Positions 1 to 31,500 of a stretch of DNA of 31,500 bases are shown here, piece after piece. The notes beneath the pieces were generated by a model. It was not told the origin of the DNA and did no database searches. It saw only the letters and a program-made list of their open reading frames with translations. The translations under genes and the position numbers were made by a program. The DNA is from Zestosphaera tikiterensis (GTDB lineage Archaea > Thermoproteota > Thermoprotei_A > Sulfolobales > NBVN01): contig NBVN01000008.1 of NCBI GenBank assembly GCA_003056265.1, forward strand, positions 1 to 31,500. Direction: 5' to 3'. Positions within the stretch are counted from its first letter, which is position 1; the number at the start of each line of letters is the position of its first letter.

Positions 1-1
1 A

Positions 2-859
2 GATAACCTCAGTAATTCAGATCTTAGGAATATTGAGGGTTTTTTAGATGAGGTTGTTTTCTTTAAAGGTGATGTTAGGGATTCTGATGTGGTTTCTAAA
101 GCTGTTGAAGGTGTTGATGCTGTTGTTCATTTAGCTGCTTTAATAGATGCTGTTGAATCCTTCGAGAAGCCCCTACTATATCATGAGGTTAACGTTTACG
201 GAACGCACGTGCTTTTGAAGAAATGCGTTGATTTAGGTGTTTCTAGGTTTATATACGCAAGCACTACAGCGGTTTACGGTGAGCCTGTGAAGGTGCCGAC
301 GCCTGAGGATGAGTTTTTAAAACCTATTAACCCATACGGGCTTACGAAGGCTTTAAGTGAGGAGTTAGTTAGATACTACTCTAGGGCTTACGGTTTGAAA
401 ACAACTATATTTAGGTTGTTTAACGTTTACGGACCTAAGCAATGGAGGAGTAGATACGCAGGCGTAATAACTAAATTCATCGAGAGGGTTTCGAAGGGTG
501 AGCCACCAATCATATTCGGGGACGGCGAGCAGGTTAGAGACTTCATATACGTTAAGGACGTAGCTAAAGTATTCGTCAAGTCTTTAGAGGAGGGCGTTGA
601 CGGCGTGTATAACCTCGGCACGGGGAGGGGTGTTAAGATTAAAGACTTAGCTGAGTTAGTAATTAAAGCGTTCGGACTTAAAGATTTGAAACCCATACAC
701 GCACCCCCAAGACCTGGAGATATTGTAAGAAGCGTTGCAGACATAACGAAACTTAAGAAAACATTCAACATAGAGTTTACGGACTTAGAAGAAGGACTTA
801 AGAAAACCGTTGAGGATTACTTAAGGAAGTTAAACCTTAGGAAACCCGACAATGCCTGA
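2..859 (+). CDS. NAD-dependent epimerase/dehydratase (extended SDR, UDP-sugar 4-epimerase-like); 5' end lies off the left edge
   Basis: The frame is open back to nt 2 (DNLSNSDLRNIEGFLDEVVFFKGDVRDSD precedes the tracked GTG-89), so the GxxGxxG Rossmann start is off-window. Extended-SDR hallmarks are present: VVHLAA, YASTTAVYG, catalytic PYGLTK (YxxxK), FRLFNVYGP, RDFIYVKDV. Confidence 0.9.
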   Translation, partial: DNLSNSDLRNIEGFLDEVVFFKGDVRDSDVVSKAVEGVDAVVHLAALIDAVESFEKPLLYHEVNVYGTHVLLKKCVDLGVSRFIYASTTAVYGEPVKVPTPEDEFLKPINPYGLTKALSEELVRYYSRAYGLKTTIFRLFNVYGPKQWRSRYAGVITKFIERVSKGEPPIIFGDGEQVRDFIYVKDVAKVFVKSLEEGVDGVYNLGTGRGVKIKDLAELVIKAFGLKDLKPIHAPPRPGDIVRSVADITKLKKTFNIEFTDLEEGLKKTVEDYLRKLNLRKPDNA

Positions 860-1376
860 CTTACTAACTCACTACGCTACTACCCTACTACTAACTAGTA
901 GGGTTTCTAGGGTTAGATACGCTGTTTTAACAGCTTTAATAGGTCTTCTACCAGACGTAGACTCCCTCTTAAGAATTCACAGATGGTTTACACACAGCTT
1001 AATAATCACAGCTTTAGCAACGGCGGTAGCGGCTGTTATCATAACCTACGTCAACAGTGAGTTACTTAAGTATGTGTTTTTAACATCAGCTATATACACA
1101 CTACACATACTTCTAGACATGTTTACAGCATCAACACCTATAGCGTGGCCCTTAACAAATAAAGCATACATGATATCTATAGAGTTAAACGGAGCCATAG
1201 CTAGCGACGGTTTAAACATATCTTTAAACACAGCATTAGTAAACACCACAGCAGACTTCACACCTAAACAGATAGTGGAGGGACCGATAGTGACGGAGCA
1301 AGGAATTATAGTAGCTATCGGCGTTGGAGCTACGTTAATATTTGAGAAAACATTCTTAAGGAAGGACAGGGTTTAG
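852..1376 (+). CDS. membrane-bound metal-dependent hydrolase-like protein (DUF457/YdjM type)
   Basis: It overlaps the upstream gene by 8 nt (ATGCCTGA). A His/Asp cluster (LLTH...LLPDVDSLLRIHRWFTHS) is embedded in 3-4 hydrophobic helices, as in the YdjM family. Confidence 0.55.
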   Translation: MPDLLTHYATTLLLTSRVSRVRYAVLTALIGLLPDVDSLLRIHRWFTHSLIITALATAVAAVIITYVNSELLKYVFLTSAIYTLHILLDMFTASTPIAWPLTNKAYMISIELNGAIASDGLNISLNTALVNTTADFTPKQIVEGPIVTEQGIIVAIGVGATLIFEKTFLRKDRV

Positions 1377-1383
1377 AACGGGT

Positions 1384-2499
1384 ATGGCTTCAGAACTTAC
1401 GGCGCTGGACACCATCGCTTTAGCGCTTACGTTAATACACTTCACAACACCAGTAACATACTATTGCTACTTGAAGAAGAAGTACCTCAGTAAGCCATGG
1501 GGGCTAAGCATTAACCCAGGATTCCAGCCGAGAGTCACCATCATCATTCCAACGTATATGGGTGCTAAATATATTGCTTCAAGACTTGACAACATTCGTG
1601 AGCAGAACTATCCTAGTGATAAGGTCGAGATCATAGTTGTAGATTCCGCGTCGTCTGATGGAACTAGAGAAATTGTTGAGAAGTGGATCAAGCAGAACCC
1701 GGATATTAGGGCGAAGCTTGTTCTCGAGCCTGAGAGGCGTGGAAAGCTTTCAGCAGTCTTAGAGGGATTGAAGCATATCTCAAGCGATAGCGAAATTGTT
1801 ATTCTTACTGACGACGACTGCCTGTGGGAGAAGAATGCTTTAAAGAATGTTGTTAAGTATATCGCAGATCCGTTAGTGGGTGTAGTCTCAGGTAGCATCA
1901 GGTATTTAGGGAGTGAAGGAGTTCACAACGTATATCGAGACTTCTACAATGTAATACGTGTAGCAGAATCAAAATGGTGGTCAACACCAGTACACAACGG
2001 ACCTTTGCTAGCGTTTAGGAAGAGCATTCTAGGTAGAATTGGATTACCAACATTCCCTGGGGCAGATGATAGCGCATTTGCAAGCTTCATAGCATTCGCA
2101 GGCTATAGAGCTATTCAGGCAGATGACGTATGGGTATACGAGCCGTTGGCAAGAAGGCAACACAAACGGATGATAAGGAGAGCAGTACACTTAGTAGCTT
2201 ACTTCACAAGGCTGAAAAAGTATGCGAAGACGCGTGGTGTATACGTAAAGACGGAGTTCGATAGAATATGGCATATAGAAGCGTACCTTCACACGATCAA
2301 CCCGATACCTCTGGTAGTAGCCGCAGTACTGCTAATAGCCTCGTCAGCCGGGGGTAGCATCCTCGCAATTGTTATGCTGATTATGGGGGTAGCGCTCCTA
2401 GCACTCAAGCCGTATAGGGCGTGGATGCTGAACCAGCTGTACCTACTGGTAGCGATATTCAAATCCATTGCGGCAAGGGAAGAAGTTTGGAGCAGGTAA
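1384..2499 (+). CDS. family 2 glycosyltransferase with N- and C-terminal transmembrane helices
   Basis: GT-A core motifs are present: VTIIIPTY, VVDSASSDGT, and DxD as ILTDDDC. It has one N-terminal TM helix and 2-3 C-terminal TM helices. The gap to the upstream gene is 7 nt. Confidence 0.9.
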   Translation: MASELTALDTIALALTLIHFTTPVTYYCYLKKKYLSKPWGLSINPGFQPRVTIIIPTYMGAKYIASRLDNIREQNYPSDKVEIIVVDSASSDGTREIVEKWIKQNPDIRAKLVLEPERRGKLSAVLEGLKHISSDSEIVILTDDDCLWEKNALKNVVKYIADPLVGVVSGSIRYLGSEGVHNVYRDFYNVIRVAESKWWSTPVHNGPLLAFRKSILGRIGLPTFPGADDSAFASFIAFAGYRAIQADDVWVYEPLARRQHKRMIRRAVHLVAYFTRLKKYAKTRGVYVKTEFDRIWHIEAYLHTINPIPLVVAAVLLIASSAGGSILAIVMLIMGVALLALKPYRAWMLNQLYLLVAIFKSIAAREEVWSR

Positions 2500-2545
2500 G
2501 GATATCTCATTGTAACCCCAGAAGGGAAGCGATCGACGAAGCGGC

Positions 2546-3709
2546 ATGGATATAGCTGTCGTATATAACTTCGCTGAGCATCCTGGAGGAGGGGATCTTG
2601 TCGCACTGGGCATAATCGAGACACTTCTCGAAAGAGGGTATACCGTAAGCTTATACACATTCCAGCCCGAGGGCATACGCAGAGCTGCGCTGTACTTCGA
2701 TAAGGATCTCAAGACCTTTGACGGGCTTAACGTTAGAAGGATTGAGGCTCCTAAAGCGATTAAACATCCCTATAATATCTACGTGATAACCAAGAAGGCT
2801 TTTAGCGAGTTGAAGCAACACGACCTAACGATATTCTTCGACGATATACCAGAACCGGCTCGTGAGCTGAAGAAGATCCTCGTCTACGTGCACTACCCGC
2901 ATGCGGCAAGAATACTGCTGAACCAGCTGGTTTCCTACCGCTATAGAGGCACGCTTAAGGGCAGGATCGTGTGGAAGTTACACTCAACACTATTCAGGCG
3001 ATACTTCCTCACAAACTGGGACGGTGAGAACATCTACGTGATAGCGAACTCGACGCTGACATACGACCACGTATTTAGAGCGTTGAGACCGCGGCATCTA
3101 GTCAAGATCTATCCGCCAGTGCAAGTCAGACAGATAATGGTCTACACTCAGAGGGTTGGTAGAAGCAAAGAGGACTTAGTTGTTTACGTGGGGAGGATTC
3201 AGCCGGAGAAGGGCATAGACGATGTAATTAAGGTGGCAGCATTGCTGAGAAGGAGCGACGTCAAGTTCAAGATAATGGGCTTCGGCTACGACAATAAATA
3301 CCTTGAATACCTAAGGAGTCTTGTGAAGGAGCTGGGGATACAGAGAGGGGTAGAGATGGAAGTGAATGCTACAAGAGAAGAGGTACTCGAAAGCCTGGCG
3401 AAAGCCAAAGTGATAGTGCACCCAGCACACTACGAGCCCTTCGGGATCGCTGTTATTGAGGGGTTGGTTGCAGGTTGCATACCGGTAGTAAGGAAGGGGT
3501 TCAACGGGCCGTGGATAGACATAGTCGAACAGGGAAGGTACGGATTAGGATTCGAAAACCCTGAAGAGCTCGCTCAAGCAATCAACACAATTATTTCGGA
3601 CAGTCGCGCTGTCAACATCGATGACGTCGCAAAGAGAGCGTTGGAGTTTGACGAAGAAGTTTTTAAAAATAGGTTCGTGGCATATTTAGAGGACATCCTT
3701 GCAAGTTGA
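2546..3709 (+). CDS. family 4 (GT-B, Glycos_transf_1) glycosyltransferase
   Basis: The C-terminal GT-B signature is GRIQPEKG ... YEPFGIAVIEGLVAGCIPVV (EX7E motif). The size (387 aa) is typical. Confidence 0.85.
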   Translation: MDIAVVYNFAEHPGGGDLVALGIIETLLERGYTVSLYTFQPEGIRRAALYFDKDLKTFDGLNVRRIEAPKAIKHPYNIYVITKKAFSELKQHDLTIFFDDIPEPARELKKILVYVHYPHAARILLNQLVSYRYRGTLKGRIVWKLHSTLFRRYFLTNWDGENIYVIANSTLTYDHVFRALRPRHLVKIYPPVQVRQIMVYTQRVGRSKEDLVVYVGRIQPEKGIDDVIKVAALLRRSDVKFKIMGFGYDNKYLEYLRSLVKELGIQRGVEMEVNATREEVLESLAKAKVIVHPAHYEPFGIAVIEGLVAGCIPVVRKGFNGPWIDIVEQGRYGLGFENPEELAQAINTIISDSRAVNIDDVAKRALEFDEEVFKNRFVAYLEDILAS

Positions 3710-3721
3710 AAGGTCAATAAT

Positions 3722-4858
3722 ATGCGCATAGCCATAGCCTGCACGTACTACCCATTTCCACCATCAATAGGTGGTGTCGAGGCAATCGCTAGAAACGTTG
3801 CTAGGGAATTGGCTAAGAGAGGTCACGAGGTCCACATAGTGACGTCTAACCTAGACGTAACGACGCAGAGGCCTGTAACCGATCTGGGAATTGAGGAGAG
3901 GGAGGGTGTTATAGTTCACAAGCTCAAGCCCAGCAACTTCAGAGTTGGCTACGCACGCACCTTGGAGGGGTTGAAGGAGACCATAGCCAAGATAAAGCCG
4001 GATATAGTGCATGCACATAACCTCCATCCACACCTCTTTCAGCTAACCAGATGGAAGAAGGATATTGGTTACAGATTAATGGCGGAGCTACACTATCCCG
4101 AGGTGAATCTCGATTTCGTTATACAAAAACTCTTAATGAAGCCTGCCATGTACTTGCTGAAGAAGGTCTCTAACCAGATGGATCTGTTCATAGTGCATAC
4201 TAAACTGGAAAGGTCGTGGCTCGAAAAGTGTGGTGTAGAAGGCAGCAGGATTAGAGTAGTGTTTACGCCGCACATATCCGACGAGTTGCTAAAATATATT
4301 TCAAGGAGTAGAAGCGGCAATGAAGTTCTTTTCGTCGGTAGGCTTGTCTTCAAAAAGGGAGTTCACATACTTATAAAAGCCTTTCATAAGGTATTAAACA
4401 AGATCCCCAACGCGAAACTCTTGATTATAGGGCCCGAAGATTCTAGGTATGGAAGATATCTGCGTGAGCTTGTAAGAAGCCTTGATCTTGAAAAGGCTGC
4501 GAGTTTCCTAGGATCCGTAGACGAGACTAAGAAGATAGAATTGATGGCTTCAGCAGCTGTATTTAGTTTGCCGACGTTGGCCGACTACCATCCAATTGCG
4601 CTCCTCGAGGCACAGGCTCTGGGAACACCTGTAGTTTCAACAAGAGTCGGAGCCATACCAGAAATAGTCATAGACGGTGAGACTGGACTGCTTGTGGAAC
4701 CAGGCAGCATCGACCAACTTGCAGAAGCGATCGAAATGTTATTAACGGACGAAAGACTCCGCAGGAAGATGTCGCAGAAAGCTAGGGAGTGGTCCAAGAA
4801 CTTCACGCTAGATAAAGCGGTCAGCAGGTTGGAGGGGATATACAAATTACTATTGTGA
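3722..4858 (+). CDS. family 4 (GT-B) glycosyltransferase
   Basis: The N-terminus reads MRIAIACTYYPFPPSIGGVEAIARNVARELAKRGHEVHIVT. The C-terminal part reads FVGRLVFKKG ... LLEAQALGTPVVSTRVGAIPEIVIDGETGLLVEPG. The gap to the upstream gene is 12 nt. Confidence 0.9.
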   Translation: MRIAIACTYYPFPPSIGGVEAIARNVARELAKRGHEVHIVTSNLDVTTQRPVTDLGIEEREGVIVHKLKPSNFRVGYARTLEGLKETIAKIKPDIVHAHNLHPHLFQLTRWKKDIGYRLMAELHYPEVNLDFVIQKLLMKPAMYLLKKVSNQMDLFIVHTKLERSWLEKCGVEGSRIRVVFTPHISDELLKYISRSRSGNEVLFVGRLVFKKGVHILIKAFHKVLNKIPNAKLLIIGPEDSRYGRYLRELVRSLDLEKAASFLGSVDETKKIELMASAAVFSLPTLADYHPIALLEAQALGTPVVSTRVGAIPEIVIDGETGLLVEPGSIDQLAEAIEMLLTDERLRRKMSQKAREWSKNFTLDKAVSRLEGIYKLLL

Positions 4859-4915
4859 AATATTTCGGTGCAGATCGAACATCGGGTTAATGCTATGTAA
4901 AAGCGTTGCCTTAAC

Positions 4916-5845
4916 GTGAACATTATGGTTTGCGGTTTAAGCCCTAGAAATTCTGCAGAAAATAAATGTAAATTGGTTCTATTGCTATTCATAGCCGCAT
5001 TTCTCCTCATAGTCTCGCCTTTGTATTCTGGATACATAGATAAAGTATTGATTGCAGATGCAAGCTATGTCTTTAGAAACCTTCCGTATACCTTTTATCT
5101 GGGTTTTGCTATCGTAAATGTACTACTAGTCGTCTTCATCTATATTGCAATAAAGCACGGCCATGTCTATCCATTCCTTTTTACTTTCGCTATAATGTTA
5201 TACATGCTTTATCTCGAATATCCAAGGCTCCTCTATCCAAATGCCTTCCAGATCGAATATTTTCACCAGGCGCAGATATACCATGCATTGAACTATGGCA
5301 TGGTCACCGACCCTGGCTACAGCTTCCCTAGATCTGATGTGGCTCACGCAATATGGACAGCGTCTCTAATAATGCTCACCGACATGCCGAAAGATTTCTC
5401 CGTGAGTTACGTGGCTCCAATTCTCGTTAGATTAGCCCTAATAGTGATTGCGTGTAGCATGGTGCTGAAATACAGCGAGAATATTAGTAATCATTTCGCC
5501 TGTGTCTTAATTCTAGCTCTTCCGCTATACATTCTGATCTCCGATACAGAGCCTCTCTTTATCAATCACTACTCCTACGCCCTTCCCTTATACCTGCTAC
5601 TCCTCTATGTAGTGAGCAGAAGGGATCTCAACTTAGAGCATAGACTAGTTTCGCACTTCATACTACTCGTTTTTATAGTGGCTTCTATAACAATAACGCA
5701 CATATACTTTGCGGCAACAACAATCCTAGCTTTCCTAGCAATACTTTTCTTTAGAATTCTTCGTGGAAATAAGGCACCGGTATTTCAGCTGTACATATTG
5801 TCAGCAATTATTTACTCTATATGGCATGGTATGGCCTCTAGCTGA
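4916..5845 (+). CDS. polytopic membrane protein (glycan polymerase/GT-C-like topology), apparently cut short by an in-frame TGA
   Basis: It is almost entirely hydrophobic helices. By eye it resembles the N-terminal part of the 6679..8460 protein. It could start at GTG-4916 or ATG-4925. The stop TGA 5843-5845 is followed by the same frame staying open to 6046. Confidence 0.6.
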   Translation: MNIMVCGLSPRNSAENKCKLVLLLFIAAFLLIVSPLYSGYIDKVLIADASYVFRNLPYTFYLGFAIVNVLLVVFIYIAIKHGHVYPFLFTFAIMLYMLYLEYPRLLYPNAFQIEYFHQAQIYHALNYGMVTDPGYSFPRSDVAHAIWTASLIMLTDMPKDFSVSYVAPILVRLALIVIACSMVLKYSENISNHFACVLILALPLYILISDTEPLFINHYSYALPLYLLLLYVVSRRDLNLEHRLVSHFILLVFIVASITITHIYFAATTILAFLAILFFRILRGNKAPVFQLYILSAIIYSIWHGMASS

Positions 5846-6046
5846 TCTATAGGAGCATTCGTGAACGAATTCCAGATTCTCTTTACAGCTTTCACGAGAT
5901 TAATGACATTTCAACTCAATTCACTAATGCCTGTTGCACACGTGGAAGAGAGGTTTGGCGACATATTAATAAAGCCCGATTATCAGTTGTACTTCATACT
6001 TAAGTGGATTGATGTGCTGATGCTAAGGGGCTTATGGCTATACTGA
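5846..6046 (+). pseudogene. same-frame continuation of the 4916..5845 membrane-protein ORF beyond its TGA
   Basis: 5861-4916 = 945 nt, which is 315 codons, so the tracked 61-aa ORF is in frame with the upstream ORF. Only TGA 5843-5845 separates them. Confidence 0.45.
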
Positions 6047-6091
6047 TCGCCGTCTCTATACTGCTTGAGGATAGGGGTAAGAAAATAATGA

Positions 6092-6604
6092 AAGAAGGCT
6101 GCGTGTGAGAACCTCATACACGCCTACAGCATGCTTTACGGAATCAGGGCAGTTGTGCTGAGGTACGCAAACGTAGTCGGCCCTAGGCTTAGGCATGGAG
6201 TGATCTACGACCTCCTCATGAAGCTCAGAAGGGATAGAACTAGGCTTGAGGTTCTCGGAGACGGGACGCAGGTGAGGAGCTACATATACGTAGACGATGC
6301 AGTCGACGCGACTATGATAGCCTATGAGAGGGCGGGAGAAGGCTTCAGCGCGTTCAACGTGGCAAGCGAGGACTGGATAACCGTGAGGGACGTGGTTCAG
6401 ATAATCCTGAGGGAGCTGGGCATCGAGAACATCGAGGTGGTCTACAGATCCATTATGCACGGAGTCGGCTGGCCCGGAGACATTAAGAGGATAGCGCTCA
6501 GGATAGATAGGCTGAAGGCCTTGGGCTTCAAGCCGTCAATGAACAGCGAAGAAGCCGTAGCTAAAACTGTTAAAGCACTTGCCCTTGAGTTTGAGCATGG
6601 CTAA
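6092..6604 (+). pseudogene. C-terminal fragment of a second NAD-dependent epimerase/dehydratase (Rossmann N-terminus missing)
   Basis: The frame opens right after TGA 6089-6091 with KKAACENLIHAYSMLYGIRAVVLRYANVVGPR, which lies at about the catalytic YxxxK lysine. It continues with LGDGTQVRSYIYVDDAVDA and the C-terminal substrate domain. About 130-150 N-terminal residues of a normal epimerase are absent. Confidence 0.7.
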
Positions 6605-6678
6605 TTATCAAGGCTATTCATTGTAACGCGACATTATAAGACTCCAAGATGCCTCATGATGTTTAAATAGATCTACAT

Positions 6679-8460
6679 ATGGAAATGATTAAGAGAATAA
6701 GCTATAGTATACTTAAAATACTAAAATTCTTGATTGCGATATCCTCAATAACAACTTTGGCAATTATACTCTACCGCCTCGGCACGACGTCCTACAGCGT
6801 CTTTTCAGTAACACCTCTATACTTCATGTATTTTTCCAACTACTTAATGCCTATATCAATTCTTTACGTATTTATTGCATCAATAGCATCTTTAAGGTTG
6901 AGAGACAAAAAGCTGTTTATACTTACAATCCTAATCTTGTACTCAATGGTTCTTTACGTACCTTACACCATGTTTACGTTGTATATATACAATGATCAGC
7001 TAGGATTCGCTATTGAGACTTTATCAGGCATGGTGAGAGGATATGTAATACCTTATCAAGGAGAACCTGCAACTCTGGGCCACGCATTCTTCTCTGCAAT
7101 ACTTGGGGAAGTCCTTAGCCTAGATCTATTTTCGACTACGCGTTTCGTAGAGACGCTCTTCATAATTATAGTTTTTCTATTCTATTTGGTTCTTGCAATG
7201 CCTCTATTCGATGATTATAGAAACGTGAAAAGAAGTTCCAGCTCAATTCTGCTTTTCATCATATTGATACTTTTAGTGTTTCCCGCATTCATTATCGAGC
7301 CCCTTCTTTACTCTAGAGGGTATTTTGGTCTTGTAACCTCGATACCCCTGCTTCTCTGTGCATTCAGATTCTTAGAGAAAAGGAGCATAGAAAATGTAGT
7401 CGTGCTTACTACAATATTCGTATCTTCATCTATATCTTACCCTCTCCCACCTCTCATAATGACCGTAAGCTTCGTCTTTCTTGCTGTAGCCTCGAAAATC
7501 AAAATCTTTACACCTTTCTTTGGAGAGATTCGCTATAATAGGAAGCTCTTAATAGTAGCCATAGCTCTCTCTGCGATCTGGATTGTTATCCAAGTATACT
7601 TGGGGTACAGCTCTTGGAATGTTCTTCACGAGATCATTTCGAAATGGTTGAGCTTTGAGTTCTTTACATCATTCGAATACGCTATTGCCCTAAAGTATGT
7701 TGGTGAAGCTAGTGTGTATTTGAACTTACGATTAGGGGTTATTCTATTTGGGTGGTTTACATCAGCGTTTTTGTTCTTACTGCTAACTTTAAAGATTTAT
7801 GGAGAGAAGAGAGCTTCACAAACCGAGCTCTTTTCAGCGATCTTGCTATTGATGTACGGTGTTTTAGGCGTTATTTATGCTATAGGCTTTCATGAACCGG
7901 GACTTAGATTCTATCGTAATCTACTTGCAGCGTTGCCATTTTCGTATAGCGTGATCGCTACACAAGGGTTTGAAAAATTCGCGAAGAAGAAAGTTCCCCT
8001 AAAAGCTCTCCTCATGATACCGCTATTTTTAATGGTTTTCTCTCTAGCCCTTAGCCCCGTTGTGAAGTGGGGATGGGTTTTCGTAGCATACCCTACTAAA
8101 CATGACTTAGCATTAACTGACTTCATCACGTCATTCAGCGGAGTAGAGGTCTCTAAAACATATGCTCCAGGGTCTCACGAGCTGCTATGGTTCGCCTTTG
8201 AATCTTCTAGGATAAGTGACTCAACAAATTCTTTTATCCCAGCTATACTGTACGCAGGTGACGTGACATTCACCTTAGATAAAAGCCTTACCGCGGATCT
8301 TACTGTTACATATTATAGAATTTTTATATATTCTCGCTGGCTTGGGATATATCAGGACATGCTTGGAGAACTTCAGAATGCAGTGCTGCAATGTAGTAAG
8401 CTGTATGACGCTGGTGAGTTTTATATGACTTTAAAGGCTGGATATAGGCTGGGGGCATAA
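6679..8460 (+). CDS. large polytopic membrane protein with a soluble C-terminal domain (glycan polymerase / GT-C-like)
   Basis: It is 593 aa with many hydrophobic helices (at least 12 by eye), followed by a roughly 110-aa non-hydrophobic tail. It sits inside the glycosyltransferase cluster. I saw no WWDxG (AglB/STT3) motif. Confidence 0.7.
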   Translation: MEMIKRISYSILKILKFLIAISSITTLAIILYRLGTTSYSVFSVTPLYFMYFSNYLMPISILYVFIASIASLRLRDKKLFILTILILYSMVLYVPYTMFTLYIYNDQLGFAIETLSGMVRGYVIPYQGEPATLGHAFFSAILGEVLSLDLFSTTRFVETLFIIIVFLFYLVLAMPLFDDYRNVKRSSSSILLFIILILLVFPAFIIEPLLYSRGYFGLVTSIPLLLCAFRFLEKRSIENVVVLTTIFVSSSISYPLPPLIMTVSFVFLAVASKIKIFTPFFGEIRYNRKLLIVAIALSAIWIVIQVYLGYSSWNVLHEIISKWLSFEFFTSFEYAIALKYVGEASVYLNLRLGVILFGWFTSAFLFLLLTLKIYGEKRASQTELFSAILLLMYGVLGVIYAIGFHEPGLRFYRNLLAALPFSYSVIATQGFEKFAKKKVPLKALLMIPLFLMVFSLALSPVVKWGWVFVAYPTKHDLALTDFITSFSGVEVSKTYAPGSHELLWFAFESSRISDSTNSFIPAILYAGDVTFTLDKSLTADLTVTYYRIFIYSRWLGIYQDMLGELQNAVLQCSKLYDAGEFYMTLKAGYRLGA

Positions 8461-8465
8461 AGGCT

Positions 8466-9383
8466 ATGCTTAAGGAGGTTATACTGAAGGCTTTCTACAG
8501 ACCTCTCGCATGGATGTTTTACAAGCGTGCTAAGTACGCACATCCACCCCCGGAAATGAGCGTAGACTTTAAAGCTTTAGACATACCTAGTAAATTCCCG
8601 ATAGCTCTAAAGCTATGTCCCCTAGATGAGGGGTTCTCCCGCGAGTTCTCACTCTACGGCTTTAGGGAGGCTCTTAACACCCTCCTTGTTTATTGGGTTG
8701 TGAAAAGATTGAAGCCCTGTGTTATAGATGTAGGTGCAAACCTAGGCTACTACGTCGGTATTGAGTTGGCGGCTGGAGCCCCCAAAATAATAGCCATAGA
8801 GCCTTCACCAATAACTTTTAGGTACCTGAAAGAGAACTTCGGTAAAGACCCTTCAATACATTTTCTGCAAGCAGCAGTATCAGATACTGAAGACGAAGCC
8901 GTTCTTCAAATCTCCAGAGCACTCAATCTCTCCTCAATAGTAAATTTAGAGGATCTTAAGCATACAAAGTTAGCGATTAAAGTAAAGACCTACACGCTAC
9001 AATCAATTGTAGAGAATTTCAAGCTCCATGAATGTCGGGACTTAATGGTAAGAATGGATGTTGAAGGATACGAATACAAAATCTTAAGTCATATACCCCC
9101 TGAAGTAACTTTAATTAATGTCGAGATTCATCTGAATAGATATGACGTAATAGACTTTGTAAAAAGAGTTCTCGGACAGGGCTTCAGAGTTAAATACTTT
9201 GTATCGGATCCTCCCTTTGGATTCTACGTTATGATAAAGCATCTTGGCTTAATAAGATCACTTAAAATACTAAATAAACTAGGCTTCGCAACAATAAAGG
9301 AATACCCTGACCTTCGAGAATTAAGGTATCTTCTAAGGAATTCCATACTTCCATATATCTTTTTCGAAAGGGTGCGTGAATGA
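8466..9383 (+). CDS. FkbM-family SAM-dependent methyltransferase
   Basis: VIDVGANLGYYVGIELAAGAPKIIAIEPSPITFRYLKENF is the FkbM-type motif (D.GAN.G ... EP.P). The gap to the upstream gene is 5 nt. Confidence 0.85.
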   Translation: MLKEVILKAFYRPLAWMFYKRAKYAHPPPEMSVDFKALDIPSKFPIALKLCPLDEGFSREFSLYGFREALNTLLVYWVVKRLKPCVIDVGANLGYYVGIELAAGAPKIIAIEPSPITFRYLKENFGKDPSIHFLQAAVSDTEDEAVLQISRALNLSSIVNLEDLKHTKLAIKVKTYTLQSIVENFKLHECRDLMVRMDVEGYEYKILSHIPPEVTLINVEIHLNRYDVIDFVKRVLGQGFRVKYFVSDPPFGFYVMIKHLGLIRSLKILNKLGFATIKEYPDLRELRYLLRNSILPYIFFERVRE

Positions 9384-9572
9384 ATCCTTCACATGAGAAA
9401 ATATTGGGGTGTGATGAGAAATACTTCAGAGAAAGAGAGTTTAACTTCTAAATTGATGTAAAAAGGGTTCTATCCTTTAGCACTAACCTTGAAGCTGATT
9501 GGCATAAAAAAGTCCTGGACGTAAGTTGTGCTTATGGAGCGCTTGTTTACATATTATAGTCATTCTGGGACT

Positions 9573-10514
9573 ATGAAGATAGCCTACTTTGCTTATGAAC
9601 ACATTCACCCAGGGCATTTGCTATGGTTATATGTCTTAGGCAGAAACGCGAATACCAGCTTGATCTATGTAAATAGGTCTATGATCTACGATATCATCGA
9701 TAGGGGAAGATACGATGTGGGCATTAGCGAGGGCTTAAAATCTACTTCCTATGCCCTACTACTTAAAACAATGCTAAAAATAAGGAGACTTTACATGGTT
9801 GCACTAAGTCCTGCAATTATTAGCTGGAAGTTCTTAACATTAAGTAAACTCGTAGACGGAATCATCGCCGTATCATCATTGGTTAAATCAGTGATACGAG
9901 AGTATGAATATGAAGGACCTATTTATGTGCTACATCCGTCTCCTCCAGATTTAGCCGAGTTCCTGCTAATTAAACCCAATCTCAAAGAGCCAAATATATG
10001 CTTCATTGGAGCACCAATATACGTGAAGGGGTTTGATAGACTTCCATCCCTAATAAAAAGAGTAAGAAATTCCATTCCTCAAGCCAGGCTTATAGTAATT
10101 GGCGGAGAGCTTAACTCGGAAGGAGTGATGTCTTTTGGATGGGTTTCACGTAGGGAGCTGAAGAAGCTCTTAAGCATGTGTTCCGTTTACGTTCACCCTG
10201 CAAGATTTGATGCAAGTCCCATAAGTGTTTTAGAGGCTATGGCTGCTGGTATCGTGCCTGTTGTCACGCCAGCTACAGGGATGAGTGGAATAGTTTCTAA
10301 GGTAGATCCCAGCCTCGTAGTAAGATTCGATGAGATGCCTAACAGAGTGGTAGAGCTGCTCAAATCCGATCTAAGTGCTCTTTCAAAGAGATGTAAAATT
10401 AAGGCTATAGAACACCATTATAATGTCATTAGAGAAGTCTACAGCTTCTTCAACGAAATTCTACGCGTGTCTGAAAACGAAGGTGGTATAAGTGATGATC
10501 GCACTGACTTTTGA
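9573..10514 (+). CDS. family 4 (GT-B) glycosyltransferase, divergent N-terminal half
   Basis: The C-terminal signature is HPARFDASPISVLEAMAAGIVPVVTPATG. I prefer ATG-9573 (MKIAYFAYEH, a typical GT4 start) over the tracked TTG-9528. Confidence 0.75.
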   Translation: MKIAYFAYEHIHPGHLLWLYVLGRNANTSLIYVNRSMIYDIIDRGRYDVGISEGLKSTSYALLLKTMLKIRRLYMVALSPAIISWKFLTLSKLVDGIIAVSSLVKSVIREYEYEGPIYVLHPSPPDLAEFLLIKPNLKEPNICFIGAPIYVKGFDRLPSLIKRVRNSIPQARLIVIGGELNSEGVMSFGWVSRRELKKLLSMCSVYVHPARFDASPISVLEAMAAGIVPVVTPATGMSGIVSKVDPSLVVRFDEMPNRVVELLKSDLSALSKRCKIKAIEHHYNVIREVYSFFNEILRVSENEGGISDDRTDF

Positions 10515-11124
10515 TGATGGCTACCTAGAGCACTATGCCTATGCTAAAGTGTTGAGAGCTCTAGATGTGAAGGCAACATTTTATATAACCACACATGTAA
10601 GTGAGCTTCTAGGCCGCAAATTGTTAAACATTAAACCAGAATTAATAGCTGAGATGGCTGATATGGGGCATGAGATAGGATCTCACACGTGTACACACCC
10701 AGATTCGACAACAATAGACAGCTACAAGCTTATTGAAGAGTTGGAAAACTCGAAGAAGTTCTTGGAGAATATTACAGGGCGGGAAGTTGTAGGCTTTGCA
10801 TATCCCTATGGAAGGTACAATGAGCGTGTTGCGGAAGCTGTAAAGAAGTTCTACGCTTATGCAAGGTCTACAGAGCTTGTTGGGCGAGGCAAGGAATTAT
10901 ATAATGCTCCTCCGAAGTCGTTATATGAGCTTGGTGCAGTCCCAGTATTTAGTTTAAGGATGATGTGGTTGCCGAGGTTTGTTTGGAACGCTTACTTGTA
11001 CAAAGATGCAAAGCCTATAGCATATACACATACGCCTAGCATTTTAAAGCTCATTCTAATAGTTGCAACTCTGAAGAGTTTAGGTTTCAACTTCGTCACT
11101 GTAAGGCAGTTGTTCAAGGTGTAA
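10492..11124 (+). CDS. polysaccharide deacetylase (NodB homology domain, CE4)
   Basis: NodB motifs are present: ALTFDDG, HEIGSHTCTHP, FAYPYGRYN. The start is GTG-10492 or ATG-10495, and it overlaps the end of the upstream GT4. Confidence 0.9.
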   Translation: MMIALTFDDGYLEHYAYAKVLRALDVKATFYITTHVSELLGRKLLNIKPELIAEMADMGHEIGSHTCTHPDSTTIDSYKLIEELENSKKFLENITGREVVGFAYPYGRYNERVAEAVKKFYAYARSTELVGRGKELYNAPPKSLYELGAVPVFSLRMMWLPRFVWNAYLYKDAKPIAYTHTPSILKLILIVATLKSLGFNFVTVRQLFKV

Positions 11125-11129
11125 AATCA

Positions 11130-12200
11130 ATGAAAATTGCGATAATGAGACGCGGATCCATTACGAGTCTTGACGGCGTTAATAGGTTCTGCGCCTATCT
11201 AGCTGAGGGGCTGAGGAAGCTGGGTCATGAGGTCTTCATAGCCTCGTGGGGCTTCTACGGCGTTGAAAGGGAGAACCTATCCAAGTATTTCGCAGAGGTT
11301 CACGGGCTCGAAGAGGAGATCCCGGTATACACCATCGAGGAGAAGCCCAGGCACGGAGGCCCCTGGGCCGAGATCCTGTTCGACTGGTGGTTTAAGGGTA
11401 GCAGGCTCCTAAAGGAGCTCGGTGCGGACGTCGTGGTTATGAACGGTGTTGCGCCTCTACGCTTCAAGCCCAAGGTTGCTGTGGCTCATGGACCTCTGGG
11501 CAGGGTTTCGAGGCTTAAAAGGCCGATTCTGAAGGCTCTCTACGGGATGTACGACTACGTGGTGTGCGTATCCAAGGCATCGGAGGAGGAGTACAAAGGG
11601 ATAACTAGGTGTAGCGAGATCATTCCGCTACCCTTCAAGACGAGCCTCTACATGCCTAAGCCCCTCGAGTACAGATCCAACATAGTGGTTCACGTAGGTA
11701 CAGCGCCTAGGAAGAATCCCCAGGTGAGTGTTGAAGCTGTTCGGATTCTGAGGGAGAGAGGCTTAGACGTGAAGTTTGTATTCGTAGGAGCCAGGAATAA
11801 TCTTATAGAAGAGTTCGCCAGGAGGTACAGCTTCGTTGAACCCCTCTTCAGCGTTGACGAGAGGACTAAGGCGGAGCTATTGTCCAGAGCGAAGGTTCTG
11901 ATCCTGCCGTCCAGCGGGGAAGCCCTCCCGTATACCACTCTTGAAGCCATGGCGAGCGGAACACCTCCAGTGGTTTCAAGTGCAGTCCCTAGCGACGTGG
12001 TTATAGACGAGTTCAACGGGGTCAGAGTGGACAGCCTTAACCCAGTCGACTATGCGAATGCGCTGGAGAAGTTGCTTAGAGAGGAAGACCTATGGCTCAA
12101 GCTATCGAGAAATGGAACCGAGTTCGTTAAGAGATTCGACCAAGTGGAGGTCGCCAGGAGGTATGAGGACGTCTTTAGGAGGCTACTCCATGAGTCCTAG
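11130..12200 (+). CDS. family 4 (GT-B) glycosyltransferase
   Basis: The N-terminus reads MKIAIMRRG...GVNRFCAYLAEGLRKLGHEV. The C-terminal part reads SSGEALPYTTLEAMASGTPPVVS (EX7E). The gene is GC-rich and lies 5 nt after the deacetylase. Confidence 0.9.
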   Translation: MKIAIMRRGSITSLDGVNRFCAYLAEGLRKLGHEVFIASWGFYGVERENLSKYFAEVHGLEEEIPVYTIEEKPRHGGPWAEILFDWWFKGSRLLKELGADVVVMNGVAPLRFKPKVAVAHGPLGRVSRLKRPILKALYGMYDYVVCVSKASEEEYKGITRCSEIIPLPFKTSLYMPKPLEYRSNIVVHVGTAPRKNPQVSVEAVRILRERGLDVKFVFVGARNNLIEEFARRYSFVEPLFSVDERTKAELLSRAKVLILPSSGEALPYTTLEAMASGTPPVVSSAVPSDVVIDEFNGVRVDSLNPVDYANALEKLLREEDLWLKLSRNGTEFVKRFDQVEVARRYEDVFRRLLHES

Positions 12201-12999
12201 GGAGGCCCTCCTAAGGGTTAGAGAAGTCGTCGAAACTTCCGGGGATGGAAGGGTTAGGCACAGCTACTACCTAGAGTTTCATATAAGGCTTCAAGCCTTG
12301 GAGCTCGTAGCTGAGTACTGCCAGGACAGGAGGGTCGTAGACTTCGGTGCGAGCCCCTTCATAACCTCGTGCGCTTTAAATTTTATGGGCTTCGAGGTTA
12401 TAGCTGTTGACTTCGACCCGGAGGAGTACAGGAGTATTGCGGAGACATGCCAAGTCCAAGCTGTTAGGGCGGATCTCGAGAGGGATAGGGTACCGGTAGG
12501 GGATGAATGGACTGACTGCGCAATCTTCTCAGAGGTCTTGGAGCACATTAACCCGTACTATGTGGGTCACGCTCTCTCAGAGATCAGCAGGGTTCTGAGG
12601 CCCGGAGGGATCCTTGTACTCACGACGCCGAACATAGCCTCACTCTTCAGGAGGATACGGCTTCTGCTGGGGATTCAGCCTCAGTACAGGCTTCACGTCC
12701 ACGAGTACACGAAGCCCGAGGTCGAAGACCTCTTGGGGAGGCATGGCTTCAGGGTCTTGAGGAGCTTCTACTCTGACGTAGACGACCTGACCTACGTAGA
12801 CGCAGAGGCCGAGGAGTACTTGGAGCTGGGCACCTATCGGCGGCTCCTACGCCTAGCCCTTAGGAGGCCTACGAGGCTGAACATCCTTAGGCTTCTCGCT
12901 TACCCCATCGTCAAAGCGTTTCCGGGTCTCAGGATGCTTATAGTCGTGGTAGCTGAGAAGGTGTCTGGTGCTGAAACCATTGGTGTGCACAGATGGTGA
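12190..12999 (+). CDS. class I SAM-dependent methyltransferase
   Basis: ATG-12190 overlaps the GT4 stop (ATGAGTCCTAG). Motifs are VVDFGASP (motif I-like), AVDFDPE, CAIFSEVLEHINP and LRPGGILVLTTPN. The tracked start at 12052 lies inside the GT4 gene and is unlikely. Confidence 0.85.
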   Translation: MSPREALLRVREVVETSGDGRVRHSYYLEFHIRLQALELVAEYCQDRRVVDFGASPFITSCALNFMGFEVIAVDFDPEEYRSIAETCQVQAVRADLERDRVPVGDEWTDCAIFSEVLEHINPYYVGHALSEISRVLRPGGILVLTTPNIASLFRRIRLLLGIQPQYRLHVHEYTKPEVEDLLGRHGFRVLRSFYSDVDDLTYVDAEAEEYLELGTYRRLLRLALRRPTRLNILRLLAYPIVKAFPGLRMLIVVVAEKVSGAETIGVHRW

Positions 13000-13204
13000 G
13001 TGGAGATCGTTGATTGCCGTGTTAAGCGCTATGCCTAATGCTATCCTCATAACTTGTGATACCGGGTTTATGCCGACTCTTCTAGAGGAATGCGAGATTT
13101 CACTACTCAATCTTTATCAAGTCCATGGATTCCGCCTCTGCACCGGGTAGAGTACTTTAAAGTAGATAAGTAGGTGAAACATCTTGAAGGAGGAAGTGTA
13201 GCTG

Positions 13205-13945
13205 GTGGTGGAAGTGTACATACATAGGGATAAGATTAAGTGTGCTATTGACCTACTGGAGAAGGGTGCTTCACAGAGGGAGATCGCTAAGGCTTGCGGC
13301 TTAAGCATGTCCCAGGTCTCAGCTATAGGTAGGGAATATGGGTACTATGTTGATGTTAAAGAGCATTTCGAGAAGCTTAAGGAGGAGAAGAAGAGGGAGT
13401 ATGAGGCTTTTAGGAATTCTATCCTCGAAGAAAAGAAGAAGCTTGAAACGGAGCTTAGAGACCTAAGTGAGAGGCTTGAGGCACTTAAAGATGAGGAGAA
13501 AGCGCTGCGGAAGAGTGTGGAGGACCTCAGGCACGTTGAGGAGTCCTTGAAGCAGGAGATCGGAACATTAGTGAATGCTTTAAAGATTGTGTGTTTTCAT
13601 TATCAGGCGTATCGTGCTGAAGCTGAGAAGCATATGGAGTCTTTAGAGAAAGCTATTGGTAGTGAGGTGTGGAAATTCCTCGAAGAGATCGAAGCCCTCA
13701 TGAGCCCTGAACTCCTCAAAGATCTTGAGGAGTTTGGGAATTCTCTCGACCGTATCGCAGTAACTAAAGAGTATAGAGAATATTTGAAAAGCAGGTTTGA
13801 GAGAGTGGCGAGTGCTTTAAGAAGTTTATTTGTTTTGCTGAATAAGGGAGGGTACTTCGTAAACTTAATGGTTTTAGCGCAACTTAGGGATCTGTGTAGC
13901 ATAGTTGATGTGCTGGAGCGTGTAAGCAAGAAAGAGACTAGGTAA
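13205..13945 (+). CDS. HTH DNA-binding protein with a long coiled-coil region; family not recognised
   Basis: GGAGG at 13189-13193 precedes GTG-13205. The N-terminus has a helix-turn-helix (GASQREIAKACGLSMSQVSAIGREYG). Heptad-like Glu/Lys/Leu-rich sequence follows (EKLKEEKKREYEAF...LETELRDLSERLEALKDEEKALRKSVEDLRHVEESLKQEI). Confidence 0.6.
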   Translation: MVEVYIHRDKIKCAIDLLEKGASQREIAKACGLSMSQVSAIGREYGYYVDVKEHFEKLKEEKKREYEAFRNSILEEKKKLETELRDLSERLEALKDEEKALRKSVEDLRHVEESLKQEIGTLVNALKIVCFHYQAYRAEAEKHMESLEKAIGSEVWKFLEEIEALMSPELLKDLEEFGNSLDRIAVTKEYREYLKSRFERVASALRSLFVLLNKGGYFVNLMVLAQLRDLCSIVDVLERVSKKETR

Positions 13946-13951
13946 GTTAGT

Positions 13952-14045
13952 GCTACATATAGATACGTCTTGCTACATCTACGCTACATCTGGATACACA
14001 GACTACATCAAAATACACCTGATACATGCTACGACAACCTTACAA
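13952..14045 (+). repeat. degenerate tandem array of about 10-nt units with core TACA(T/C), ten copies
   Basis: TAC(A/G) starts at 13954, 13964, 13974, 13985, 13995, 14004, 14014, 14023, 14030 and 14041. The spacings are 10, 10, 11, 10, 9, 10, 9, 7 and 11 nt. Six copies read TACAT and several read (G)CTACATC. Confidence 0.85.
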
Positions 14046-14096
14046 ACCGTGAGACTCCATGCCTTACGCAGACCCACCCCGCTTCATCCTCGACCA

Positions 14097-14102
14097 TTTT
14101 TT
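14097..14102 (+). terminator. oligo-T tract (T6, then ATT), a possible archaeal terminator downstream of the HTH gene and array
   Basis: CCATTTTTTATTCC is the only long T-run between 13946 and 14466. Archaeal termination typically occurs at oligo-T. Confidence 0.2.
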
Positions 14103-14260
14103 ATTCCAGTCTAGAAGTTTACTGAAGCATGCGTATATATGTAGTGATGTATCGCATAGTATTAGGCAATGCTCTTACGCGTTCAGCTCAACTATGGGGA
14201 AGAGGCCTACTGAAGGGAGGAATAAAGCAGGGCTTCCAAATAATCTCAGCCTTGAAGCCG

Positions 14261-14277
14261 TGATACATGGTGTATCA
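14261..14277. repeat. perfect dyad TGATACA-TGG-TGTATCA sharing the GATACA core of the upstream array
   Basis: Read directly from the sequence. Inverted copies of the array word also occur at 14139-14144 (ATGTAG) and 14146-14153 (GATGTATC). Confidence 0.7.
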
Positions 14278-14466
14278 GCGACTATGCAAGGACAAGTGTA
14301 GCTCACTCAGGGAAGTATAGTCCTCCTAACCGGTGGCAGGATTTACAGGAAGCCGTAAATGAGCCCTCCGGCTATGCATAGGCCTAGGCTCATGGTGTTC
14401 TCGAAGCTCTTCCGGCCCAAGGGTGGTGGAGCTGGTTTGCAATATGACGTAATCAATGAAAATAGC

Positions 14467-15210
14467 ATGCATAATAGAAAGGCCATGATTATCTTTGTCT
14501 CAGGCCTTGTAGGTGCGGGTAAGACCACTTTTGCAAGAAATCTCAAGTCTTATTTAGTATCTCAAGGTTTTAAGGTATGCATATACAGGATTAGTGCCTT
14601 TCCACTCATTTCATACGCATTCTTCAGATCGCTAGCTTGTATACTCTATGGTTGCAAAGTAGTCAAGAATTATGAAAAAATCAACATTCATCCATCAACT
14701 CTAGTTCTACTAAGAGTTAAGAGAATACCGTTTTTGACGACATTAATTGTGATTTACCTAGAAATAGTGAGTACGCTTCTAAAATATCTTGAGGTCTTTC
14801 TTCACTGTAGACGAATAAACACGATAATTATAGATGAAGGTTTAATTAATCAATTTGCGAACTATATCGAGATTCTCGGCAAGCAAAGTGCGTTACTTAT
14901 ATCCTTTATTGAAATAGTCTTTGAAAAGCTTAGAAAGATGCTTAGCTTCGATATAGACATCATCTTTATAAATATCAGGGACTACTCTGTGCTCCTAAAT
15001 CGCTGGTACATGCGTGGACATCCATTACTTACAAGCTTCATCGATCTAAAGCATCATTTTAAATACCTGAGATGTATCGAGATTTCGAAGAATATCATGC
15101 TAAAAGTGTTTAGTCAGCATATAGTCGAACTGAACACTGATGAAAAGACGCCACATGAGTTAGTACTAGAGTACCTTAGTAGCAGAGGGCGTCATTATGA
15201 TCGGCGATGA
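14467..15210 (+). CDS. P-loop nucleoside/nucleotide-kinase-like protein (thymidylate-kinase-fold-like), paralogue of 16785..17426
   Basis: Walker A is FVSGLVGAGKTTFARNL and the Walker B-like strand is NTIIIDEG. The likely start is ATG-14467 or ATG-14485 (MIIFVSG) rather than the tracked 14359. The gene is AT-rich. Confidence 0.6.
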   Translation: MHNRKAMIIFVSGLVGAGKTTFARNLKSYLVSQGFKVCIYRISAFPLISYAFFRSLACILYGCKVVKNYEKINIHPSTLVLLRVKRIPFLTTLIVIYLEIVSTLLKYLEVFLHCRRINTIIIDEGLINQFANYIEILGKQSALLISFIEIVFEKLRKMLSFDIDIIFINIRDYSVLLNRWYMRGHPLLTSFIDLKHHFKYLRCIEISKNIMLKVFSQHIVELNTDEKTPHELVLEYLSSRGRHYDRR

Positions 15211-15799
15211 CCGCACGTCATCAAAGGCTCTAGTAGCTTATGTTGTCGATCTAGATCATACGTTAGTAGGAATTAATACTGCCTACGAATTCTTGAAAAT
15301 CTTATGTCCACTAAAATACATGATATTATCAAGGCTACTGTTCCCATTCAGTTTTTTGAATCATATACTAAGAAGAGATCTCTTCAAGTTTATCATGATG
15401 AAGCTTTGCGTAAGAAATTTCGGCGAAAAAGAAATAAAATTATACGCGCAAGCGTATTACCGAAAATATATACCAAAGCATCTCAACACCTCTCTCACAG
15501 TATTTCTACAGACACAAAAAGGATTGAAAGTACTATTAACCGCTTCAATAGACTTAATAGCAGATAACCTCAAGGAACTGGGTTTTGACATCATTATAAG
15601 TACTAAATCATTTTTTAAAAAAGGCAGATACTACACAATACTCGACCTATACGGTAAGAAGGGCTGTCTCCTGCAAGTCGTCTCAAAGTATTTCAGTAAA
15701 ATAATAGTTTTCGATGATGCCCCCGAACAAAGCTTCTATAAATTAAACAACGTTGTTGTAGTGAAGATACGCTATGACTCCTCAGAGCAAAATCGATAA
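15197..15799 (+). CDS. HAD-superfamily (IB-like) phosphatase
   Basis: HAD motifs are I VVDLDHTLV (DxDxT), II LLTAS, III GKKG and IV VFDDAPE. It overlaps the upstream gene by 14 nt. Confidence 0.65.
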   Translation: MIGDDRTSSKALVAYVVDLDHTLVGINTAYEFLKILCPLKYMILSRLLFPFSFLNHILRRDLFKFIMMKLCVRNFGEKEIKLYAQAYYRKYIPKHLNTSLTVFLQTQKGLKVLLTASIDLIADNLKELGFDIIISTKSFFKKGRYYTILDLYGKKGCLLQVVSKYFSKIIVFDDAPEQSFYKLNNVVVVKIRYDSSEQNR

Positions 15800-16697
15800 G
15801 CTCATACTAGTTCTTAACATGGTTACATATAGGATTGATGCATTACTAGCAAACGCTATAGATGTAATTATGATATCGGCTTATACCACCATTGTAAGTA
15901 AGGCCTTGAATCTATTGAACGCATCGCTAGATGAGGTCATTTACTTATTGGGCGTGACAATAATTCTTACACATATTGCCTACATGATTGTATATCTGTT
16001 AAACGATTTGATAGATTACTCTACGGCATATCTTTCTAAAGTCGATTATTCATTCTATAGATTAAGACCCGTATTCTATTTCAGGCGTGCACTATGGATA
16101 ATAGTATACTCCGCTCTATTATATGTTACAGGTATTACAGCGATATTGATTACCATACCAACAATCTCTGGGCCTACGCTAATCTTCATACCTGTATTCA
16201 TTGTGACGGCAATAATGCATTCATATGCCAGAGGAATTCATAGAATTATCACATTCCTTATGTTGAGATTTAGTAAATACATATATACGTTAGTAGCGTT
16301 TAGCATGCTTTCTTTCGGCGAGATAAATACCTACGTACTGTTGTTAACGACGTTCTCCATCATCATTCCTTACCTTGCATATTCCTCGACAGGTTATAGC
16401 AGATTAAAGGGGTTGAAAACGAGAAGCTTAAATGGAATTGCGTACCTAATCCCCGTTCTCAGCATTTTAATGGCAATACCTTTGGGAATGACTTTATTAG
16501 GCTACTCAATTTTCGACTTATTGAGAGCATTGTTGTGTGGTTACTTTTACATCATACTTCCATTGACTATAGTAAGACAGATGCTCCGTAGACCATTAGG
16601 TGCAGTTAACCCAACTTTCTATCATCATCTTCTACGTCTATCTTTAGGATTTGTCGCCGCATTTTCTATAAGCATCCTAGTCATCCTACTTTCGTGA
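15774..16697 (+). CDS. polytopic membrane protein with an NDxxD motif (UbiA-prenyltransferase-like?)
   Basis: It has about 8-9 hydrophobic helices. YLLNDLIDYSTA after TM2 resembles the first Asp-rich motif (NDxxDxxxD) of UbiA-type transferases, but the third Asp is missing and the second motif is unclear. It overlaps the HAD gene by 26 nt. Confidence 0.4.
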   Translation: MTPQSKIDKLILVLNMVTYRIDALLANAIDVIMISAYTTIVSKALNLLNASLDEVIYLLGVTIILTHIAYMIVYLLNDLIDYSTAYLSKVDYSFYRLRPVFYFRRALWIIVYSALLYVTGITAILITIPTISGPTLIFIPVFIVTAIMHSYARGIHRIITFLMLRFSKYIYTLVAFSMLSFGEINTYVLLLTTFSIIIPYLAYSSTGYSRLKGLKTRSLNGIAYLIPVLSILMAIPLGMTLLGYSIFDLLRALLCGYFYIILPLTIVRQMLRRPLGAVNPTFYHHLLRLSLGFVAAFSISILVILLS

Positions 16698-16784
16698 GCA
16701 AGCATTCTCTGAAATCATAGATATATAGCTTCTTGTCATTTCATCATTGCCACACAAGTAGTGAGACGGAGAGGGCTTGCCGAC

Positions 16785-17426
16785 ATGTTGAGGCCCCTAT
16801 CTCGTTCTAAGCACTCCAAACTCGCCATAGCCCTCTCTGGCTGCGATGGCTCGGGGAAGACTACTCTCGCAAAGATCCTGGCTTCATATCTCTCTAGGTA
16901 TGGCTCTGCCGGGGTTTTCTGGTTTCGTGGTAGCCATTTCATGGCCTCCCTGCTTCTCCGCGTGCTCAGCCGGTTCAGGGTTTTTAGGGATGGCTGCAAC
17001 CCGTATTATGGGGTCTGCATCCCTAGGAAGCTGAGGCAGCTGTGGATCCATATCGAGTTCTGGTCTGCTATCCCGTATATTCTTCTGAGAACTGTGTTGG
17101 GGAGGCTGTATAGGTTCATCGTTTTCGATAGGGGTGTTGTAGACTTCATTGCCTGGGTTGTCACCACCCTCGGCTACCCGGGGTTTTTATCGAGCCTCTA
17201 CGGTAGATTCCTGGTTAGACTGGCTTTGAAGGAGAATATCGTCTACCTCCACGCTGATAGGGATGTGCTCGTTGCGAGAGCTGATGTGTCGCCGGGTTTT
17301 ATTTATAGGGAGTACGCTGTCTACAGTGTTTTAATGAGGTATCTTGCTAGGTGCATTATTGATACTGGTTTAAACAGGCCTGTAGGGGCTACTGTAGGTG
17401 TTTTAAAGTGTATGGGGCTAGCCTGA
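16785..17426 (+). CDS. P-loop thymidylate-kinase-fold protein, paralogue of 14467..15210
   Basis: ALSGCDGSGKTTLAKIL is the G-DG-GKTT P-loop typical of dTMP-kinase-like proteins. Other motifs are IVFDRGVVDF (DR motif) and LHADRDVLVAR. The start is ATG-16785 or GTG-16761. The gene is GC-richer than its paralogue. Confidence 0.65.
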   Translation: MLRPLSRSKHSKLAIALSGCDGSGKTTLAKILASYLSRYGSAGVFWFRGSHFMASLLLRVLSRFRVFRDGCNPYYGVCIPRKLRQLWIHIEFWSAIPYILLRTVLGRLYRFIVFDRGVVDFIAWVVTTLGYPGFLSSLYGRFLVRLALKENIVYLHADRDVLVARADVSPGFIYREYAVYSVLMRYLARCIIDTGLNRPVGATVGVLKCMGLA

Positions 17427-18277
17427 GGCTCTTAAAGACCCTTGAGGGGTCTTATAAGCCGGGTGCTAGTGAGCTCCCACTGCTAGCCGAGGTTGCTAGG
17501 ATGAATAAGCTTTACCTAGCCTTCCTCAGGGCTGTAAGGGATAGCCTCCCGGGTGAGTGGGCTTCTGAGGAGGAGAGGTTTAGGAGGTATATTGGGGGCT
17601 CACTAGAGGTTGCAAAGGCCTTGAGGGGCCTTAGATACGGGTTCTACAAGTTCCGGAGGCCGGTGGACCACGTCTCCGTCGACCTAGACCTATTAATCCA
17701 CGTTGACGACGTTAGGGAGGCTGTTAGGAGGCTTACTAGTAGGGGGTTCAGGATCGCTGTTTCAGAGCCCTACACGGTTACACTTAAGCGCGGGGGCTTC
17801 ATTGTAGACCTCTACACCCACCCATCCTTCGCTTGGATAGTTTACATGGATGGATTAAGGATCCTGAAGGACTACTCAGAGGAGTTCGAGGTCAACGGCA
17901 CGTATGTATCGGGGATAACTAGGGAGGCTGAGGTAGCTGTAGCGGCTGCCCACGCAGTATATAAGGAGCACATGATCCTACTCATAGACTGCTTAACGGC
18001 ATGGAGCTGGCTTACGGGGAGGACTATATGCGTTGCTGAAGAGCTTGGAGCTAGGAGAGCACTTGAAAAACTCCTCAACATCTGTAGAGAAATAAGGGTA
18101 GGCATTAGTGAAGCACCATATAAGCTCCCACACTCATCCCTTCTAGAAATCTACGCAGAGAAGTTCTCTGAAGACCCTACCTTCAGAGCCACAATAATGA
18201 ACATCCTAAGGTACGTAGTAAAGCGTGGAGACTCCGGAAGAGCAATCCTACAGAGACTCACAAGGAAGAGTTACTAG
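17408..18277 (+). CDS. nucleotidyltransferase-fold protein (NTP_transf_5-like)
   Basis: The motif HVSVDLDLLIHVDDVREAVRRLTSRGFRI (Dx D carboxylates) sits in a 289-aa protein of the size and shape of the 'uncharacterised nucleotidyltransferase' family. It overlaps the upstream gene by 19 nt. Confidence 0.5.
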   Translation: MYGASLRLLKTLEGSYKPGASELPLLAEVARMNKLYLAFLRAVRDSLPGEWASEEERFRRYIGGSLEVAKALRGLRYGFYKFRRPVDHVSVDLDLLIHVDDVREAVRRLTSRGFRIAVSEPYTVTLKRGGFIVDLYTHPSFAWIVYMDGLRILKDYSEEFEVNGTYVSGITREAEVAVAAAHAVYKEHMILLIDCLTAWSWLTGRTICVAEELGARRALEKLLNICREIRVGISEAPYKLPHSSLLEIYAEKFSEDPTFRATIMNILRYVVKRGDSGRAILQRLTRKSY

Positions 18278-18728
18278 CTTTATTAATTGCTAAACCTTCC
18301 TTCAATAAATAGAGTAAAGCCACCTTAAAGAACCATAGCGTTGAGGCATTACACGTATGAGATCGCTAAGCTAACTTTAACTAAGCTTACTAAGAGTAAT
18401 CGTTAAAGGTTTAATTAAGTCTGGGTTTTAAGCACTCCTAGTTACTTCCTGAAGATATTTGAGGTTTTTAATGCGATGTTATTAGTTACTATTACTTAAG
18501 AACTTAAAGCTTAGGAAAACATCTTAAGATTTGCTTAACTCCCGCGTTAACTATATTCTCAACCTTAACATTCTTTTTGAAGTTTAAACGAAGCTGAATT
18601 TCCACCTCATTAAGCTTTCAGATATTCTAAATGTTTAGCTGGAGCAATTTAAATATTGCTAAGCATTTAATAGTTAATATGCGGTGATCGCTAAATAGCT
18701 AACCCTCTGATGTTTTGTGGTGTGATAA

Positions 18729-19796
18729 ATGGGGAAACCTAGGATTTGTGCTGTAGTTGTTACGTTTAATCGTAGGGAGCTTCTCTTAAAGTGTTTGGAA
18801 GCTTTAAGAAGGCAAACCTACCCATTAGATGCTATTTTTATAGTTGACGGTCCCTCGACGGATGGGACTCCGGAAGCCCTGTTAGAGTATGGGTATATTA
18901 AAGAACTTCCTCCGAAGAAAGGAAGTCTATCTTGGGAAACTACAAACAGCATCTACGGTCGGGATAAAGCGAATATAGAAGTACATTATGTTAGGCTATA
19001 TAGCGATGTTGGAGGTTCGGGTGAGTTTCATGAAGGAATTAAAAAGGCTTACGTGAGAGGATGCGATTGGATTTGGTTAATGGACGACGATGCTGAACCT
19101 AAGGAAGATGCTTTGGAGAAATTAACATGCTATCTAAATTTACCAAACGCTATAGCACTGTCGTGTCTGAAAATCGATGAAAACGGTAATGTCATATACC
19201 CTCATATCGGATACCTTCAATTCGAACATGTAATTAAGCACCATATTATCAAACCTATAAGTGACTCTAATTACAGAGGTAGGGAATTCGTAGAGATAGA
19301 TTTCTCTTCTTTTGTTGGTTTACTTCTGAATTCACGCGCGGTTAAAAACATCGGACTTCCAGATAAGCGGTTTTTTATAACTCAGGACGATGTTGAATAC
19401 TGCATTCGCTTAAACTTAAGAAACGTTGGGAAAATATACTTAATTCCTAAAAGCGTTATAACGCATAAGGAAAGTCTAAAAAAGAAAGATTTAATTGAGA
19501 AGAGGTTCTTAGGAAGAAGGTTCTATAGAATACCTTATAACAAGCTTTGGAAGACATACTATGGATTAAGAAACTTCATATATTTAGGGAGAATATACTC
19601 TAAAAACCAAATCACGTTTATAAGTGAACTACTAAGTTGGTATATTAAATCCATAATTAAAATCATCATTTTTGATGATTTCAAAATTAAGAGAATCTGG
19701 TTTCTAACATCAGCGGTTACGGACGGCTTAAAAGGTGTATTCGATAATGAAAAACCTAGGCGAATTCTATATGGTGAGTATAGGTTAGTGAGATAA
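18729..19796 (+). CDS. family 2 glycosyltransferase (rhamnosyltransferase/WbbL-like, soluble)
   Basis: Motifs are ICAVVVTFNRRELLLKCLEALRRQTYPLDAIFIVDGPSTDGT and the DxD WLMDDDAEP. GGTG lies upstream of ATG-18729. Confidence 0.9.
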   Translation: MGKPRICAVVVTFNRRELLLKCLEALRRQTYPLDAIFIVDGPSTDGTPEALLEYGYIKELPPKKGSLSWETTNSIYGRDKANIEVHYVRLYSDVGGSGEFHEGIKKAYVRGCDWIWLMDDDAEPKEDALEKLTCYLNLPNAIALSCLKIDENGNVIYPHIGYLQFEHVIKHHIIKPISDSNYRGREFVEIDFSSFVGLLLNSRAVKNIGLPDKRFFITQDDVEYCIRLNLRNVGKIYLIPKSVITHKESLKKKDLIEKRFLGRRFYRIPYNKLWKTYYGLRNFIYLGRIYSKNQITFISELLSWYIKSIIKIIIFDDFKIKRIWFLTSAVTDGLKGVFDNEKPRRILYGEYRLVR

Positions 19797-19881
19797 GAAG
19801 TAAATTTTAGAGTTAATTATCCTTAACGAAAAGATGGAGAAGGCACTCACTATCAGGGGGTAAACCGATAGATAAGGGAGG

Positions 19882-20373
19882 TTATTTCAGTGATTTTGAA
19901 AGGAACTCTATAAATCTTTCAAGAGCCCTTCTGTATTTATGGTAGGTGGATTCACTTATGCTGTGTTCTTTCAAGTAATCTTCTAGGAATTCCTTTATGG
20001 TTTCATCTTTTAATTCTAAGGGGTTTATATGCTTGTCTTTAATCCATGAGGCAAACCTTCTAATAATGAATGTCCCTTTCTTAACTTTTTCTTCATTGAT
20101 GTATTTCCTCACAAGCTCTTCTACGTTGCCGATTTCAACAACTCCTGTGGGTTCTCCACTTATAGCAACTCCTAAAGATGAGGTTTCCCGACCTTTTTCA
20201 AAACCTCTTTTATATGCTTCATAATAATATGTTAGGATATTAGCCATAAGCTGGCTTGGTTCCATAGCGATTTCCTTTGAAAATTCCTCAAGCCATTCTA
20301 CTAGATGTTTCGGCAACTTAATTTCTATGGTTTTAAAGTTATGTAAGTCCTTCAAAGTTCTCAACCCTCTCAA
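19882..20373 (-). CDS. ParA partner: N-terminal ribbon-helix-helix domain fused to an integrase-type SAM-like (core-binding) domain
   Basis: It overlaps the 3' end of parA (TTG-20373 or TTG-20364). The RHH pattern is TIEIKLPKHLVEWLEEFSKEIAMEPSQLMANILTYYYEAY. The C-terminus (LKDETIKEFLEDYLKEHSISESTYHKYRRALERFIEFL) resembles the phage-integrase N-terminal SAM-like domain. There is no catalytic domain. Confidence 0.55.
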   Translation of the reverse strand: MRGLRTLKDLHNFKTIEIKLPKHLVEWLEEFSKEIAMEPSQLMANILTYYYEAYKRGFEKGRETSSLGVAISGEPTGVVEIGNVEELVRKYINEEKVKKGTFIIRRFASWIKDKHINPLELKDETIKEFLEDYLKEHSISESTYHKYRRALERFIEFLSKSLK

Positions 20374-21199
20374 GAACTTCTCTTGCTAAAGTATCTATAT
20401 TCTGCCTTAACTCGTTATTTCTCTCCATAACCCTATTTAACGGTAACTCCCACCTCCTAGGCCTATACATCAAGTCTTTAAGCTCTTCATACCTATATAT
20501 GATTGTGTTGAAGAAAGGCTTCTTATAGAAGCGCTCACGTACGGTAGGCGGTAGTTGATGGAGGAACTTCGTGAACGCGTGATCAACGCTGTTGAGGGTG
20601 TTACCACTTACTTTTCTGGTAACGTTAATCACTATAATACCTAATATCTTTAATTCCTTCTTACTCTTCATTATAACGTCCGGAAGTATATCCTTCACTA
20701 GAAGCTTAACTCCAGCAAGCGAAAGTTCCTCTAAATTCGACGGAACTAACACATAGTCTGCAGCGTATAAACCCCATATAGTCGGTGGGAAGAGCTCTGG
20801 AGGGGTATCGCATAATATGAAGTTATAGTCTCTATTTATAGCAGGCTCCATTTGAATCCTAGAGTTAATAGCGTAGGGATCCCACGACGGAATCATACCT
20901 CTATACGTATTCACTATATAGTTAAGGCCTGACGGTATGATACCCATCCTACCCCTAGTGCTGGTATCTACCTTACGTATCACGAACTTCACGCCTTGCG
21001 CCATCTCTATTATGCCATCCCTCACATTCTCAAGATCAGTTATCTTCAAAAAGAACGATGATAAATGCGACTGAGGATCTAAATCCATCAGTAGAACATT
21101 ATACCCCCGAGCAACTAAAGCATGACCGAGTAACGCGGTAAGAGTTGTTTTACCAGTGCCGCCTTTCTGGTTTGTAATAGTCAACACTTTAGGCGGCAT
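20339..21199 (-). CDS. parA: ParA/MinD-family partition ATPase
   Basis: The deviant Walker A is ITNQKGGTGKTTLTALL. Other motifs are LLMDLDPQ and ILCDTPP (Walker B region). It is 286 aa with a C-terminal extension. Confidence 0.9.
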   Translation of the reverse strand: MPPKVLTITNQKGGTGKTTLTALLGHALVARGYNVLLMDLDPQSHLSSFFLKITDLENVRDGIIEMAQGVKFVIRKVDTSTRGRMGIIPSGLNYIVNTYRGMIPSWDPYAINSRIQMEPAINRDYNFILCDTPPELFPPTIWGLYAADYVLVPSNLEELSLAGVKLLVKDILPDVIMKSKKELKILGIIVINVTRKVSGNTLNSVDHAFTKFLHQLPPTVRERFYKKPFFNTIIYRYEELKDLMYRPRRWELPLNRVMERNNELRQNIDTLAREVLERVENFEGLT

Positions 21200-21236
21200 T
21201 AACTCCCTTCCTCACATTCTTAATAACGTTATGAAA

Positions 21237-21244
21237 AATATAAA
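21237..21244 (-). promoter_or_regulatory. TATA-box-like element for the parA operon
   Basis: The minus strand reads TTTATATT about 40 nt upstream of ATG-21199. The 10-nt palindrome ATAACGTTAT (21223-21232) lies between it and the start codon. Confidence 0.3.
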
Positions 21245-21332
21245 TCCCTTATTTTAGAGGCACCTAAACAACTCTGGAAATCGCCTAAGGAGTTTAACCA
21301 AGGATATTAGTTCACCTGAAGAGCTTGTTAAC

Positions 21333-21680
21333 GTGACTTTTAACTATAGGTGTAAAGACCCCATAGCAAGTACTATACTTAATCGTGACGTTTACATCAC
21401 TATAAGACTTACACAGATCTATGAAGAGATGCTTGAATTAGCGAAGCTCATCGCTGAACTTAAGCCTAAAGCCGTTCTTGAAATCGGTACTGCTGGCGGC
21501 GGTACTCTCTTCCTATGGTGTAGACTAGCATCAGATGATGCTAGGATCATAAGCGTAGACCTTCCAGGAGGTCCTTTCGGAGGTGGTTACCCTATCTGGA
21601 GGGGGATTCTCTATAAGTACTTCAAGAAGCCTAAGCAAGAACTTCACCCTGATCCTAGCTCTAGACACTCTAGGTCGTGA
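21333..21680 (+). pseudogene. truncated class I SAM-dependent methyltransferase (Methyltransf_24/CmcI-like N-terminal half)
   Basis: It contains KPKAVLEIGTAGGGTLFLW (motif I), IISVDLPGGPFGGGYP and KQELH. The expected continuation (LI.GDSH... and about 100 more residues) is missing, and the ORF ends 40 nt before the next TA cassette. Confidence 0.55.
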
Positions 21681-21734
21681 AGGTGCATACCTATTTAAGT
21701 CTTGGAGACCTAGTGTAGCTTGGGGATAGATGCG

Positions 21735-21956
21735 ATGGCTAAAATAGTTCGTGCTAGGTACGAGAATGGTGTTTTGAGGCCTTTGGAGAGGCTTGATCTT
21801 GAGGAAGGGGAGGAGGTGAAGATAGCGATTTTACCTAAGGAGTTCCCCGAGCTCGTTGAGGAGGTGGAGGCTATGGCTAGGGAGGACGTCGACGAGGTTC
21901 TTAGGGAGGGTAGAGAGCGTTGGGTGGAGTGGTACTCGATACGAGCGTCATCATAA
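21735..21956 (+). CDS. DUF104 (AF2212-like) antitoxin of a VapC toxin
   Basis: MAKIVRARYENGVLRPLERLDLEEGEEVKIAI is the family signature. It overlaps the start of the downstream PIN gene. I prefer ATG-21735 to the tracked TTG-21720. Confidence 0.75.
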   Translation: MAKIVRARYENGVLRPLERLDLEEGEEVKIAILPKEFPELVEEVEAMAREDVDEVLREGRERWVEWYSIRASS

Positions 21957-22417
21957 AAGCGGTTCTGAAACCAGGTAAATGGCTGCCGGGAAGCGTTTAC
22001 GAGCGTGAGCTTGAGACTCATAGGAAATCAAGGCTATTGATCAGGTTGTTGAATGAGAAAGGGGTTGAGGTTCTCATACCTTTCGCCGCTCTTGTAGAGA
22101 TAGCGGGTGTGTTGACTAGGTTAGTATCGAGAGACCTGGCTATGGAGGTTGTTGAGTCGTTGAGAGCCACGAGGAGCTATCGCATAGTGTACGAGGAGGA
22201 GATTAGGGATCACGTAATTGAGACAGCCCTTAGCACCGGCTCAAGCGGTTTCAATACCTACTTCATAGCCATAGCCAAGCTCTACAACGCAACGTTGATA
22301 ACGGACGACGAGCCTATGTCCATACGCACAGAGCGCGTAGGAGTGAACACAATCCTCGTAAGGAAAACAGGTACCGAGGAACTAATAGCCAAGATCAATG
22401 AAATCAGTAGGGAGTAG
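21929..22417 (+). CDS. vapC: PIN-domain ribonuclease toxin (VapC)
   Basis: Motifs are (M)VLDTSVIIKA, LVEIAGVL and ATLITDDEP. Asn stands where the third acidic residue is expected (GFNTYFIAIA versus the usual D-A-xxx-A-x-A). The start is GTG-21929 or TTG-21920. Confidence 0.85.
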   Translation: MVLDTSVIIKAVLKPGKWLPGSVYERELETHRKSRLLIRLLNEKGVEVLIPFAALVEIAGVLTRLVSRDLAMEVVESLRATRSYRIVYEEEIRDHVIETALSTGSSGFNTYFIAIAKLYNATLITDDEPMSIRTERVGVNTILVRKTGTEELIAKINEISRE

Positions 22418-22438
22418 CCAGTGTACCATTAGTGAGGG

Positions 22439-22718
22439 TTGACGCCAGGGATCTCCAGGGGTTACCATAAGGTAACTGTTTCGGCTAGGATCAGGAGGGG
22501 CTTTTACGAAATCTTAGGAGATATGGAGTAGTTATTAGCTATGTTATCATGAAGGTTTTAGAGGAGGAAGTTATGAAGAGGGAGGATGAGGAAGTTATGA
22601 AGGCGTTAAGGAAGGCTCAGAAGATATTAGCGAAGATACCGCTGGAGGAGGTAGTTAACGTGATAAGGAGTAGTCGTGAGGAGAGATGAAGCGAGTTTAC
22701 GATTCTTCACACTACTAA
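22439..22718 (+). pseudogene. decayed vapBC-like locus: frameshifted RHH antitoxin plus a 10-codon PIN stub
   Basis: Frame A (22439-22531) encodes ..KVTVSARIRRGFYEILGDME*. Frame A-1 is open from 22471 and encodes ..LRRYGVVISYVIMKVLEEEVMKRE...IPLEEVVNVIRSSREER* (ending 22689). Joined, these read like one RHH antitoxin. ATG-22686 overlaps the stop (ATGA) and gives MKRVYDSSHY*. Confidence 0.35.
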
Positions 22719-22970
22719 CTACCTACCTATAAATATTACAACGCTTACGCTGTACGAGACGGCTAACCCTTCCCGTCCTGAGAGGCAAAGGTTCCTTTAG
22801 AAAGTTCAGCAGTCTGCATCCTGTCTTTAAAAGATAAGCTGGACAAGCTTACGAGAGGGAGCTATCAGCTTTCGTTAGCTGGTAATCTACCTCAATAAGT
22901 AGATCGCTTATGCTTGAAATGCTTGCTTATATTACTTACTTCGGCATGCTCTATATAGGAGGTATTTAAG

Positions 22971-23246
22971 GTGGTTAAGGTTAAGACTAGCATATACGTG
23001 GATAGGGAGTTGTGGGAGAGGTTTAAGAAGTATGCGTTACGGAAGGGTGTGGAGGTTAGTAAGCTTCTTGAAGAGATGGTTAGAGACGAAATGATTGAAG
23101 AGACTTTGGATGAGGCGTTGTTGAGTATGGTTGGTTCGGAGGATTACGAGATAGATTTCAAGCCTATCAAGCCTGGAGAAGGTCTTGTAAGCGAGTTGAT
23201 TAGAGTTGCGAGGGAAGAGGGAGCTAGCGATATACGTAGACAGTAG
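22971..23246 (+). CDS. vapB: ribbon-helix-helix (CopG-like) antitoxin
   Basis: AGGAGG lies 6 nt upstream of GTG-22971. The RHH pattern is KTSIYVDRELWERFKKYALRKGVEVSKLLEEMV. It overlaps the downstream PIN gene by 41 nt. Confidence 0.8.
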   Translation: MVKVKTSIYVDRELWERFKKYALRKGVEVSKLLEEMVRDEMIEETLDEALLSMVGSEDYEIDFKPIKPGEGLVSELIRVAREEGASDIRRQ

Positions 23247-23670
23247 TGCTAGTGCTATAGTGAAGAGGTATATTGAAGAGCTGGGAAGTAATGTTGTAAG
23301 GGAGCTCTATTTAAAAGCATACTCTGGGGGTCTTCCTATCATTCAGCGTATGGAATGTTGGGGGTTAGGAGCGTTTGATAGAGCTAAAGTTATCGGTAGA
23401 GTGGATGAGGAGACATACATCACGGTTAGGAGGAGATTCCTGTTAGAGACTAGGAGGATGGCGAGGCTGAGATCCCTGCGGGTAGTCCCGTTGAGGATGG
23501 GGATCCTAGTGGAGGGCTGGAAGCTCATAGAGAAGTATCACATCTACGAAGCCGACGCTATACAACTCGCTTCAGCAAAATACGTGAATGCTTCACAGTT
23601 TCTAACAGGGGATAAGCAACTTCATGAAGTAGCTACAGAAGAGAAGCTAAATAGCGTGTATTTAAGATAG
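23206..23670 (+). CDS. vapC: PIN-domain ribonuclease toxin (VapC)
   Basis: Motifs are AIYVDSSASAIVKRYIEE, IYEADAIQLASA and FLTGDKQL. TTG-23206 is the only start upstream of the first Asp. Confidence 0.85.
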   Translation: MRGKRELAIYVDSSASAIVKRYIEELGSNVVRELYLKAYSGGLPIIQRMECWGLGAFDRAKVIGRVDEETYITVRRRFLLETRRMARLRSLRVVPLRMGILVEGWKLIEKYHIYEADAIQLASAKYVNASQFLTGDKQLHEVATEEKLNSVYLR

Positions 23671-23908
23671 GAATTAAATATTCAATTAAAGATTAGTGGC
23701 TAACCACGCATTTACTTCACGAACACAAAACCGCATATAGCGAACCGCATAGACGTTCGTAAGCATGATTTAATGAGCAGTGGCGTGCTTAACAAGGGTT
23801 AGATACGTTAGAGGAAGAACTTAGTATAATCAGTAGATGCTGATGTGCTTCCGTTCTTTCATTTTTATTTATTTTAAAGTCTAGAGTTTATAGAGAGAGT
23901 GTAGTATT

Positions 23909-24577
23909 ATGGATTTTAGGTTCTATGGAGATATTGATGATGTAGACGATAGTAGTATAGTGTTTGATAGGAGCAGTAGGACCGTGTATTTATTTAAGCC
24001 TAGGCTTAATCCTGAGGATGAGATTGCTTTAAGATTTTCACGTATTCTTGAGAAGCTTAGGATAGAGTATGTTGTTGTAGCTGGATATATAGCTATCCTC
24101 TTCGGTAGAGGTCGTAGGACTGAGGACCTAGATTTTATAGTAATGCCCCTCACTGAGGATATGTTTGTGGATTTATGTAGGGAAGTATCTGAAGAAGGTT
24201 TTACGTTAATGCAGGGTGATGTAAGGCTTGAATCGTCTGTAAGGAGTGTTTATAGAGACTATTTAGCGAAGGGCTACAGCGTTAGATTTATGTATGGAGA
24301 CGTTATCTTCCCCAATGTTGAATTTAAATTCTCTTCAACAACTATTCATAAACATGCCCTCAACAACAGCTACAGAGTCGTTATAAACGATGAACACACT
24401 GTTAAGATATCCCCACCAGAGCTTCAGATAGTATATAAGCTATATCTAGGGTCAGATAAAGACGTAGGTGATGCTGTATTCCTTTATACACTTTTAAAGG
24501 ATGATATCGACGTTAACGAACTTGAAAGATGGTGTAGGGAGTTAAAGGTTAATTGCAGTGTTCTCGAAGGTGTATAA
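23909..24577 (+). CDS. Pol-beta-superfamily nucleotidyltransferase-fold protein
   Basis: VVVAGYIAILFGRGRRTEDLDFIV matches the G[GS]x(n)DxD pattern seen in AbiEii/MNT-like nucleotidyltransferases. A TATA-like TTTTATTTATTTTAAA lies about 35 nt upstream. Confidence 0.55.
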   Translation: MDFRFYGDIDDVDDSSIVFDRSSRTVYLFKPRLNPEDEIALRFSRILEKLRIEYVVVAGYIAILFGRGRRTEDLDFIVMPLTEDMFVDLCREVSEEGFTLMQGDVRLESSVRSVYRDYLAKGYSVRFMYGDVIFPNVEFKFSSTTIHKHALNNSYRVVINDEHTVKISPPELQIVYKLYLGSDKDVGDAVFLYTLLKDDIDVNELERWCRELKVNCSVLEGV

Positions 24578-24581
24578 GGCT

Positions 24582-24848
24582 ATGGATCAAAGCCTTCATG
24601 AAGAAATTGAAGTTGAAAGGAAAAAGAACCTAGAGGATATCATACACTATGCTAAATGGGAAGCTGAGACAGTTAAGAAACTGGGGAGAAAATGGTTTGA
24701 TATAAGGGATAGGTGGCTATGGGAATCCTTCAAAGCCGATAAAGAAATGTGGAGAAACCCTAAGGTCAGAGAAGCTTTAATAAAAACAATTACGTTTATA
24801 GATAAGTTAAAAAGGAAGAGATGCGCTTCAGACCCTCTTAAATGCTAA
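24582..24848 (+). CDS. small charged helical protein, possible partner of the upstream nucleotidyltransferase
   Basis: ATG-24582 lies 4 nt after the stop of the upstream gene; the tracked GTG-24558 would overlap it. It is 88 aa, Lys/Glu/Trp-rich and predicted helical, with no recognisable motif. Confidence 0.4.
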   Translation: MDQSLHEEIEVERKKNLEDIIHYAKWEAETVKKLGRKWFDIRDRWLWESFKADKEMWRNPKVREALIKTITFIDKLKRKRCASDPLKC

Positions 24849-25163
24849 TACATTCTATTCACTTCTATAACCTTTCGTCGGTATGTTTTGGCTTTATGTG
24901 AGGAAACTGTGAGCATGGGTTCTCGAGGATTCCTGAGAGTGATTAATGGTGCCTTAAGAACGGGGCCAAGACCCGACGAAGATGATAGATGATCCACATA
25001 AAATTAAAAACTTACTGATTCTTGAGGTTCGTAAAGATTTATTAGTTAGGGGGTAACTATACCGTACTTCGATCCGGAGCCGAAGAAGTGTAGAGAGGAT
25101 TTCTTCAACGCTGAGAAGGAGATTGAGGAGTTTAAAAGAGGTCTTAACGTTTCTAAGCTTGTA

Positions 25164-26105
25164 GTGGTTTCTGGGTTGAGAAGATATGGTAAGACATCCC
25201 TTATCTTAACGGCTCTTAATGAGTTGGGAGTGGATTACGTGTTTATAGATTGCAGGCTCTTACCGTCTGGGATGATTTCAGTGAATGATTTGTTGATGCT
25301 TTTTGAGAGGGAGTTGAGTAGGAGGGGTTGGTTTAAGTCGATCGTAACCTCCATAGAGGGTGTTGAGGTAGGGGGTTTCGGCGTGAGGTTCCGCCGCAGG
25401 GATTTCAATACTTTAGTTAACGTGTTGGAGAGGTTGGAGGGTCGGGTATTGGTTTTTGATGAGGTTCAAGAGCTTAGGAGAAGTAGATATAGGTTTGATT
25501 CCCTTATAGCATATCTCTACGACCACGTGGATGTGAAGGTTGTGGTTTCCGGCTCTCAAGTTGGGTTAATGCGTAGGTTCCTCCGCTTCGACGACCCCTC
25601 AGCACCTCTCTACGGTAGGCCGTTTTACGTTGTTAAGCTAAAGCCTCTTACTAGAGAATTAGCACGTGAATTCCTACTTAAGGGTTTTGAACAGGAAGGG
25701 CTTCAACCACCGGTTGAGTTGATAGAGGAAGCTTTAAACATATTCAACGGAGTGATAGGTTGGTTAACCTACTTCGGCTACTCCTACGCAAGACTTTGTG
25801 TGAGGGATCTAACCTCCGTGTTGGAAACCGCAGCGAAGCTAGCTTATGAAGAACTTAATCAAGCACTTCAAATATTCAACGTCGGTAGGCCGAGATACGA
25901 AGCAGTTCTAAAACTACTTTCCGAAAGGAGTTCCTCATGGTCTGAAATAATTAGGTATATAGAATCTAAACACGGTAAAATACCTAAAAACACCCTCAAC
26001 AACATCCTTAAAAACTTAATCGATATGGGCGTAGTTGAGAAATCCGAAGGCATGTATAGAGTGGCGGACCCCGTCCTGCGGTATGCGATAAGAAAATACC
26101 TATAG
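25164..26105 (+). CDS. archaeal ATPase (ATPase_2/Arch_ATPase) with a C-terminal DUF234 winged-helix domain
   Basis: Walker A is SGLRRYGKTSL and Walker B is VLVFDEVQEL. The C-terminal wHTH reads SWSEIIRYIESKHGKIPKNTLNNILKNLIDMGVVEK. Family-like N-terminal sequence continues upstream to 25050 without a canonical start codon (see the finding on 25050-25166). Confidence 0.85.
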   Translation: MVSGLRRYGKTSLILTALNELGVDYVFIDCRLLPSGMISVNDLLMLFERELSRRGWFKSIVTSIEGVEVGGFGVRFRRRDFNTLVNVLERLEGRVLVFDEVQELRRSRYRFDSLIAYLYDHVDVKVVVSGSQVGLMRRFLRFDDPSAPLYGRPFYVVKLKPLTRELAREFLLKGFEQEGLQPPVELIEEALNIFNGVIGWLTYFGYSYARLCVRDLTSVLETAAKLAYEELNQALQIFNVGRPRYEAVLKLLSERSSSWSEIIRYIESKHGKIPKNTLNNILKNLIDMGVVEKSEGMYRVADPVLRYAIRKYL

Positions 26106-26113
26106 GCAAAACC

Positions 26114-26767
26114 TTAAAAACTACGTTGTTTCTGTAGGTTTACCCAAGGTTTATGGCATATCCTCTCCCATACGTCTCTAACTACGTTTCTATTATGTCT
26201 TAACTTCATTAAATACCTTACGGCGGGTTCTACGTCTTTAACTTCTTTAATTGACTCTCCTTTAATCATGAGTACGTCGTCGTCATAACTGCAGGCAACG
26301 TATCTAATCACTTCTATAAGGTCGTTTAACTCTGTAAGCTCTATAACTACGTATCCTAAGCTTTTAAACATGTTTATAGATGGTTTATTTGTTTTCCTAG
26401 CCGTGGCTATGAAGTACTTAACGCCTTCCCAACTTAACAACTCCTCAATAGAGGAAACTAAAACCTTACCGTAGCCTAACCCCCTGAAGGCATCCTTCAC
26501 AACCACGTAATACACAACCCCCAGAGGTTCGGGCTCAATTAAAACTTTAAAGTATAGGCCGGAACCGACGACCTCACCGCGTTCCTTAACTATGGTTGCG
26601 TTGCATACGCCGGACTCTAAGCAGGATCTAGCGTAATATCCGTGAAACCAAGACATAGCGGAGGAGACCAACCCCTCAACAAGGTCAGCGCATTCAACAC
26701 CGCAAGTCTCAACAACTACGTCATCAAACACTTCATCAACACCCTCTCTCCTACGGAGGGACTCCAA
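26114..26767 (-). CDS. GNAT-family N-acetyltransferase
   Basis: The acetyl-CoA motif A is VVVKDAFRGLGYGKVLVSSIEELL, followed by NKPSINMFKSLGY. TTG-26767 is the tracked start, and a later internal start is possible. Confidence 0.8.
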   Translation of the reverse strand: MESLRRREGVDEVFDDVVVETCGVECADLVEGLVSSAMSWFHGYYARSCLESGVCNATIVKERGEVVGSGLYFKVLIEPEPLGVVYYVVVKDAFRGLGYGKVLVSSIEELLSWEGVKYFIATARKTNKPSINMFKSLGYVVIELTELNDLIEVIRYVACSYDDDVLMIKGESIKEVKDVEPAVRYLMKLRHNRNVVRDVWERICHKPWVNLQKQRSF

Positions 26768-26794
26768 AAACTGATTTAACTCAGGCTTTAAGAG

Positions 26795-28162
26795 TTACCC
26801 CACCTTAGACACACACTCTAGAAACTCGTTTAAAGCTTTCCTATAGAGTTCCTCAAACGTAGTTGAGTTAGGAGTTAATTCAACGTCGTTAGTAAGTAAT
26901 GTAAACTTTTGATTTCCGTACCTTCTTAAATCTTCATAACTCATAACAGCTAATTCGGAGTCGAGCTTATCGTAAGATCCTTTATTAACTAGTAAAAGCA
27001 TATGCTTTACGAAGCATTTAAAAGCTTTAAGAGGGTTATCAACACCCACATACTTAACTTTACTCGTTAAGTACCTGCCAACCATGTTAATCAACTCTGA
27101 AGTTCTTAAATTAGCTAACTCAGCTAAACCCATTAAAGAGTTAACAACCCTCTCGTTGAAGTACTTAACGCTTAAGTCGTAAACATCTCGATCTGAATGA
27201 TATACTGGTTTAATCTTATGTATGTTATGAAAAACTAAAGTAGGTATCGCTAGGTTTAAAGCTGATAACGCGTCGGTATAGGCTATGCCGGCGTTAGACT
27301 CAACGACTTCAACGTTGCTTACGTACCTCCATAAACCCTCATCCAGTCCAACGAAGCTTGCCTCAAGAGGTTCTGTAAACGCTGTGTCAACGACTACGAA
27401 TAGTAGGGTGTCTTCAAGGGCTTCACCGTACCTACTTACGTAAGCTCTCGAGCCGTAAGCCCAGTAAAGCAGGGGTTCTTCAGGATCTCCATATTCTTCA
27501 GCTGTGAAGCTAACTAACCTAATGGGTTGCCTTCCCTTCTTACTTACCTCTTCAGCTAACTTCATAAGGATTAAAAGACCGTTGACGTCGTCTCTAAACC
27601 CGCTTAACCACCTATCGTGGTGGGCTGCCACAACCATCTTAGGATCCTCCCCGTAAGTAGCTTCAAGGTTGTAACCAGTGCTTAAAACCTTCCTAACCTT
27701 CACCTCAACATCCACACGCCTTCCGTAAAGCTCCTTAAGCTTTAACCCAACATCTAAAGGTATGTGAACGCTTAAGACATCATCCCTAACTTTCGAGGTG
27801 GTTGAGTAGCTTAACTCACCCGTCAACACTATACGTCTTTTCCTAACTTCAGGGTAGGAATCGAAGAAGATAACCGCTTCATACCCTTCCTTAACAGCCC
27901 TCCCGTGAATAACCCACATATTATCAGGGTCTTCAGTAGTTGACGTTAGTAAGACATCCCTACCTAAAACCCCGCTTACGTATTGAGATCTTTGAGGTGG
28001 TTGTGAAGTGCATTTTATGGAGCCGTCTATCAAGCAGTTAACATCCTCCCAAGAAATAACCTCGACGGGATGTAACCTAACGTCAAACCCTAAATCACTT
28101 AATCGATCGCGTAAACTCCTAACTAAGTTAAGCTCGGCTTTAGACCCGGCAACGACGTCCAC
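26795..28162 (-). CDS. M28-family metallopeptidase-like protein
   Basis: The ligand pattern runs in the order expected for M28: VVAAHHDRW, FRDDVNGLL, FTAEEYG, VVVDTA, VYHSDRD. The start is GTG. Confidence 0.6.
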   Translation of the reverse strand: MDVVAGSKAELNLVRSLRDRLSDLGFDVRLHPVEVISWEDVNCLIDGSIKCTSQPPQRSQYVSGVLGRDVLLTSTTEDPDNMWVIHGRAVKEGYEAVIFFDSYPEVRKRRIVLTGELSYSTTSKVRDDVLSVHIPLDVGLKLKELYGRRVDVEVKVRKVLSTGYNLEATYGEDPKMVVAAHHDRWLSGFRDDVNGLLILMKLAEEVSKKGRQPIRLVSFTAEEYGDPEEPLLYWAYGSRAYVSRYGEALEDTLLFVVVDTAFTEPLEASFVGLDEGLWRYVSNVEVVESNAGIAYTDALSALNLAIPTLVFHNIHKIKPVYHSDRDVYDLSVKYFNERVVNSLMGLAELANLRTSELINMVGRYLTSKVKYVGVDNPLKAFKCFVKHMLLLVNKGSYDKLDSELAVMSYEDLRRYGNQKFTLLTNDVELTPNSTTFEELYRKALNEFLECVSKVG

Positions 28163-28182
28163 GAAACCACCCTAAGAAACGA

Positions 28183-28192
28183 GTTTAAAACC
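28183..28192. promoter_or_regulatory. TATA-like GTTTAAAACC in the divergent 73-nt intergenic region
   Basis: It lies between the M28 gene (start 28162, minus) and the MetE-like gene (ATG-28236). The same 9-mer GTTTAAAAC recurs at 31318-31326 upstream of the corrinoid-protein gene. A second A/T box, ATAAATAAA, sits at 28195-28203. Confidence 0.3.
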
Positions 28193-28235
28193 GCATAAAT
28201 AAAGCGTTGGAAACACTACTACTTAGGGTTCCTCC

Positions 28236-29210
28236 ATGAGGAGTAGCCACGTAGGTAGTTTCCCGTTGGGATACAGCCTTGAAAACGTGGGTAGGGTTCT
28301 TAAAGACCTTGCGGCAGTAGGTATTGACGTCCCTCCATACCCTCAGATGAGGGGCTTCATAGACATATACGTTAACCCACTACTTAATGAAGGTCTTGCG
28401 TACCTAATCGGGAACTTCATATATGCTGACCCAACCCAACTAATGAAGCAGCGGGTTAAACATACCTCAATACCTGAGGCTGAGTACGCAATTCAATTCG
28501 TTAAGGAAGCTGGGCTAGGGTTTAAAGGCTTAAGAGCTCCGGTAACGGGGGCTTTCACACTATCCTCTAGGGTTTACGTAGTTAAAGGTAGTGTGGATCT
28601 CACGTCAACGGCTTTAGCTCGTAAGGAACTACTTCAAGGGTTTTTCGTTGGTTACGTGGGCGGGTTGGTTAAGTATATGTCCTCACTGGGTTATGACGTA
28701 GTCTTTATGGATGAGCCTTCACTAACTTTAGTGATAGGGGCTAGGAAAAACCTCTTCAACTACAGCGATGATGAGGTTATAGAAGCTTTAAATAACGTAG
28801 CTAAGGAATCAAACAACGCTGAGGTGGGGATTCACGTATGCGGTAGGATACATAAGAGACTTTTCGAAGTTTTAACCCGCGTACCTAAGGTGAGGTACTT
28901 AAGCTTCGAATTTCATGACAACCCAGGAAACCTGGAGGTAATTGATAAACACCTACTTGAATCCTACGATAAGGTGATATCCCCAGGCGTTGTCAGCTCT
29001 AAAAAACCCGTTGTTGAGGAGTTAAGCGAGGTCTTAAACATACTTAAGAAGGTGGTTGAGAAGGCTGGAGGTAGGGTTGATTTAATAGCTGGTGACTGCG
29101 GCTTCGCAGGGTTGAGGGGTTCCTTAGGTGATGTGGAGAGGGAGTATAGGTTATCCCTAGCTAAGCTTGAGAAAGTGGTTAAGGCTGTGAAGACGTTAAG
29201 TCAAACGTAA
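28236..29210 (+). CDS. short 'core' MetE-like zinc methyltransferase (cobalamin-independent methionine-synthase C-terminal domain family)
   Basis: The N-terminal SHVGSFPL matches the MetE GSFP motif. The Zn-ligand pattern is GIHVCG (HxC), SFEFHD (Glu) and AGDCGFAGL (Cys). At 324 aa it is the size of the archaeal single-domain MetE homologues. Confidence 0.7.
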   Translation: MRSSHVGSFPLGYSLENVGRVLKDLAAVGIDVPPYPQMRGFIDIYVNPLLNEGLAYLIGNFIYADPTQLMKQRVKHTSIPEAEYAIQFVKEAGLGFKGLRAPVTGAFTLSSRVYVVKGSVDLTSTALARKELLQGFFVGYVGGLVKYMSSLGYDVVFMDEPSLTLVIGARKNLFNYSDDEVIEALNNVAKESNNAEVGIHVCGRIHKRLFEVLTRVPKVRYLSFEFHDNPGNLEVIDKHLLESYDKVISPGVVSSKKPVVEELSEVLNILKKVVEKAGGRVDLIAGDCGFAGLRGSLGDVEREYRLSLAKLEKVVKAVKTLSQT

Positions 29211-30634
29211 ATAGGTGTTGAACCCGCCTTCCTCCAAAGCCTTTCATAAACGGCGTTTAACTCCTTAAGGACGTCATCGCTTAACTCACTGCGGCGTCCT
29301 TCCTTAAGGATTTTAAGGACTGCTTCATGGGCTTCCTCGTAGGCGTTCCTCCCACCCCATCTAGACCTGGGGGTCGCGTCCCAAACGTTCGGTATGTGTA
29401 CCTCCTTCCTAACGTACCTCCTGGTATGTGGATGTAGTAGGAAGTTACCTCCCTTCCTCAACACCACGTCCTCAATAACGTCTATAGCTAACTCCTCAAC
29501 ACTTAAGTTAAAGCCTCTCGCAAACCTCTTAACTAAGCCGCAGACTTCATTATCTAGAACCAACTTCTCAAAGGATTGAACGCTTTCAAACTCAAGCATC
29601 CCAGGGCCTGAGATTACGTCAAACCCTGAGAGGGCCGCGGTTAATGATGAGTAAGCTCCTTCAGCACCTGCTTGATAGTCCACAAGCTTAGCGTCGCTTA
29701 AACCCATGTAAGTATGTGTTGGGAGGTCTAAATACTTAGCTAAGTCTCTATATGCGATGGATATCAACATAGACTCGGGAGCTACTATAGCTACCGTGCC
29801 GTACCTAGGGTGCATAAGCGTTGGTGAACCGCCGTAAATCACTGGAGCACCTTTAGAAACTAGCTGAGCTAACACAACACCGCTTAAAACCTCCGCATGA
29901 TGTTGAACTACGGCGCCAGCCACCGTAGCTGGCGCAGTACCTCCCAACCCAGGCATCGACACGATCTCAGACGGGACTCCCGCCTTAGCTAAGTCAACAA
30001 CGTTTCTAGACGTTACCCTACTCCAGGACAGGGGCGGTGACGGGCAGGCGTCGAAGATGGCGAAGGGCCTCTTCCAAGCGTCCTCCCTAACCGCCTTAAG
30101 CATTTCAAGCATTATATGTAGGTTCTCCACGGTGAAAGCCCCAGTAACTATCGGTTTTCTAGAGTACTTCAGTATCGGATATAGTCTAACAGCGTCTTTA
30201 ACCTCTATAGGTACGTCGCTCGGAACTAAAGCCGTGCTCTGCGCGTCTATATGATCTAGATTCTCAACCAACAGCACTAGGTTCTTAAGGTCTTCCATAG
30301 TTGGGTTTCTAGGCTCTTTAGAGCCGTAGTCAAGTATTTTTATGGCTGCTGAGCCGGGATTAAAGAGTAGGGCGCCCTCCCCCAACGTAGCTACTTTCCT
30401 CCCGTCCCTATCGTATAGGTCTAACCTCTTAGGTACGTTCTTAAGAGCTTCGGAAATCAACTCCTCAGGTATTAAAACCCTACCGCCCTTCTCTATAGAG
30501 CCTGCTTCCAACAATATCCTAGCGACTTCAGGGTCTTCAAACCTAACCCCAACCCCGCTTAACAGCTTAACCGCTTTATCATGTATTTCCGAAGCTTCAC
30601 TCCTGCTTAAGATAGTTAACGTAGGTTTAGGCAT
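29201..30634 (-). CDS. MttB-superfamily (trimethylamine methyltransferase family) protein, non-pyrrolysine type
   Basis: Family-typical sequence is present: LSRSEASEIHDKAVKLLSGVGVRFEDPEVARILLEAG...RVLIPEELISEALKNVPK and GLGGTAPATVAGAVVQHHAEVLSG. It is an uninterrupted 477-aa ORF with no in-frame TAG. ATG-30634 overlaps the upstream stop by 1 nt (TAATG). Confidence 0.85.
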   Translation of the reverse strand: MPKPTLTILSRSEASEIHDKAVKLLSGVGVRFEDPEVARILLEAGSIEKGGRVLIPEELISEALKNVPKRLDLYDRDGRKVATLGEGALLFNPGSAAIKILDYGSKEPRNPTMEDLKNLVLLVENLDHIDAQSTALVPSDVPIEVKDAVRLYPILKYSRKPIVTGAFTVENLHIMLEMLKAVREDAWKRPFAIFDACPSPPLSWSRVTSRNVVDLAKAGVPSEIVSMPGLGGTAPATVAGAVVQHHAEVLSGVVLAQLVSKGAPVIYGGSPTLMHPRYGTVAIVAPESMLISIAYRDLAKYLDLPTHTYMGLSDAKLVDYQAGAEGAYSSLTAALSGFDVISGPGMLEFESVQSFEKLVLDNEVCGLVKRFARGFNLSVEELAIDVIEDVVLRKGGNFLLHPHTRRYVRKEVHIPNVWDATPRSRWGGRNAYEEAHEAVLKILKEGRRSELSDDVLKELNAVYERLWRKAGSTPIYV

Positions 30635-31296
30635 TAAACAACCCCCAACAACTCCTTAACCTTCTTTAAAGCTTTAAAGGCGTCGTCACCGCATACGTCC
30701 GCACCAACCTCCTTAACCCACTCCTCAGTTACTGGAGCCCCTCCAACCACAACCACGACCTTATCTCTTAACCCTCTACGCCTCAACTCCTCAACAACTT
30801 TTTTCTGTTCAACCATCGTAGTAGTCATTAAAGCTGAAGCCCCAACGACTTTAGCTCCGTAGGCCTCAACAGCCTCAGCGAATTTCTCCGGGGGTACGTC
30901 AACACCTAAGTCAATAACTTCAAAGCCTTCAGCCTTGAACAACGCTTTAGCTATGTTCTTACCGAGTTCGTGAATATCCCCTCTAACCGTACCGAAAACA
31001 GCTACAACCCCCTTACCACTCCTTGAGGAGGTGAGCTTAGGCTTAAGCACATCCTCAAAAGCTTGTCTGAAGGCCTCAGCCGAAGCTATTAAATCAGCTA
31101 TGAAGTACTCACCCCTTTCATACATCTCCCCAACCACCTTCATAGCAGGCGCTAAAACCTCAGAAACTATTTGAAGGACGTCAACGTCGGCGTCAACCAA
31201 CGCTTTAGCGCTCTCAACAGCCCCTTCGATATCGCCCTCAACTATAGCTTTATGGAGTTTAACCTTAACATCCTCTAAAGCCGTGATCCCACCCAC
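30634..31296 (-). CDS. corrinoid (B12-binding) methyl-carrier protein, MttC/MtgC-like
   Basis: It has an N-terminal helical cap followed by a Rossmann-like B12 domain. Motifs are GDIHELG (DxHxxG), SALMTT (SxL) and VVVGGAPV (GG). The start is GTG-31296. Confidence 0.9.
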   Translation of the reverse strand: MGGITALEDVKVKLHKAIVEGDIEGAVESAKALVDADVDVLQIVSEVLAPAMKVVGEMYERGEYFIADLIASAEAFRQAFEDVLKPKLTSSRSGKGVVAVFGTVRGDIHELGKNIAKALFKAEGFEVIDLGVDVPPEKFAEAVEAYGAKVVGASALMTTTMVEQKKVVEELRRRGLRDKVVVVVGGAPVTEEWVKEVGADVCGDDAFKALKKVKELLGVV

Positions 31297-31319
31297 ATAA
31301 TTAACTGCTGAAGACGTGT

Positions 31320-31353
31320 TTAAAACGTTAAAACATTAAAAACATCTTAAACC
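31320..31353. repeat. four TTAAA(A)C words in the divergent promoter region of the corrinoid cluster
   Basis: TTAAAAC occurs at 31320-31326 and 31328-31334, TTAAAAAC at 31336-31343, and TTAAACC at 31347-31353. All were read directly from the sequence. Confidence 0.6.
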
Positions 31354-31408
31354 ACCCACCGCAACTTATTTGACTTAAGTTAACGTATGTATGTGAGGGC
31401 CGGGCTTA

Positions 31409-31500
31409 ATGCTTAAGCTTAAGTTGATTGGCTCACGCGGCGGTAAGCCACTTCTTGAGTTGCTTAGGGAGTTGGGGGTTAAGGTAAGGTCTGACTGCGG
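31409..31500 (+). CDS. N-terminus of a [2Fe-2S]-ferredoxin-domain protein, probably a RACo/RamA-like corrinoid reductive activase (runs off the right edge)
   Basis: MLKLKLIGSRGGKPLLELLRELGVKVRSDC(G) resembles the start of COG3894-type activators (..LLEAA...GI.I...CGG.G.CGKC). It is divergent from the corrinoid-protein gene. Only 30 codons are visible. Confidence 0.4.
   Translation, partial: MLKLKLIGSRGGKPLLELLRELGVKVRSDC

Follow-up and report, generated by a model that had tools for sequence, protein, structure and literature searches.

What is a row of short, helically phased direct repeats doing directly behind the stop codon of a gene, among the sugar-coat genes of a hot-spring archaeon? 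The locus lies in a glycosyltransferase cluster on a MAG contig of Zestosphaera tikiterensis (Desulfurococcales), and we refer to the whole analysed stretch of 31,500 nt as the window. To our knowledge, little is known about how Crenarchaeota control their highly variable surface-glycan gene clusters, and we know of few described archaeal regulators with multi-site, helically phased operators. The gene preceding the repeats (13205..13945, forward strand) encodes a 246-aa helix-turn-helix/coiled-coil protein; the other neighbours of the array in the window are a methyltransferase, P-loop kinase-like genes and a HAD hydrolase.

The word TAC(A/G) starts on the forward strand at 13954, 13964, 13974, 13985, 13995, 14004, 14014, 14023, 14030 and 14041, with an additional out-of-phase TACG at 13980 and no occurrence on the reverse strand between 13946 and 14050. 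A sequence-only reading of this DNA had given positions for the TAC(A/G) copies, for their inverted copies, for a dyad, for the word TACATACAT and for a T-run, all of which agree with the sequence; its count of six TACAT copies is corrected to five TACAT plus two TACAC. The repeat unit is a heptamer, G(C/A)TACA(T/C), present once per DNA turn in 8-10 copies. The core array (13952..14027, forward strand, mean period 9.9 bp) consists of eight heptamers, namely GCTACAT at 13952, GATACGT at 13962, GCTACAT at 13972 and 13983, GATACAC at 13993, ACTACAT at 14002, AATACAC at 14012 and GATACAT at 14021. Two degenerate trailing units follow on the same strand, GCTACGA (14028-14034) and CTTACAA (14039-14045), and a comparable trailing unit, ATTACGA, is seen in the related loci L001 and L003.

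In order to judge whether such an array may arise by chance, a dinucleotide-shuffle control had been set beforehand as the refuting test, and the claim of a non-random array withstood it. The longest phased TAC(A/G) chain has 10 members at 7-12 nt spacing and 8 at 9-11 nt spacing, whereas the shuffles gave 2.2-2.6 on average and never more than 4, and the longest chain in the rest of the real window is 3. Similarly, [CA]TACA[TC] occurs 7 times within 75 nt, and the highest value among 300 dinucleotide shuffles of the window was 4. Tandem Repeats Finder missed the array because the spacers differ from one another, and we therefore do not regard it as a recent tandem duplication. Open reading frames that run through the region (13950-14114, 13970-14125 and 14059-14301) were rejected as genes, since a 10-nt period is unable to keep a reading frame, the indels between loci are not multiples of three, the counterpart of the 80-aa frame in L002 has an early stop and the Pfam search was empty.

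We then compared 12 loci, i.e. the window and 11 others (L001-L005 and L247-L252), five of which are fairly close relatives. All are glycosyltransferase or methyltransferase clusters that look chromosomal. Conservation of phase and core among syntenic loci had been proposed as a check on the array, and the alignment bears it out. Of the 11 other loci, 10 have heptamer clusters at the 3' end of the gene homologue, the most distant of these at about 21% protein identity, and in 8 of them the clusters form phased arrays with periods of 9.4-11.3 bp. Core columns are more conserved than spacers (0.90 vs 0.76, p=0.003), and across six loci every TAC keeps its T and its A. Over the 12 loci, the hexamer is 12 times denser between 60 nt before and 360 nt after the stop codon than elsewhere, and comparison of distant loci shows no similar DNA in the gap other than the array. 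It lies within 5-30 nt of the stop codon or overlaps it in L001-L005, L247 and L248; for L001-L005 (53-70% protein identity), the distance is 5-20 nt or the array overlaps the stop. L248 (32% identity) has 10 copies, and L247 (31%) has the variant GTTACAT. In L251 (23%) and L252 (21%), the copies read RTGTAGC, which is the heptamer on the other strand, and they abut or overlap the stop as well. This change of strand in the two most distant loci favours recognition of double-stranded DNA over a role as RNA. No array is seen in the homologous locus L249, and the copies in L250 are only three and scattered. Degenerate DNA-pattern scans of two large collections returned about 120 loci each. In blastn and tblastn none of these had the gene or the flanking motifs; they are unrelated satellites of 10 nt, most of them from Bacteroidota and from samples rich in eukaryotes.

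The array is followed by further elements that keep their order. On the forward strand at 14081..14105, GCTTCA-N4-CGA with a T-rich stretch (GCTTCATCCTCGACCATTTTTTATT) resembles an archaeal TATA box, and we propose it as a putative promoter core or auxiliary site. Past this box by 50-66 nt are three inverted heptamers (14131..14153, reverse strand; GCGTATA, ATGTAGT and ATGTATC as read on the forward strand), comprising the inverted copies ATGTAG at 14139-14144 and GATGTATC at 14146-14153 together with a third, weaker unit at 14131-14137. A GCTTCA-like box is found 96 to 173 nt after the stop codon in nine loci, including L248, L247 and L251 with 23-32% protein identity, with the variants GCTTCT in L004 and CCTTTCA in L247; its TATA-like element is weak in several loci, such as L001 (GTTTCCAT). 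Inverted units, one to four per locus, lie 144 to 220 nt after the stop codon in L001-L005, L247, L248 and L251. The layout of array, GCTTCA/T-rich box and then inverted units 40-75 nt further on recurs in nine loci.

There are other copies of the motif. One inverted heptamer (13894..13900, reverse strand; GTGTAGC on the forward strand) lies inside the 3' end of the coding sequence, about 50 nt before the stop codon. It has counterparts at -50/-54 in L001 and L003 and a variant GTGTAGT at -50 in L004, and it overlaps conserved Cys-Ser codons; coding constraint could by itself explain it. GTGTAGC also occurs at 13196, just before the gene start, where it is conserved only among close relatives. 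The word TACATACAT at 13217-13225, taken earlier as one more copy of the core, is indeed present, but it falls in the conserved codons for Y-I-H, so that coding constraint explains it and its status as a motif copy is not supported. A second non-coding module (14154..14302, forward strand) is common to the window and L001, fragmentary in L002 and deleted in L003. It contains GCTTCC-AAATAAT (14232-14244), the dyad TGATACA-TGG-TGTATCA (14261-14277) and GTGTAGC (14296-14302), and alignment with L001 over about 370 nt gives 78% identity, with indel lengths not divisible by three. The dyad had been described as perfect and is so in the window, but it is degenerate in L001, the closest locus that keeps the segment. 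RNA folding of this module gave no significant result on either strand.

Which protein might read the heptamers? The 246-aa product of the adjacent gene is the candidate binder that we infer from adjacency only. In its AlphaFold2 model (mean pLDDT 79.7), a three-helix helix-turn-helix at residues 8-44 (helices 8-19, 24-31 and 35-44) is followed by one helix of about 100 residues (51-150, pLDDT 94-97) and a C-terminal helical bundle. Pfam gave weak HTH_23 and CENP-B_N matches along with coiled-coil matches. The best superpositions of the helix-turn-helix were on resolvase, IstA and Pax-type domains (0.8-1.2 A over 36-37 residues), with Foldseek E-values that were not significant. Helix-turn-helix domains of these types read short half-sites. 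Whether the query was the whole model or the isolated helix-turn-helix domain, Foldseek returned only helix-turn-helix and coiled-coil matches of a generic kind, with no E-value below 0.1, and a PDB sequence search returned only a designed CAP-repeat protein and coiled coils. The family is small, with 16 representatives at E<1e-10 among 1.8 billion proteins, and Zestosphaera tikiterensis is its only named source. Our literature searches found no description of the family or of the heptamer motif. No match was obtained by tblastn in 72,556 plasmids or in a phage collection, and a protein-pattern scan of a viral contig collection found no relatives. Similar scans of metagenome and genome contig collections added no further loci; all three contig collections evidently lack relevant hot-spring samples and the source contig.

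The surroundings of the array suggest what its original targets may have been. Its ancestral downstream neighbours are a gene for a protein of about 340 aa and then a GT4 glycosyltransferase gene, and this synteny, from the former through to the latter, is kept in loci as distant as 23% protein identity. Elsewhere the downstream genes have been replaced by a TnpB IS-type remnant (L005), a methyltransferase (L004), other glycosyltransferases (L002) or, in the window, a P-loop gene. Only 20 GT4 codons are left in the window: the first approximately 20 codons of a GT4 gene (MHRPRLMVFSKLFRPKGGGAG; 14374..14434, forward strand) are fused in frame to the low-GC P-loop open reading frame. Their DNA is 85-87% identical to L001 3954-4007 and L003 2441-2493, and the same sequence opens a real GT4 gene in L003, L251 and L248. 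On the sequence evidence, this relic is a recombination scar, at which the ancestral locus ends. Since the ancestral downstream genes are gone, the array may itself be a relic in the window. A composition boundary had been claimed at the array and is confirmed, GC content falling from 0.52-0.56 at 11-13 kb to 0.43-0.46 across the gene and the gap, and to 0.35 from 14.5 kb, just 3' of the GT4 relic. The suggested link of the array to the P-loop gene, however, was not upheld, as none of the related loci has this gene, which in the window lies past the scar.

What the sequences show is a non-random array with conserved core, phase and position, which is tied to the gene family and has the opposite orientation in distant relatives. 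We give a probability of roughly 0.6 to the reading that it is the cognate operator array of the adjacent protein, which would oligomerise on one face of the DNA and control the promoter-like region. As most related loci have the heptamer together with a member of the gene family, the word most likely serves the protein itself as a docking site; with periods of 9.4-11.3 bp, the sites stay on one face of the helix, and the motif occurs in both orientations within and between loci, as expected of sites in double-stranded DNA. The earlier proposal of a one-face array of protein sites for a cooperative or filament-forming binder, with the upstream protein as candidate, is supported by co-conservation, by core conservation and by the orientation flip. 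Gene and array are best explained as co-inherited in a single module that heads a glycan-biosynthesis operon.

A possible mechanism would be as follows. One three-helix helix-turn-helix domain would dock on each heptamer G(C/A)TACA(T/C), while dimers and oligomers of the 246-aa protein would form through its helix of about 100 residues and its C-terminal bundle. Eight to ten heads would then be aligned on one face of about 90 bp of DNA, and a few further heads would sit on the oppositely oriented heptamers about 100 bp downstream, the direct and inverted groups of sites bracketing the GCTTCA/T-rich promoter-like element. Bridging the two groups, or occupying the inverted sites near the presumed start, may set downstream transcription, ancestrally that of the gene for the protein of about 340 aa and of the GT4 glycosyltransferase gene. 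Oligomerisation, a promoter between the groups of sites, and repression or activation as the effect are what we infer here. Some observations speak against an operator: known autoregulators have their sites at their own promoter, whereas these sites are 3' of the gene with one GTGTAGC only (13196) near the gene start; the array is missing in L249, and L250 has scattered copies only; the TATA-like element is weak in several loci, and the distance from it to the inverted units varies between 40 and 75 nt; and 12 loci are a small sample.

By analogy, the array would probably work like the direct-repeat operators of KfrA or StbA, but it belongs to neither family. KfrA (IncU plasmid RA3, IncP-1 plasmid RK2) has an N-terminal helix-turn-helix head and a long oligomerising coiled-coil tail, an architecture that the predicted model of the 246-aa protein shares, and its operator consists of short repeats in both orientations. 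However, no sequence similarity was detected, and there is no KfrA model among the Pfam/NCBIfam matches of the 246-aa protein; KfrA is bacterial and plasmid-borne, whereas the present locus is an archaeal chromosomal glycan cluster; and the KfrA operator overlaps its own promoter, unlike the 8-10 direct 7-bp copies here, which are 3' of the gene. StbA/stbS, ArdK (R388), ParR/parC and TubR/tubC all have 5-10 short direct repeats spaced at about one turn of the helix, and in these systems a small protein binds cooperatively on one face as a repressor and forms a higher-order complex, the 9-bp repeats of StbA being arranged in two sets of five at an 11-bp period (bioRxiv 10.1101/2022.04.29.490116). 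ArdK was among the Foldseek matches of our helix-turn-helix domain, at a score that was not significant. They serve plasmid partition or regulation, their proteins have PadR-like winged helix-turn-helix or ribbon-helix-helix folds and their arrays are upstream of the operons, whereas here there is no syntenic partner NTPase and no plasmid context. A row of 7-bp direct repeats at about a helical turn also resembles PhoB/OmpR-type boxes, which are 7-bp direct repeats of 11-bp period, several in a row upstream of a promoter, read head-to-tail by the monomeric DNA-binding domains of bacterial response regulators with a winged helix and a receiver domain. The 246-aa protein has no receiver domain, and its oligomerisation would use the coiled coil. 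IS3-family OrfA is alike in being a small helix-turn-helix protein with a zipper-like helix and sites in both orientations, and it gave a weak profile match to residues 14-191; it differs in that the score is far below the cut-off and in that the genomic position here is fixed, with neither a transposase partner nor a delimited element.

The module pairs a recognisable cis-element with a candidate protein, is short, self-contained and conserved across hot-spring lineages, and offers a directly testable entry point, with one protein, one 200-bp fragment and clear mutational predictions. A bolder analogy, which we consider unlikely, is that gene and array form a new archaeal locus-control element. 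The 246-aa protein would nucleate on the 3'-adjacent array, and the resulting extended nucleoprotein filament or loop would insulate, silence or switch the swap-prone glycan cassettes downstream or anchor this part of the chromosome, similar to what KfrA and StbA do for plasmids. Such an element would act locally, as a chromatin or architectural system, and would not be an ordinary regulator of one promoter. If a filament or loop is indeed formed on the array, the module would be for an archaeal chromosome what KfrA/StbA-type systems are for plasmids, and the array would also be a useful landmark for glycan-cassette borders in metagenomes.

Several other explanations have to be weighed against the cognate operator. 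The heptamers may be operators for a different regulator encoded elsewhere, the helix-turn-helix gene being merely a conserved upstream neighbour; adjacency does not prove partnership, the sites are upstream of the conserved genes for the protein of about 340 aa and GT4, a fitting place for local promoter control, and the gene is kept in L249 where the array is missing. We nevertheless regard this as unlikely, as the array stays at the stop codon even where the downstream genes are replaced (L005, L004, L002 and the window) and remains with the gene even at about 21% protein identity, with the remainder of the gap no longer recognisable. The region might instead act as RNA, either as a 3' UTR or small RNA with UACA motifs for an RNA-binding protein or through a structure of direct and inverted units. 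Because the array begins right after the stop, gene and array probably share a transcript; in the window an oligo-T run (14097-14102) lies behind the array, and the minimum-energy fold pairs array units with inverted units. However, the fold z-scores (-1.2, 0.1 and -1.2, covering both halves of the gap) are no better than those of shuffles, the inverted units are on direct reading ordered A'-B' and not B'-A', which gives no single long stem, and the oligo-T run is not conserved, being GTTTCC in L001. Rfam had no match at gathering thresholds and two chance-level matches (E>2) when E values up to 10 were allowed, and a tRNA/tmRNA search was negative. Strict periodicity at about 10 nt is characteristic of duplex DNA and not of RNA, and with the motif on the other strand in L251 and L252, an RNA word GCUACAY would become RUGUAGC. 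An RNA function is thus very unlikely.

An origin in mobile elements is suggested by weak matches to the N-terminal helix-turn-helix and zipper (IS3 at 24.6 bits, IS21 at 21.1 bits, E about 1e-5 to 1e-4), by the superpositions on IstA, resolvase and Pax domains, and by the position of the module at GC-mosaic junctions, beside the gene-fusion scar and, in L005, beside the TnpB remnant. The protein would then be a domesticated IS3-OrfA-like or transposase-type protein and the heptamers former end sites, with a residual function or one in cassette exchange. The scores are far below the 160-bit family cut-offs, though, no catalytic (DDE) domain is present, no terminal inverted repeats, target duplications or element borders were found, and the position relative to the genes for the protein of about 340 aa and GT4 is fixed down to 23% protein identity, so the module is not moving. 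The helix-turn-helix/zipper part may nonetheless share a remote common origin with such proteins. This explanation, distinctly unlikely in our view, mostly concerns origin and is compatible with the operator array. Finally, the sequence-only reading had considered plasmid iterons and partition centromeres. An integrated plasmid-like element might be served by the ParA-like ATPase (20339-21199) and its partner (19882-20373), an overlapping small ribbon-helix-helix-like gene, 6 kb away; the GC content is mosaic, and the geometry, with 8-10 short direct repeats at 9.9 bp as in a centromere, is like that of parC, stbS and tubC arrays (bioRxiv 10.1101/2022.04.29.490116). The ParA pair, however, is on the opposite strand with six unrelated genes between, is absent from the 4-6 kb downstream of L001, L002 and L252, and is not syntenic in any relative with recovered downstream DNA. 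A link to this pair is not supported, and the array has neither a co-conserved adjacent partition NTPase (ParM, TubZ or ParA) nor a plasmid location. Replication iterons are typically 17-22 bp long, compared to units of 7 bp here. No Rep or Orc1/Cdc6 gene, AT-rich unwinding element or ORB-type repeat adjoins the array, the GC content of 0.43-0.46 across the gap leaving no AT-rich block. With no family relatives in the plasmid, phage and viral collections and a chromosomal-looking glycosyltransferase cluster as context, we consider a centromere or iteron extremely unlikely, and a replication origin is not supported either.

Some smaller observations concern the DNA downstream of the array. A scan for bacterial-type promoters and terminators was uninformative, the host being an archaeon. 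An invertible promoter segment was considered and rejected because L251 has heptamers of the same orientation on both sides of its GCTTCA box. A C/D-box small RNA at 14140-14205 was also rejected on direct reading, the boxes being imperfect and without a D'/C' pair. Further downstream, direct reading suggests that the P-loop gene has a putative TATA-like stretch of its own, GAAAATAG, at about 14447-14454.

The TAC[AG] words read directly downstream of the helix-turn-helix/coiled-coil gene are all on the + strand, at 13954, 13964, 13974, 13985, 13995, 14004, 14014, 14023, 14030 and 14041, with spacings of 10, 10, 11, 10, 9, 10, 9, 7 and 11 nt; sequence reading and word counts verified every coordinate in the sequence-only reading. 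An additional TACG at 13980 is out of phase with the array. The unit is better given as a heptamer, present in eight + strand copies (in order, GCTACAT, GATACGT, GCTACAT, GCTACAT, GATACAC, ACTACAT, AATACAC and GATACAT) followed by two degenerate ones, and the supposed six TACAT copies come to five. The claim that such an array lies far beyond chance held, as dinucleotide-preserving shuffles never yielded a comparable cluster or chain. Seven matches to [CA]TACA[TC] fall within 75 nt, where 300 shuffles reached at most 4, and the longest phased TAC[AG] chain has 10 members at 7-12 nt spacing and 8 at 9-11 nt spacing, with at most 4 in shuffles and at most 3 in the remainder of the window. Tandem Repeats Finder did not report the array because its spacers differ; the array is thus not a young duplication.

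The helix-turn-helix protein family is small (16 representatives at E<1e-10 among 1.8 billion proteins), and all members other than that of the Zestosphaera MAG come from metagenomic assemblies (JGI, ENA, Logan). We obtained DNA for eleven further distinct loci, giving twelve with the window. Loci L001-L005, having protein identities of about 53-68% to the window, carry the same array starting 5-20 nt past the stop codon, and the array of L005 overlaps the last codons of the gene. At the gene's 3' end, the more distant L248 (32% identity) has ten GCTACAY/GATACAY copies and L247 (31%) the variant GTTACAT. On the other strand, L251 (23%) has four RTGTAGC copies with a period of 10-12 and L252 (21%) has five or six. 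L250 (31%) has three scattered heptamer copies, and L249 (29%) has none at the gene's 3' end. In all twelve loci together, the hexamer density from stop-60 to stop+360 is 12 times that elsewhere, and no phased chain of at least 4 was found elsewhere in the recovered locus sequences. In a six-way alignment the T and A of every TAC are invariant, with conservation of 0.90 in core columns versus 0.76 in spacer columns (p=0.003). When distant loci are compared, the array is the sole recognisable DNA similarity in the gap. Absence or scrambling in relatives had been put forward as evidence that would count against the array; the comparison instead favours it, the heptamers being kept at the gene's 3' end in most related loci. 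We consider it highly probable that selection maintains the array as a functional element.

The positions given earlier for the opposite-orientation copies (14139-14153) and the dyad (14261-14277) are correct. To these we add a weak inverted unit, the third, at 14131-14137, and more GTGTAGC copies at 13196, 13894 and 14296. A second conserved motif is located 3' of the array (14081-14105 in the window) and consists of GCTTCA, about five bases, CGA or CTG, and then a T-rich stretch. A GCTTCA-like box occurs at stop+96 to +173 in nine loci and is followed, 40-75 nt on, by one to four opposite-orientation heptamers. These inverted units are ordered unit by unit (A'-B') and do not form one long inverted repeat, an arrangement expected of protein sites rather than of a hairpin. 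Another module of about 150 nt (14154-14302) is common to L001, with fragments in L002, and is deleted in L003. We also observed a second, TATA-box-like element, GCTTC(C/T)-AAATAAT, in segments at 14232-14277 in the window and 2587-2632 in L001. About 20 nt past it the heptamers take the form of the dyad TGATACA-TGG-TGTATCA in the window and of degenerate copies in L001. This segment, which may be a second promoter/operator unit, is absent from L003 by deletion.

In the predicted structure of the 13205-13945 product, residues 8-44 form a three-helix helix-turn-helix, followed by one helix some 100 residues long and a bundle of helices at the C-terminus; the Pfam hits are weak for HTH_23/CENP-B_N and, for coiled coils, generic. 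The helix-turn-helix is best superposed on resolvase, IstA-transposase and Pax domains (0.8-1.2 A over 36-37 residues, with Foldseek E-values that are not significant, the domain being so small), and these are readers of short half-sites as monomers. On the most economical reading, the adjacent helix-turn-helix domain recognises the heptamer, and we put the probability that the array is the operator of this protein at roughly 0.6. With a period of 9.4-11.3 bp, all sites lie on one face of the duplex, and the long helix and C-terminal bundle would provide a plausible route to dimers and larger assemblies. The GCTTCA/T-rich element has the direct site group on one side and the inverted group on the other. 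Archaeal repressor sites are usually positioned at or just after the transcription start; if the element serves as an archaeal promoter of the TATA type, the inverted units would lie at or just past that start, and the upstream array may act as a reservoir or looping partner. We infer this mechanism as a whole from the observed conservation, geometry and protein architecture.

The window takes in a complete contig (31.5 kb) of a Zestosphaera tikiterensis MAG (Desulfurococcales). From 1 to 19.8 kb, genes for glycosyltransferases, epimerases, methyltransferases and a deacetylase are clustered on one strand, and no other gap in this cluster comes near the 520-nt one in size. GC content is mosaic, with 0.52-0.56 at 11-13 kb, 0.43-0.46 in the gene and gap, and 0.35 at 14.5-16.5 kb. 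Immediately downstream of the array region, L001 (2896-3960), L003 (1430-2446) and the distant L251 (2219-3229) have a gene for a protein of about 340 aa without known domain (no Pfam match; 53-74% identity), which is kept in L251 even though the helix-turn-helix protein there is so divergent (23%). This protein may be a functional partner or target gene of the gene-plus-array module; its gene is missing from the window. A GT4 glycosyltransferase comes next in these three loci, and L248 has the GT4 gene directly. The window retains only the first 20 or so GT4 codons (RLMVFSKLFRPKGGGAG, 14374-14434; 85-87% identity with L001 and L003), where they form an in-frame fusion with a P-loop kinase-like ORF of low GC (14359-15210). 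In L003, L251 and L248 the homologous stretch opens a GT4 gene that is intact; L001, too, has a stub. Recombination seems to have broken this GT4 gene repeatedly at its 5' end, the place where GC falls to 0.35. In L005, a TnpB/IS605-OrfB-like C-terminal part (1575-1967, - strand; NADLNAAVNIA motif, then a zinc-finger-like CxxC...H...H stretch) is a convergent insertion about 470 nt downstream of the module, which indicates that the site just past the array accepts mobile DNA. With neighbours often replaced across loci, the gene-plus-array module is the stable part of the locus.

This turnover also bears on the possibility that the heptamers are bound by a different, trans-encoded protein, which fits poorly with an array that stays tight to the helix-turn-helix gene while downstream genes change. 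An action in RNA is disfavoured as well: the gap region has no Rfam match and folds no better than shuffles, the oligo-T is not conserved among loci, and the heptamer is strand-flipped in L251 and L252. The earlier interpretation is supported in part: a binding-site array for a cooperative binder is likely; no support was found for a plasmid iteron or centromere, nor for a connection with the P-loop and ribbon-helix-helix genes. The ParA-like ATPase and its small ribbon-helix-helix-like partner are 6 kb off and not syntenic in relatives with recovered downstream sequence, which argues against both a ParA centromere and a link to the partner gene. Neither a Rep or Orc gene nor an AT-rich element accompanies the array as a replication iteron would suggest, and the protein family was not found in plasmid, phage or viral collections. 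Against the link to the P-loop gene stands the GT4 remnant fused to that ORF. Mobile-element ancestry of the module is possible, given weak N-terminal matches to IS3/IS21; it concerns origin and is compatible with the operator reading.

In working principle, the operator reading is closest to KfrA of plasmid RA3 and StbA/stbS of R388, with ParR/parC and TubR/tubC as more distant analogues of the array. stbS has its 9-bp repeats in two sets of five, at a period of 11 bp, and StbA binds cooperatively and is both repressor and centromere-binding protein (bioRxiv 10.1101/2022.04.29.490116). Membership in any of these systems fails on sequence, replicon type and operator position. We found no description of the heptamer array or the protein family in the literature; here, within glycan clusters of archaeal chromosomes, a heptamer array 3' of the gene is paired with an uncharacterised helix-turn-helix/coiled-coil family. 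Array and protein make a cis-element/protein pair that is clean and open to testing, in an area of which little is understood, and their overall logic is familiar.

Several minor observations were made. A Methyltransf_23-type methyltransferase is directly upstream of the helix-turn-helix gene in the window (12052-12999) and in L248 (76-576), so some upstream synteny may be conserved too; as annotated, the window ORF begins about 150 nt inside the glycosyltransferase gene before it, so that its true start is probably further downstream. The 157-aa ORF at 6131-6604 matches the C-terminal part of NAD-dependent epimerases only, lies in a local GC island (0.52 versus about 0.40 in the flanks), and is probably a gene fragment from rearrangement within the glycan cluster. 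The ParA pair (19882-21199, - strand) consists of a 286-aa ParA-family ATPase and then, with a 35-nt overlap, a 163-aa protein whose C-terminus matches the SAM-like domain found at the N-terminus of tyrosine recombinases. The two genes are reminiscent of a partition or SegAB-like cassette, or of an integrase module in decay, and two PIN-domain genes are nearby (21920-22417 and 23206-23670). Scanning genome_contigs and metagenome_contigs with a degenerate four-unit pattern gave more than 119 and more than 120 unrelated loci, respectively (L008-L246), none with the helix-turn-helix gene or flanking motifs. Many have several consecutive matches (e.g. L063, L077, L166, L197), and the matches indicate that TACA-containing satellites of 10-nt period are common in unrelated bacterial and environmental sequences.

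Follow-up and report, generated by a model that had tools for sequence, protein, structure and literature searches.

Among the described systems that most resemble the locus analyzed here are phosphoribosyl systems of bacteria. ORF15 of C. youngae O1 is a fusion protein in which an N-terminal HAD phosphoribose-phosphatase precedes a UbiA-type polyprenyl-phosphate phosphoribosyltransferase, and the bacterial HAD-UbiA fusion makes polyprenyl-phosphate-ribofuranose; in a P. syringae fusion the HAD and UbiA-type domains occur in the opposite order (PMC11127046). The PPPRS enzymes known so far share 31-34% identity with Rv3806c (PMC11127046), the DPPR synthase of M. tuberculosis. In Rv3806c a single Mg2+ is held by Asn73 and Asp77, complemented by a Lys/Arg cluster, while classical UbiA enzymes require a second Mg2+ located in an acidic pocket (PMC10994848).

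The window, a stretch of 31,500 nucleotides from the archaeon Zestosphaera tikiterensis, contains five ORFs on the plus strand (g1 to g5, Table 1), none of which has been studied before. Overlaps of 14, 26 and 19 nt were found for g1/g2, g2/g3 and g4/g5, respectively, and g3 and g4 are separated by 63 nt, or by 87 nt when counted from the second ATG of g4. The neighboring genes encode GT4 and GT2 glycosyltransferases, FkbM and class-I methyltransferases, a polysaccharide deacetylase and an epimerase, while none of the five module proteins matches a glycosyltransferase model. The initial annotation, which had placed the five genes inside a glycan island without taking them for glycosyltransferases, was thus right on this point, as it was on ORFs, strand, overlaps, the 63-87-nt gap and domain calls. 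All the motifs it quoted were also found, i.e., GLVGAGKTT and IIIDEG (g1), DLDHTL, LLTAS and VFDD (g2), NDLID (g3), GCDGSGKTT and VFDRG (g4) and SVDLDLLI (g5). Our preferred reading, to which we assign a probability of roughly 0.5, is that g2-g3 form a dolichyl-phosphate-pentofuranose donor module joined to the kinase-nucleotidyltransferase pair g4-g5 within a variable glycan island.

Table 1. Positions of the five genes and of the exchanged segment in the window.
Feature	Position	Strand	Description
g1	14467..15210	+	P-loop kinase-like protein, cassette-specific paralogue of g4; alternative upstream ATG at 14359
g2	15197..15799	+	HAD-IB-like phosphatase, partner of g3
g3	15774..16697	+	9-TM UbiA-fold membrane protein (predicted) of an unannotated family; candidate polyprenyl-phosphate phospho-sugar (phosphoribosyl) transferase
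g4	16761 (or 16785)..17426	+	P-loop kinase-like protein, constant partner of g5
g5	17408..18277	+	Pol-beta-type nucleotidyltransferase, NTP_transf_5 (PF14907) family
Swapped cassette	14161..16832		g1-g3 and the first 72 nt of g4 (blastn vs L007)

The g3 family comprises 38 representatives among 1.84 billion proteins, and g3 itself has no sequence match in Pfam, NCBIfam or PDB. None of 36 family members matched UbiA models at E<=1, and alignment of the family against an E. coli UbiA/MenA/CyoE profile with hhalign gave a probability of only 6%. The AlphaFold (AF2) model of g3 (pLDDT 92, pTM 0.91) nevertheless predicts nine TM helices in a UbiA-type fold, and its top Foldseek match is Rv3806c (8j8j; probability 1.0, TM 0.48/0.51), followed by ApUbiA, AfUbiA, DGGGPS and UBIAD1 (4od4, 4tq3, 6m31, 8djk) and then by soluble prenyl synthases; E-values were modest (0.03-0.6) and TM-scores only about 0.5. 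Conserved throughout the family are R20, N27, H67, Y70, Y74, N77, D78, D81, R98, S150, R165, K168 and Y169. One N-D..D motif and several basic residues are kept, among them R20, where TM1 begins, R98, in the loop between TM2 and TM3, and those which, together with Tyr residues, surround the TM4-5 turn; K212 after TM6 is conserved as well. The third Asp of NDxxDxxxD is not present, and the family alignment contains neither a second Asp-rich motif nor any conserved acidic residue in the C-terminal half, where basic residues are found instead. The conserved polar residues gather on the cytoplasmic side, where TM1, TM2, TM4 and TM5 end, and in the cap loop. An island of this kind requires a flippase, and it could be argued that g3, being polytopic and assigned to no family, has no enzymatic role and instead transports or flips lipid-linked sugars. 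We consider this extremely improbable, given that the transporters among the Foldseek matches reached probabilities of at most 0.1 and TM-scores of at most 0.2, that the clustering of polar residues on the cytoplasmic side resembles an active site, and that g3 is strictly coupled to a phosphatase. An assignment to an unrelated transporter family, which the initial annotation had named as fatal to its proposal, was accordingly not obtained.

A genuine prenyltransferase would be another way to read the g3 model. It would use a prenyl diphosphate donor and a sugar, glycerol phosphate or aromatic acceptor, g2 would afterwards dephosphorylate what g3 has made, and the module would yield a lipid anchor instead of a sugar donor. 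ApUbiA, AfUbiA, DGGGP synthase and UBIAD1 are nearly equal to Rv3806c in Foldseek, and UbiA proteins in general have both NDxxD and the loop Arg-Pro. However, classical UbiA enzymes require two acidic motifs and two Mg2+ for the diphosphate (PMC10994848), which is difficult to reconcile with the basic C-terminal half of g3. Furthermore, all the loci are glycosyltransferase islands and none is a lipid or quinone locus, while pairing with a HAD protein fits the known phosphoribosyl enzymes. We thus regard a prenyltransferase as very unlikely.

Y74, N77 and D81 of g3 show the same spacing as Y70, N73 and D77 of Rv3806c (Y-x2-N-x3-D, the Mg2+ site), a correspondence of motif spacing and not of superposition, and both proteins have an Arg at the start of TM1 (R22 in Rv3806c) and a loop Arg, while both lack a functional second acidic pocket. 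In addition, a separate phosphatase gene adjoins each of them, although Rv3807c is of the PAP2 type and g2 is a HAD protein. In structure, Rv3806c (PDB 8J8J) matches the g3 model best, but with a TM-score of only about 0.5 and 14% identity, and the DprE1/DprE2 epimerase of the mycobacterial system is not present at the g2-g3 locus. As for g2, it matches PF12710 (E 2e-5) with a score of 25.4, just under the gathering cut-off of 27, which its relatives exceed. Across 16 orthologues, motifs I-IV do not vary (D18xD20xT22, S117, K155, D173-D174), and all four catalytic motifs are intact. The best PDB relatives of g2 are phosphoserine phosphatases, with weak matches, and a PDB search with the g2 profile did not recover the solved ribose-phosphate phosphatase domain of the Hib capsule enzyme. 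Like ORF15, g2-g3 combine a HAD protein carrying a DxD nucleophile motif with a 9-TM transferase of predicted UbiA fold, in the same order and in a surface-glycan locus, but the two parts are fused in ORF15 and split into two overlapping genes in the archaeon. They also differ from the PPPRS enzymes in that no similarity of the g3 sequence to UbiA or Rv3806c could be detected, in that g3 lacks the third Asp of the first motif, and in that neither a MATE flippase nor a GT136 partner was found with g2-g3. Moreover, the host is a hyperthermophilic archaeon, so that the carrier would be dolichyl phosphate.

By analogy, g2-g3 can be read as a split, remote archaeal counterpart of PPPRS and of Rv3806c/Rv3807c, and it is the fold match, the single N-D..D pattern of Rv3806c and the precedent of the bacterial HAD-UbiA fusions that lead us to see in them the makers of a pentofuranose donor. 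Every substrate, the order of reactions and any functional link between g2-g3 and g4-g5 are what we infer in the following scheme. As a very divergent UbiA-fold intramembrane transferase with its active site facing the cytoplasm, g3 would most likely move a phospho-sugar from a pyrophosphoryl donor to polyprenyl or dolichyl phosphate, the best guess for the transferred group being 5-phosphoribosyl from PRPP. The translationally coupled g2 would then strip the distal phosphate, giving a lipid-phosphate-pentofuranose donor to be used by a glycosyltransferase outside the cell. As a putative kinase, g1 may serve the g2-g3 cassette, for instance by supplying or regenerating its pyrophosphoryl-sugar donor, a role that PhnN plays for PRPP; with PRPP itself as the donor g1 would have no necessary role, a point that weighs against the proposal. 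A consistent GT-C or flippase partner was not found among the loci, the large polytopic proteins nearby being unclassified and common also in g3-less islands, and our literature search did not yield a pentofuranose-containing archaeal glycan. The analogy with UbiA-type decaprenyl-phospho-ribose synthesis and its phosphatase, already drawn in the initial annotation, is the best structural and organizational match for g2-g3. The non-sugar substituent suggested there as the product should probably be replaced by a lipid-linked sugar, namely a pentofuranose.

Regarding distribution, the quintet is found in identical order on at least four contigs besides the window (L019, L020, L024 and L049), one of the contigs being from a Desulfurococcus MAG, and at least four of the five genes are present in L004, L005/L006 and L022. 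The identity of g3 to the window copy is only 33-43% in these loci, and the arrangement is therefore not due to chance; its recurrence had been a prerequisite for the single pathway first envisaged. In 18 of 21 non-redundant loci the HAD gene directly precedes g3, usually with an overlap of 1-26 nt, and in five of them (L010, L011, L025, L029, L031) g1, g4 and g5 are all missing, while g4-g5 are adjacent without the g1-g3 trio in about 20 genome loci. The genes g2-g3 are the deep core of the module and g4-g5 are a widespread pair in the glycan islands of many Thermoproteota, also where the trio is absent. Of 16 assessable loci, 10 have a g1 orthologue immediately preceding the HAD gene, and nine of these 10 also carry g4 or g4-g5 downstream; g1 was never seen without g2-g3 in the loci examined. 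Both g1 and g4 occur in 8 loci, g1 alone in 2, g4 alone in none and neither in 5, although these loci are phylogenetically non-independent.

The trio and the pair also differ in base composition, GC being 0.36 for g1-g3 and 0.51 for g4-g5 in the window. Seven loci were measured, and six of them, among these the window, showed such a break, while in L019 the values overlapped. L007, a relative with 92-97% identity, lacks the trio and has a different 5.3-kb cassette at the same position; in blastn the identity was 93% as far as 14160 and 92.5% from 16833 onward, with nothing between, and the break in g4 lies within its conserved P-loop region. The trio in the window is therefore a swapped-in low-GC cassette, and the five genes are a composite of two separable units, not a single indivisible operon. 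It might even be that the sub-modules are functionally unrelated and merely adjacent, the site upstream of g4-g5 being a recombination hot spot at which island cassettes are exchanged. The L007 breakpoint would fit this, as would the different P-loop paralogues and other genes found upstream of g4-g5 in other islands, the 2.5 kb inserted between g3 and g4 in L002, and the trio of L014/L016, which is followed by no g4 within 1.5 kb. However, the adjacency is kept across lineages in which the GC of g4-g5 ranges from 0.37 to 0.62 and g3 is about 35% identical, and g1, never separated from g2-g3, is rarely without g4. Mere adjacency therefore seems quite unlikely to us.

At the other extreme stands an integrated, Lic-like pathway of five steps, the reading of the initial annotation, in which g1 and g4 phosphorylate a small alcohol or sugar, g5 activates it as an NDP-derivative, g3 transfers the phospho-moiety to a lipid or glycan and g2 trims, resulting in a phosphodiester-linked or non-sugar decoration. 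The fixed order in at least five loci despite the divergence of g3, the co-occurrence of g1 and g4 and the position of the g1-carrying trio, nearly always directly upstream of g4-g5, speak for it, and a kinase with a nucleotidyltransferase is the standard equipment for NDP-activation. Nevertheless, HAD+g3 has no kinase or nucleotidyltransferase neighbor in at least five lineages and g4-g5 are found without g3 in more than 20, the GC break and cassette swap point to separate histories, and the co-occurrence counts suffer from the non-independence mentioned above. To our knowledge, NDP-alcohol donors are not used by any UbiA-fold enzyme; they belong to the chemistry of CDP-alcohol phosphotransferases and LicD-type enzymes, which are absent from the module. 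No module protein falls in the Lic families, the Lic-type reading of kinase and nucleotidyltransferase is an analogy only, and we judge such a pathway unlikely, preferring a g2-g3 donor module joined to a separable g4-g5 pair.

The paralogy of g1 and g4 was substantiated by hhalign (probability 97.5%, E 6e-12, 197 aligned columns). In addition to its P-loop and Walker B, g1 has a LID-like LLNRWYMRG, while GCDGSGKTT, WFRGSH, NPYY, DRG and a LID Arg are conserved in g4. The superfamily profile matches PSTK (1.8e-14), TMK (about 6-8e-14) and YorR (3.5e-9) through P-loop, Walker B and LID, and its alignments with 2pbr, 3adb and 2axp span the two halves of the kinase core. The thymidylate-kinase fold proposed initially thus holds for the core, but not beyond it. 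The P-loop GxDGxGKTT and the LID arginine are shared with thymidylate kinase, PSTK and deoxynucleoside-kinase-like kinases, as is the Walker B D-R in g4, whereas the phosphate-acceptor-binding segment of these kinases, about 60 residues long, is replaced by a conserved family-specific insert (WFRGSH...NPYY in g4, FPLxSY...HPSTL in g1). In agreement with this, the dTMP-binding region is not kept, and TIGR00041 scores are 14.6-17.3 bits, far under the cut-off of 83. Of the hydrophobic inserts previously ascribed to both kinases, that of g1 was recovered by Kyte-Doolittle analysis (residues 42-60 and 78-108), while g4 had no stretch above the threshold, its insert being aromatic-rich and highly conserved.

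The last gene, g5, scores 28.5 bits against PF14907, just under the gathering cut-off of 31.2, which homologues pass; it has 315 homologous clusters, and a precomputed PF14907 match exists for most of the 120 clusters listed. H88-V-S90-V-D92-L-D94 and D134 are invariant, and no solved relative was found in the PDB by sequence. The catalytic motifs of g4 and g5 are intact. The PF14907 family presumably also includes PsmN of the pseudomycoidin cluster, and in a phosphonate gene-cluster family a thymidylate kinase and PF14907 flank PEP mutase. In the lasso-peptide case, PsmK/PsmN resemble g4-g5 as a P-loop kinase with an uncharacterized Pol-beta-type nucleotidyltransferase that builds on its partner's phosphate, a hexose being added onto the kinase-installed phosphate, but PsmK is of the HPr-kinase type, g4 is TMK/PSTK-like, and the substrate of PsmK/PsmN is a peptide Ser (PMC6993621). 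As a couple, g4 and g5 would probably act first on a hydroxyl, which is phosphorylated, and then on the resulting phosphate, which is nucleotidylated or extended in some other way. The pair recurs constantly in the glycan islands of Thermoproteota: in nearly every g5 locus g4 comes directly before g5 and usually overlaps it, the loci being from Acidilobaceae, Desulfurococcales, Thermogladius, Thermofilum, Infirmifilum, Vulcanisaeta and Fervidicoccaceae. Among 146 ORFs neighboring g4-g5, the commonest were GT4 (19), GT2 (10), epimerases (10) and FkbM methyltransferases (9).

The five + strand genes g1 (kinase-like), g2 (HAD phosphatase), g3 (nine-TM protein), g4 (kinase-like) and g5 (nucleotidyltransferase) form a real module, as the initial annotation had proposed: all five ORFs were recovered together with the motifs quoted for them, neighbouring genes overlap by 14, 26 and 19 nt, with a 63-nt gap as the only interruption. 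Since the neighbouring genes encode GT4 and GT2 glycosyltransferases, FkbM and class-I methyltransferases, a polysaccharide deacetylase and sugar epimerases, the setting is a glycan island. Direct family scans of the five proteins gave weak results. The quintet is best understood as two units, namely g2-g3 (here with g1) and the pair g4-g5. No homology to the Lic phosphocholine pathway was found: none of the five proteins matched the choline kinase, LicC or LicD families (Pfam/NCBIfam, E<=1). A defence-system reading was dropped, PADLOC having returned P-loop noise only.

Coordinates of the quintet genes in the window and of divergent g1/g4-family paralogues in comparison loci
Feature	Locus	Coordinates	Strand	Type
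g1	window	14467 (14359)-15210	+	ORF
g2	window	15197-15799	+	ORF
g3	window	15774-16697	+	ORF
g4	window	16761-17426	+	ORF
g5	window	17408-18277	+	ORF
g1/g4 paralogue	L007	7447-8142		
g1/g4 paralogue	L008	7429-8121		
g1/g4 paralogue	L037	6522-7253		
g1/g4 paralogue	L047	1512-2168		
g1/g4 paralogue	L048	178-990		
g1/g4 paralogue	L054	2492-3235		
g1/g4 paralogue	L058	3739-4455		

The trio g1-g3 is a cassette. In the locus of a close relative (L007), whose flanks share 92-97% DNA identity with the window and which retains both the upstream coiled-coil HTH gene and the downstream g4-g5, a different insert of 5.3 kb replaces window positions 14161-16832, with the right breakpoint 72 nt within g4. The GC content in the window is 0.36 for g1-g3 and 0.51 for g4-g5, and L002, L004, L020, L024 and L049 show a corresponding break (0.31-0.39 for the trio vs 0.45-0.62 for the pair), with no clear break in L019, where g4-g5 has a GC of 0.37-0.39. 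Two further segments are missing from L007, i.e., 12282-13117 with a class-I methyltransferase gene and 18639-19862 with a GT2 gene of GC 0.36, and therefore the island varies by whole-gene cassettes. Such a structure shows how Thermoproteota glycan islands diversify. Near the left cassette junction, g1 may extend N-terminally into window 14359-14466, and a run of 21 residues there matches, at 67% identity, the last part of an unrelated ORF of 354 aa in L007 (5172-5234). Further downstream, a 163-aa protein (19882-20373, -) matches only models of the SAM-like N-terminal domain of phage integrases, with no match to an integrase catalytic domain, and its gene overlaps one for a ParA/MinD-type ATPase (20339-21199, -). 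This gene pair, 97% conserved in L007 beside PIN and AF2212-like genes, may be the remnant or border of a mobile element.

Concerning recurrence, a word-index search among 5.8 billion proteins gave 4 homologues of g3, while an exhaustive profile search among 1.84 billion proteins gave 38 representatives; the 36-sequence profile retrieved only 9 proteins in a word-index search. Contigs encoding homologues, a metagenome scan (g3 profile, from an alignment of 10 sequences) and a genome scan (g5 profile) together yielded 60 loci, on which HMMs for all five proteins were run. The complete quintet was found in the same order in L019, L020, L024 and L049, the last of these belonging to a Desulfurococcus sp. 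MAG. L004, L005/L006 and L022 carry four or more of the five genes, and in L002 g4-g5 is located 2.5 kb downstream of g3. Counted over 22 non-redundant g3 loci, a HAD gene lies immediately upstream of g3 in 18 of the 21 assessable, g1 is found in 10/16 and g4 follows downstream in 8/16. Both g1 and g4 occur in 8 loci, g1 alone in 2, g4 alone in 0 and neither in 5, these loci being phylogenetically non-independent. HAD and g3 are found without kinase or nucleotidyltransferase in L010, L011, L025, L029 and L031, still flanked by glycosyltransferases and methyltransferases. In L025 (4073-5470) the HAD partner carries a fused SAM methyltransferase domain (Methyltransf_11) at its N terminus, and FkbM methyltransferases adjoin the HAD-g3 pair in L029 and L015.

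The g3 protein of the window had no family match in direct scans. An AlphaFold2 model built from a 36-member alignment (pLDDT 92, pTM 0.91; a model from five close homologues only, with pLDDT 49, was discarded) predicts nine TM helices, with short cap helices following TM2 at residues 89-102. The best Foldseek match in the PDB was 8j8j, the membrane phosphoribosyltransferase Rv3806c of Mycobacterium tuberculosis (probability 1.0, TM 0.48/0.51), followed by ApUbiA, AfUbiA, DGGGP synthase, UBIAD1 and then soluble prenyl synthases, with transporters at noise level. Seven of the eight best PDB matches were UbiA-superfamily structures, at TM-scores of only 0.34-0.51, and the model shows the features that characterize the superfamily (PF01040), namely nine TM helices in an all-helical fold and a central cavity capped on the cytoplasmic side. 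At the sequence level, none of the 36 members matched a UbiA model at E<=1, PDB sequence searches gave no match, and hhalign of the family against E. coli UbiA/MenA/CyoE reached a probability of 6% (three-sequence profile). The predicted structure makes a UbiA fold likely, and as the sequence methods established no link between the family and UbiA, we use the term UbiA-fold rather than demonstrated UbiA member. Judging by the model, g3 represents an unannotated family of membrane enzymes, recognizable by predicted structure only and invisible to sequence models.

Conserved across the g3 family are R20, D/E22, N27, D/E30, H67, Y70, Y74, N77, D78, D81, Y95, R98, P99, S150, R157, R165, K168, Y169, Y200, Y203 and Y208. 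In the first motif and the loop behind it, N77 is found in 35/36 members, D78 in 36/36, D81 in 30/36, R98 in 36/36 and P99 in 31/36; compared with the UbiA motif NDxxDxxxD at the end of TM2 plus R-x-x-R-P in the loop, the third Asp position is not conserved and the spacing from N to R is 21 instead of 17. No second Asp-rich motif (DxxxD) was found after TM6, where P199, Y200, Y203, Y208 and K/R212 are conserved, nor any conserved acidic column beyond residue 100. In Rv3806c a single Mg2+ is bound by Asn73 and Asp77, Tyr70 touches the 5'-phosphate and the pyrophosphate is held by Arg22 (TM1), Lys87, Arg90, Lys143 and Lys208, whereas classical UbiA enzymes bind a second Mg2+ in an acidic pocket instead (PMC10994848). 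In g3, Y-x2-N-x3-D is accompanied by an Arg where TM1 begins, an Arg in the loop and basic residues both close to the TM4-5 turn and beyond TM6, and the second Asp motif is lacking; by motif register, the residues in this pattern are Y74, N77, D81, R20, R98, R157, R165, K168 and K212. This pattern, aligned by motif register, appears to fit a phosphoribosyltransferase better than the prenyltransferase type. However, at 14% identity to 8j8j (Foldseek alignment) g3 is far from the known Rv3806c/PPPRS members (PPPRS being the bacterial HAD-UbiA fusion type), which share ~30% identity with Rv3806c.

Like the Rv3806c/PPPRS type, g3 has a dedicated phosphatase, here encoded by the adjoining gene (18/21 non-redundant loci). 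HAD motifs I-IV of g2 (D18, D20, T22, S117, K155, D173-D174) are invariant across 16 orthologues. They correspond to the DxDxT, S/T, K and DD of HAD subfamily IB, in which the cap follows motif I, and the protein is IB-like. Against PF12710 it scores 25.4 bits in the window and 34.1 and 39.9 in relatives (cut-off 27), and its profile matches only phosphoserine phosphatases in the PDB, weakly (E 0.014). Kelly et al. described C. youngae ORF15 as a fusion of a UbiA-type polyprenyl-phosphate 5-phosphoribosyltransferase with a HAD phosphoribose phosphatase at its N terminus; its product, undecaprenyl-phosphate-ribofuranose, is used by a periplasmic GT-C enzyme, and in P. syringae the HAD/UbiA fusion has the opposite order (PMC11127046). 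The archaeal g2-g3 shows the same HAD-first organization as ORF15, but as two translationally coupled genes. Mainly because of this match in organization, we consider that g2-g3 may be, in its chemistry, a remote and split analogue of the lipid-phosphate phosphoribosyl-transferase/phosphatase system, with a probability of 0.45-0.5. No lipid-linked pentofuranose route is known from Archaea, and our literature search found no archaeal ribofuranose or pentofuranose glycans. Archaeal surface glycans are very diverse and few of their biosynthetic steps are known; the strict HAD pairing of g3 provides a hypothesis that can be tested directly, by the assay used in 2024 to establish the bacterial enzyme.

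Regarding the kinase-like proteins, direct scans of g1 and g4 gave P-loop matches only, PF02223 covering the P-loop alone. Homology between the two families spans their entire length (hhalign probability 97.5%, E 6e-12), and their superfamily profile matches archaeal PSTK (1.8e-14), Aquifex thymidylate kinase (~6-8e-14) and YorR (3.5e-9) across the P-loop, Walker B and LID regions. The acceptor-binding segment is unalignable (in the match to 2pbr, segment ~45-105 is unaligned). Thymidylate kinase identity was rejected, given that TIGR00041 scores reached only 14.6 and 17.3 bits (cut-off 83.25) and that the dTMP-binding segment was unmatched. Because conserved family-specific inserts replace the acceptor-binding segment, these sequences point to kinase-like enzymes with a new acceptor site. 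We regard g1 as the cassette-specific kinase paralogue, its role being putative; that it would form the donor as PhnN does is a guess by analogy. Islands lacking g2-g3 also carry divergent paralogues of the family (listed in the table), placed a few kb before g4-g5 and, in L037, directly upstream of g4; diversification of the kinase family seems to accompany that of the cassettes.

Public records name g4 'ATP-binding protein' and the g5 family 'nucleotidyltransferase family protein' or 'hypothetical'. In the window g5 reaches 28.5 bits against NTP_transf_5 (PF14907; cut-off 31.2); it has 315 homologous clusters, and PF14907 is carried by most among the matches listed. The Pol-beta catalytic residues S90, D92, D94 and D134 (S-x-D-x-D plus a third Asp) are invariant, so that family match and catalytic residues together place g5 in NTP_transf_5; PDB sequence searches returned nothing useful. 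In ~20 genome loci without the trio, from Acidilobaceae, Desulfurococcales, Thermogladius, Thermofilum, Infirmifilum, Vulcanisaeta and Fervidicoccaceae, g4 precedes g5, mostly overlapping it, and a census of 146 neighbours of g4-g5 gave mainly GT4, GT2, epimerases/dehydratases and FkbM methyltransferases. We assign g4-g5 as a putative coupled kinase-nucleotidyltransferase and a fixture of Thermoproteota glycan islands. Similar couples are found in lasso-peptide and phosphonate clusters, and solving one could explain a recurrent two-enzyme logic. In one family of phosphonate clusters, PEP mutase is flanked by thymidylate kinase and PF14907. For lasso peptides the relevant couple is PsmK/PsmN, and PsmN is presumably a PF14907 member. 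In this couple the second enzyme is required for the addition of hexose to the phosphate installed by the kinase (PMC6993621; PMC9266682). The g5 homologue is split into two or three ORFs in L055 (8001-8865, Vulcanisaeta sp. JCM 14467), L042 (7986-8854) and L059 (243-1050), which could reflect pseudogenization or sequencing frameshifts, and a second short g5-like fragment (L008 11967-12131; 56% identity over 55 residues) lies 1.1 kb past the intact g5.

Taken together, the two units could belong to a surface-glycan route of Thermoproteota new to Archaea, although we consider this combined scheme unlikely. The cassette-borne P-loop kinase g1 would make a sugar-pyrophosphate donor, g3, with its UbiA fold devoid of UbiA sequence resemblance, would load it onto dolichyl phosphate, the HAD phosphatase g2 would complete a lipid-linked pentofuranose, and g4-g5 would then add a phosphate-linked decoration to the same glycan. 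If true, it would provide a new TMK-like kinase family acting on glycan or lipid-linked substrates and the first function for NTP_transf_5 beyond lasso peptides. No GT-C or flippase partner was identified among the large polytopic proteins near the module, which include those of L010 (609 aa), L020 (508 aa) and L026 (523 aa); DUF2206 was found near the module in L025 and L029 only. Two polytopic proteins of the window, 6679-8460 (+; 593 aa, ~11-12 hydrophobic segments) and 4916-5845 (+; 309 aa), gave no Pfam match even at E 0.5 and could represent the missing GT-C, polymerase or flippase. Finally, a 157-aa ORF (6131-6604, +) matches only the C-terminal part of NAD-dependent epimerases (profile positions 160-240) and is probably a gene fragment.

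Follow-up and report, generated by a model that had tools for sequence, protein, structure and literature searches.

The window analysed here, a stretch of 31,500 nucleotides from contig NBVN01000008.1 of the hot-spring archaeon Zestosphaera tikiterensis, contains a two-gene operon on the minus strand, in which a gene for a ParA-type ATPase is followed by a gene for a small two-domain partner protein. The features of this locus are given below.

20339..21199, minus strand: parA, encoding a 286-aa ParA/Soj-type deviant Walker A ATPase
19882..20355, minus strand: partner gene, 157 aa from TTG 20355 (start from the homologue alignment), predicted to encode a centromere- or operator-binding adaptor
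20176..20334, minus strand: ribbon-helix-helix (RHH) domain of the partner, residues ~8-60 (domain calls; model pLDDT 94-98, Foldseek and VIA-align)
20131..20175, minus strand: linker of the partner, residues ~61-75 (pLDDT 52-70, gappy alignment columns)
19888..20130, minus strand: core-binding (SAM-like) domain of the partner, residues ~76-156 (PF02899 and fold matches)
21200..21334, minus strand: promoter and candidate operator region of the parA operon (TATA-like box, palindromes, 11-mer repeats)

The partner had been described in a preliminary description of this DNA as an overlapping open reading frame of 163 aa. Such a frame is indeed present at 19882-20373 on the minus strand; its real start, however, is probably the TTG at 20355, giving 157 aa, since the aligned homologues and the database gene call both begin M-K-(D/G)-L. 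From this start the partner gene overlaps the parA stop by 17 nt, compared with 35 nt from 20373. The next gene encodes a glycosyltransferase and is convergent. The pair lies in an accessory patch, where its neighbours are several toxin-antitoxin pairs and a methyltransferase gene that is truncated.

The 286-aa ParA/MinD ATPase recognised earlier from its KGGTGKTT motif is confirmed as an open reading frame and by its Pfam, phrog and PDB matches. It scores 94.7 bits against AAA_31 (PF13614, 8e-27; cut-off 27) and 66.2 bits against CbiA (PF01656, 4e-18; cut-off 25.4), and is the top-scoring AAA_31 match of the genome in a profile search. Residues 2-284 match phrog_164, annotated as 'ParA-like partition protein' (1e-40), and the PDB sequence matches are to Soj, ParA and the ParA of pNOB8. 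The deviant Walker A motif occupies residues 12-19 and is unchanged in every orthologue whose N-terminus can be read, and the segments DLDPQ and CDTPPELFPPT, with the Walker A' and Walker B aspartates, are invariant across the 12 aligned orthologues (55-66% identity). A C-terminal extension of about 70 residues is specific to the family and contains a conserved YRPRRWE(L)PL motif; the protein has no toxin domain. By family assignment, it is a bona fide partition-type ATPase.

Two-domain architecture of the partner

An AlphaFold2 model of the partner, built from a 37-sequence alignment, has a mean pLDDT of 89. The RHH pattern suspected at its N-terminus was borne out when this model was searched with Foldseek: residues 5-61 match CopG, PutA, CopA(SO) and StnY with probabilities of 0.96-0.99 and rmsd values of 1.0-1.6 Å. 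With VIA-align, the same region gave Z scores of 6.2-7.2 against RHH antitoxins and PutA; antitoxins such as TacA, MazE, ParD and KacA are numerous among the closest structural matches of RHH type. The strand TIEIKLP is followed by helices 16-28 and 33-60, all modelled with pLDDT values of 94-98, and Leu14 and Pro15 are almost invariant across the family. The model is a monomer and has the strand-helix-helix fold, whose N-terminal strand would pair with that of a second subunit in an RHH dimer. At the profile level, an RHH Pfam model is matched by only 1 of the 37 family members (RHH_5, E 0.002), and the Z. tikiterensis protein itself has one weak NCBIfam match, to a LexA-regulated protein family (E 0.007). 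Ahead of the RHH strand there are only 2-10 poorly conserved residues, and a long flexible N-terminal tail, by which ParG, SegB and HpaB activate their ATPases, is absent from all 37 aligned members. Since the partner has no N-terminal activating tail, any contact with ParA would have to lie elsewhere. The linker between the two domains varies in length across the family and is disordered or modelled with low confidence.

The C-terminal region had been likened to the SAM-like core-binding domain of tyrosine recombinases, and both profile (PF02899) and fold (XerD, 3nrw) agree with this assignment. The partner scores 25.5 bits against PF02899 (cut-off 22.3); 25 of the 37 family members match this model and 22 match PF13495, the lowest E-values being 1.5e-9 for PF02899 and 4.7e-14 for PF13495. 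In structural comparison, residues 72-157 align with recombinase core-binding domains over lengths of 70-85 residues, at Z scores of 9.5 for 3nrw, 8.6 for XerD, 7.9 for XerH and 7.7 for XerA. The modelled arm is a complete four-helix domain, with Phe101 and Trp104 almost invariant in the family alignment and conserved basic residues at positions 99, 131, 142 and 146. Every full-length family member terminates directly after this domain. A search with PF00589 found no catalytic recombinase domain on contig NBVN01000008.1, as had been noted for the window, and the sole match in the genome lies on a different contig (C14:407929-408879). As judged from its sequence, the partner is not a recombinase, the catalytic domain with its R-K-H-R-H/W-Y active site being missing. 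We also ruled out a decayed or split integrase gene, since 37 full-length relatives share the same end, there is no catalytic remnant and the next gene is convergent. An apparent second copy or integrase relative at C14:113694 was set aside as a chance similarity, the 331-aa frame there having no integrase-like features.

Spread of the family and its genomic neighbourhoods

Among 1.84 billion proteins, the RHH and core-binding architecture is found in 72 cluster representatives, and 4 of the 401 genomes sampled from the phylum carry it; it defines a real but rare family. The loci come from Thermoproteota and from one Archaeoglobaceae genome; among 61 relatives, both genes were found in two, the same two genomes for each gene. 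Split forms (RHH only or arm only) and a form with a duplicated arm also belong to the family. Searches of PLSDB, INPHARED and IMG/VR, collections with few elements from archaeal thermophiles, gave no family match on plasmids, phages or viruses.

The pair is conserved in other genomes, a point on which the earlier proposal had depended. In 14 of the 16 loci with an intact partner, the partner gene lies directly downstream of an orthologous parA; two loci (L020 and L032) have the partner without ParA. The two genes overlap or abut in every locus. Across loci, identities are 34-47% for the partner and 55-66% for ParA, and a faster-evolving adaptor beside a conserved motor is the usual pattern, which we count in favour of a partition module. 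Some copies are decayed: L021 has a split ParA and L006 one that seems to be frameshifted, and frameshifts also interrupt the partner gene of L024 and that of L025. In Z. tikiterensis both genes are intact; none of the ATPase motifs is missing, and the partner keeps every residue that is conserved in the family.

Family loci usually lie within accessory or defence islands, and their neighbours include restriction-modification, toxin-antitoxin and AbiEi genes, a resolvase fragment and a tRNA gene. Such surroundings fit the earlier suggestion that the Z. tikiterensis pair sits in an accessory patch or in the remnant of a mobile element.

Repeat arrays and candidate operators

Three related loci (L015, L019 and L024) contain kilobase-long arrays of yTAGy words that are free of open reading frames. 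L015 has 27 TTAGC-N6-GCTAA palindromes at 7737-9157, where 1.04 would be expected, and a smaller array on the opposite side of the cassette. In L019, about 50 CTAG words fall within 941 nt directly upstream of parA, and the array of L024 directly follows the decayed partner gene. No known RNA was recognised in the arrays by Rfam at gathering thresholds. We regard the three arrays as candidate centromeres. They could also be the sites of another protein, such as the HTH_23 coiled-coil protein whose gene neighbours parA in L015 and L021; however, the L019 contig carries the array and has no HTH gene, which favours the RHH protein as the reader. Most related loci have no obvious array, and none like those of L015, L019 and L024 was found in the window or in the assembled Z. 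tikiterensis genome. Clusters of 5-N(4-8)-5 palindromes were likewise absent from the whole assembly. The top k-mer clusters (C4:650 and C1:12140) were rejected as centromere arrays, being long in-frame ACT/ACA (Thr-codon) repeats that we read as coding.

In the promoter region of the Z. tikiterensis parA, the ATAACGTTAT palindrome singled out by the preliminary description occupies 21223-21232, with a TATA-like box (21237-21244) on one side of it and the ATG of ParA on the other; it is a weak candidate for an operator. The 11-mer ACGTTAWYAAG, defined from its own two copies, occurs at 21219-21229 and again on the same strand, at a distance of 105 nt, at 21324-21334. A further palindrome, TTTAG-N6-CTAAA, is found at 21253-21268. 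As operator candidates, these elements are statistically weak. Enrichment of yTAG in this promoter was rejected as not significant, since four words per 90 nt occur in 3-6% of windows. As for an upstream motif common to the loci, an alignment of G184 with L008 contained no conserved block. Loci L007 and L022 share a highly similar stretch of 250 nt upstream. Finally, the tie proposed between the ParA-partner system and a TACAT array 6 kb away is speculative; it gains some indirect support from two related loci, in which a distant relative of the gene adjoining the TACAT array lies directly upstream of ParA.

Proposed function and comparison with known systems

The analysis establishes the two domains, the coupling of the genes in an operon, a pair that is conserved, rare and patchily distributed, and repeat arrays next to it at some loci. 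We favour, with a probability of roughly 0.6, a type Ib-like ParA partition module with an undescribed adaptor architecture, in which an RHH domain is joined through a linker to a core-binding arm and catalysis is absent. That the RHH domain or the arm binds DNA, which protein reads the arrays, that ParA is stimulated and what cargo it moves are inferences. In such a module, the partner would dimerise via its RHH domain, with the beta-ribbon reading short repeated DNA words, and the two tethered core-binding domains, with their conserved surface Lys and Arg residues, would grip neighbouring or distant DNA. A large partition complex could be built in this way on a repeat array, and the promoter of the operon itself would be repressed. 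ATP-bound ParA on the nucleoid would then engage the partition complex and move or space the DNA that carries it. For the Z. tikiterensis module, the site may lie in DNA that is not assembled here, or the module may have outlived an element that was lost or integrated. Against a partition module count the lack of arrays here and at most related loci, the weak operator candidates, the missing N-terminal tail, the lack of matches on catalogued plasmids, phages and viruses, the two loci that have a partner and no ParA, and the other protein to which the arrays could belong.

The combination of a ParA and a small RHH protein is well established among partition systems, as seen in ParG, omega, SegB and HpaB. 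In type Ib systems, short repeats arranged in arrays are read by the RHH protein and double as centromere and operator. The type Ib systems ParF-ParG of TP228 and delta-omega of pSM19035 likewise consist of a gene for a small deviant Walker A ParA followed by a small RHH gene. However, ParG and omega are single-domain RHH proteins whose flexible N-terminal tail activates the ATPase, whereas the partner described here has its RHH at the extreme N-terminus and a core-binding arm at the C-terminus. The ParA, with 286 aa and a conserved C-terminal extension, is also longer than those of the ParF or delta type.

Archaeal systems offer parallels in part. SegA-SegB of Saccharolobus solfataricus is likewise a chromosomal pair of a ParA and a site-specific RHH binder, and it forms higher-order complexes on DNA; in SegB, however, the RHH follows disordered residues 1-33 that are needed for ATPase stimulation, and there is no core-binding domain (PMC8682754). 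A PDB search gave no SegB sequence match for the partner, and SegA (220 aa) is only a weak match for the ParA (7dut, E 7e-7). HpaA-HpaB of the Haloferax volcanii plasmid pHV3 is likewise a two-gene ParA operon, and its partner of about 150 aa contains an RHH and binds the centromere; yet HpaB carries its RHH in the second half of the chain, where residues 70 and 74 touch DNA, it uses an N-terminal helix to bind HpaA, and no recombinase-type domain is reported for it (PMC13722703). The ParA of the Sulfolobus plasmid pNOB8 (5k5z, 5u1j) is similar in size and among the better PDB matches (E ~1e-12), but that system has three components, in which AspA reads the site with a winged helix and a ParB-like protein is the adaptor, and it contains neither an RHH nor a core-binding domain. 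Our literature search found no paper on an adaptor that combines an RHH domain with a recombinase core-binding arm, in agreement with the earlier remark that such a fusion is not a known centromere-binding protein; SegB and HpaB are built otherwise. To our knowledge, few archaeal DNA-segregation systems have been described (SegAB, AspA-ParB-ParA of pNOB8 and HpaAB), and for most archaea the link between the ParA motor and its DNA has yet to be explained. If the favoured reading is right, as we think somewhat probable, this family adds a fourth archaeal adaptor design, in which the DNA-clamping arm of a recombinase has been separated from the catalytic part and fused with an RHH reader.

Recombinase folds without catalysis are found in other DNA-binding proteins. 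According to the account cited in PMC6077249 (Perriches and Singleton 2012), the yeast kinetochore protein Ndc10 (3sqi) uses such a fold for centromere binding. The prophage repressors MrpR (8a0a) and SroF (9rd5) likewise have a non-catalytic tyrosine-recombinase fold for binding DNA. The partner arm matches them with Z scores of 7.0 for MrpR, 6.5 for SroF and 5.7 for Ndc10. These three proteins retain most of the recombinase body, whereas the partner retains the four-helix arm only, fused to an RHH domain; there is no evidence of common descent. A more far-reaching proposal, which we advance tentatively, is that the RHH and core-binding proteins are a new class of archaeal centromere-binding adaptor acting on kilobase yTAGy arrays with dozens of words each, which would then be prokaryotic centromeres of a new type. 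Site recognition would fall to the RHH domain, and the arm would provide a second grip that bridges or compacts the array for a dedicated ParA subfamily, as an archaeal parallel to Ndc10. If true, this would be a second, independent reuse of tyrosine-recombinase parts for centromere recognition, after that in yeast. The proteins, from thermophiles, are small and modelled with high confidence, and a 1.6-kb palindrome array, as present at some loci, is a ready test substrate.

The Z. tikiterensis pair may instead be a relic, a stabilisation cassette left behind by a plasmid-like element that integrated or was lost. It would then have no centromere and no present role in segregation here, and perhaps persist only as an autoregulated operon. 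The accessory patch with its truncated methyltransferase gene and toxin-antitoxin pairs, the lack of an array in the assembled genome, the decay of either gene at other loci and the rare and patchy occurrence of the pair are all consistent with this explanation. We nevertheless consider it unlikely, though it deserves weight: both genes are intact here with all motifs kept, a site could lie elsewhere given an assembly in 19 contigs that is 93% complete, and the explanation bears on the status of one copy and not on the function of the family.

ParA/MinD ATPases are also known to position protein cargo. The partner could then be chiefly a transcription factor or an adaptor, with the ParA positioning a non-DNA cargo, as its relatives BcsQ and McdA do, possibly an envelope or glycan-assembly complex. 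This would suit the glycosyltransferase genes that surround the pair both here and at locus L008 from Desulfurococcus, as well as the missing arrays at most loci. However, glycan genes adjoin the pair in only 2 of about 16 loci, with neighbours varying between loci, both domains of the partner are DNA-binding folds, and the ParA matches partition ParAs over its full length; we find a non-DNA cargo doubtful.

Similarly improbable, in our view, is a role as a recombination accessory, in which the partner would bind att or dif-like core sites as a directionality factor or integrase competitor with the ParA as a helper. Xer and integrase enzymes clamp their core site with this arm, L009 directly adjoins a tRNA-His gene, a typical integration site, and a resolvase fragment lies near L022. 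Against this, no integrase gene was found beside the pair in any locus examined, there is no att-type direct repeat by the tRNA-His gene within the available sequence of L009, the similarity of the arm to that of the host's own XerA is marginal (E 0.001, 30% over 46 residues), and the partner is strictly coupled to ParA and not to a recombinase.

A toxin-antitoxin-like or defence pair, with the RHH protein as an 'antitoxin' that regulates an ATPase effector, is very improbable despite the antitoxins among the top RHH neighbours and the islands rich in toxin-antitoxin and restriction genes in which the pair usually lies, since PADLOC gave no convincing family match (a marginal P-loop match for the ParA and none for the partner, on which a defence system was rejected), the ATPase, a standard partition ParA, carries no toxin domain, and the order of an ATPase gene followed by that of its DNA-binding partner is that of par operons.

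The ParA gene and its two-domain partner

The 31.5-kb window is one entire contig of the home assembly (1.8 Mb, 19 contigs, 93% complete), and the gene pair on it consists of two ORFs.

20339-21199, minus strand: parA, a 286-aa ORF encoding a partition-type ParA
19882-20373, minus strand: partner ORF in its longest form, placed after parA and overlapping it

The first product had been described as a ParA/MinD ATPase, and this is borne out by its Pfam matches (AAA_31, 8e-27; CbiA, 4e-18), by its match over residues 2-284 to phrog_164, 'ParA-like partition protein' (1e-40), and by PDB sequence matches to Soj, ParA and pNOB8 ParA; it is also the top AAA_31 match of the home genome. The preliminary description gave the partner as an overlapping ORF of 163 aa. 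The overlap stands, while the protein is most likely 157 aa long and begins at TTG 20355, since at this codon both the gene call in the database and the nearest homologue start with M-K-(D/G)-L; with this start the partner overlaps the parA stop codon by 17 nt. On the other side, an ORF of 115 aa (21333-21680) matches only the first third (positions 8-67 of 206) of the CmcI/rhamnosyl O-methyltransferase profile and seems to be a gene cut short at the border of the accessory patch.

The AlphaFold2 model of the partner, made from an alignment of 37 full-length relatives (mean pLDDT 89), comprises an extended segment, helices at residues 16-28 and 33-64, a low-confidence linker and four helices across residues 77-156. 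In Foldseek, residues 5-61 match the ribbon-helix-helix (RHH) proteins StnY, CopG and CopA(SO) and the RHH domain of PutA (probability 0.96-0.99, rmsd 1.0-1.6 Å). When the model was compared by VIA-align with 48,161 PDB representatives, the top rows for residues 72-157 were recombinase core-binding domains, namely those of 3nrw (Z 9.5; rmsd 2.8 Å across 84 residues), XerD (Z 8.6), XerH (7.9) and XerA (7.7), values that taken alone fall in the range flagged by VIA-align as possibly generic for helical domains. Below these came Lambda Int, IntI and several structural-genomics 'integrase SAM-like' domains. We assign the core-binding fold because the top rows are uniform and the Z values agree with the Pfam matches: Phage_int_SAM_1 (PF02899) reaches 25.5 bits on the C-terminal domain, above the cut-off of 22.3, with weaker matches to three sister SAM-like families and archaeal XerA. 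Among the 37 full-length relatives, PF02899 was found in 25 and PF13495 in 22 (best E 1.5e-9 and 4.7e-14, respectively). Both halves of the fusion proposed earlier, the RHH N terminus and the integrase-type SAM-like C terminus, are supported. The protein stops directly past the fourth helix and hence has no catalytic domain. That the window holds no such domain, as first described, agrees with the single PF00589 match of the home genome, a 316-aa Xer-like ORF on another contig (C14) whose core-binding domain is marginally similar to that of the partner (E 0.001). Within this C-terminal domain, hereafter the arm, a hydrophobic core (F101, W104, F123, Y127, Y141, L145, F148) and basic residues at positions 99, 131, 142 and 146 are conserved, a pattern compatible with retained DNA binding, though not proof of it.

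Spread and variation of the family

HMMER, run exhaustively against 1.84 billion cluster representatives (E ≤ 0.001), retrieved 72 relatives, about 40 of them with the full architecture at 140-180 aa. Other members have the RHH alone (58-96 aa) or the arm alone (77-98 aa), P0031-P0034, P0042 and P0045 being among these short forms, and a single 260-aa protein (P0054) has one RHH and two tandem arms. The pairing seen in the window holds elsewhere: an intact partner gene occurs at 16 distinct places in genomes and metagenomes, and an orthologous ParA lies directly upstream, abutting or overlapping, at 14 of these. Solo partners without ParA are found at L020 and L032 (genome G039), and frameshifted partner remnants at L024 and L025. 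Two of 61 close relatives have the pair, ParA and partner being present in the identical two genomes, and in a phylum-wide sample of 401 genomes the partner was found in 4. The module crosses phyla, as record titles of members span Thermoprotei or Thermoproteota, Desulfurococcus and Archaeoglobaceae. The RHH-arm family is real but rare, and tied to ParA.

Across loci, identity is 55-66% for the ParA orthologues and 34-47% for the partners. The ParA orthologues have invariant Walker motifs and share a subfamily-specific C-terminal motif, YRPRRWE(L)PL. This near-invariant motif and a terminal NF-x-G belong to a conserved C-terminal extension (20339-20560 in the window) that matched no described ParA feature and may serve to contact the partner or DNA. 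Signs of decay were noted at two loci, where the ParA frame seems broken within the Walker A region (L006:2368-2440) or ParA is split into two ORFs (L021:4987-5858).

Repeat arrays, promoter elements and a possible third component

Several related loci carry unusually long ORF-free DNA adjoining the pair, and at three of them (L015, L019 and L024) this DNA is a dense array of yTAGy words. The 1.65-kb ORF-free stretch L015:7650-9300 contains 84 TTAGC/GCTAA words, at 14-19 per 300 nt where the background is ~1, organised as 27 copies of TTAGC-N6-GCTAA (at most one mismatch) at 7737-9157, compared with 1.04 in shuffles. The same words form a smaller array (L015:3800-4450) on the opposite side of the cassette, which runs HTH_23, parA, partner, orf247. 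The L019 array is built of dense (A/G)CTAG(C/T) words, with ~50 CTAG in 941 nt ending just before parA (L019:960-1900), and at L024 an AACTAG/TTAGTT array begins directly past the frameshifted partner gene (L024:970-1660). None of the three matched an Rfam family. Arrays this dense are rare; the top-ranked 5-mer clusters of the 1.8-Mb home genome have 13-20 copies per 400 nt, and the two inspected (C4:650 and C1:12140) sit in coding-looking Thr-codon repeats. For this reason we judge, informally, that three arrays in ~16 loci are unlikely to be coincidence, and we regard them as candidate centromeres. Most related loci have no obvious array.

No dense yTAGy array was found in the window, and yTAG-word density at its parA promoter is ordinary. 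The elements present there are leads only.

21237-21244: TATA-like box of the parA promoter
21223-21232: ATAACGTTAT palindrome, just downstream of the TATA-like box; a protein bound here would block initiation
parA promoter, two same-strand copies 105 nt apart: ACGTTAWYAAG, 18 in the genome on both strands, the pattern being derived from these two copies themselves
parA promoter, one copy: TTTAG-N6-CTAAA palindrome

A third component may exist. At L021 a 185-aa HTH_23 and coiled-coil gene (4408-4965) lies directly upstream of parA, and L015 has a truncated orthologue (4453-4713, 61% identical) in the same position. The window encodes a protein distantly related to that of L021 (E about 1e-4), next to the array mentioned in the preliminary description.

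13205-13945: HTH_23/coiled-coil gene, followed by a G(C/A)TACA(T/C) array (region to 14040)

The window gene was found in 0 of 60 related genomes, so that two very rare genes share this contig. The HTH_23/coiled-coil protein may be a third component of KfrA-like type. As array reader, the RHH protein is mildly favoured, because the 7-kb L019 contig has array, ParA and partner without an HTH gene.

A probable partition module with a recombinase arm

The simplest reading of these sequences is a type Ib-like partition module with an adaptor of new design. In outline it resembles ParF-ParG, SegAB and HpaAB, in that parA is followed by a small RHH gene and some loci carry repeat arrays. The partner lacks one defining feature of those adaptors, a long flexible N-terminal tail before the RHH, and carries a recombinase arm found in none of them; its basic C-terminal end, the linker or the arm may be what engages ParA.

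Neighbours of the pair differ between loci and are often accessory (restriction-modification, HEPN/MNT, AbiEi, VapBC, a resolvase fragment, a tRNA-His gene), in some loci housekeeping or glycan genes; no family members were found in plasmid, phage or IMG/VR collections. For the home genome, a realistic alternative is that the pair is left over from a lost element. The arm could also be a protein-contact module instead of a second DNA grip, but the basic residues conserved in it and the variant with two arms weakly favour DNA binding. Service to a non-DNA cargo, a role as recombination accessory factor, and a toxin-antitoxin or defence pair all have little support.

Catalytically dead recombinase folds are known as DNA binders in MrpR, SroF and yeast Ndc10, all of which are among the VIA-align matches of the partner. 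These reuse the whole recombinase body, whereas here an isolated arm is fused to an RHH. The link of Ndc10 to tyrosine recombinases is credited to Perriches and Singleton (2012), as cited in PMC6077249. Full-text literature searches turned up no account of a ParA partner that combines an RHH with a core-binding domain.

Three further loci deserve mention. At L009, an Archaeoglobaceae locus, a tRNA-His gene (4759-4831) precedes parA at a distance of 290 nt, and beyond the partner gene come 900 nt devoid of ORFs; the available sequence showed no att-like direct repeat. L007:6705-8624 (the same place as L002:2-1213) encodes a 639-aa family B DNA polymerase convergent to the pair, in which VDSVFV stands where, we presume, the usual polymerase aspartate motif would be expected. 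Upstream of parA, about 250 nt without an ORF are highly conserved between L007 (4880-5060) and L022 (1060-1300), with 75% mean column identity and long identical runs, which could mark a regulatory region or merely reflect closely related sources.

Follow-up and report, generated by a model that had tools for sequence, protein, structure and literature searches.

A MetE-like protein, an MttB homologue and a corrinoid protein in Zestosphaera form a candidate methyl relay from amines to methionine

Introduction

Can methionine receive its methyl group from a methylated amine by way of a corrinoid protein? Four adjacent genes at positions 28236-31500 of a 31,500-nucleotide stretch of DNA from Zestosphaera tikiterensis (contig NBVN01000008.1; hereafter the window) raise this question. 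They encode a MetE-like protein (METEL), a non-pyrrolysine MttB homologue, a corrinoid protein (CoP) and the 5' end of an activase, as determined from the open reading frame list, Pfam and other profile searches, and motifs; an earlier note had described the same genes at the same coordinates and suggested that they pass methyl groups from amine to corrinoid to homocysteine. The source archaeon is an anaerobic hyperthermophile from a hot spring.

Gene layout

METEL (28236-29210, plus strand, 324 residues) was delineated by its open reading frame, Pfam match, fold model and context. It converges on the mttB-like gene (29201-30634, minus strand, 477 residues; open reading frame, PF06253 and alignments), and the two share a 10-nt overlap at 29201-29210 that contains the mttB TGA on the minus strand and the METEL TAA. 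Upstream of the mttB-like gene lies that of the cognate cobamide-binding CoP (30634-31296, minus strand, 220 residues; open reading frame, B12-binding domains and motifs). Its stop codon overlaps the mttB-like start in a TAATG, by which the mttB-like gene appears to be translationally coupled to it. The first 30 codons of a putative RACo-type activase, identified from the orthologous position in relatives, occupy 31409-31500 on the plus strand and are cut by the window end.

Both flanking intergenic regions contain A/T-rich elements. In the region that separates METEL from a divergent M28 peptidase gene (28163-28235, plus strand), TTTAAAA and ATAAATAAA are situated 30-55 nt 5' of the METEL ATG, and an archaeal promoter of METEL's own is probably located here. 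The CoP-MttB operon is separated from the divergent activase gene by a region (31297-31408, assigned to no strand) with TTTAAAA and TTAAAAACA, which are kept in part by the closest relative, L169, and two promoters are presumed. Because of the convergent orientation, METEL is not co-transcribed with CoP-MttB and the two are separate transcription units. The arrangement is found again in at least 13 other contigs, with identities of 54-81% for METEL and 69-85% for MttB, and is therefore not a chance juxtaposition. The junction with overlapping ends is present in the window and in the closest relative L170.

METEL resembles the catalytic barrel of MetE

METEL matches Pfam Meth_synt_2 with 31.8 bits (cut-off 21). 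Its zinc ligands, H200-x-C202, E225 and C288, align with those of Thermotoga maritima MetE, as do the homocysteine-binding residues. The HxC...E...C site, recognized previously from the translation alone, is invariant among 37 homologues together with S8 (in GSFP), Q37 and D159-E160-P161, where D159 is the counterpart of E. coli MetE D599. The S8/Q37 pattern is that of MesA and MesC (Price et al. 2021, PMC7857596). An AF2 model (pLDDT 95.1) superimposes better on MetE barrels (TM 0.69-0.75) than on MtaA (0.60) or UroD, the top matches being catalytic barrels of MetE in complex with homocysteine or methionine.

METEL is a single-barrel core enzyme that lacks the folate-binding half. In profile searches it falls below the cut-off of every NCBI or curated methionine-synthase model, with 57 bits against PRK00957 (cut-off 258), 59 against PRK06052 (cut-off 387) and 35 against PRK04326 (cut-off 406), although the family's outlying sequences shade into NCBIfam PRK00957 'methionine synthase'. 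The distance from the methyl-folate models and the missing folate half agree with the expectation that METEL would not cluster with methyl-folate MetE. The family is small and centred on Thermoproteota; for Thermoprotei, Price et al. reported split MetE only (PMC7857596). We propose that METEL is a divergent mini methionine synthase, a methyl-accepting zinc thiol methyltransferase, and predict that it acts as a methyl-corrinoid-protein:homocysteine methyltransferase, i.e., a core methionine synthase. In vitro, methylcobalamin serves core MetEs as methyl donor, and corrinoid proteins are thought to be their donors in vivo (PMC7005905, PMC7857596).

The MttB homologue, its corrinoid protein and the activase

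The MttB homologue scores 270.6 bits against PF06253 (cut-off 25) and aligns over its full length with MttB (7xcl) and MtgB (9yce/2qne) at ~189 bits each. It is a non-pyrrolysine member, as had been concluded earlier, since its 477 residues are free of in-frame stops and Pyl334 of M. barkeri MttB corresponds to Leu312. The MtgB substrate residues Y97, R312, H348 and F356 correspond to S95, H307, S342 and E350, which are conserved within its clade. By residue alignment, the pocket carries neither the glycine-betaine signature of MtgB nor that of Pyl-MttB, and is unlike every characterised member compared. Because both residue sets are missing, placement among MtgB, MtpB, MtcB and MtyB, which the earlier note had envisaged, is not justified. 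All characterised MttB-superfamily enzymes use N-methyl donors (PMC13080624, PMC12155760), and we propose that this homologue is the first methyltransferase (MT1), methylating the CoP from a candidate methylated amine.

The CoP matches Pfam B12-binding (96 bits) and B12-binding_2 (69.6 bits), and its translation, which begins at a GTG with an uncertainty of a few codons, contains GDIHELG (DxHxxG), SALM (SxL) and VGGAP (GG); these motifs and the TAATG coupling are as first described. Against NCBIfam it reaches 184.6 bits for pyl_corrinoid and 184 bits for MtgC_2, each under the cut-off. It is 57-78% identical to MttB-linked CoPs, compared with 38-45% to MtrH-linked ones.

The activase frame opens at ATG 31409 on the plus strand and leaves the window; its translation, MLKLKLIGSRGGKPLLELLRELGVKVRSDC, ends in RSDC. 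In L169, whose MttB is 85% identical, the gene at this position encodes a 601-residue protein composed of Fer2, RACo_linker, Raco_middle and RACo_C_ter that begins MLKLRLISTQNGRLLLDLLKELNIGIRSDCGGVGVCGKC, and a RACo-type gene is found there in nine further syntenic loci. Across L169 and L001-L010, the RACo proteins encoded at this position are 592-605 residues long and have N-termini that match the one in the window. While 30 codons alone are no proof, the gene is predicted to encode a RACo-type, ATP-dependent reductive activase with an N-terminal [2Fe-2S] domain, in keeping with the initial RACo/RamA-like assignment.

METEL neighbourhoods and the exchange of modules

Among 82 METEL loci, with partners identified by Pfam and counted within 6 kb, a CoP is present in 43, RACo in 41, an MtrH-like methyl-pterin methyltransferase in 28, MttB in nine and URO-D in six. 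MtrH and MttB occur together in none of the 82. The canonical gene order is MtrH> RACo< CoP< METEL> MTHFR-like<, and in five loci BtuFCD-like transporter genes adjoin METEL/MtrH, a further link to cobamides. No corrinoid gene is found nearby in about half of the loci (Ignisphaera, Bathyarchaeia), which shows that METEL can do without a neighbouring CoP; in Ignisphaera the METEL gene lies among H4MPT-biosynthesis genes. The partner counts and the exclusivity of MtrH and MttB suggest that the default module (MTHFR-like, MtrH, CoP, METEL and RACo) is a split, cobamide-dependent methionine synthase. Given these usual partners, cobamide-dependent methionine synthesis is most likely the core job of METEL.

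Loci that keep the MttB version are L001-3, L006-10, L014, L018, L089, L090 and L169/170. Same-strand operons, METEL>RACo>CoP>MttB (L071) and METEL>CoP>MttB (L088), belong to a distant METEL branch and to unrelated lineages, and METEL is thus found with MttB and CoP in three gene orders and on two separate branches of its tree. CoP and RACo identities track MttB, not METEL, and MttB-CoP-RACo stands beside METEL where sister lineages have MtrH-CoP-RACo. In the Zestosphaera-like clade, this points to a lineage-specific swap of MtrH/CoP/RACo for MttB/CoP/RACo, with the incoming set apparently related to those of Thermofilaceae. Outside the clade, the nearest relatives of this MttB have other partners: in T. 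pendens CoP-MttB stands alone, L087 carries a URO-D/MtaA-like second methyltransferase (MT2), and L092 carries MtrH.

Genes of the MtrH, pterin-binding, MTHFR or URO-D/MtaA type are absent from the window and from ~10 kb around the syntenic Zestosphaera loci; as the search covered the window and 10-kb flanks, an MtrH, split MetE or another MT2 may lie elsewhere in the genome. Zestosphaera is absent among the named MtrH matches, which is weak evidence against an MtrH elsewhere. Hence the two expectations of the earlier note that could be computed, co-conservation of METEL with corrinoid machinery and no canonical second methyltransferase beside the locus, both held.

Proposed relay and alternatives

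We propose that the products of the four genes, three catalytic proteins and one repair enzyme, work together as a single corrinoid methyl-transfer system, a reading to which we assign a probability of roughly 0.58. The MttB homologue would transfer a methyl group from an amine to the cobamide of its CoP, which has to be in the Co(I) state. METEL would be the second methyltransferase, in which the methyl-Co(III) protein gives up its methyl to a zinc-activated thiolate, most likely that of homocysteine, to yield methionine. CoP accidentally oxidised to Co(II) would be re-reduced by the activase at the expense of ATP. On this view, METEL is the part that stays the same in a methionine-synthase module of Thermoproteota, one in which MtrH usually supplies the methyl from methyl-H4MPT or a similar pterin; the window's lineage would have exchanged the MtrH/CoP/RACo set for MttB/CoP/RACo. 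With the donor swapped to a methylamine-type demethylase, a methylated amine may be the direct source of the methionine methyl and, if so, would replace the pterin-dependent donor. The gene content, conserved catalytic residues, METEL fold, corrinoid co-conservation, MtrH/MttB exclusivity and independent recurrence of METEL-CoP-MttB are observed; the direction of methyl flow, homocysteine as acceptor, an amine as donor and the relay as the cell's route to methionine are inferred. The direct route suggested originally is thereby largely supported by comparative genomics, although the usual partner of METEL is MtrH-CoP-RACo with an MTHFR-like gene.

The adjacency could instead be non-functional: METEL would be a housekeeping methionine synthase that relies on another CoP and an MtrH encoded elsewhere, or takes its methyl straight from a pterin, and MttB-CoP-RACo would be an independent module for the demethylation of methylamines or quaternary amines, with its MT2 at another site in the genome. 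The separate transcription units, the many METEL loci without a corrinoid gene, and the locus-flank rather than whole-genome scope of the MT2 search leave room for this, and so does the fact that in Thermofilum and most metagenomic relatives MttB-CoP is not accompanied by METEL, MtrH often being the presumed MT2 (PMC9723716). We consider it unlikely, because at least 13 contigs preserve the pairing at identities as low as 54% (METEL) and 69% (MttB), the overlapping junction is shared with L170, co-directional operons exist in two unrelated lineages, MttB-CoP-RACo takes the position of the mutually exclusive MtrH set, and no MT2 lies within 10 kb.

Slightly less probable still is a coupled relay in which METEL methylates another thiol, such as a coenzyme-M-like cofactor, sulfide/methanethiol or a mercapto-acid, and, instead of being a methionine synthase, acts as the MT2 of a demethylation pathway with a catabolic or detoxifying role. 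The sub-threshold scores against curated methionine synthases, the similarity in fold to MtaA-type methylcobamide:CoM methyltransferases (4ay7, TM 0.60), the URO-D/MtaA-like partner in L087 and the URO-D genes of several METEL loci (L012/13/15/16/17/20) would fit such a role. However, the top fold matches hold homocysteine or methionine, MtrH and MTHFR-like neighbours are what an anabolic methionine synthase needs, and both the Ignisphaera context and the gradation into PRK00957 argue for methionine. It is very improbable that the relay is reversed, with METEL demethylating methionine or a methyl-thioether onto the CoP, or that the MttB homologue replaces MtrH by loading the CoP from a non-amine donor. 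The atypical pocket and the position of MttB in an otherwise anabolic cluster are compatible with this, and corrinoid methyl transfers are reversible in principle (Ruegeria MtgD is described as bidirectional; PMC12478193), but the characterised superfamily is uniformly N-methyl-dependent (PMC13080624, PMC12155760). Moreover, two MT1-type loaders without an acceptor make no pathway, and MetE-type enzymes are known thiol alkylators.

Comparison with known systems

Core methionine synthases (MesA/core-MetE) of methanogens were reportedly described by Schroeder and Thauer in 1999. Like core MetE/MesA (Deobald et al. 2020, PMC7005905; PMC7857596), METEL is a single MetE barrel of ~300-340 residues without the folate-binding half, has the HxC...E...C zinc site and the Ser/Gln/Asp homocysteine-binding pattern of MesA/MesC, and is expected to take its methyl from a corrinoid protein. 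Unlike them, it lies under the PRK00957, PRK06052 and PRK04326 cut-offs, occurs in non-methanogenic Thermoproteota, and has as its genomic neighbours a small CoP of its own, RACo and an MT1 that can be exchanged (MtrH, MttB or URO-D) rather than the Wood-Ljungdahl CoFeSP. A CoP-MtrH-metE-homologue neighbourhood has been noted in Methanomethylicus (PMC7886697). The four modules of MetH or split MetH parallel the default METEL module (MtrH-like, B12 protein, homocysteine methyltransferase and reactivation protein), but here they are separate proteins, the homocysteine module has the MetE fold instead of PF02574, and reactivation relies on ATP-dependent RACo instead of a SAM/flavodoxin module; in the window, MttB stands in place of the pterin module.

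The three-component non-Pyl MttB systems (MtgBCA, MtpB, MtcB, MtyB and MthB; Krzycki and Ferguson laboratories) and the archaeal mtrH-mttB-mttC-ramA clusters of Culexarchaeia (PMC9723716) likewise combine a non-Pyl MttB MT1 with the cognate CoP encoded directly before it and with a RamA/RACo activase. Their MT2 is a pterin methyltransferase (MtgA/MtqA/MtrH) or an MtaA/MtbA-type CoM methyltransferase, whereas METEL is the window's only candidate.

The nearest precedent is bacterial MtgBCDE of Ruegeria pomeroyi and Phaeobacter (Mausz et al. 2025, PMC12478193), which somewhat lowers the conceptual novelty of coupling MttB to methionine. In Ruegeria, MtgB-MtgC-MtgE couple glycine betaine demethylation to methionine synthesis, and there, as proposed here, one CoP serves both a demethylase of the MttB family and an enzyme that methylates homocysteine. 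MtgE, the homocysteine module, is of the MetH/BHMT type (PF02574), whereas the acceptor enzyme in the window is MetE-type; MtgBCDE includes the pterin module MtgD, and the window has no such module nearby. The MttB pocket here lacks the glycine-betaine residues, and the host is an anaerobic hyperthermophilic archaeon rather than a bacterium.

Organization of the methyl-transfer cluster

Four adjacent genes occupy the right-hand end of the window. A MetE-like single-barrel zinc enzyme (METEL) is encoded on the plus strand (28236-29210, 324 aa) and converges on an mttB-like gene on the minus strand (29201-30634, 477 aa), the two 3′ ends sharing 10 nt. The corrinoid protein gene (CoP; 30634-31296, minus strand, 220 aa) is joined to the mttB-like gene by a TAATG stop/start overlap, and a divergent gene begins with an ATG at 31409 on the plus strand (MLKLKLIGSRGGKPLLELLRELGVKVRSDC), its frame open to the window end. 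All four features lie in the ORF table where the earlier note had placed them, with Pfam naming three, and the junctions it described, the coupling and the 10-nt overlap, are both present.

The MttB homologue belongs to the MttB superfamily (PF06253/COG5598), with a full-length profile match over the curated cut-off (270.6 bits against 25, residues 4-465). CoP matches the Pfam B12-binding (96 bits) and B12-binding_2 (69.6 bits) domains, and its translation contains the DxHxxG (GDIHELG), SxL (SAL) and GG motifs that had been read in it earlier. With both domains, all three motifs and a gene adjoining that of its corrinoid-loading methyltransferase (MT1), it is a protein of the MttC/MtbC/MtgC type, scoring below each of the MtgC, MtbC and pyl_corrinoid equivalog cut-offs of NCBIfam. 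METEL is slightly over the cut-off for Meth_synt_2 (31.8 bits against 21). The closest relatives of METEL, MttB and CoP are found in Zestosphaera and other Desulfurococcaceae (Thermoproteota), at 64-81% identity for METEL and 70-85% for MttB. An Rfam scan of the whole window returned no matches, neither riboswitch nor RNA gene.

The divergent gene is represented by 30 codons, the last of them for the Cys that opens the cluster motif. Thirty codons are insufficient to identify a reductive activase of corrinoid proteins (RACo/RamA, COG3894), which is defined by an N-terminal [2Fe-2S] domain together with RACo linker, middle and C-terminal ASKHA ATPase domains, and its identity is taken from synteny. 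The closest relative found (locus L169, MttB 85% identical) has a 601-aa divergent gene at the corresponding position whose product contains Fer2, RACo_linker, Raco_middle and RACo_C_ter domains and has the N terminus MLKLRLISTQNGRLLLDLLKELNIGIRSDCGGVGVCGKC. The same layout recurs in three Zestosphaera genomes (L001-L003) and six more species-level genomes, and at L169 and L001-L010 the syntenic products all have the four RACo domains and an N terminus matching that of the truncated gene. The truncated gene is thus a putative RACo-type activase with an N-terminal [2Fe-2S] domain, as its first codons had led the earlier note to propose. At five Zestosphaera-type loci (L007-L010, L018), the activase gene is followed directly by one for an Asp/Glu/hydantoin racemase and by another, unannotated, of 348 aa; L169, the window's closest relative, has a nitroreductase and an aldehyde:ferredoxin oxidoreductase there instead (L169 3197-2631).

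To the left, the cluster is bordered by genes for an archaeal ATPase, a GNAT acetyltransferase and an M28 peptidase. The first 24 kb of the window (1-24000) form a glycosyltransferase and polysaccharide-biosynthesis island; like these neighbors, it has no relation to the cluster. Its genes lie on one strand and encode GT2 and GT4 enzymes, NAD-dependent epimerases and a polysaccharide deacetylase, as well as methyltransferases of the FkbM type and of class I. Its GC content swings between 0.35 and 0.54 in neighboring kilobases, which suggests a mosaic surface-glycan locus. Within it, a 157-aa ORF (6131-6604, plus strand) matches only the C-terminal third of the NAD-dependent epimerase family profile (positions 160-240) and is possibly a gene fragment or pseudogene.

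METEL is a predicted core MetE-type enzyme

METEL falls outside every curated methionine synthase family. It scores below the cut-offs of three short 'methionine synthase' models of NCBIfam, PRK00957 (57 bits, cut-off 258), PRK06052 (59 bits, cut-off 387) and PRK04326 (35 bits, cut-off 406), which we take to represent the MesA, MesC and split-MetE catalytic subunit families, respectively, the mapping to the Mes names being our assumption. The family is small: when 1.84 billion representative proteins were searched exhaustively with a profile, 55 of them matched at E ≤ 1e-30 and 279 at E ≤ 1e-3. Its outermost members shade into proteins that score best on PRK00957, a type that we read as that of the methanogen MesA proteins. 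For comparison, Price et al. required scores of 174 bits or more against MesA and 200 bits or more against PF1269 (PMC7857596); no Desulfurococcales genera were found in the supplementary tables of that study.

Three other assignments were rejected. Canonical MetE is a protein of ~750 aa with two barrels, the N-terminal one folate-binding; METEL has one barrel in 324 aa and reaches 17-19 bits on TIGR01371/PRK05222, whose cut-offs are 541-930. With less than 20 bits to canonical MetE and no folate-binding barrel, it is far from the models of the methyl-folate enzymes; the earlier note had named clustering with such enzymes, together with a lack of co-conservation with the MttB/corrinoid pair, as fatal to its proposal. 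MesD is oxygen-dependent, acts with MesX and is recognized by 3RPD-type similarity and an adjacent DUF1852 gene; METEL matches 3RPD by fold only, not by sequence at E ≤ 1, and has no DUF1852 neighbor. A 23.8-bit match to Meth_synt_1 raised the N-terminal, pterin-binding subunit of split MetE, a reading dismissed because that match is below cut-off and neither the zinc ligands nor the DEP motif vary among homologues. No Meth_synt_1 partner gene adjoins METEL among the window ORFs or at the METEL loci.

Across 37 METEL homologues, Ser 8 (in GSFP), Gln 37, Asp 159/Glu 160/Pro 161, His 200, Cys 202, Glu 225 and Cys 288 are invariant. In an alignment with T. maritima MetE, H200-x-C202, E225 and C288 fall on its zinc ligands, so the zinc site noticed earlier holds, and D159-E-P falls on the DEP motif that binds homocysteine. 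The invariant set therefore comprises the zinc site and the Ser/Gln/Asp homocysteine-binding pattern described for MesA and MesC (Price et al., PMC7857596). An AlphaFold model built from the 37-homologue alignment is confident (pLDDT 95.1, pTM 0.92) and has MetE as its top Foldseek matches (E ~5e-13). It superposes on MetE catalytic barrels with bound homocysteine or methionine with TM scores of 0.69-0.75, on 1YPX with 0.68, on MesD (3RPD) with 0.65 and on MtaA-type enzymes with 0.60, UroD structures ranking afterwards. Together, the ligands, the Ser/Gln/Asp pattern and the (β/α)8 fold argue that METEL is a single-barrel core MetE-type zinc thiol methyltransferase, as which it is predicted here.

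The predicted loading module and its substrate pocket

The window's own MttB clade is 66-85% identical, and the next relatives, from Thermofilum, Infirmifilum and other Thermofilaceae, are 59-64% identical; all of the closest relatives are uncharacterized Thermoproteota proteins. Their genomic contexts differ. In Thermofilum pendens the CoP-MttB pair stands alone, a more distant locus (L087, MttB 55% identical) combines CoP-MttB-RACo with a URO-D methyltransferase and an amino-acid permease, and another (L092, 54%) has MtrH nearby. Among metagenomic relatives at 42-47% identity, RACo, MtrH and CoP often lie alongside, an arrangement with MttB that has been reported for Culexarchaeia (PMC9723716). 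These differing contexts suggest that MttB-CoP is a mobile loading module plugged into different acceptors in each lineage, METEL being one of them.

Two of these loci have further features. The pair in the cultured T. pendens Hrk5 (L086; CP000505.1 1410348-1427775) is the closest outside the Desulfurococcaceae, at 63-64% identity; directly upstream of it are genes for a radical SAM protein and for DUF364/DUF4213 proteins, and activase, METEL, MtrH and URO-D genes are absent within 8 kb. The L087 cluster (GCA_026993785.1, contig JALWRZ010000003.1) includes a saccharopine-dehydrogenase-like gene and adjoins glycine-cleavage P-protein genes, neighbors that hint at an amino-acid-derived methylated substrate.

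The MttB homologue is equally similar to the pyrrolysine (Pyl)-containing MttB (7xcl) and to MtgB (9yce/2qne), at ~189 bits each, and its pocket was compared by sequence alignment to these solved structures. Pyl334, G110 and Y364 of Pyl-MttB align to L312, S95 and S342. MtgB residues Y97, R312, H348 and F356, which bind glycine betaine (PMC13080624), align to S95, H307, S342 and E350. S95 and H307 are invariant in a 36-sequence clade alignment, and S342 and E350 nearly so. A Pyl-dependent trimethylamine enzyme (TIGR02369) was rejected, as Pyl is lacking, G110 and Y364 are unconserved and the score is 344 bits against a cut-off of 525; an MtgB-type glycine betaine enzyme was rejected, as all four substrate residues are replaced. 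Thus, the contention that this MttB is not of the Pyl type stands, its frame containing no internal stop and so no UAG, and the same comparison gave no MtgB signature. Since the pocket matches neither pattern, the substrate is predicted to be neither obviously trimethylamine nor glycine betaine.

METEL recurs beside probably exchangeable corrinoid modules

A scan with the METEL alignment, one genome per species, gave 80 loci in Desulfurococcaceae, Ignisphaera, Pyrodictiaceae, Staphylothermus, Thermogladius, other Thermoprotei and Bathyarchaeia. Neighboring ORFs were clustered, the clusters were named by Pfam and counts were made within 6 kb of METEL at 82 loci. The expected co-conservation with corrinoid machinery is seen, a corrinoid protein accompanying METEL at 43/82 loci and RACo at 41/82. 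An MtrH-like methyl-H4MPT:corrinoid methyltransferase (PF02007, 159 bits for the cluster representative) is present at 28 of the 82, a short MTHFR-like gene at 22, a clear MTHFR at 5, MttB at 9 and a URO-D-family methyltransferase at 6; MtrH and MttB never occur together (0/82). The most frequent order is MtrH> RACo< CoP< METEL> MTHFR-like<.

The window's layout, in which METEL is at least 54% and MttB at least 69% identical, is conserved at L001-3, L006-10, L018, L089 and L169/170; L014 and L090 have METEL, MttB and CoP, with no RACo within the stretch covered. In two other lineages the genes form co-directional operons, METEL>RACo>CoP>MttB (L071, MttB 46% identical to the window's) and METEL>CoP>MttB (L088, 52%). 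In a neighbor-joining tree, the METELs of these two operons form a separate, distant branch, and the window's METEL clade is nested among MtrH-linked Desulfurococcales sequences. CoP is 57-78% identical to the window's at MttB-type loci and 38-45% at MtrH-type loci; RACo is 67-75% identical within the window's clade, 29-35% in L071 and L087 and 27-32% at MtrH-type loci. CoP and RACo follow MttB and not METEL, which argues that the whole MT1-CoP-RACo module is swapped as a unit next to an unchanging METEL. No MtrH, MTHFR, pterin-binding protein or URO-D methyltransferase is found in the window, where the earlier note had seen no MetH-like or MtaA/MtbA-type second, acceptor-side methyltransferase (MT2), or in the 10-kb flanks of syntenic loci. 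Weaker evidence is that no Zestosphaera MtrH appears among the best 120 protein matches listed, most of which are unnamed.

Several loci depart from these arrangements. In some Desulfurococcaceae a third kind of methyltransferase (URO-D/MtaA-like) accompanies METEL, CoP and RACo, either as a 427-430-aa protein with METEL> RACo> CoP (L012, L013, L017, L020) or in the order MtrH> METEL> URO-D> CoP> (L015, L016), and may be another methyl-loading or methyl-accepting module. A BtuFCD-like ABC transporter (FecCD permease, Peripla_BP_2, ATPase) beside METEL-MtrH at L057, L059, L061, L064 and L066 is consistent with cobamide uptake. Upstream of the L088 operon by ~1 kb lies a 553-aa B12-binding-domain protein (L088 3664-5325, minus strand), a candidate for another kind of activase or for a B12 enzyme of the radical-SAM type; a metallo-β-lactamase-fold gene lies between, and this Thermoprotei MAG has no RACo nearby.

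METEL genes with no corrinoid neighbor occur in Ignisphaera (L005, Ignisphaera aggregans DSM 17230; L021, L023, L068), where they adjoin CitG and an H4MPT-biosynthesis-like block (GCHY-1/MptA, MptE-like, Pterin_bind, DHNA, Fae); MtrH homologues occur elsewhere in the genus. The most distant homologues, from Bathyarchaeia (L075, L079-L084; 34-38% identical), likewise have no corrinoid gene nearby and lie in a conserved block that also encodes a diphthamide-synthase-like protein, a protein of 461 aa and two very large ones of ~1110 and ~1280 aa.

A proposed relay from methylated amine to methionine

The best-supported reading, to which we assign a probability of roughly 0.58, is a complete relay. 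A methylated amine would donate its methyl group to the MttB homologue, which would methylate Co(I)-CoP; methyl-CoP would pass the group through METEL to homocysteine, giving methionine, and RACo would repair the Co(II) form of CoP. As a three-component system (MT1-CoP-MT2 with an activase), it is supported here by gene content, co-conservation and residue conservation.

Two features weaken this reading: METEL is convergent to the CoP-MttB operon and on a separate transcript, and METEL loci lacking corrinoid genes exist. Both bear on adjacency without coupling, with the partners encoded elsewhere in the genome; weighed against the recurrent corrinoid neighbors and the shared layout, this is unlikely, and coupling of METEL to the adjacent CoP is highly probable. 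As for the acceptor, METEL lies below the cut-offs of the methionine synthase models, and a thiol other than homocysteine can be envisaged. It is slightly less likely still beside the invariant DEP motif and Ser/Gln/Asp pattern, and homocysteine is a reasonably good prediction. A pocket matching neither Pyl-MttB nor MtgB bears on the donor. Membership of the MttB superfamily makes an N-methyl compound the likely source, somewhat more securely than homocysteine is the acceptor, and reversed chemistry or a non-amine donor is very improbable.

We also propose the relay's broader setting, though more tentatively and, taken jointly, at somewhat less than even odds. METEL would be a fifth core methionine synthase family, in Thermoproteota, tied to dedicated CoPs with exchangeable MtrH, MttB or URO-D loaders; a Zestosphaera-like lineage would take methyl groups straight from an environmental methylated amine through a new MttB specificity, with no pterin C1 carrier.

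Relation to known systems

What donates methyl groups physiologically to core (folate-independent) methionine synthases has been a standing question since 1999. These enzymes accept methyl groups in vitro from free methylcobalamin, for which their Km is poor; donation by a corrinoid protein has been inferred only. Methyl transfer to them from a corrinoid protein is an established hypothesis (PMC7005905, PMC7857596). Here, a core-MetE-type gene is tied physically and evolutionarily to a specific CoP, its activase and a defined loading enzyme, and the four proteins can be directly expressed and reconstituted. The predicted modular methionine synthase is widespread among Desulfurococcales and relatives and would fill a gap in amino-acid pathway reconstruction, where current annotation offers generic 'methionine synthase' names. 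The comparison also suggests that some hyperthermophilic heterotrophs draw anabolic methyl groups from methylated amines by way of this MttB subtype.

A CoP-MtrH-metE-homologue neighborhood was mentioned in passing for 'Ca. Methanomethylicus' (Loh et al., PMC7886697); we found no paper defining the METEL family or its module, and no description of the MttB/core-MetE pairing in the literature. In Ruegeria MtgBCDE, one corrinoid protein serves both an MttB-family demethylase and a homocysteine methyltransferase (PMC12478193). The parts are of known kinds, namely the MttB superfamily, cognate corrinoid proteins, RACo and MetE-type core enzymes. What appears to be new, judged from genomic wiring, is a distinct METEL family with a named corrinoid partner, the predicted interchangeability of MtrH, MttB and URO-D loaders, and the direct pairing, in hyperthermophilic archaea, of a putative MetE-type acceptor with an MttB subtype whose pocket is unassigned. 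The MtrH-RACo-CoP-METEL-MTHFR-like set would functionally be MetH in separate pieces, its homocysteine module being of the MetE type and its activase ATP-dependent.
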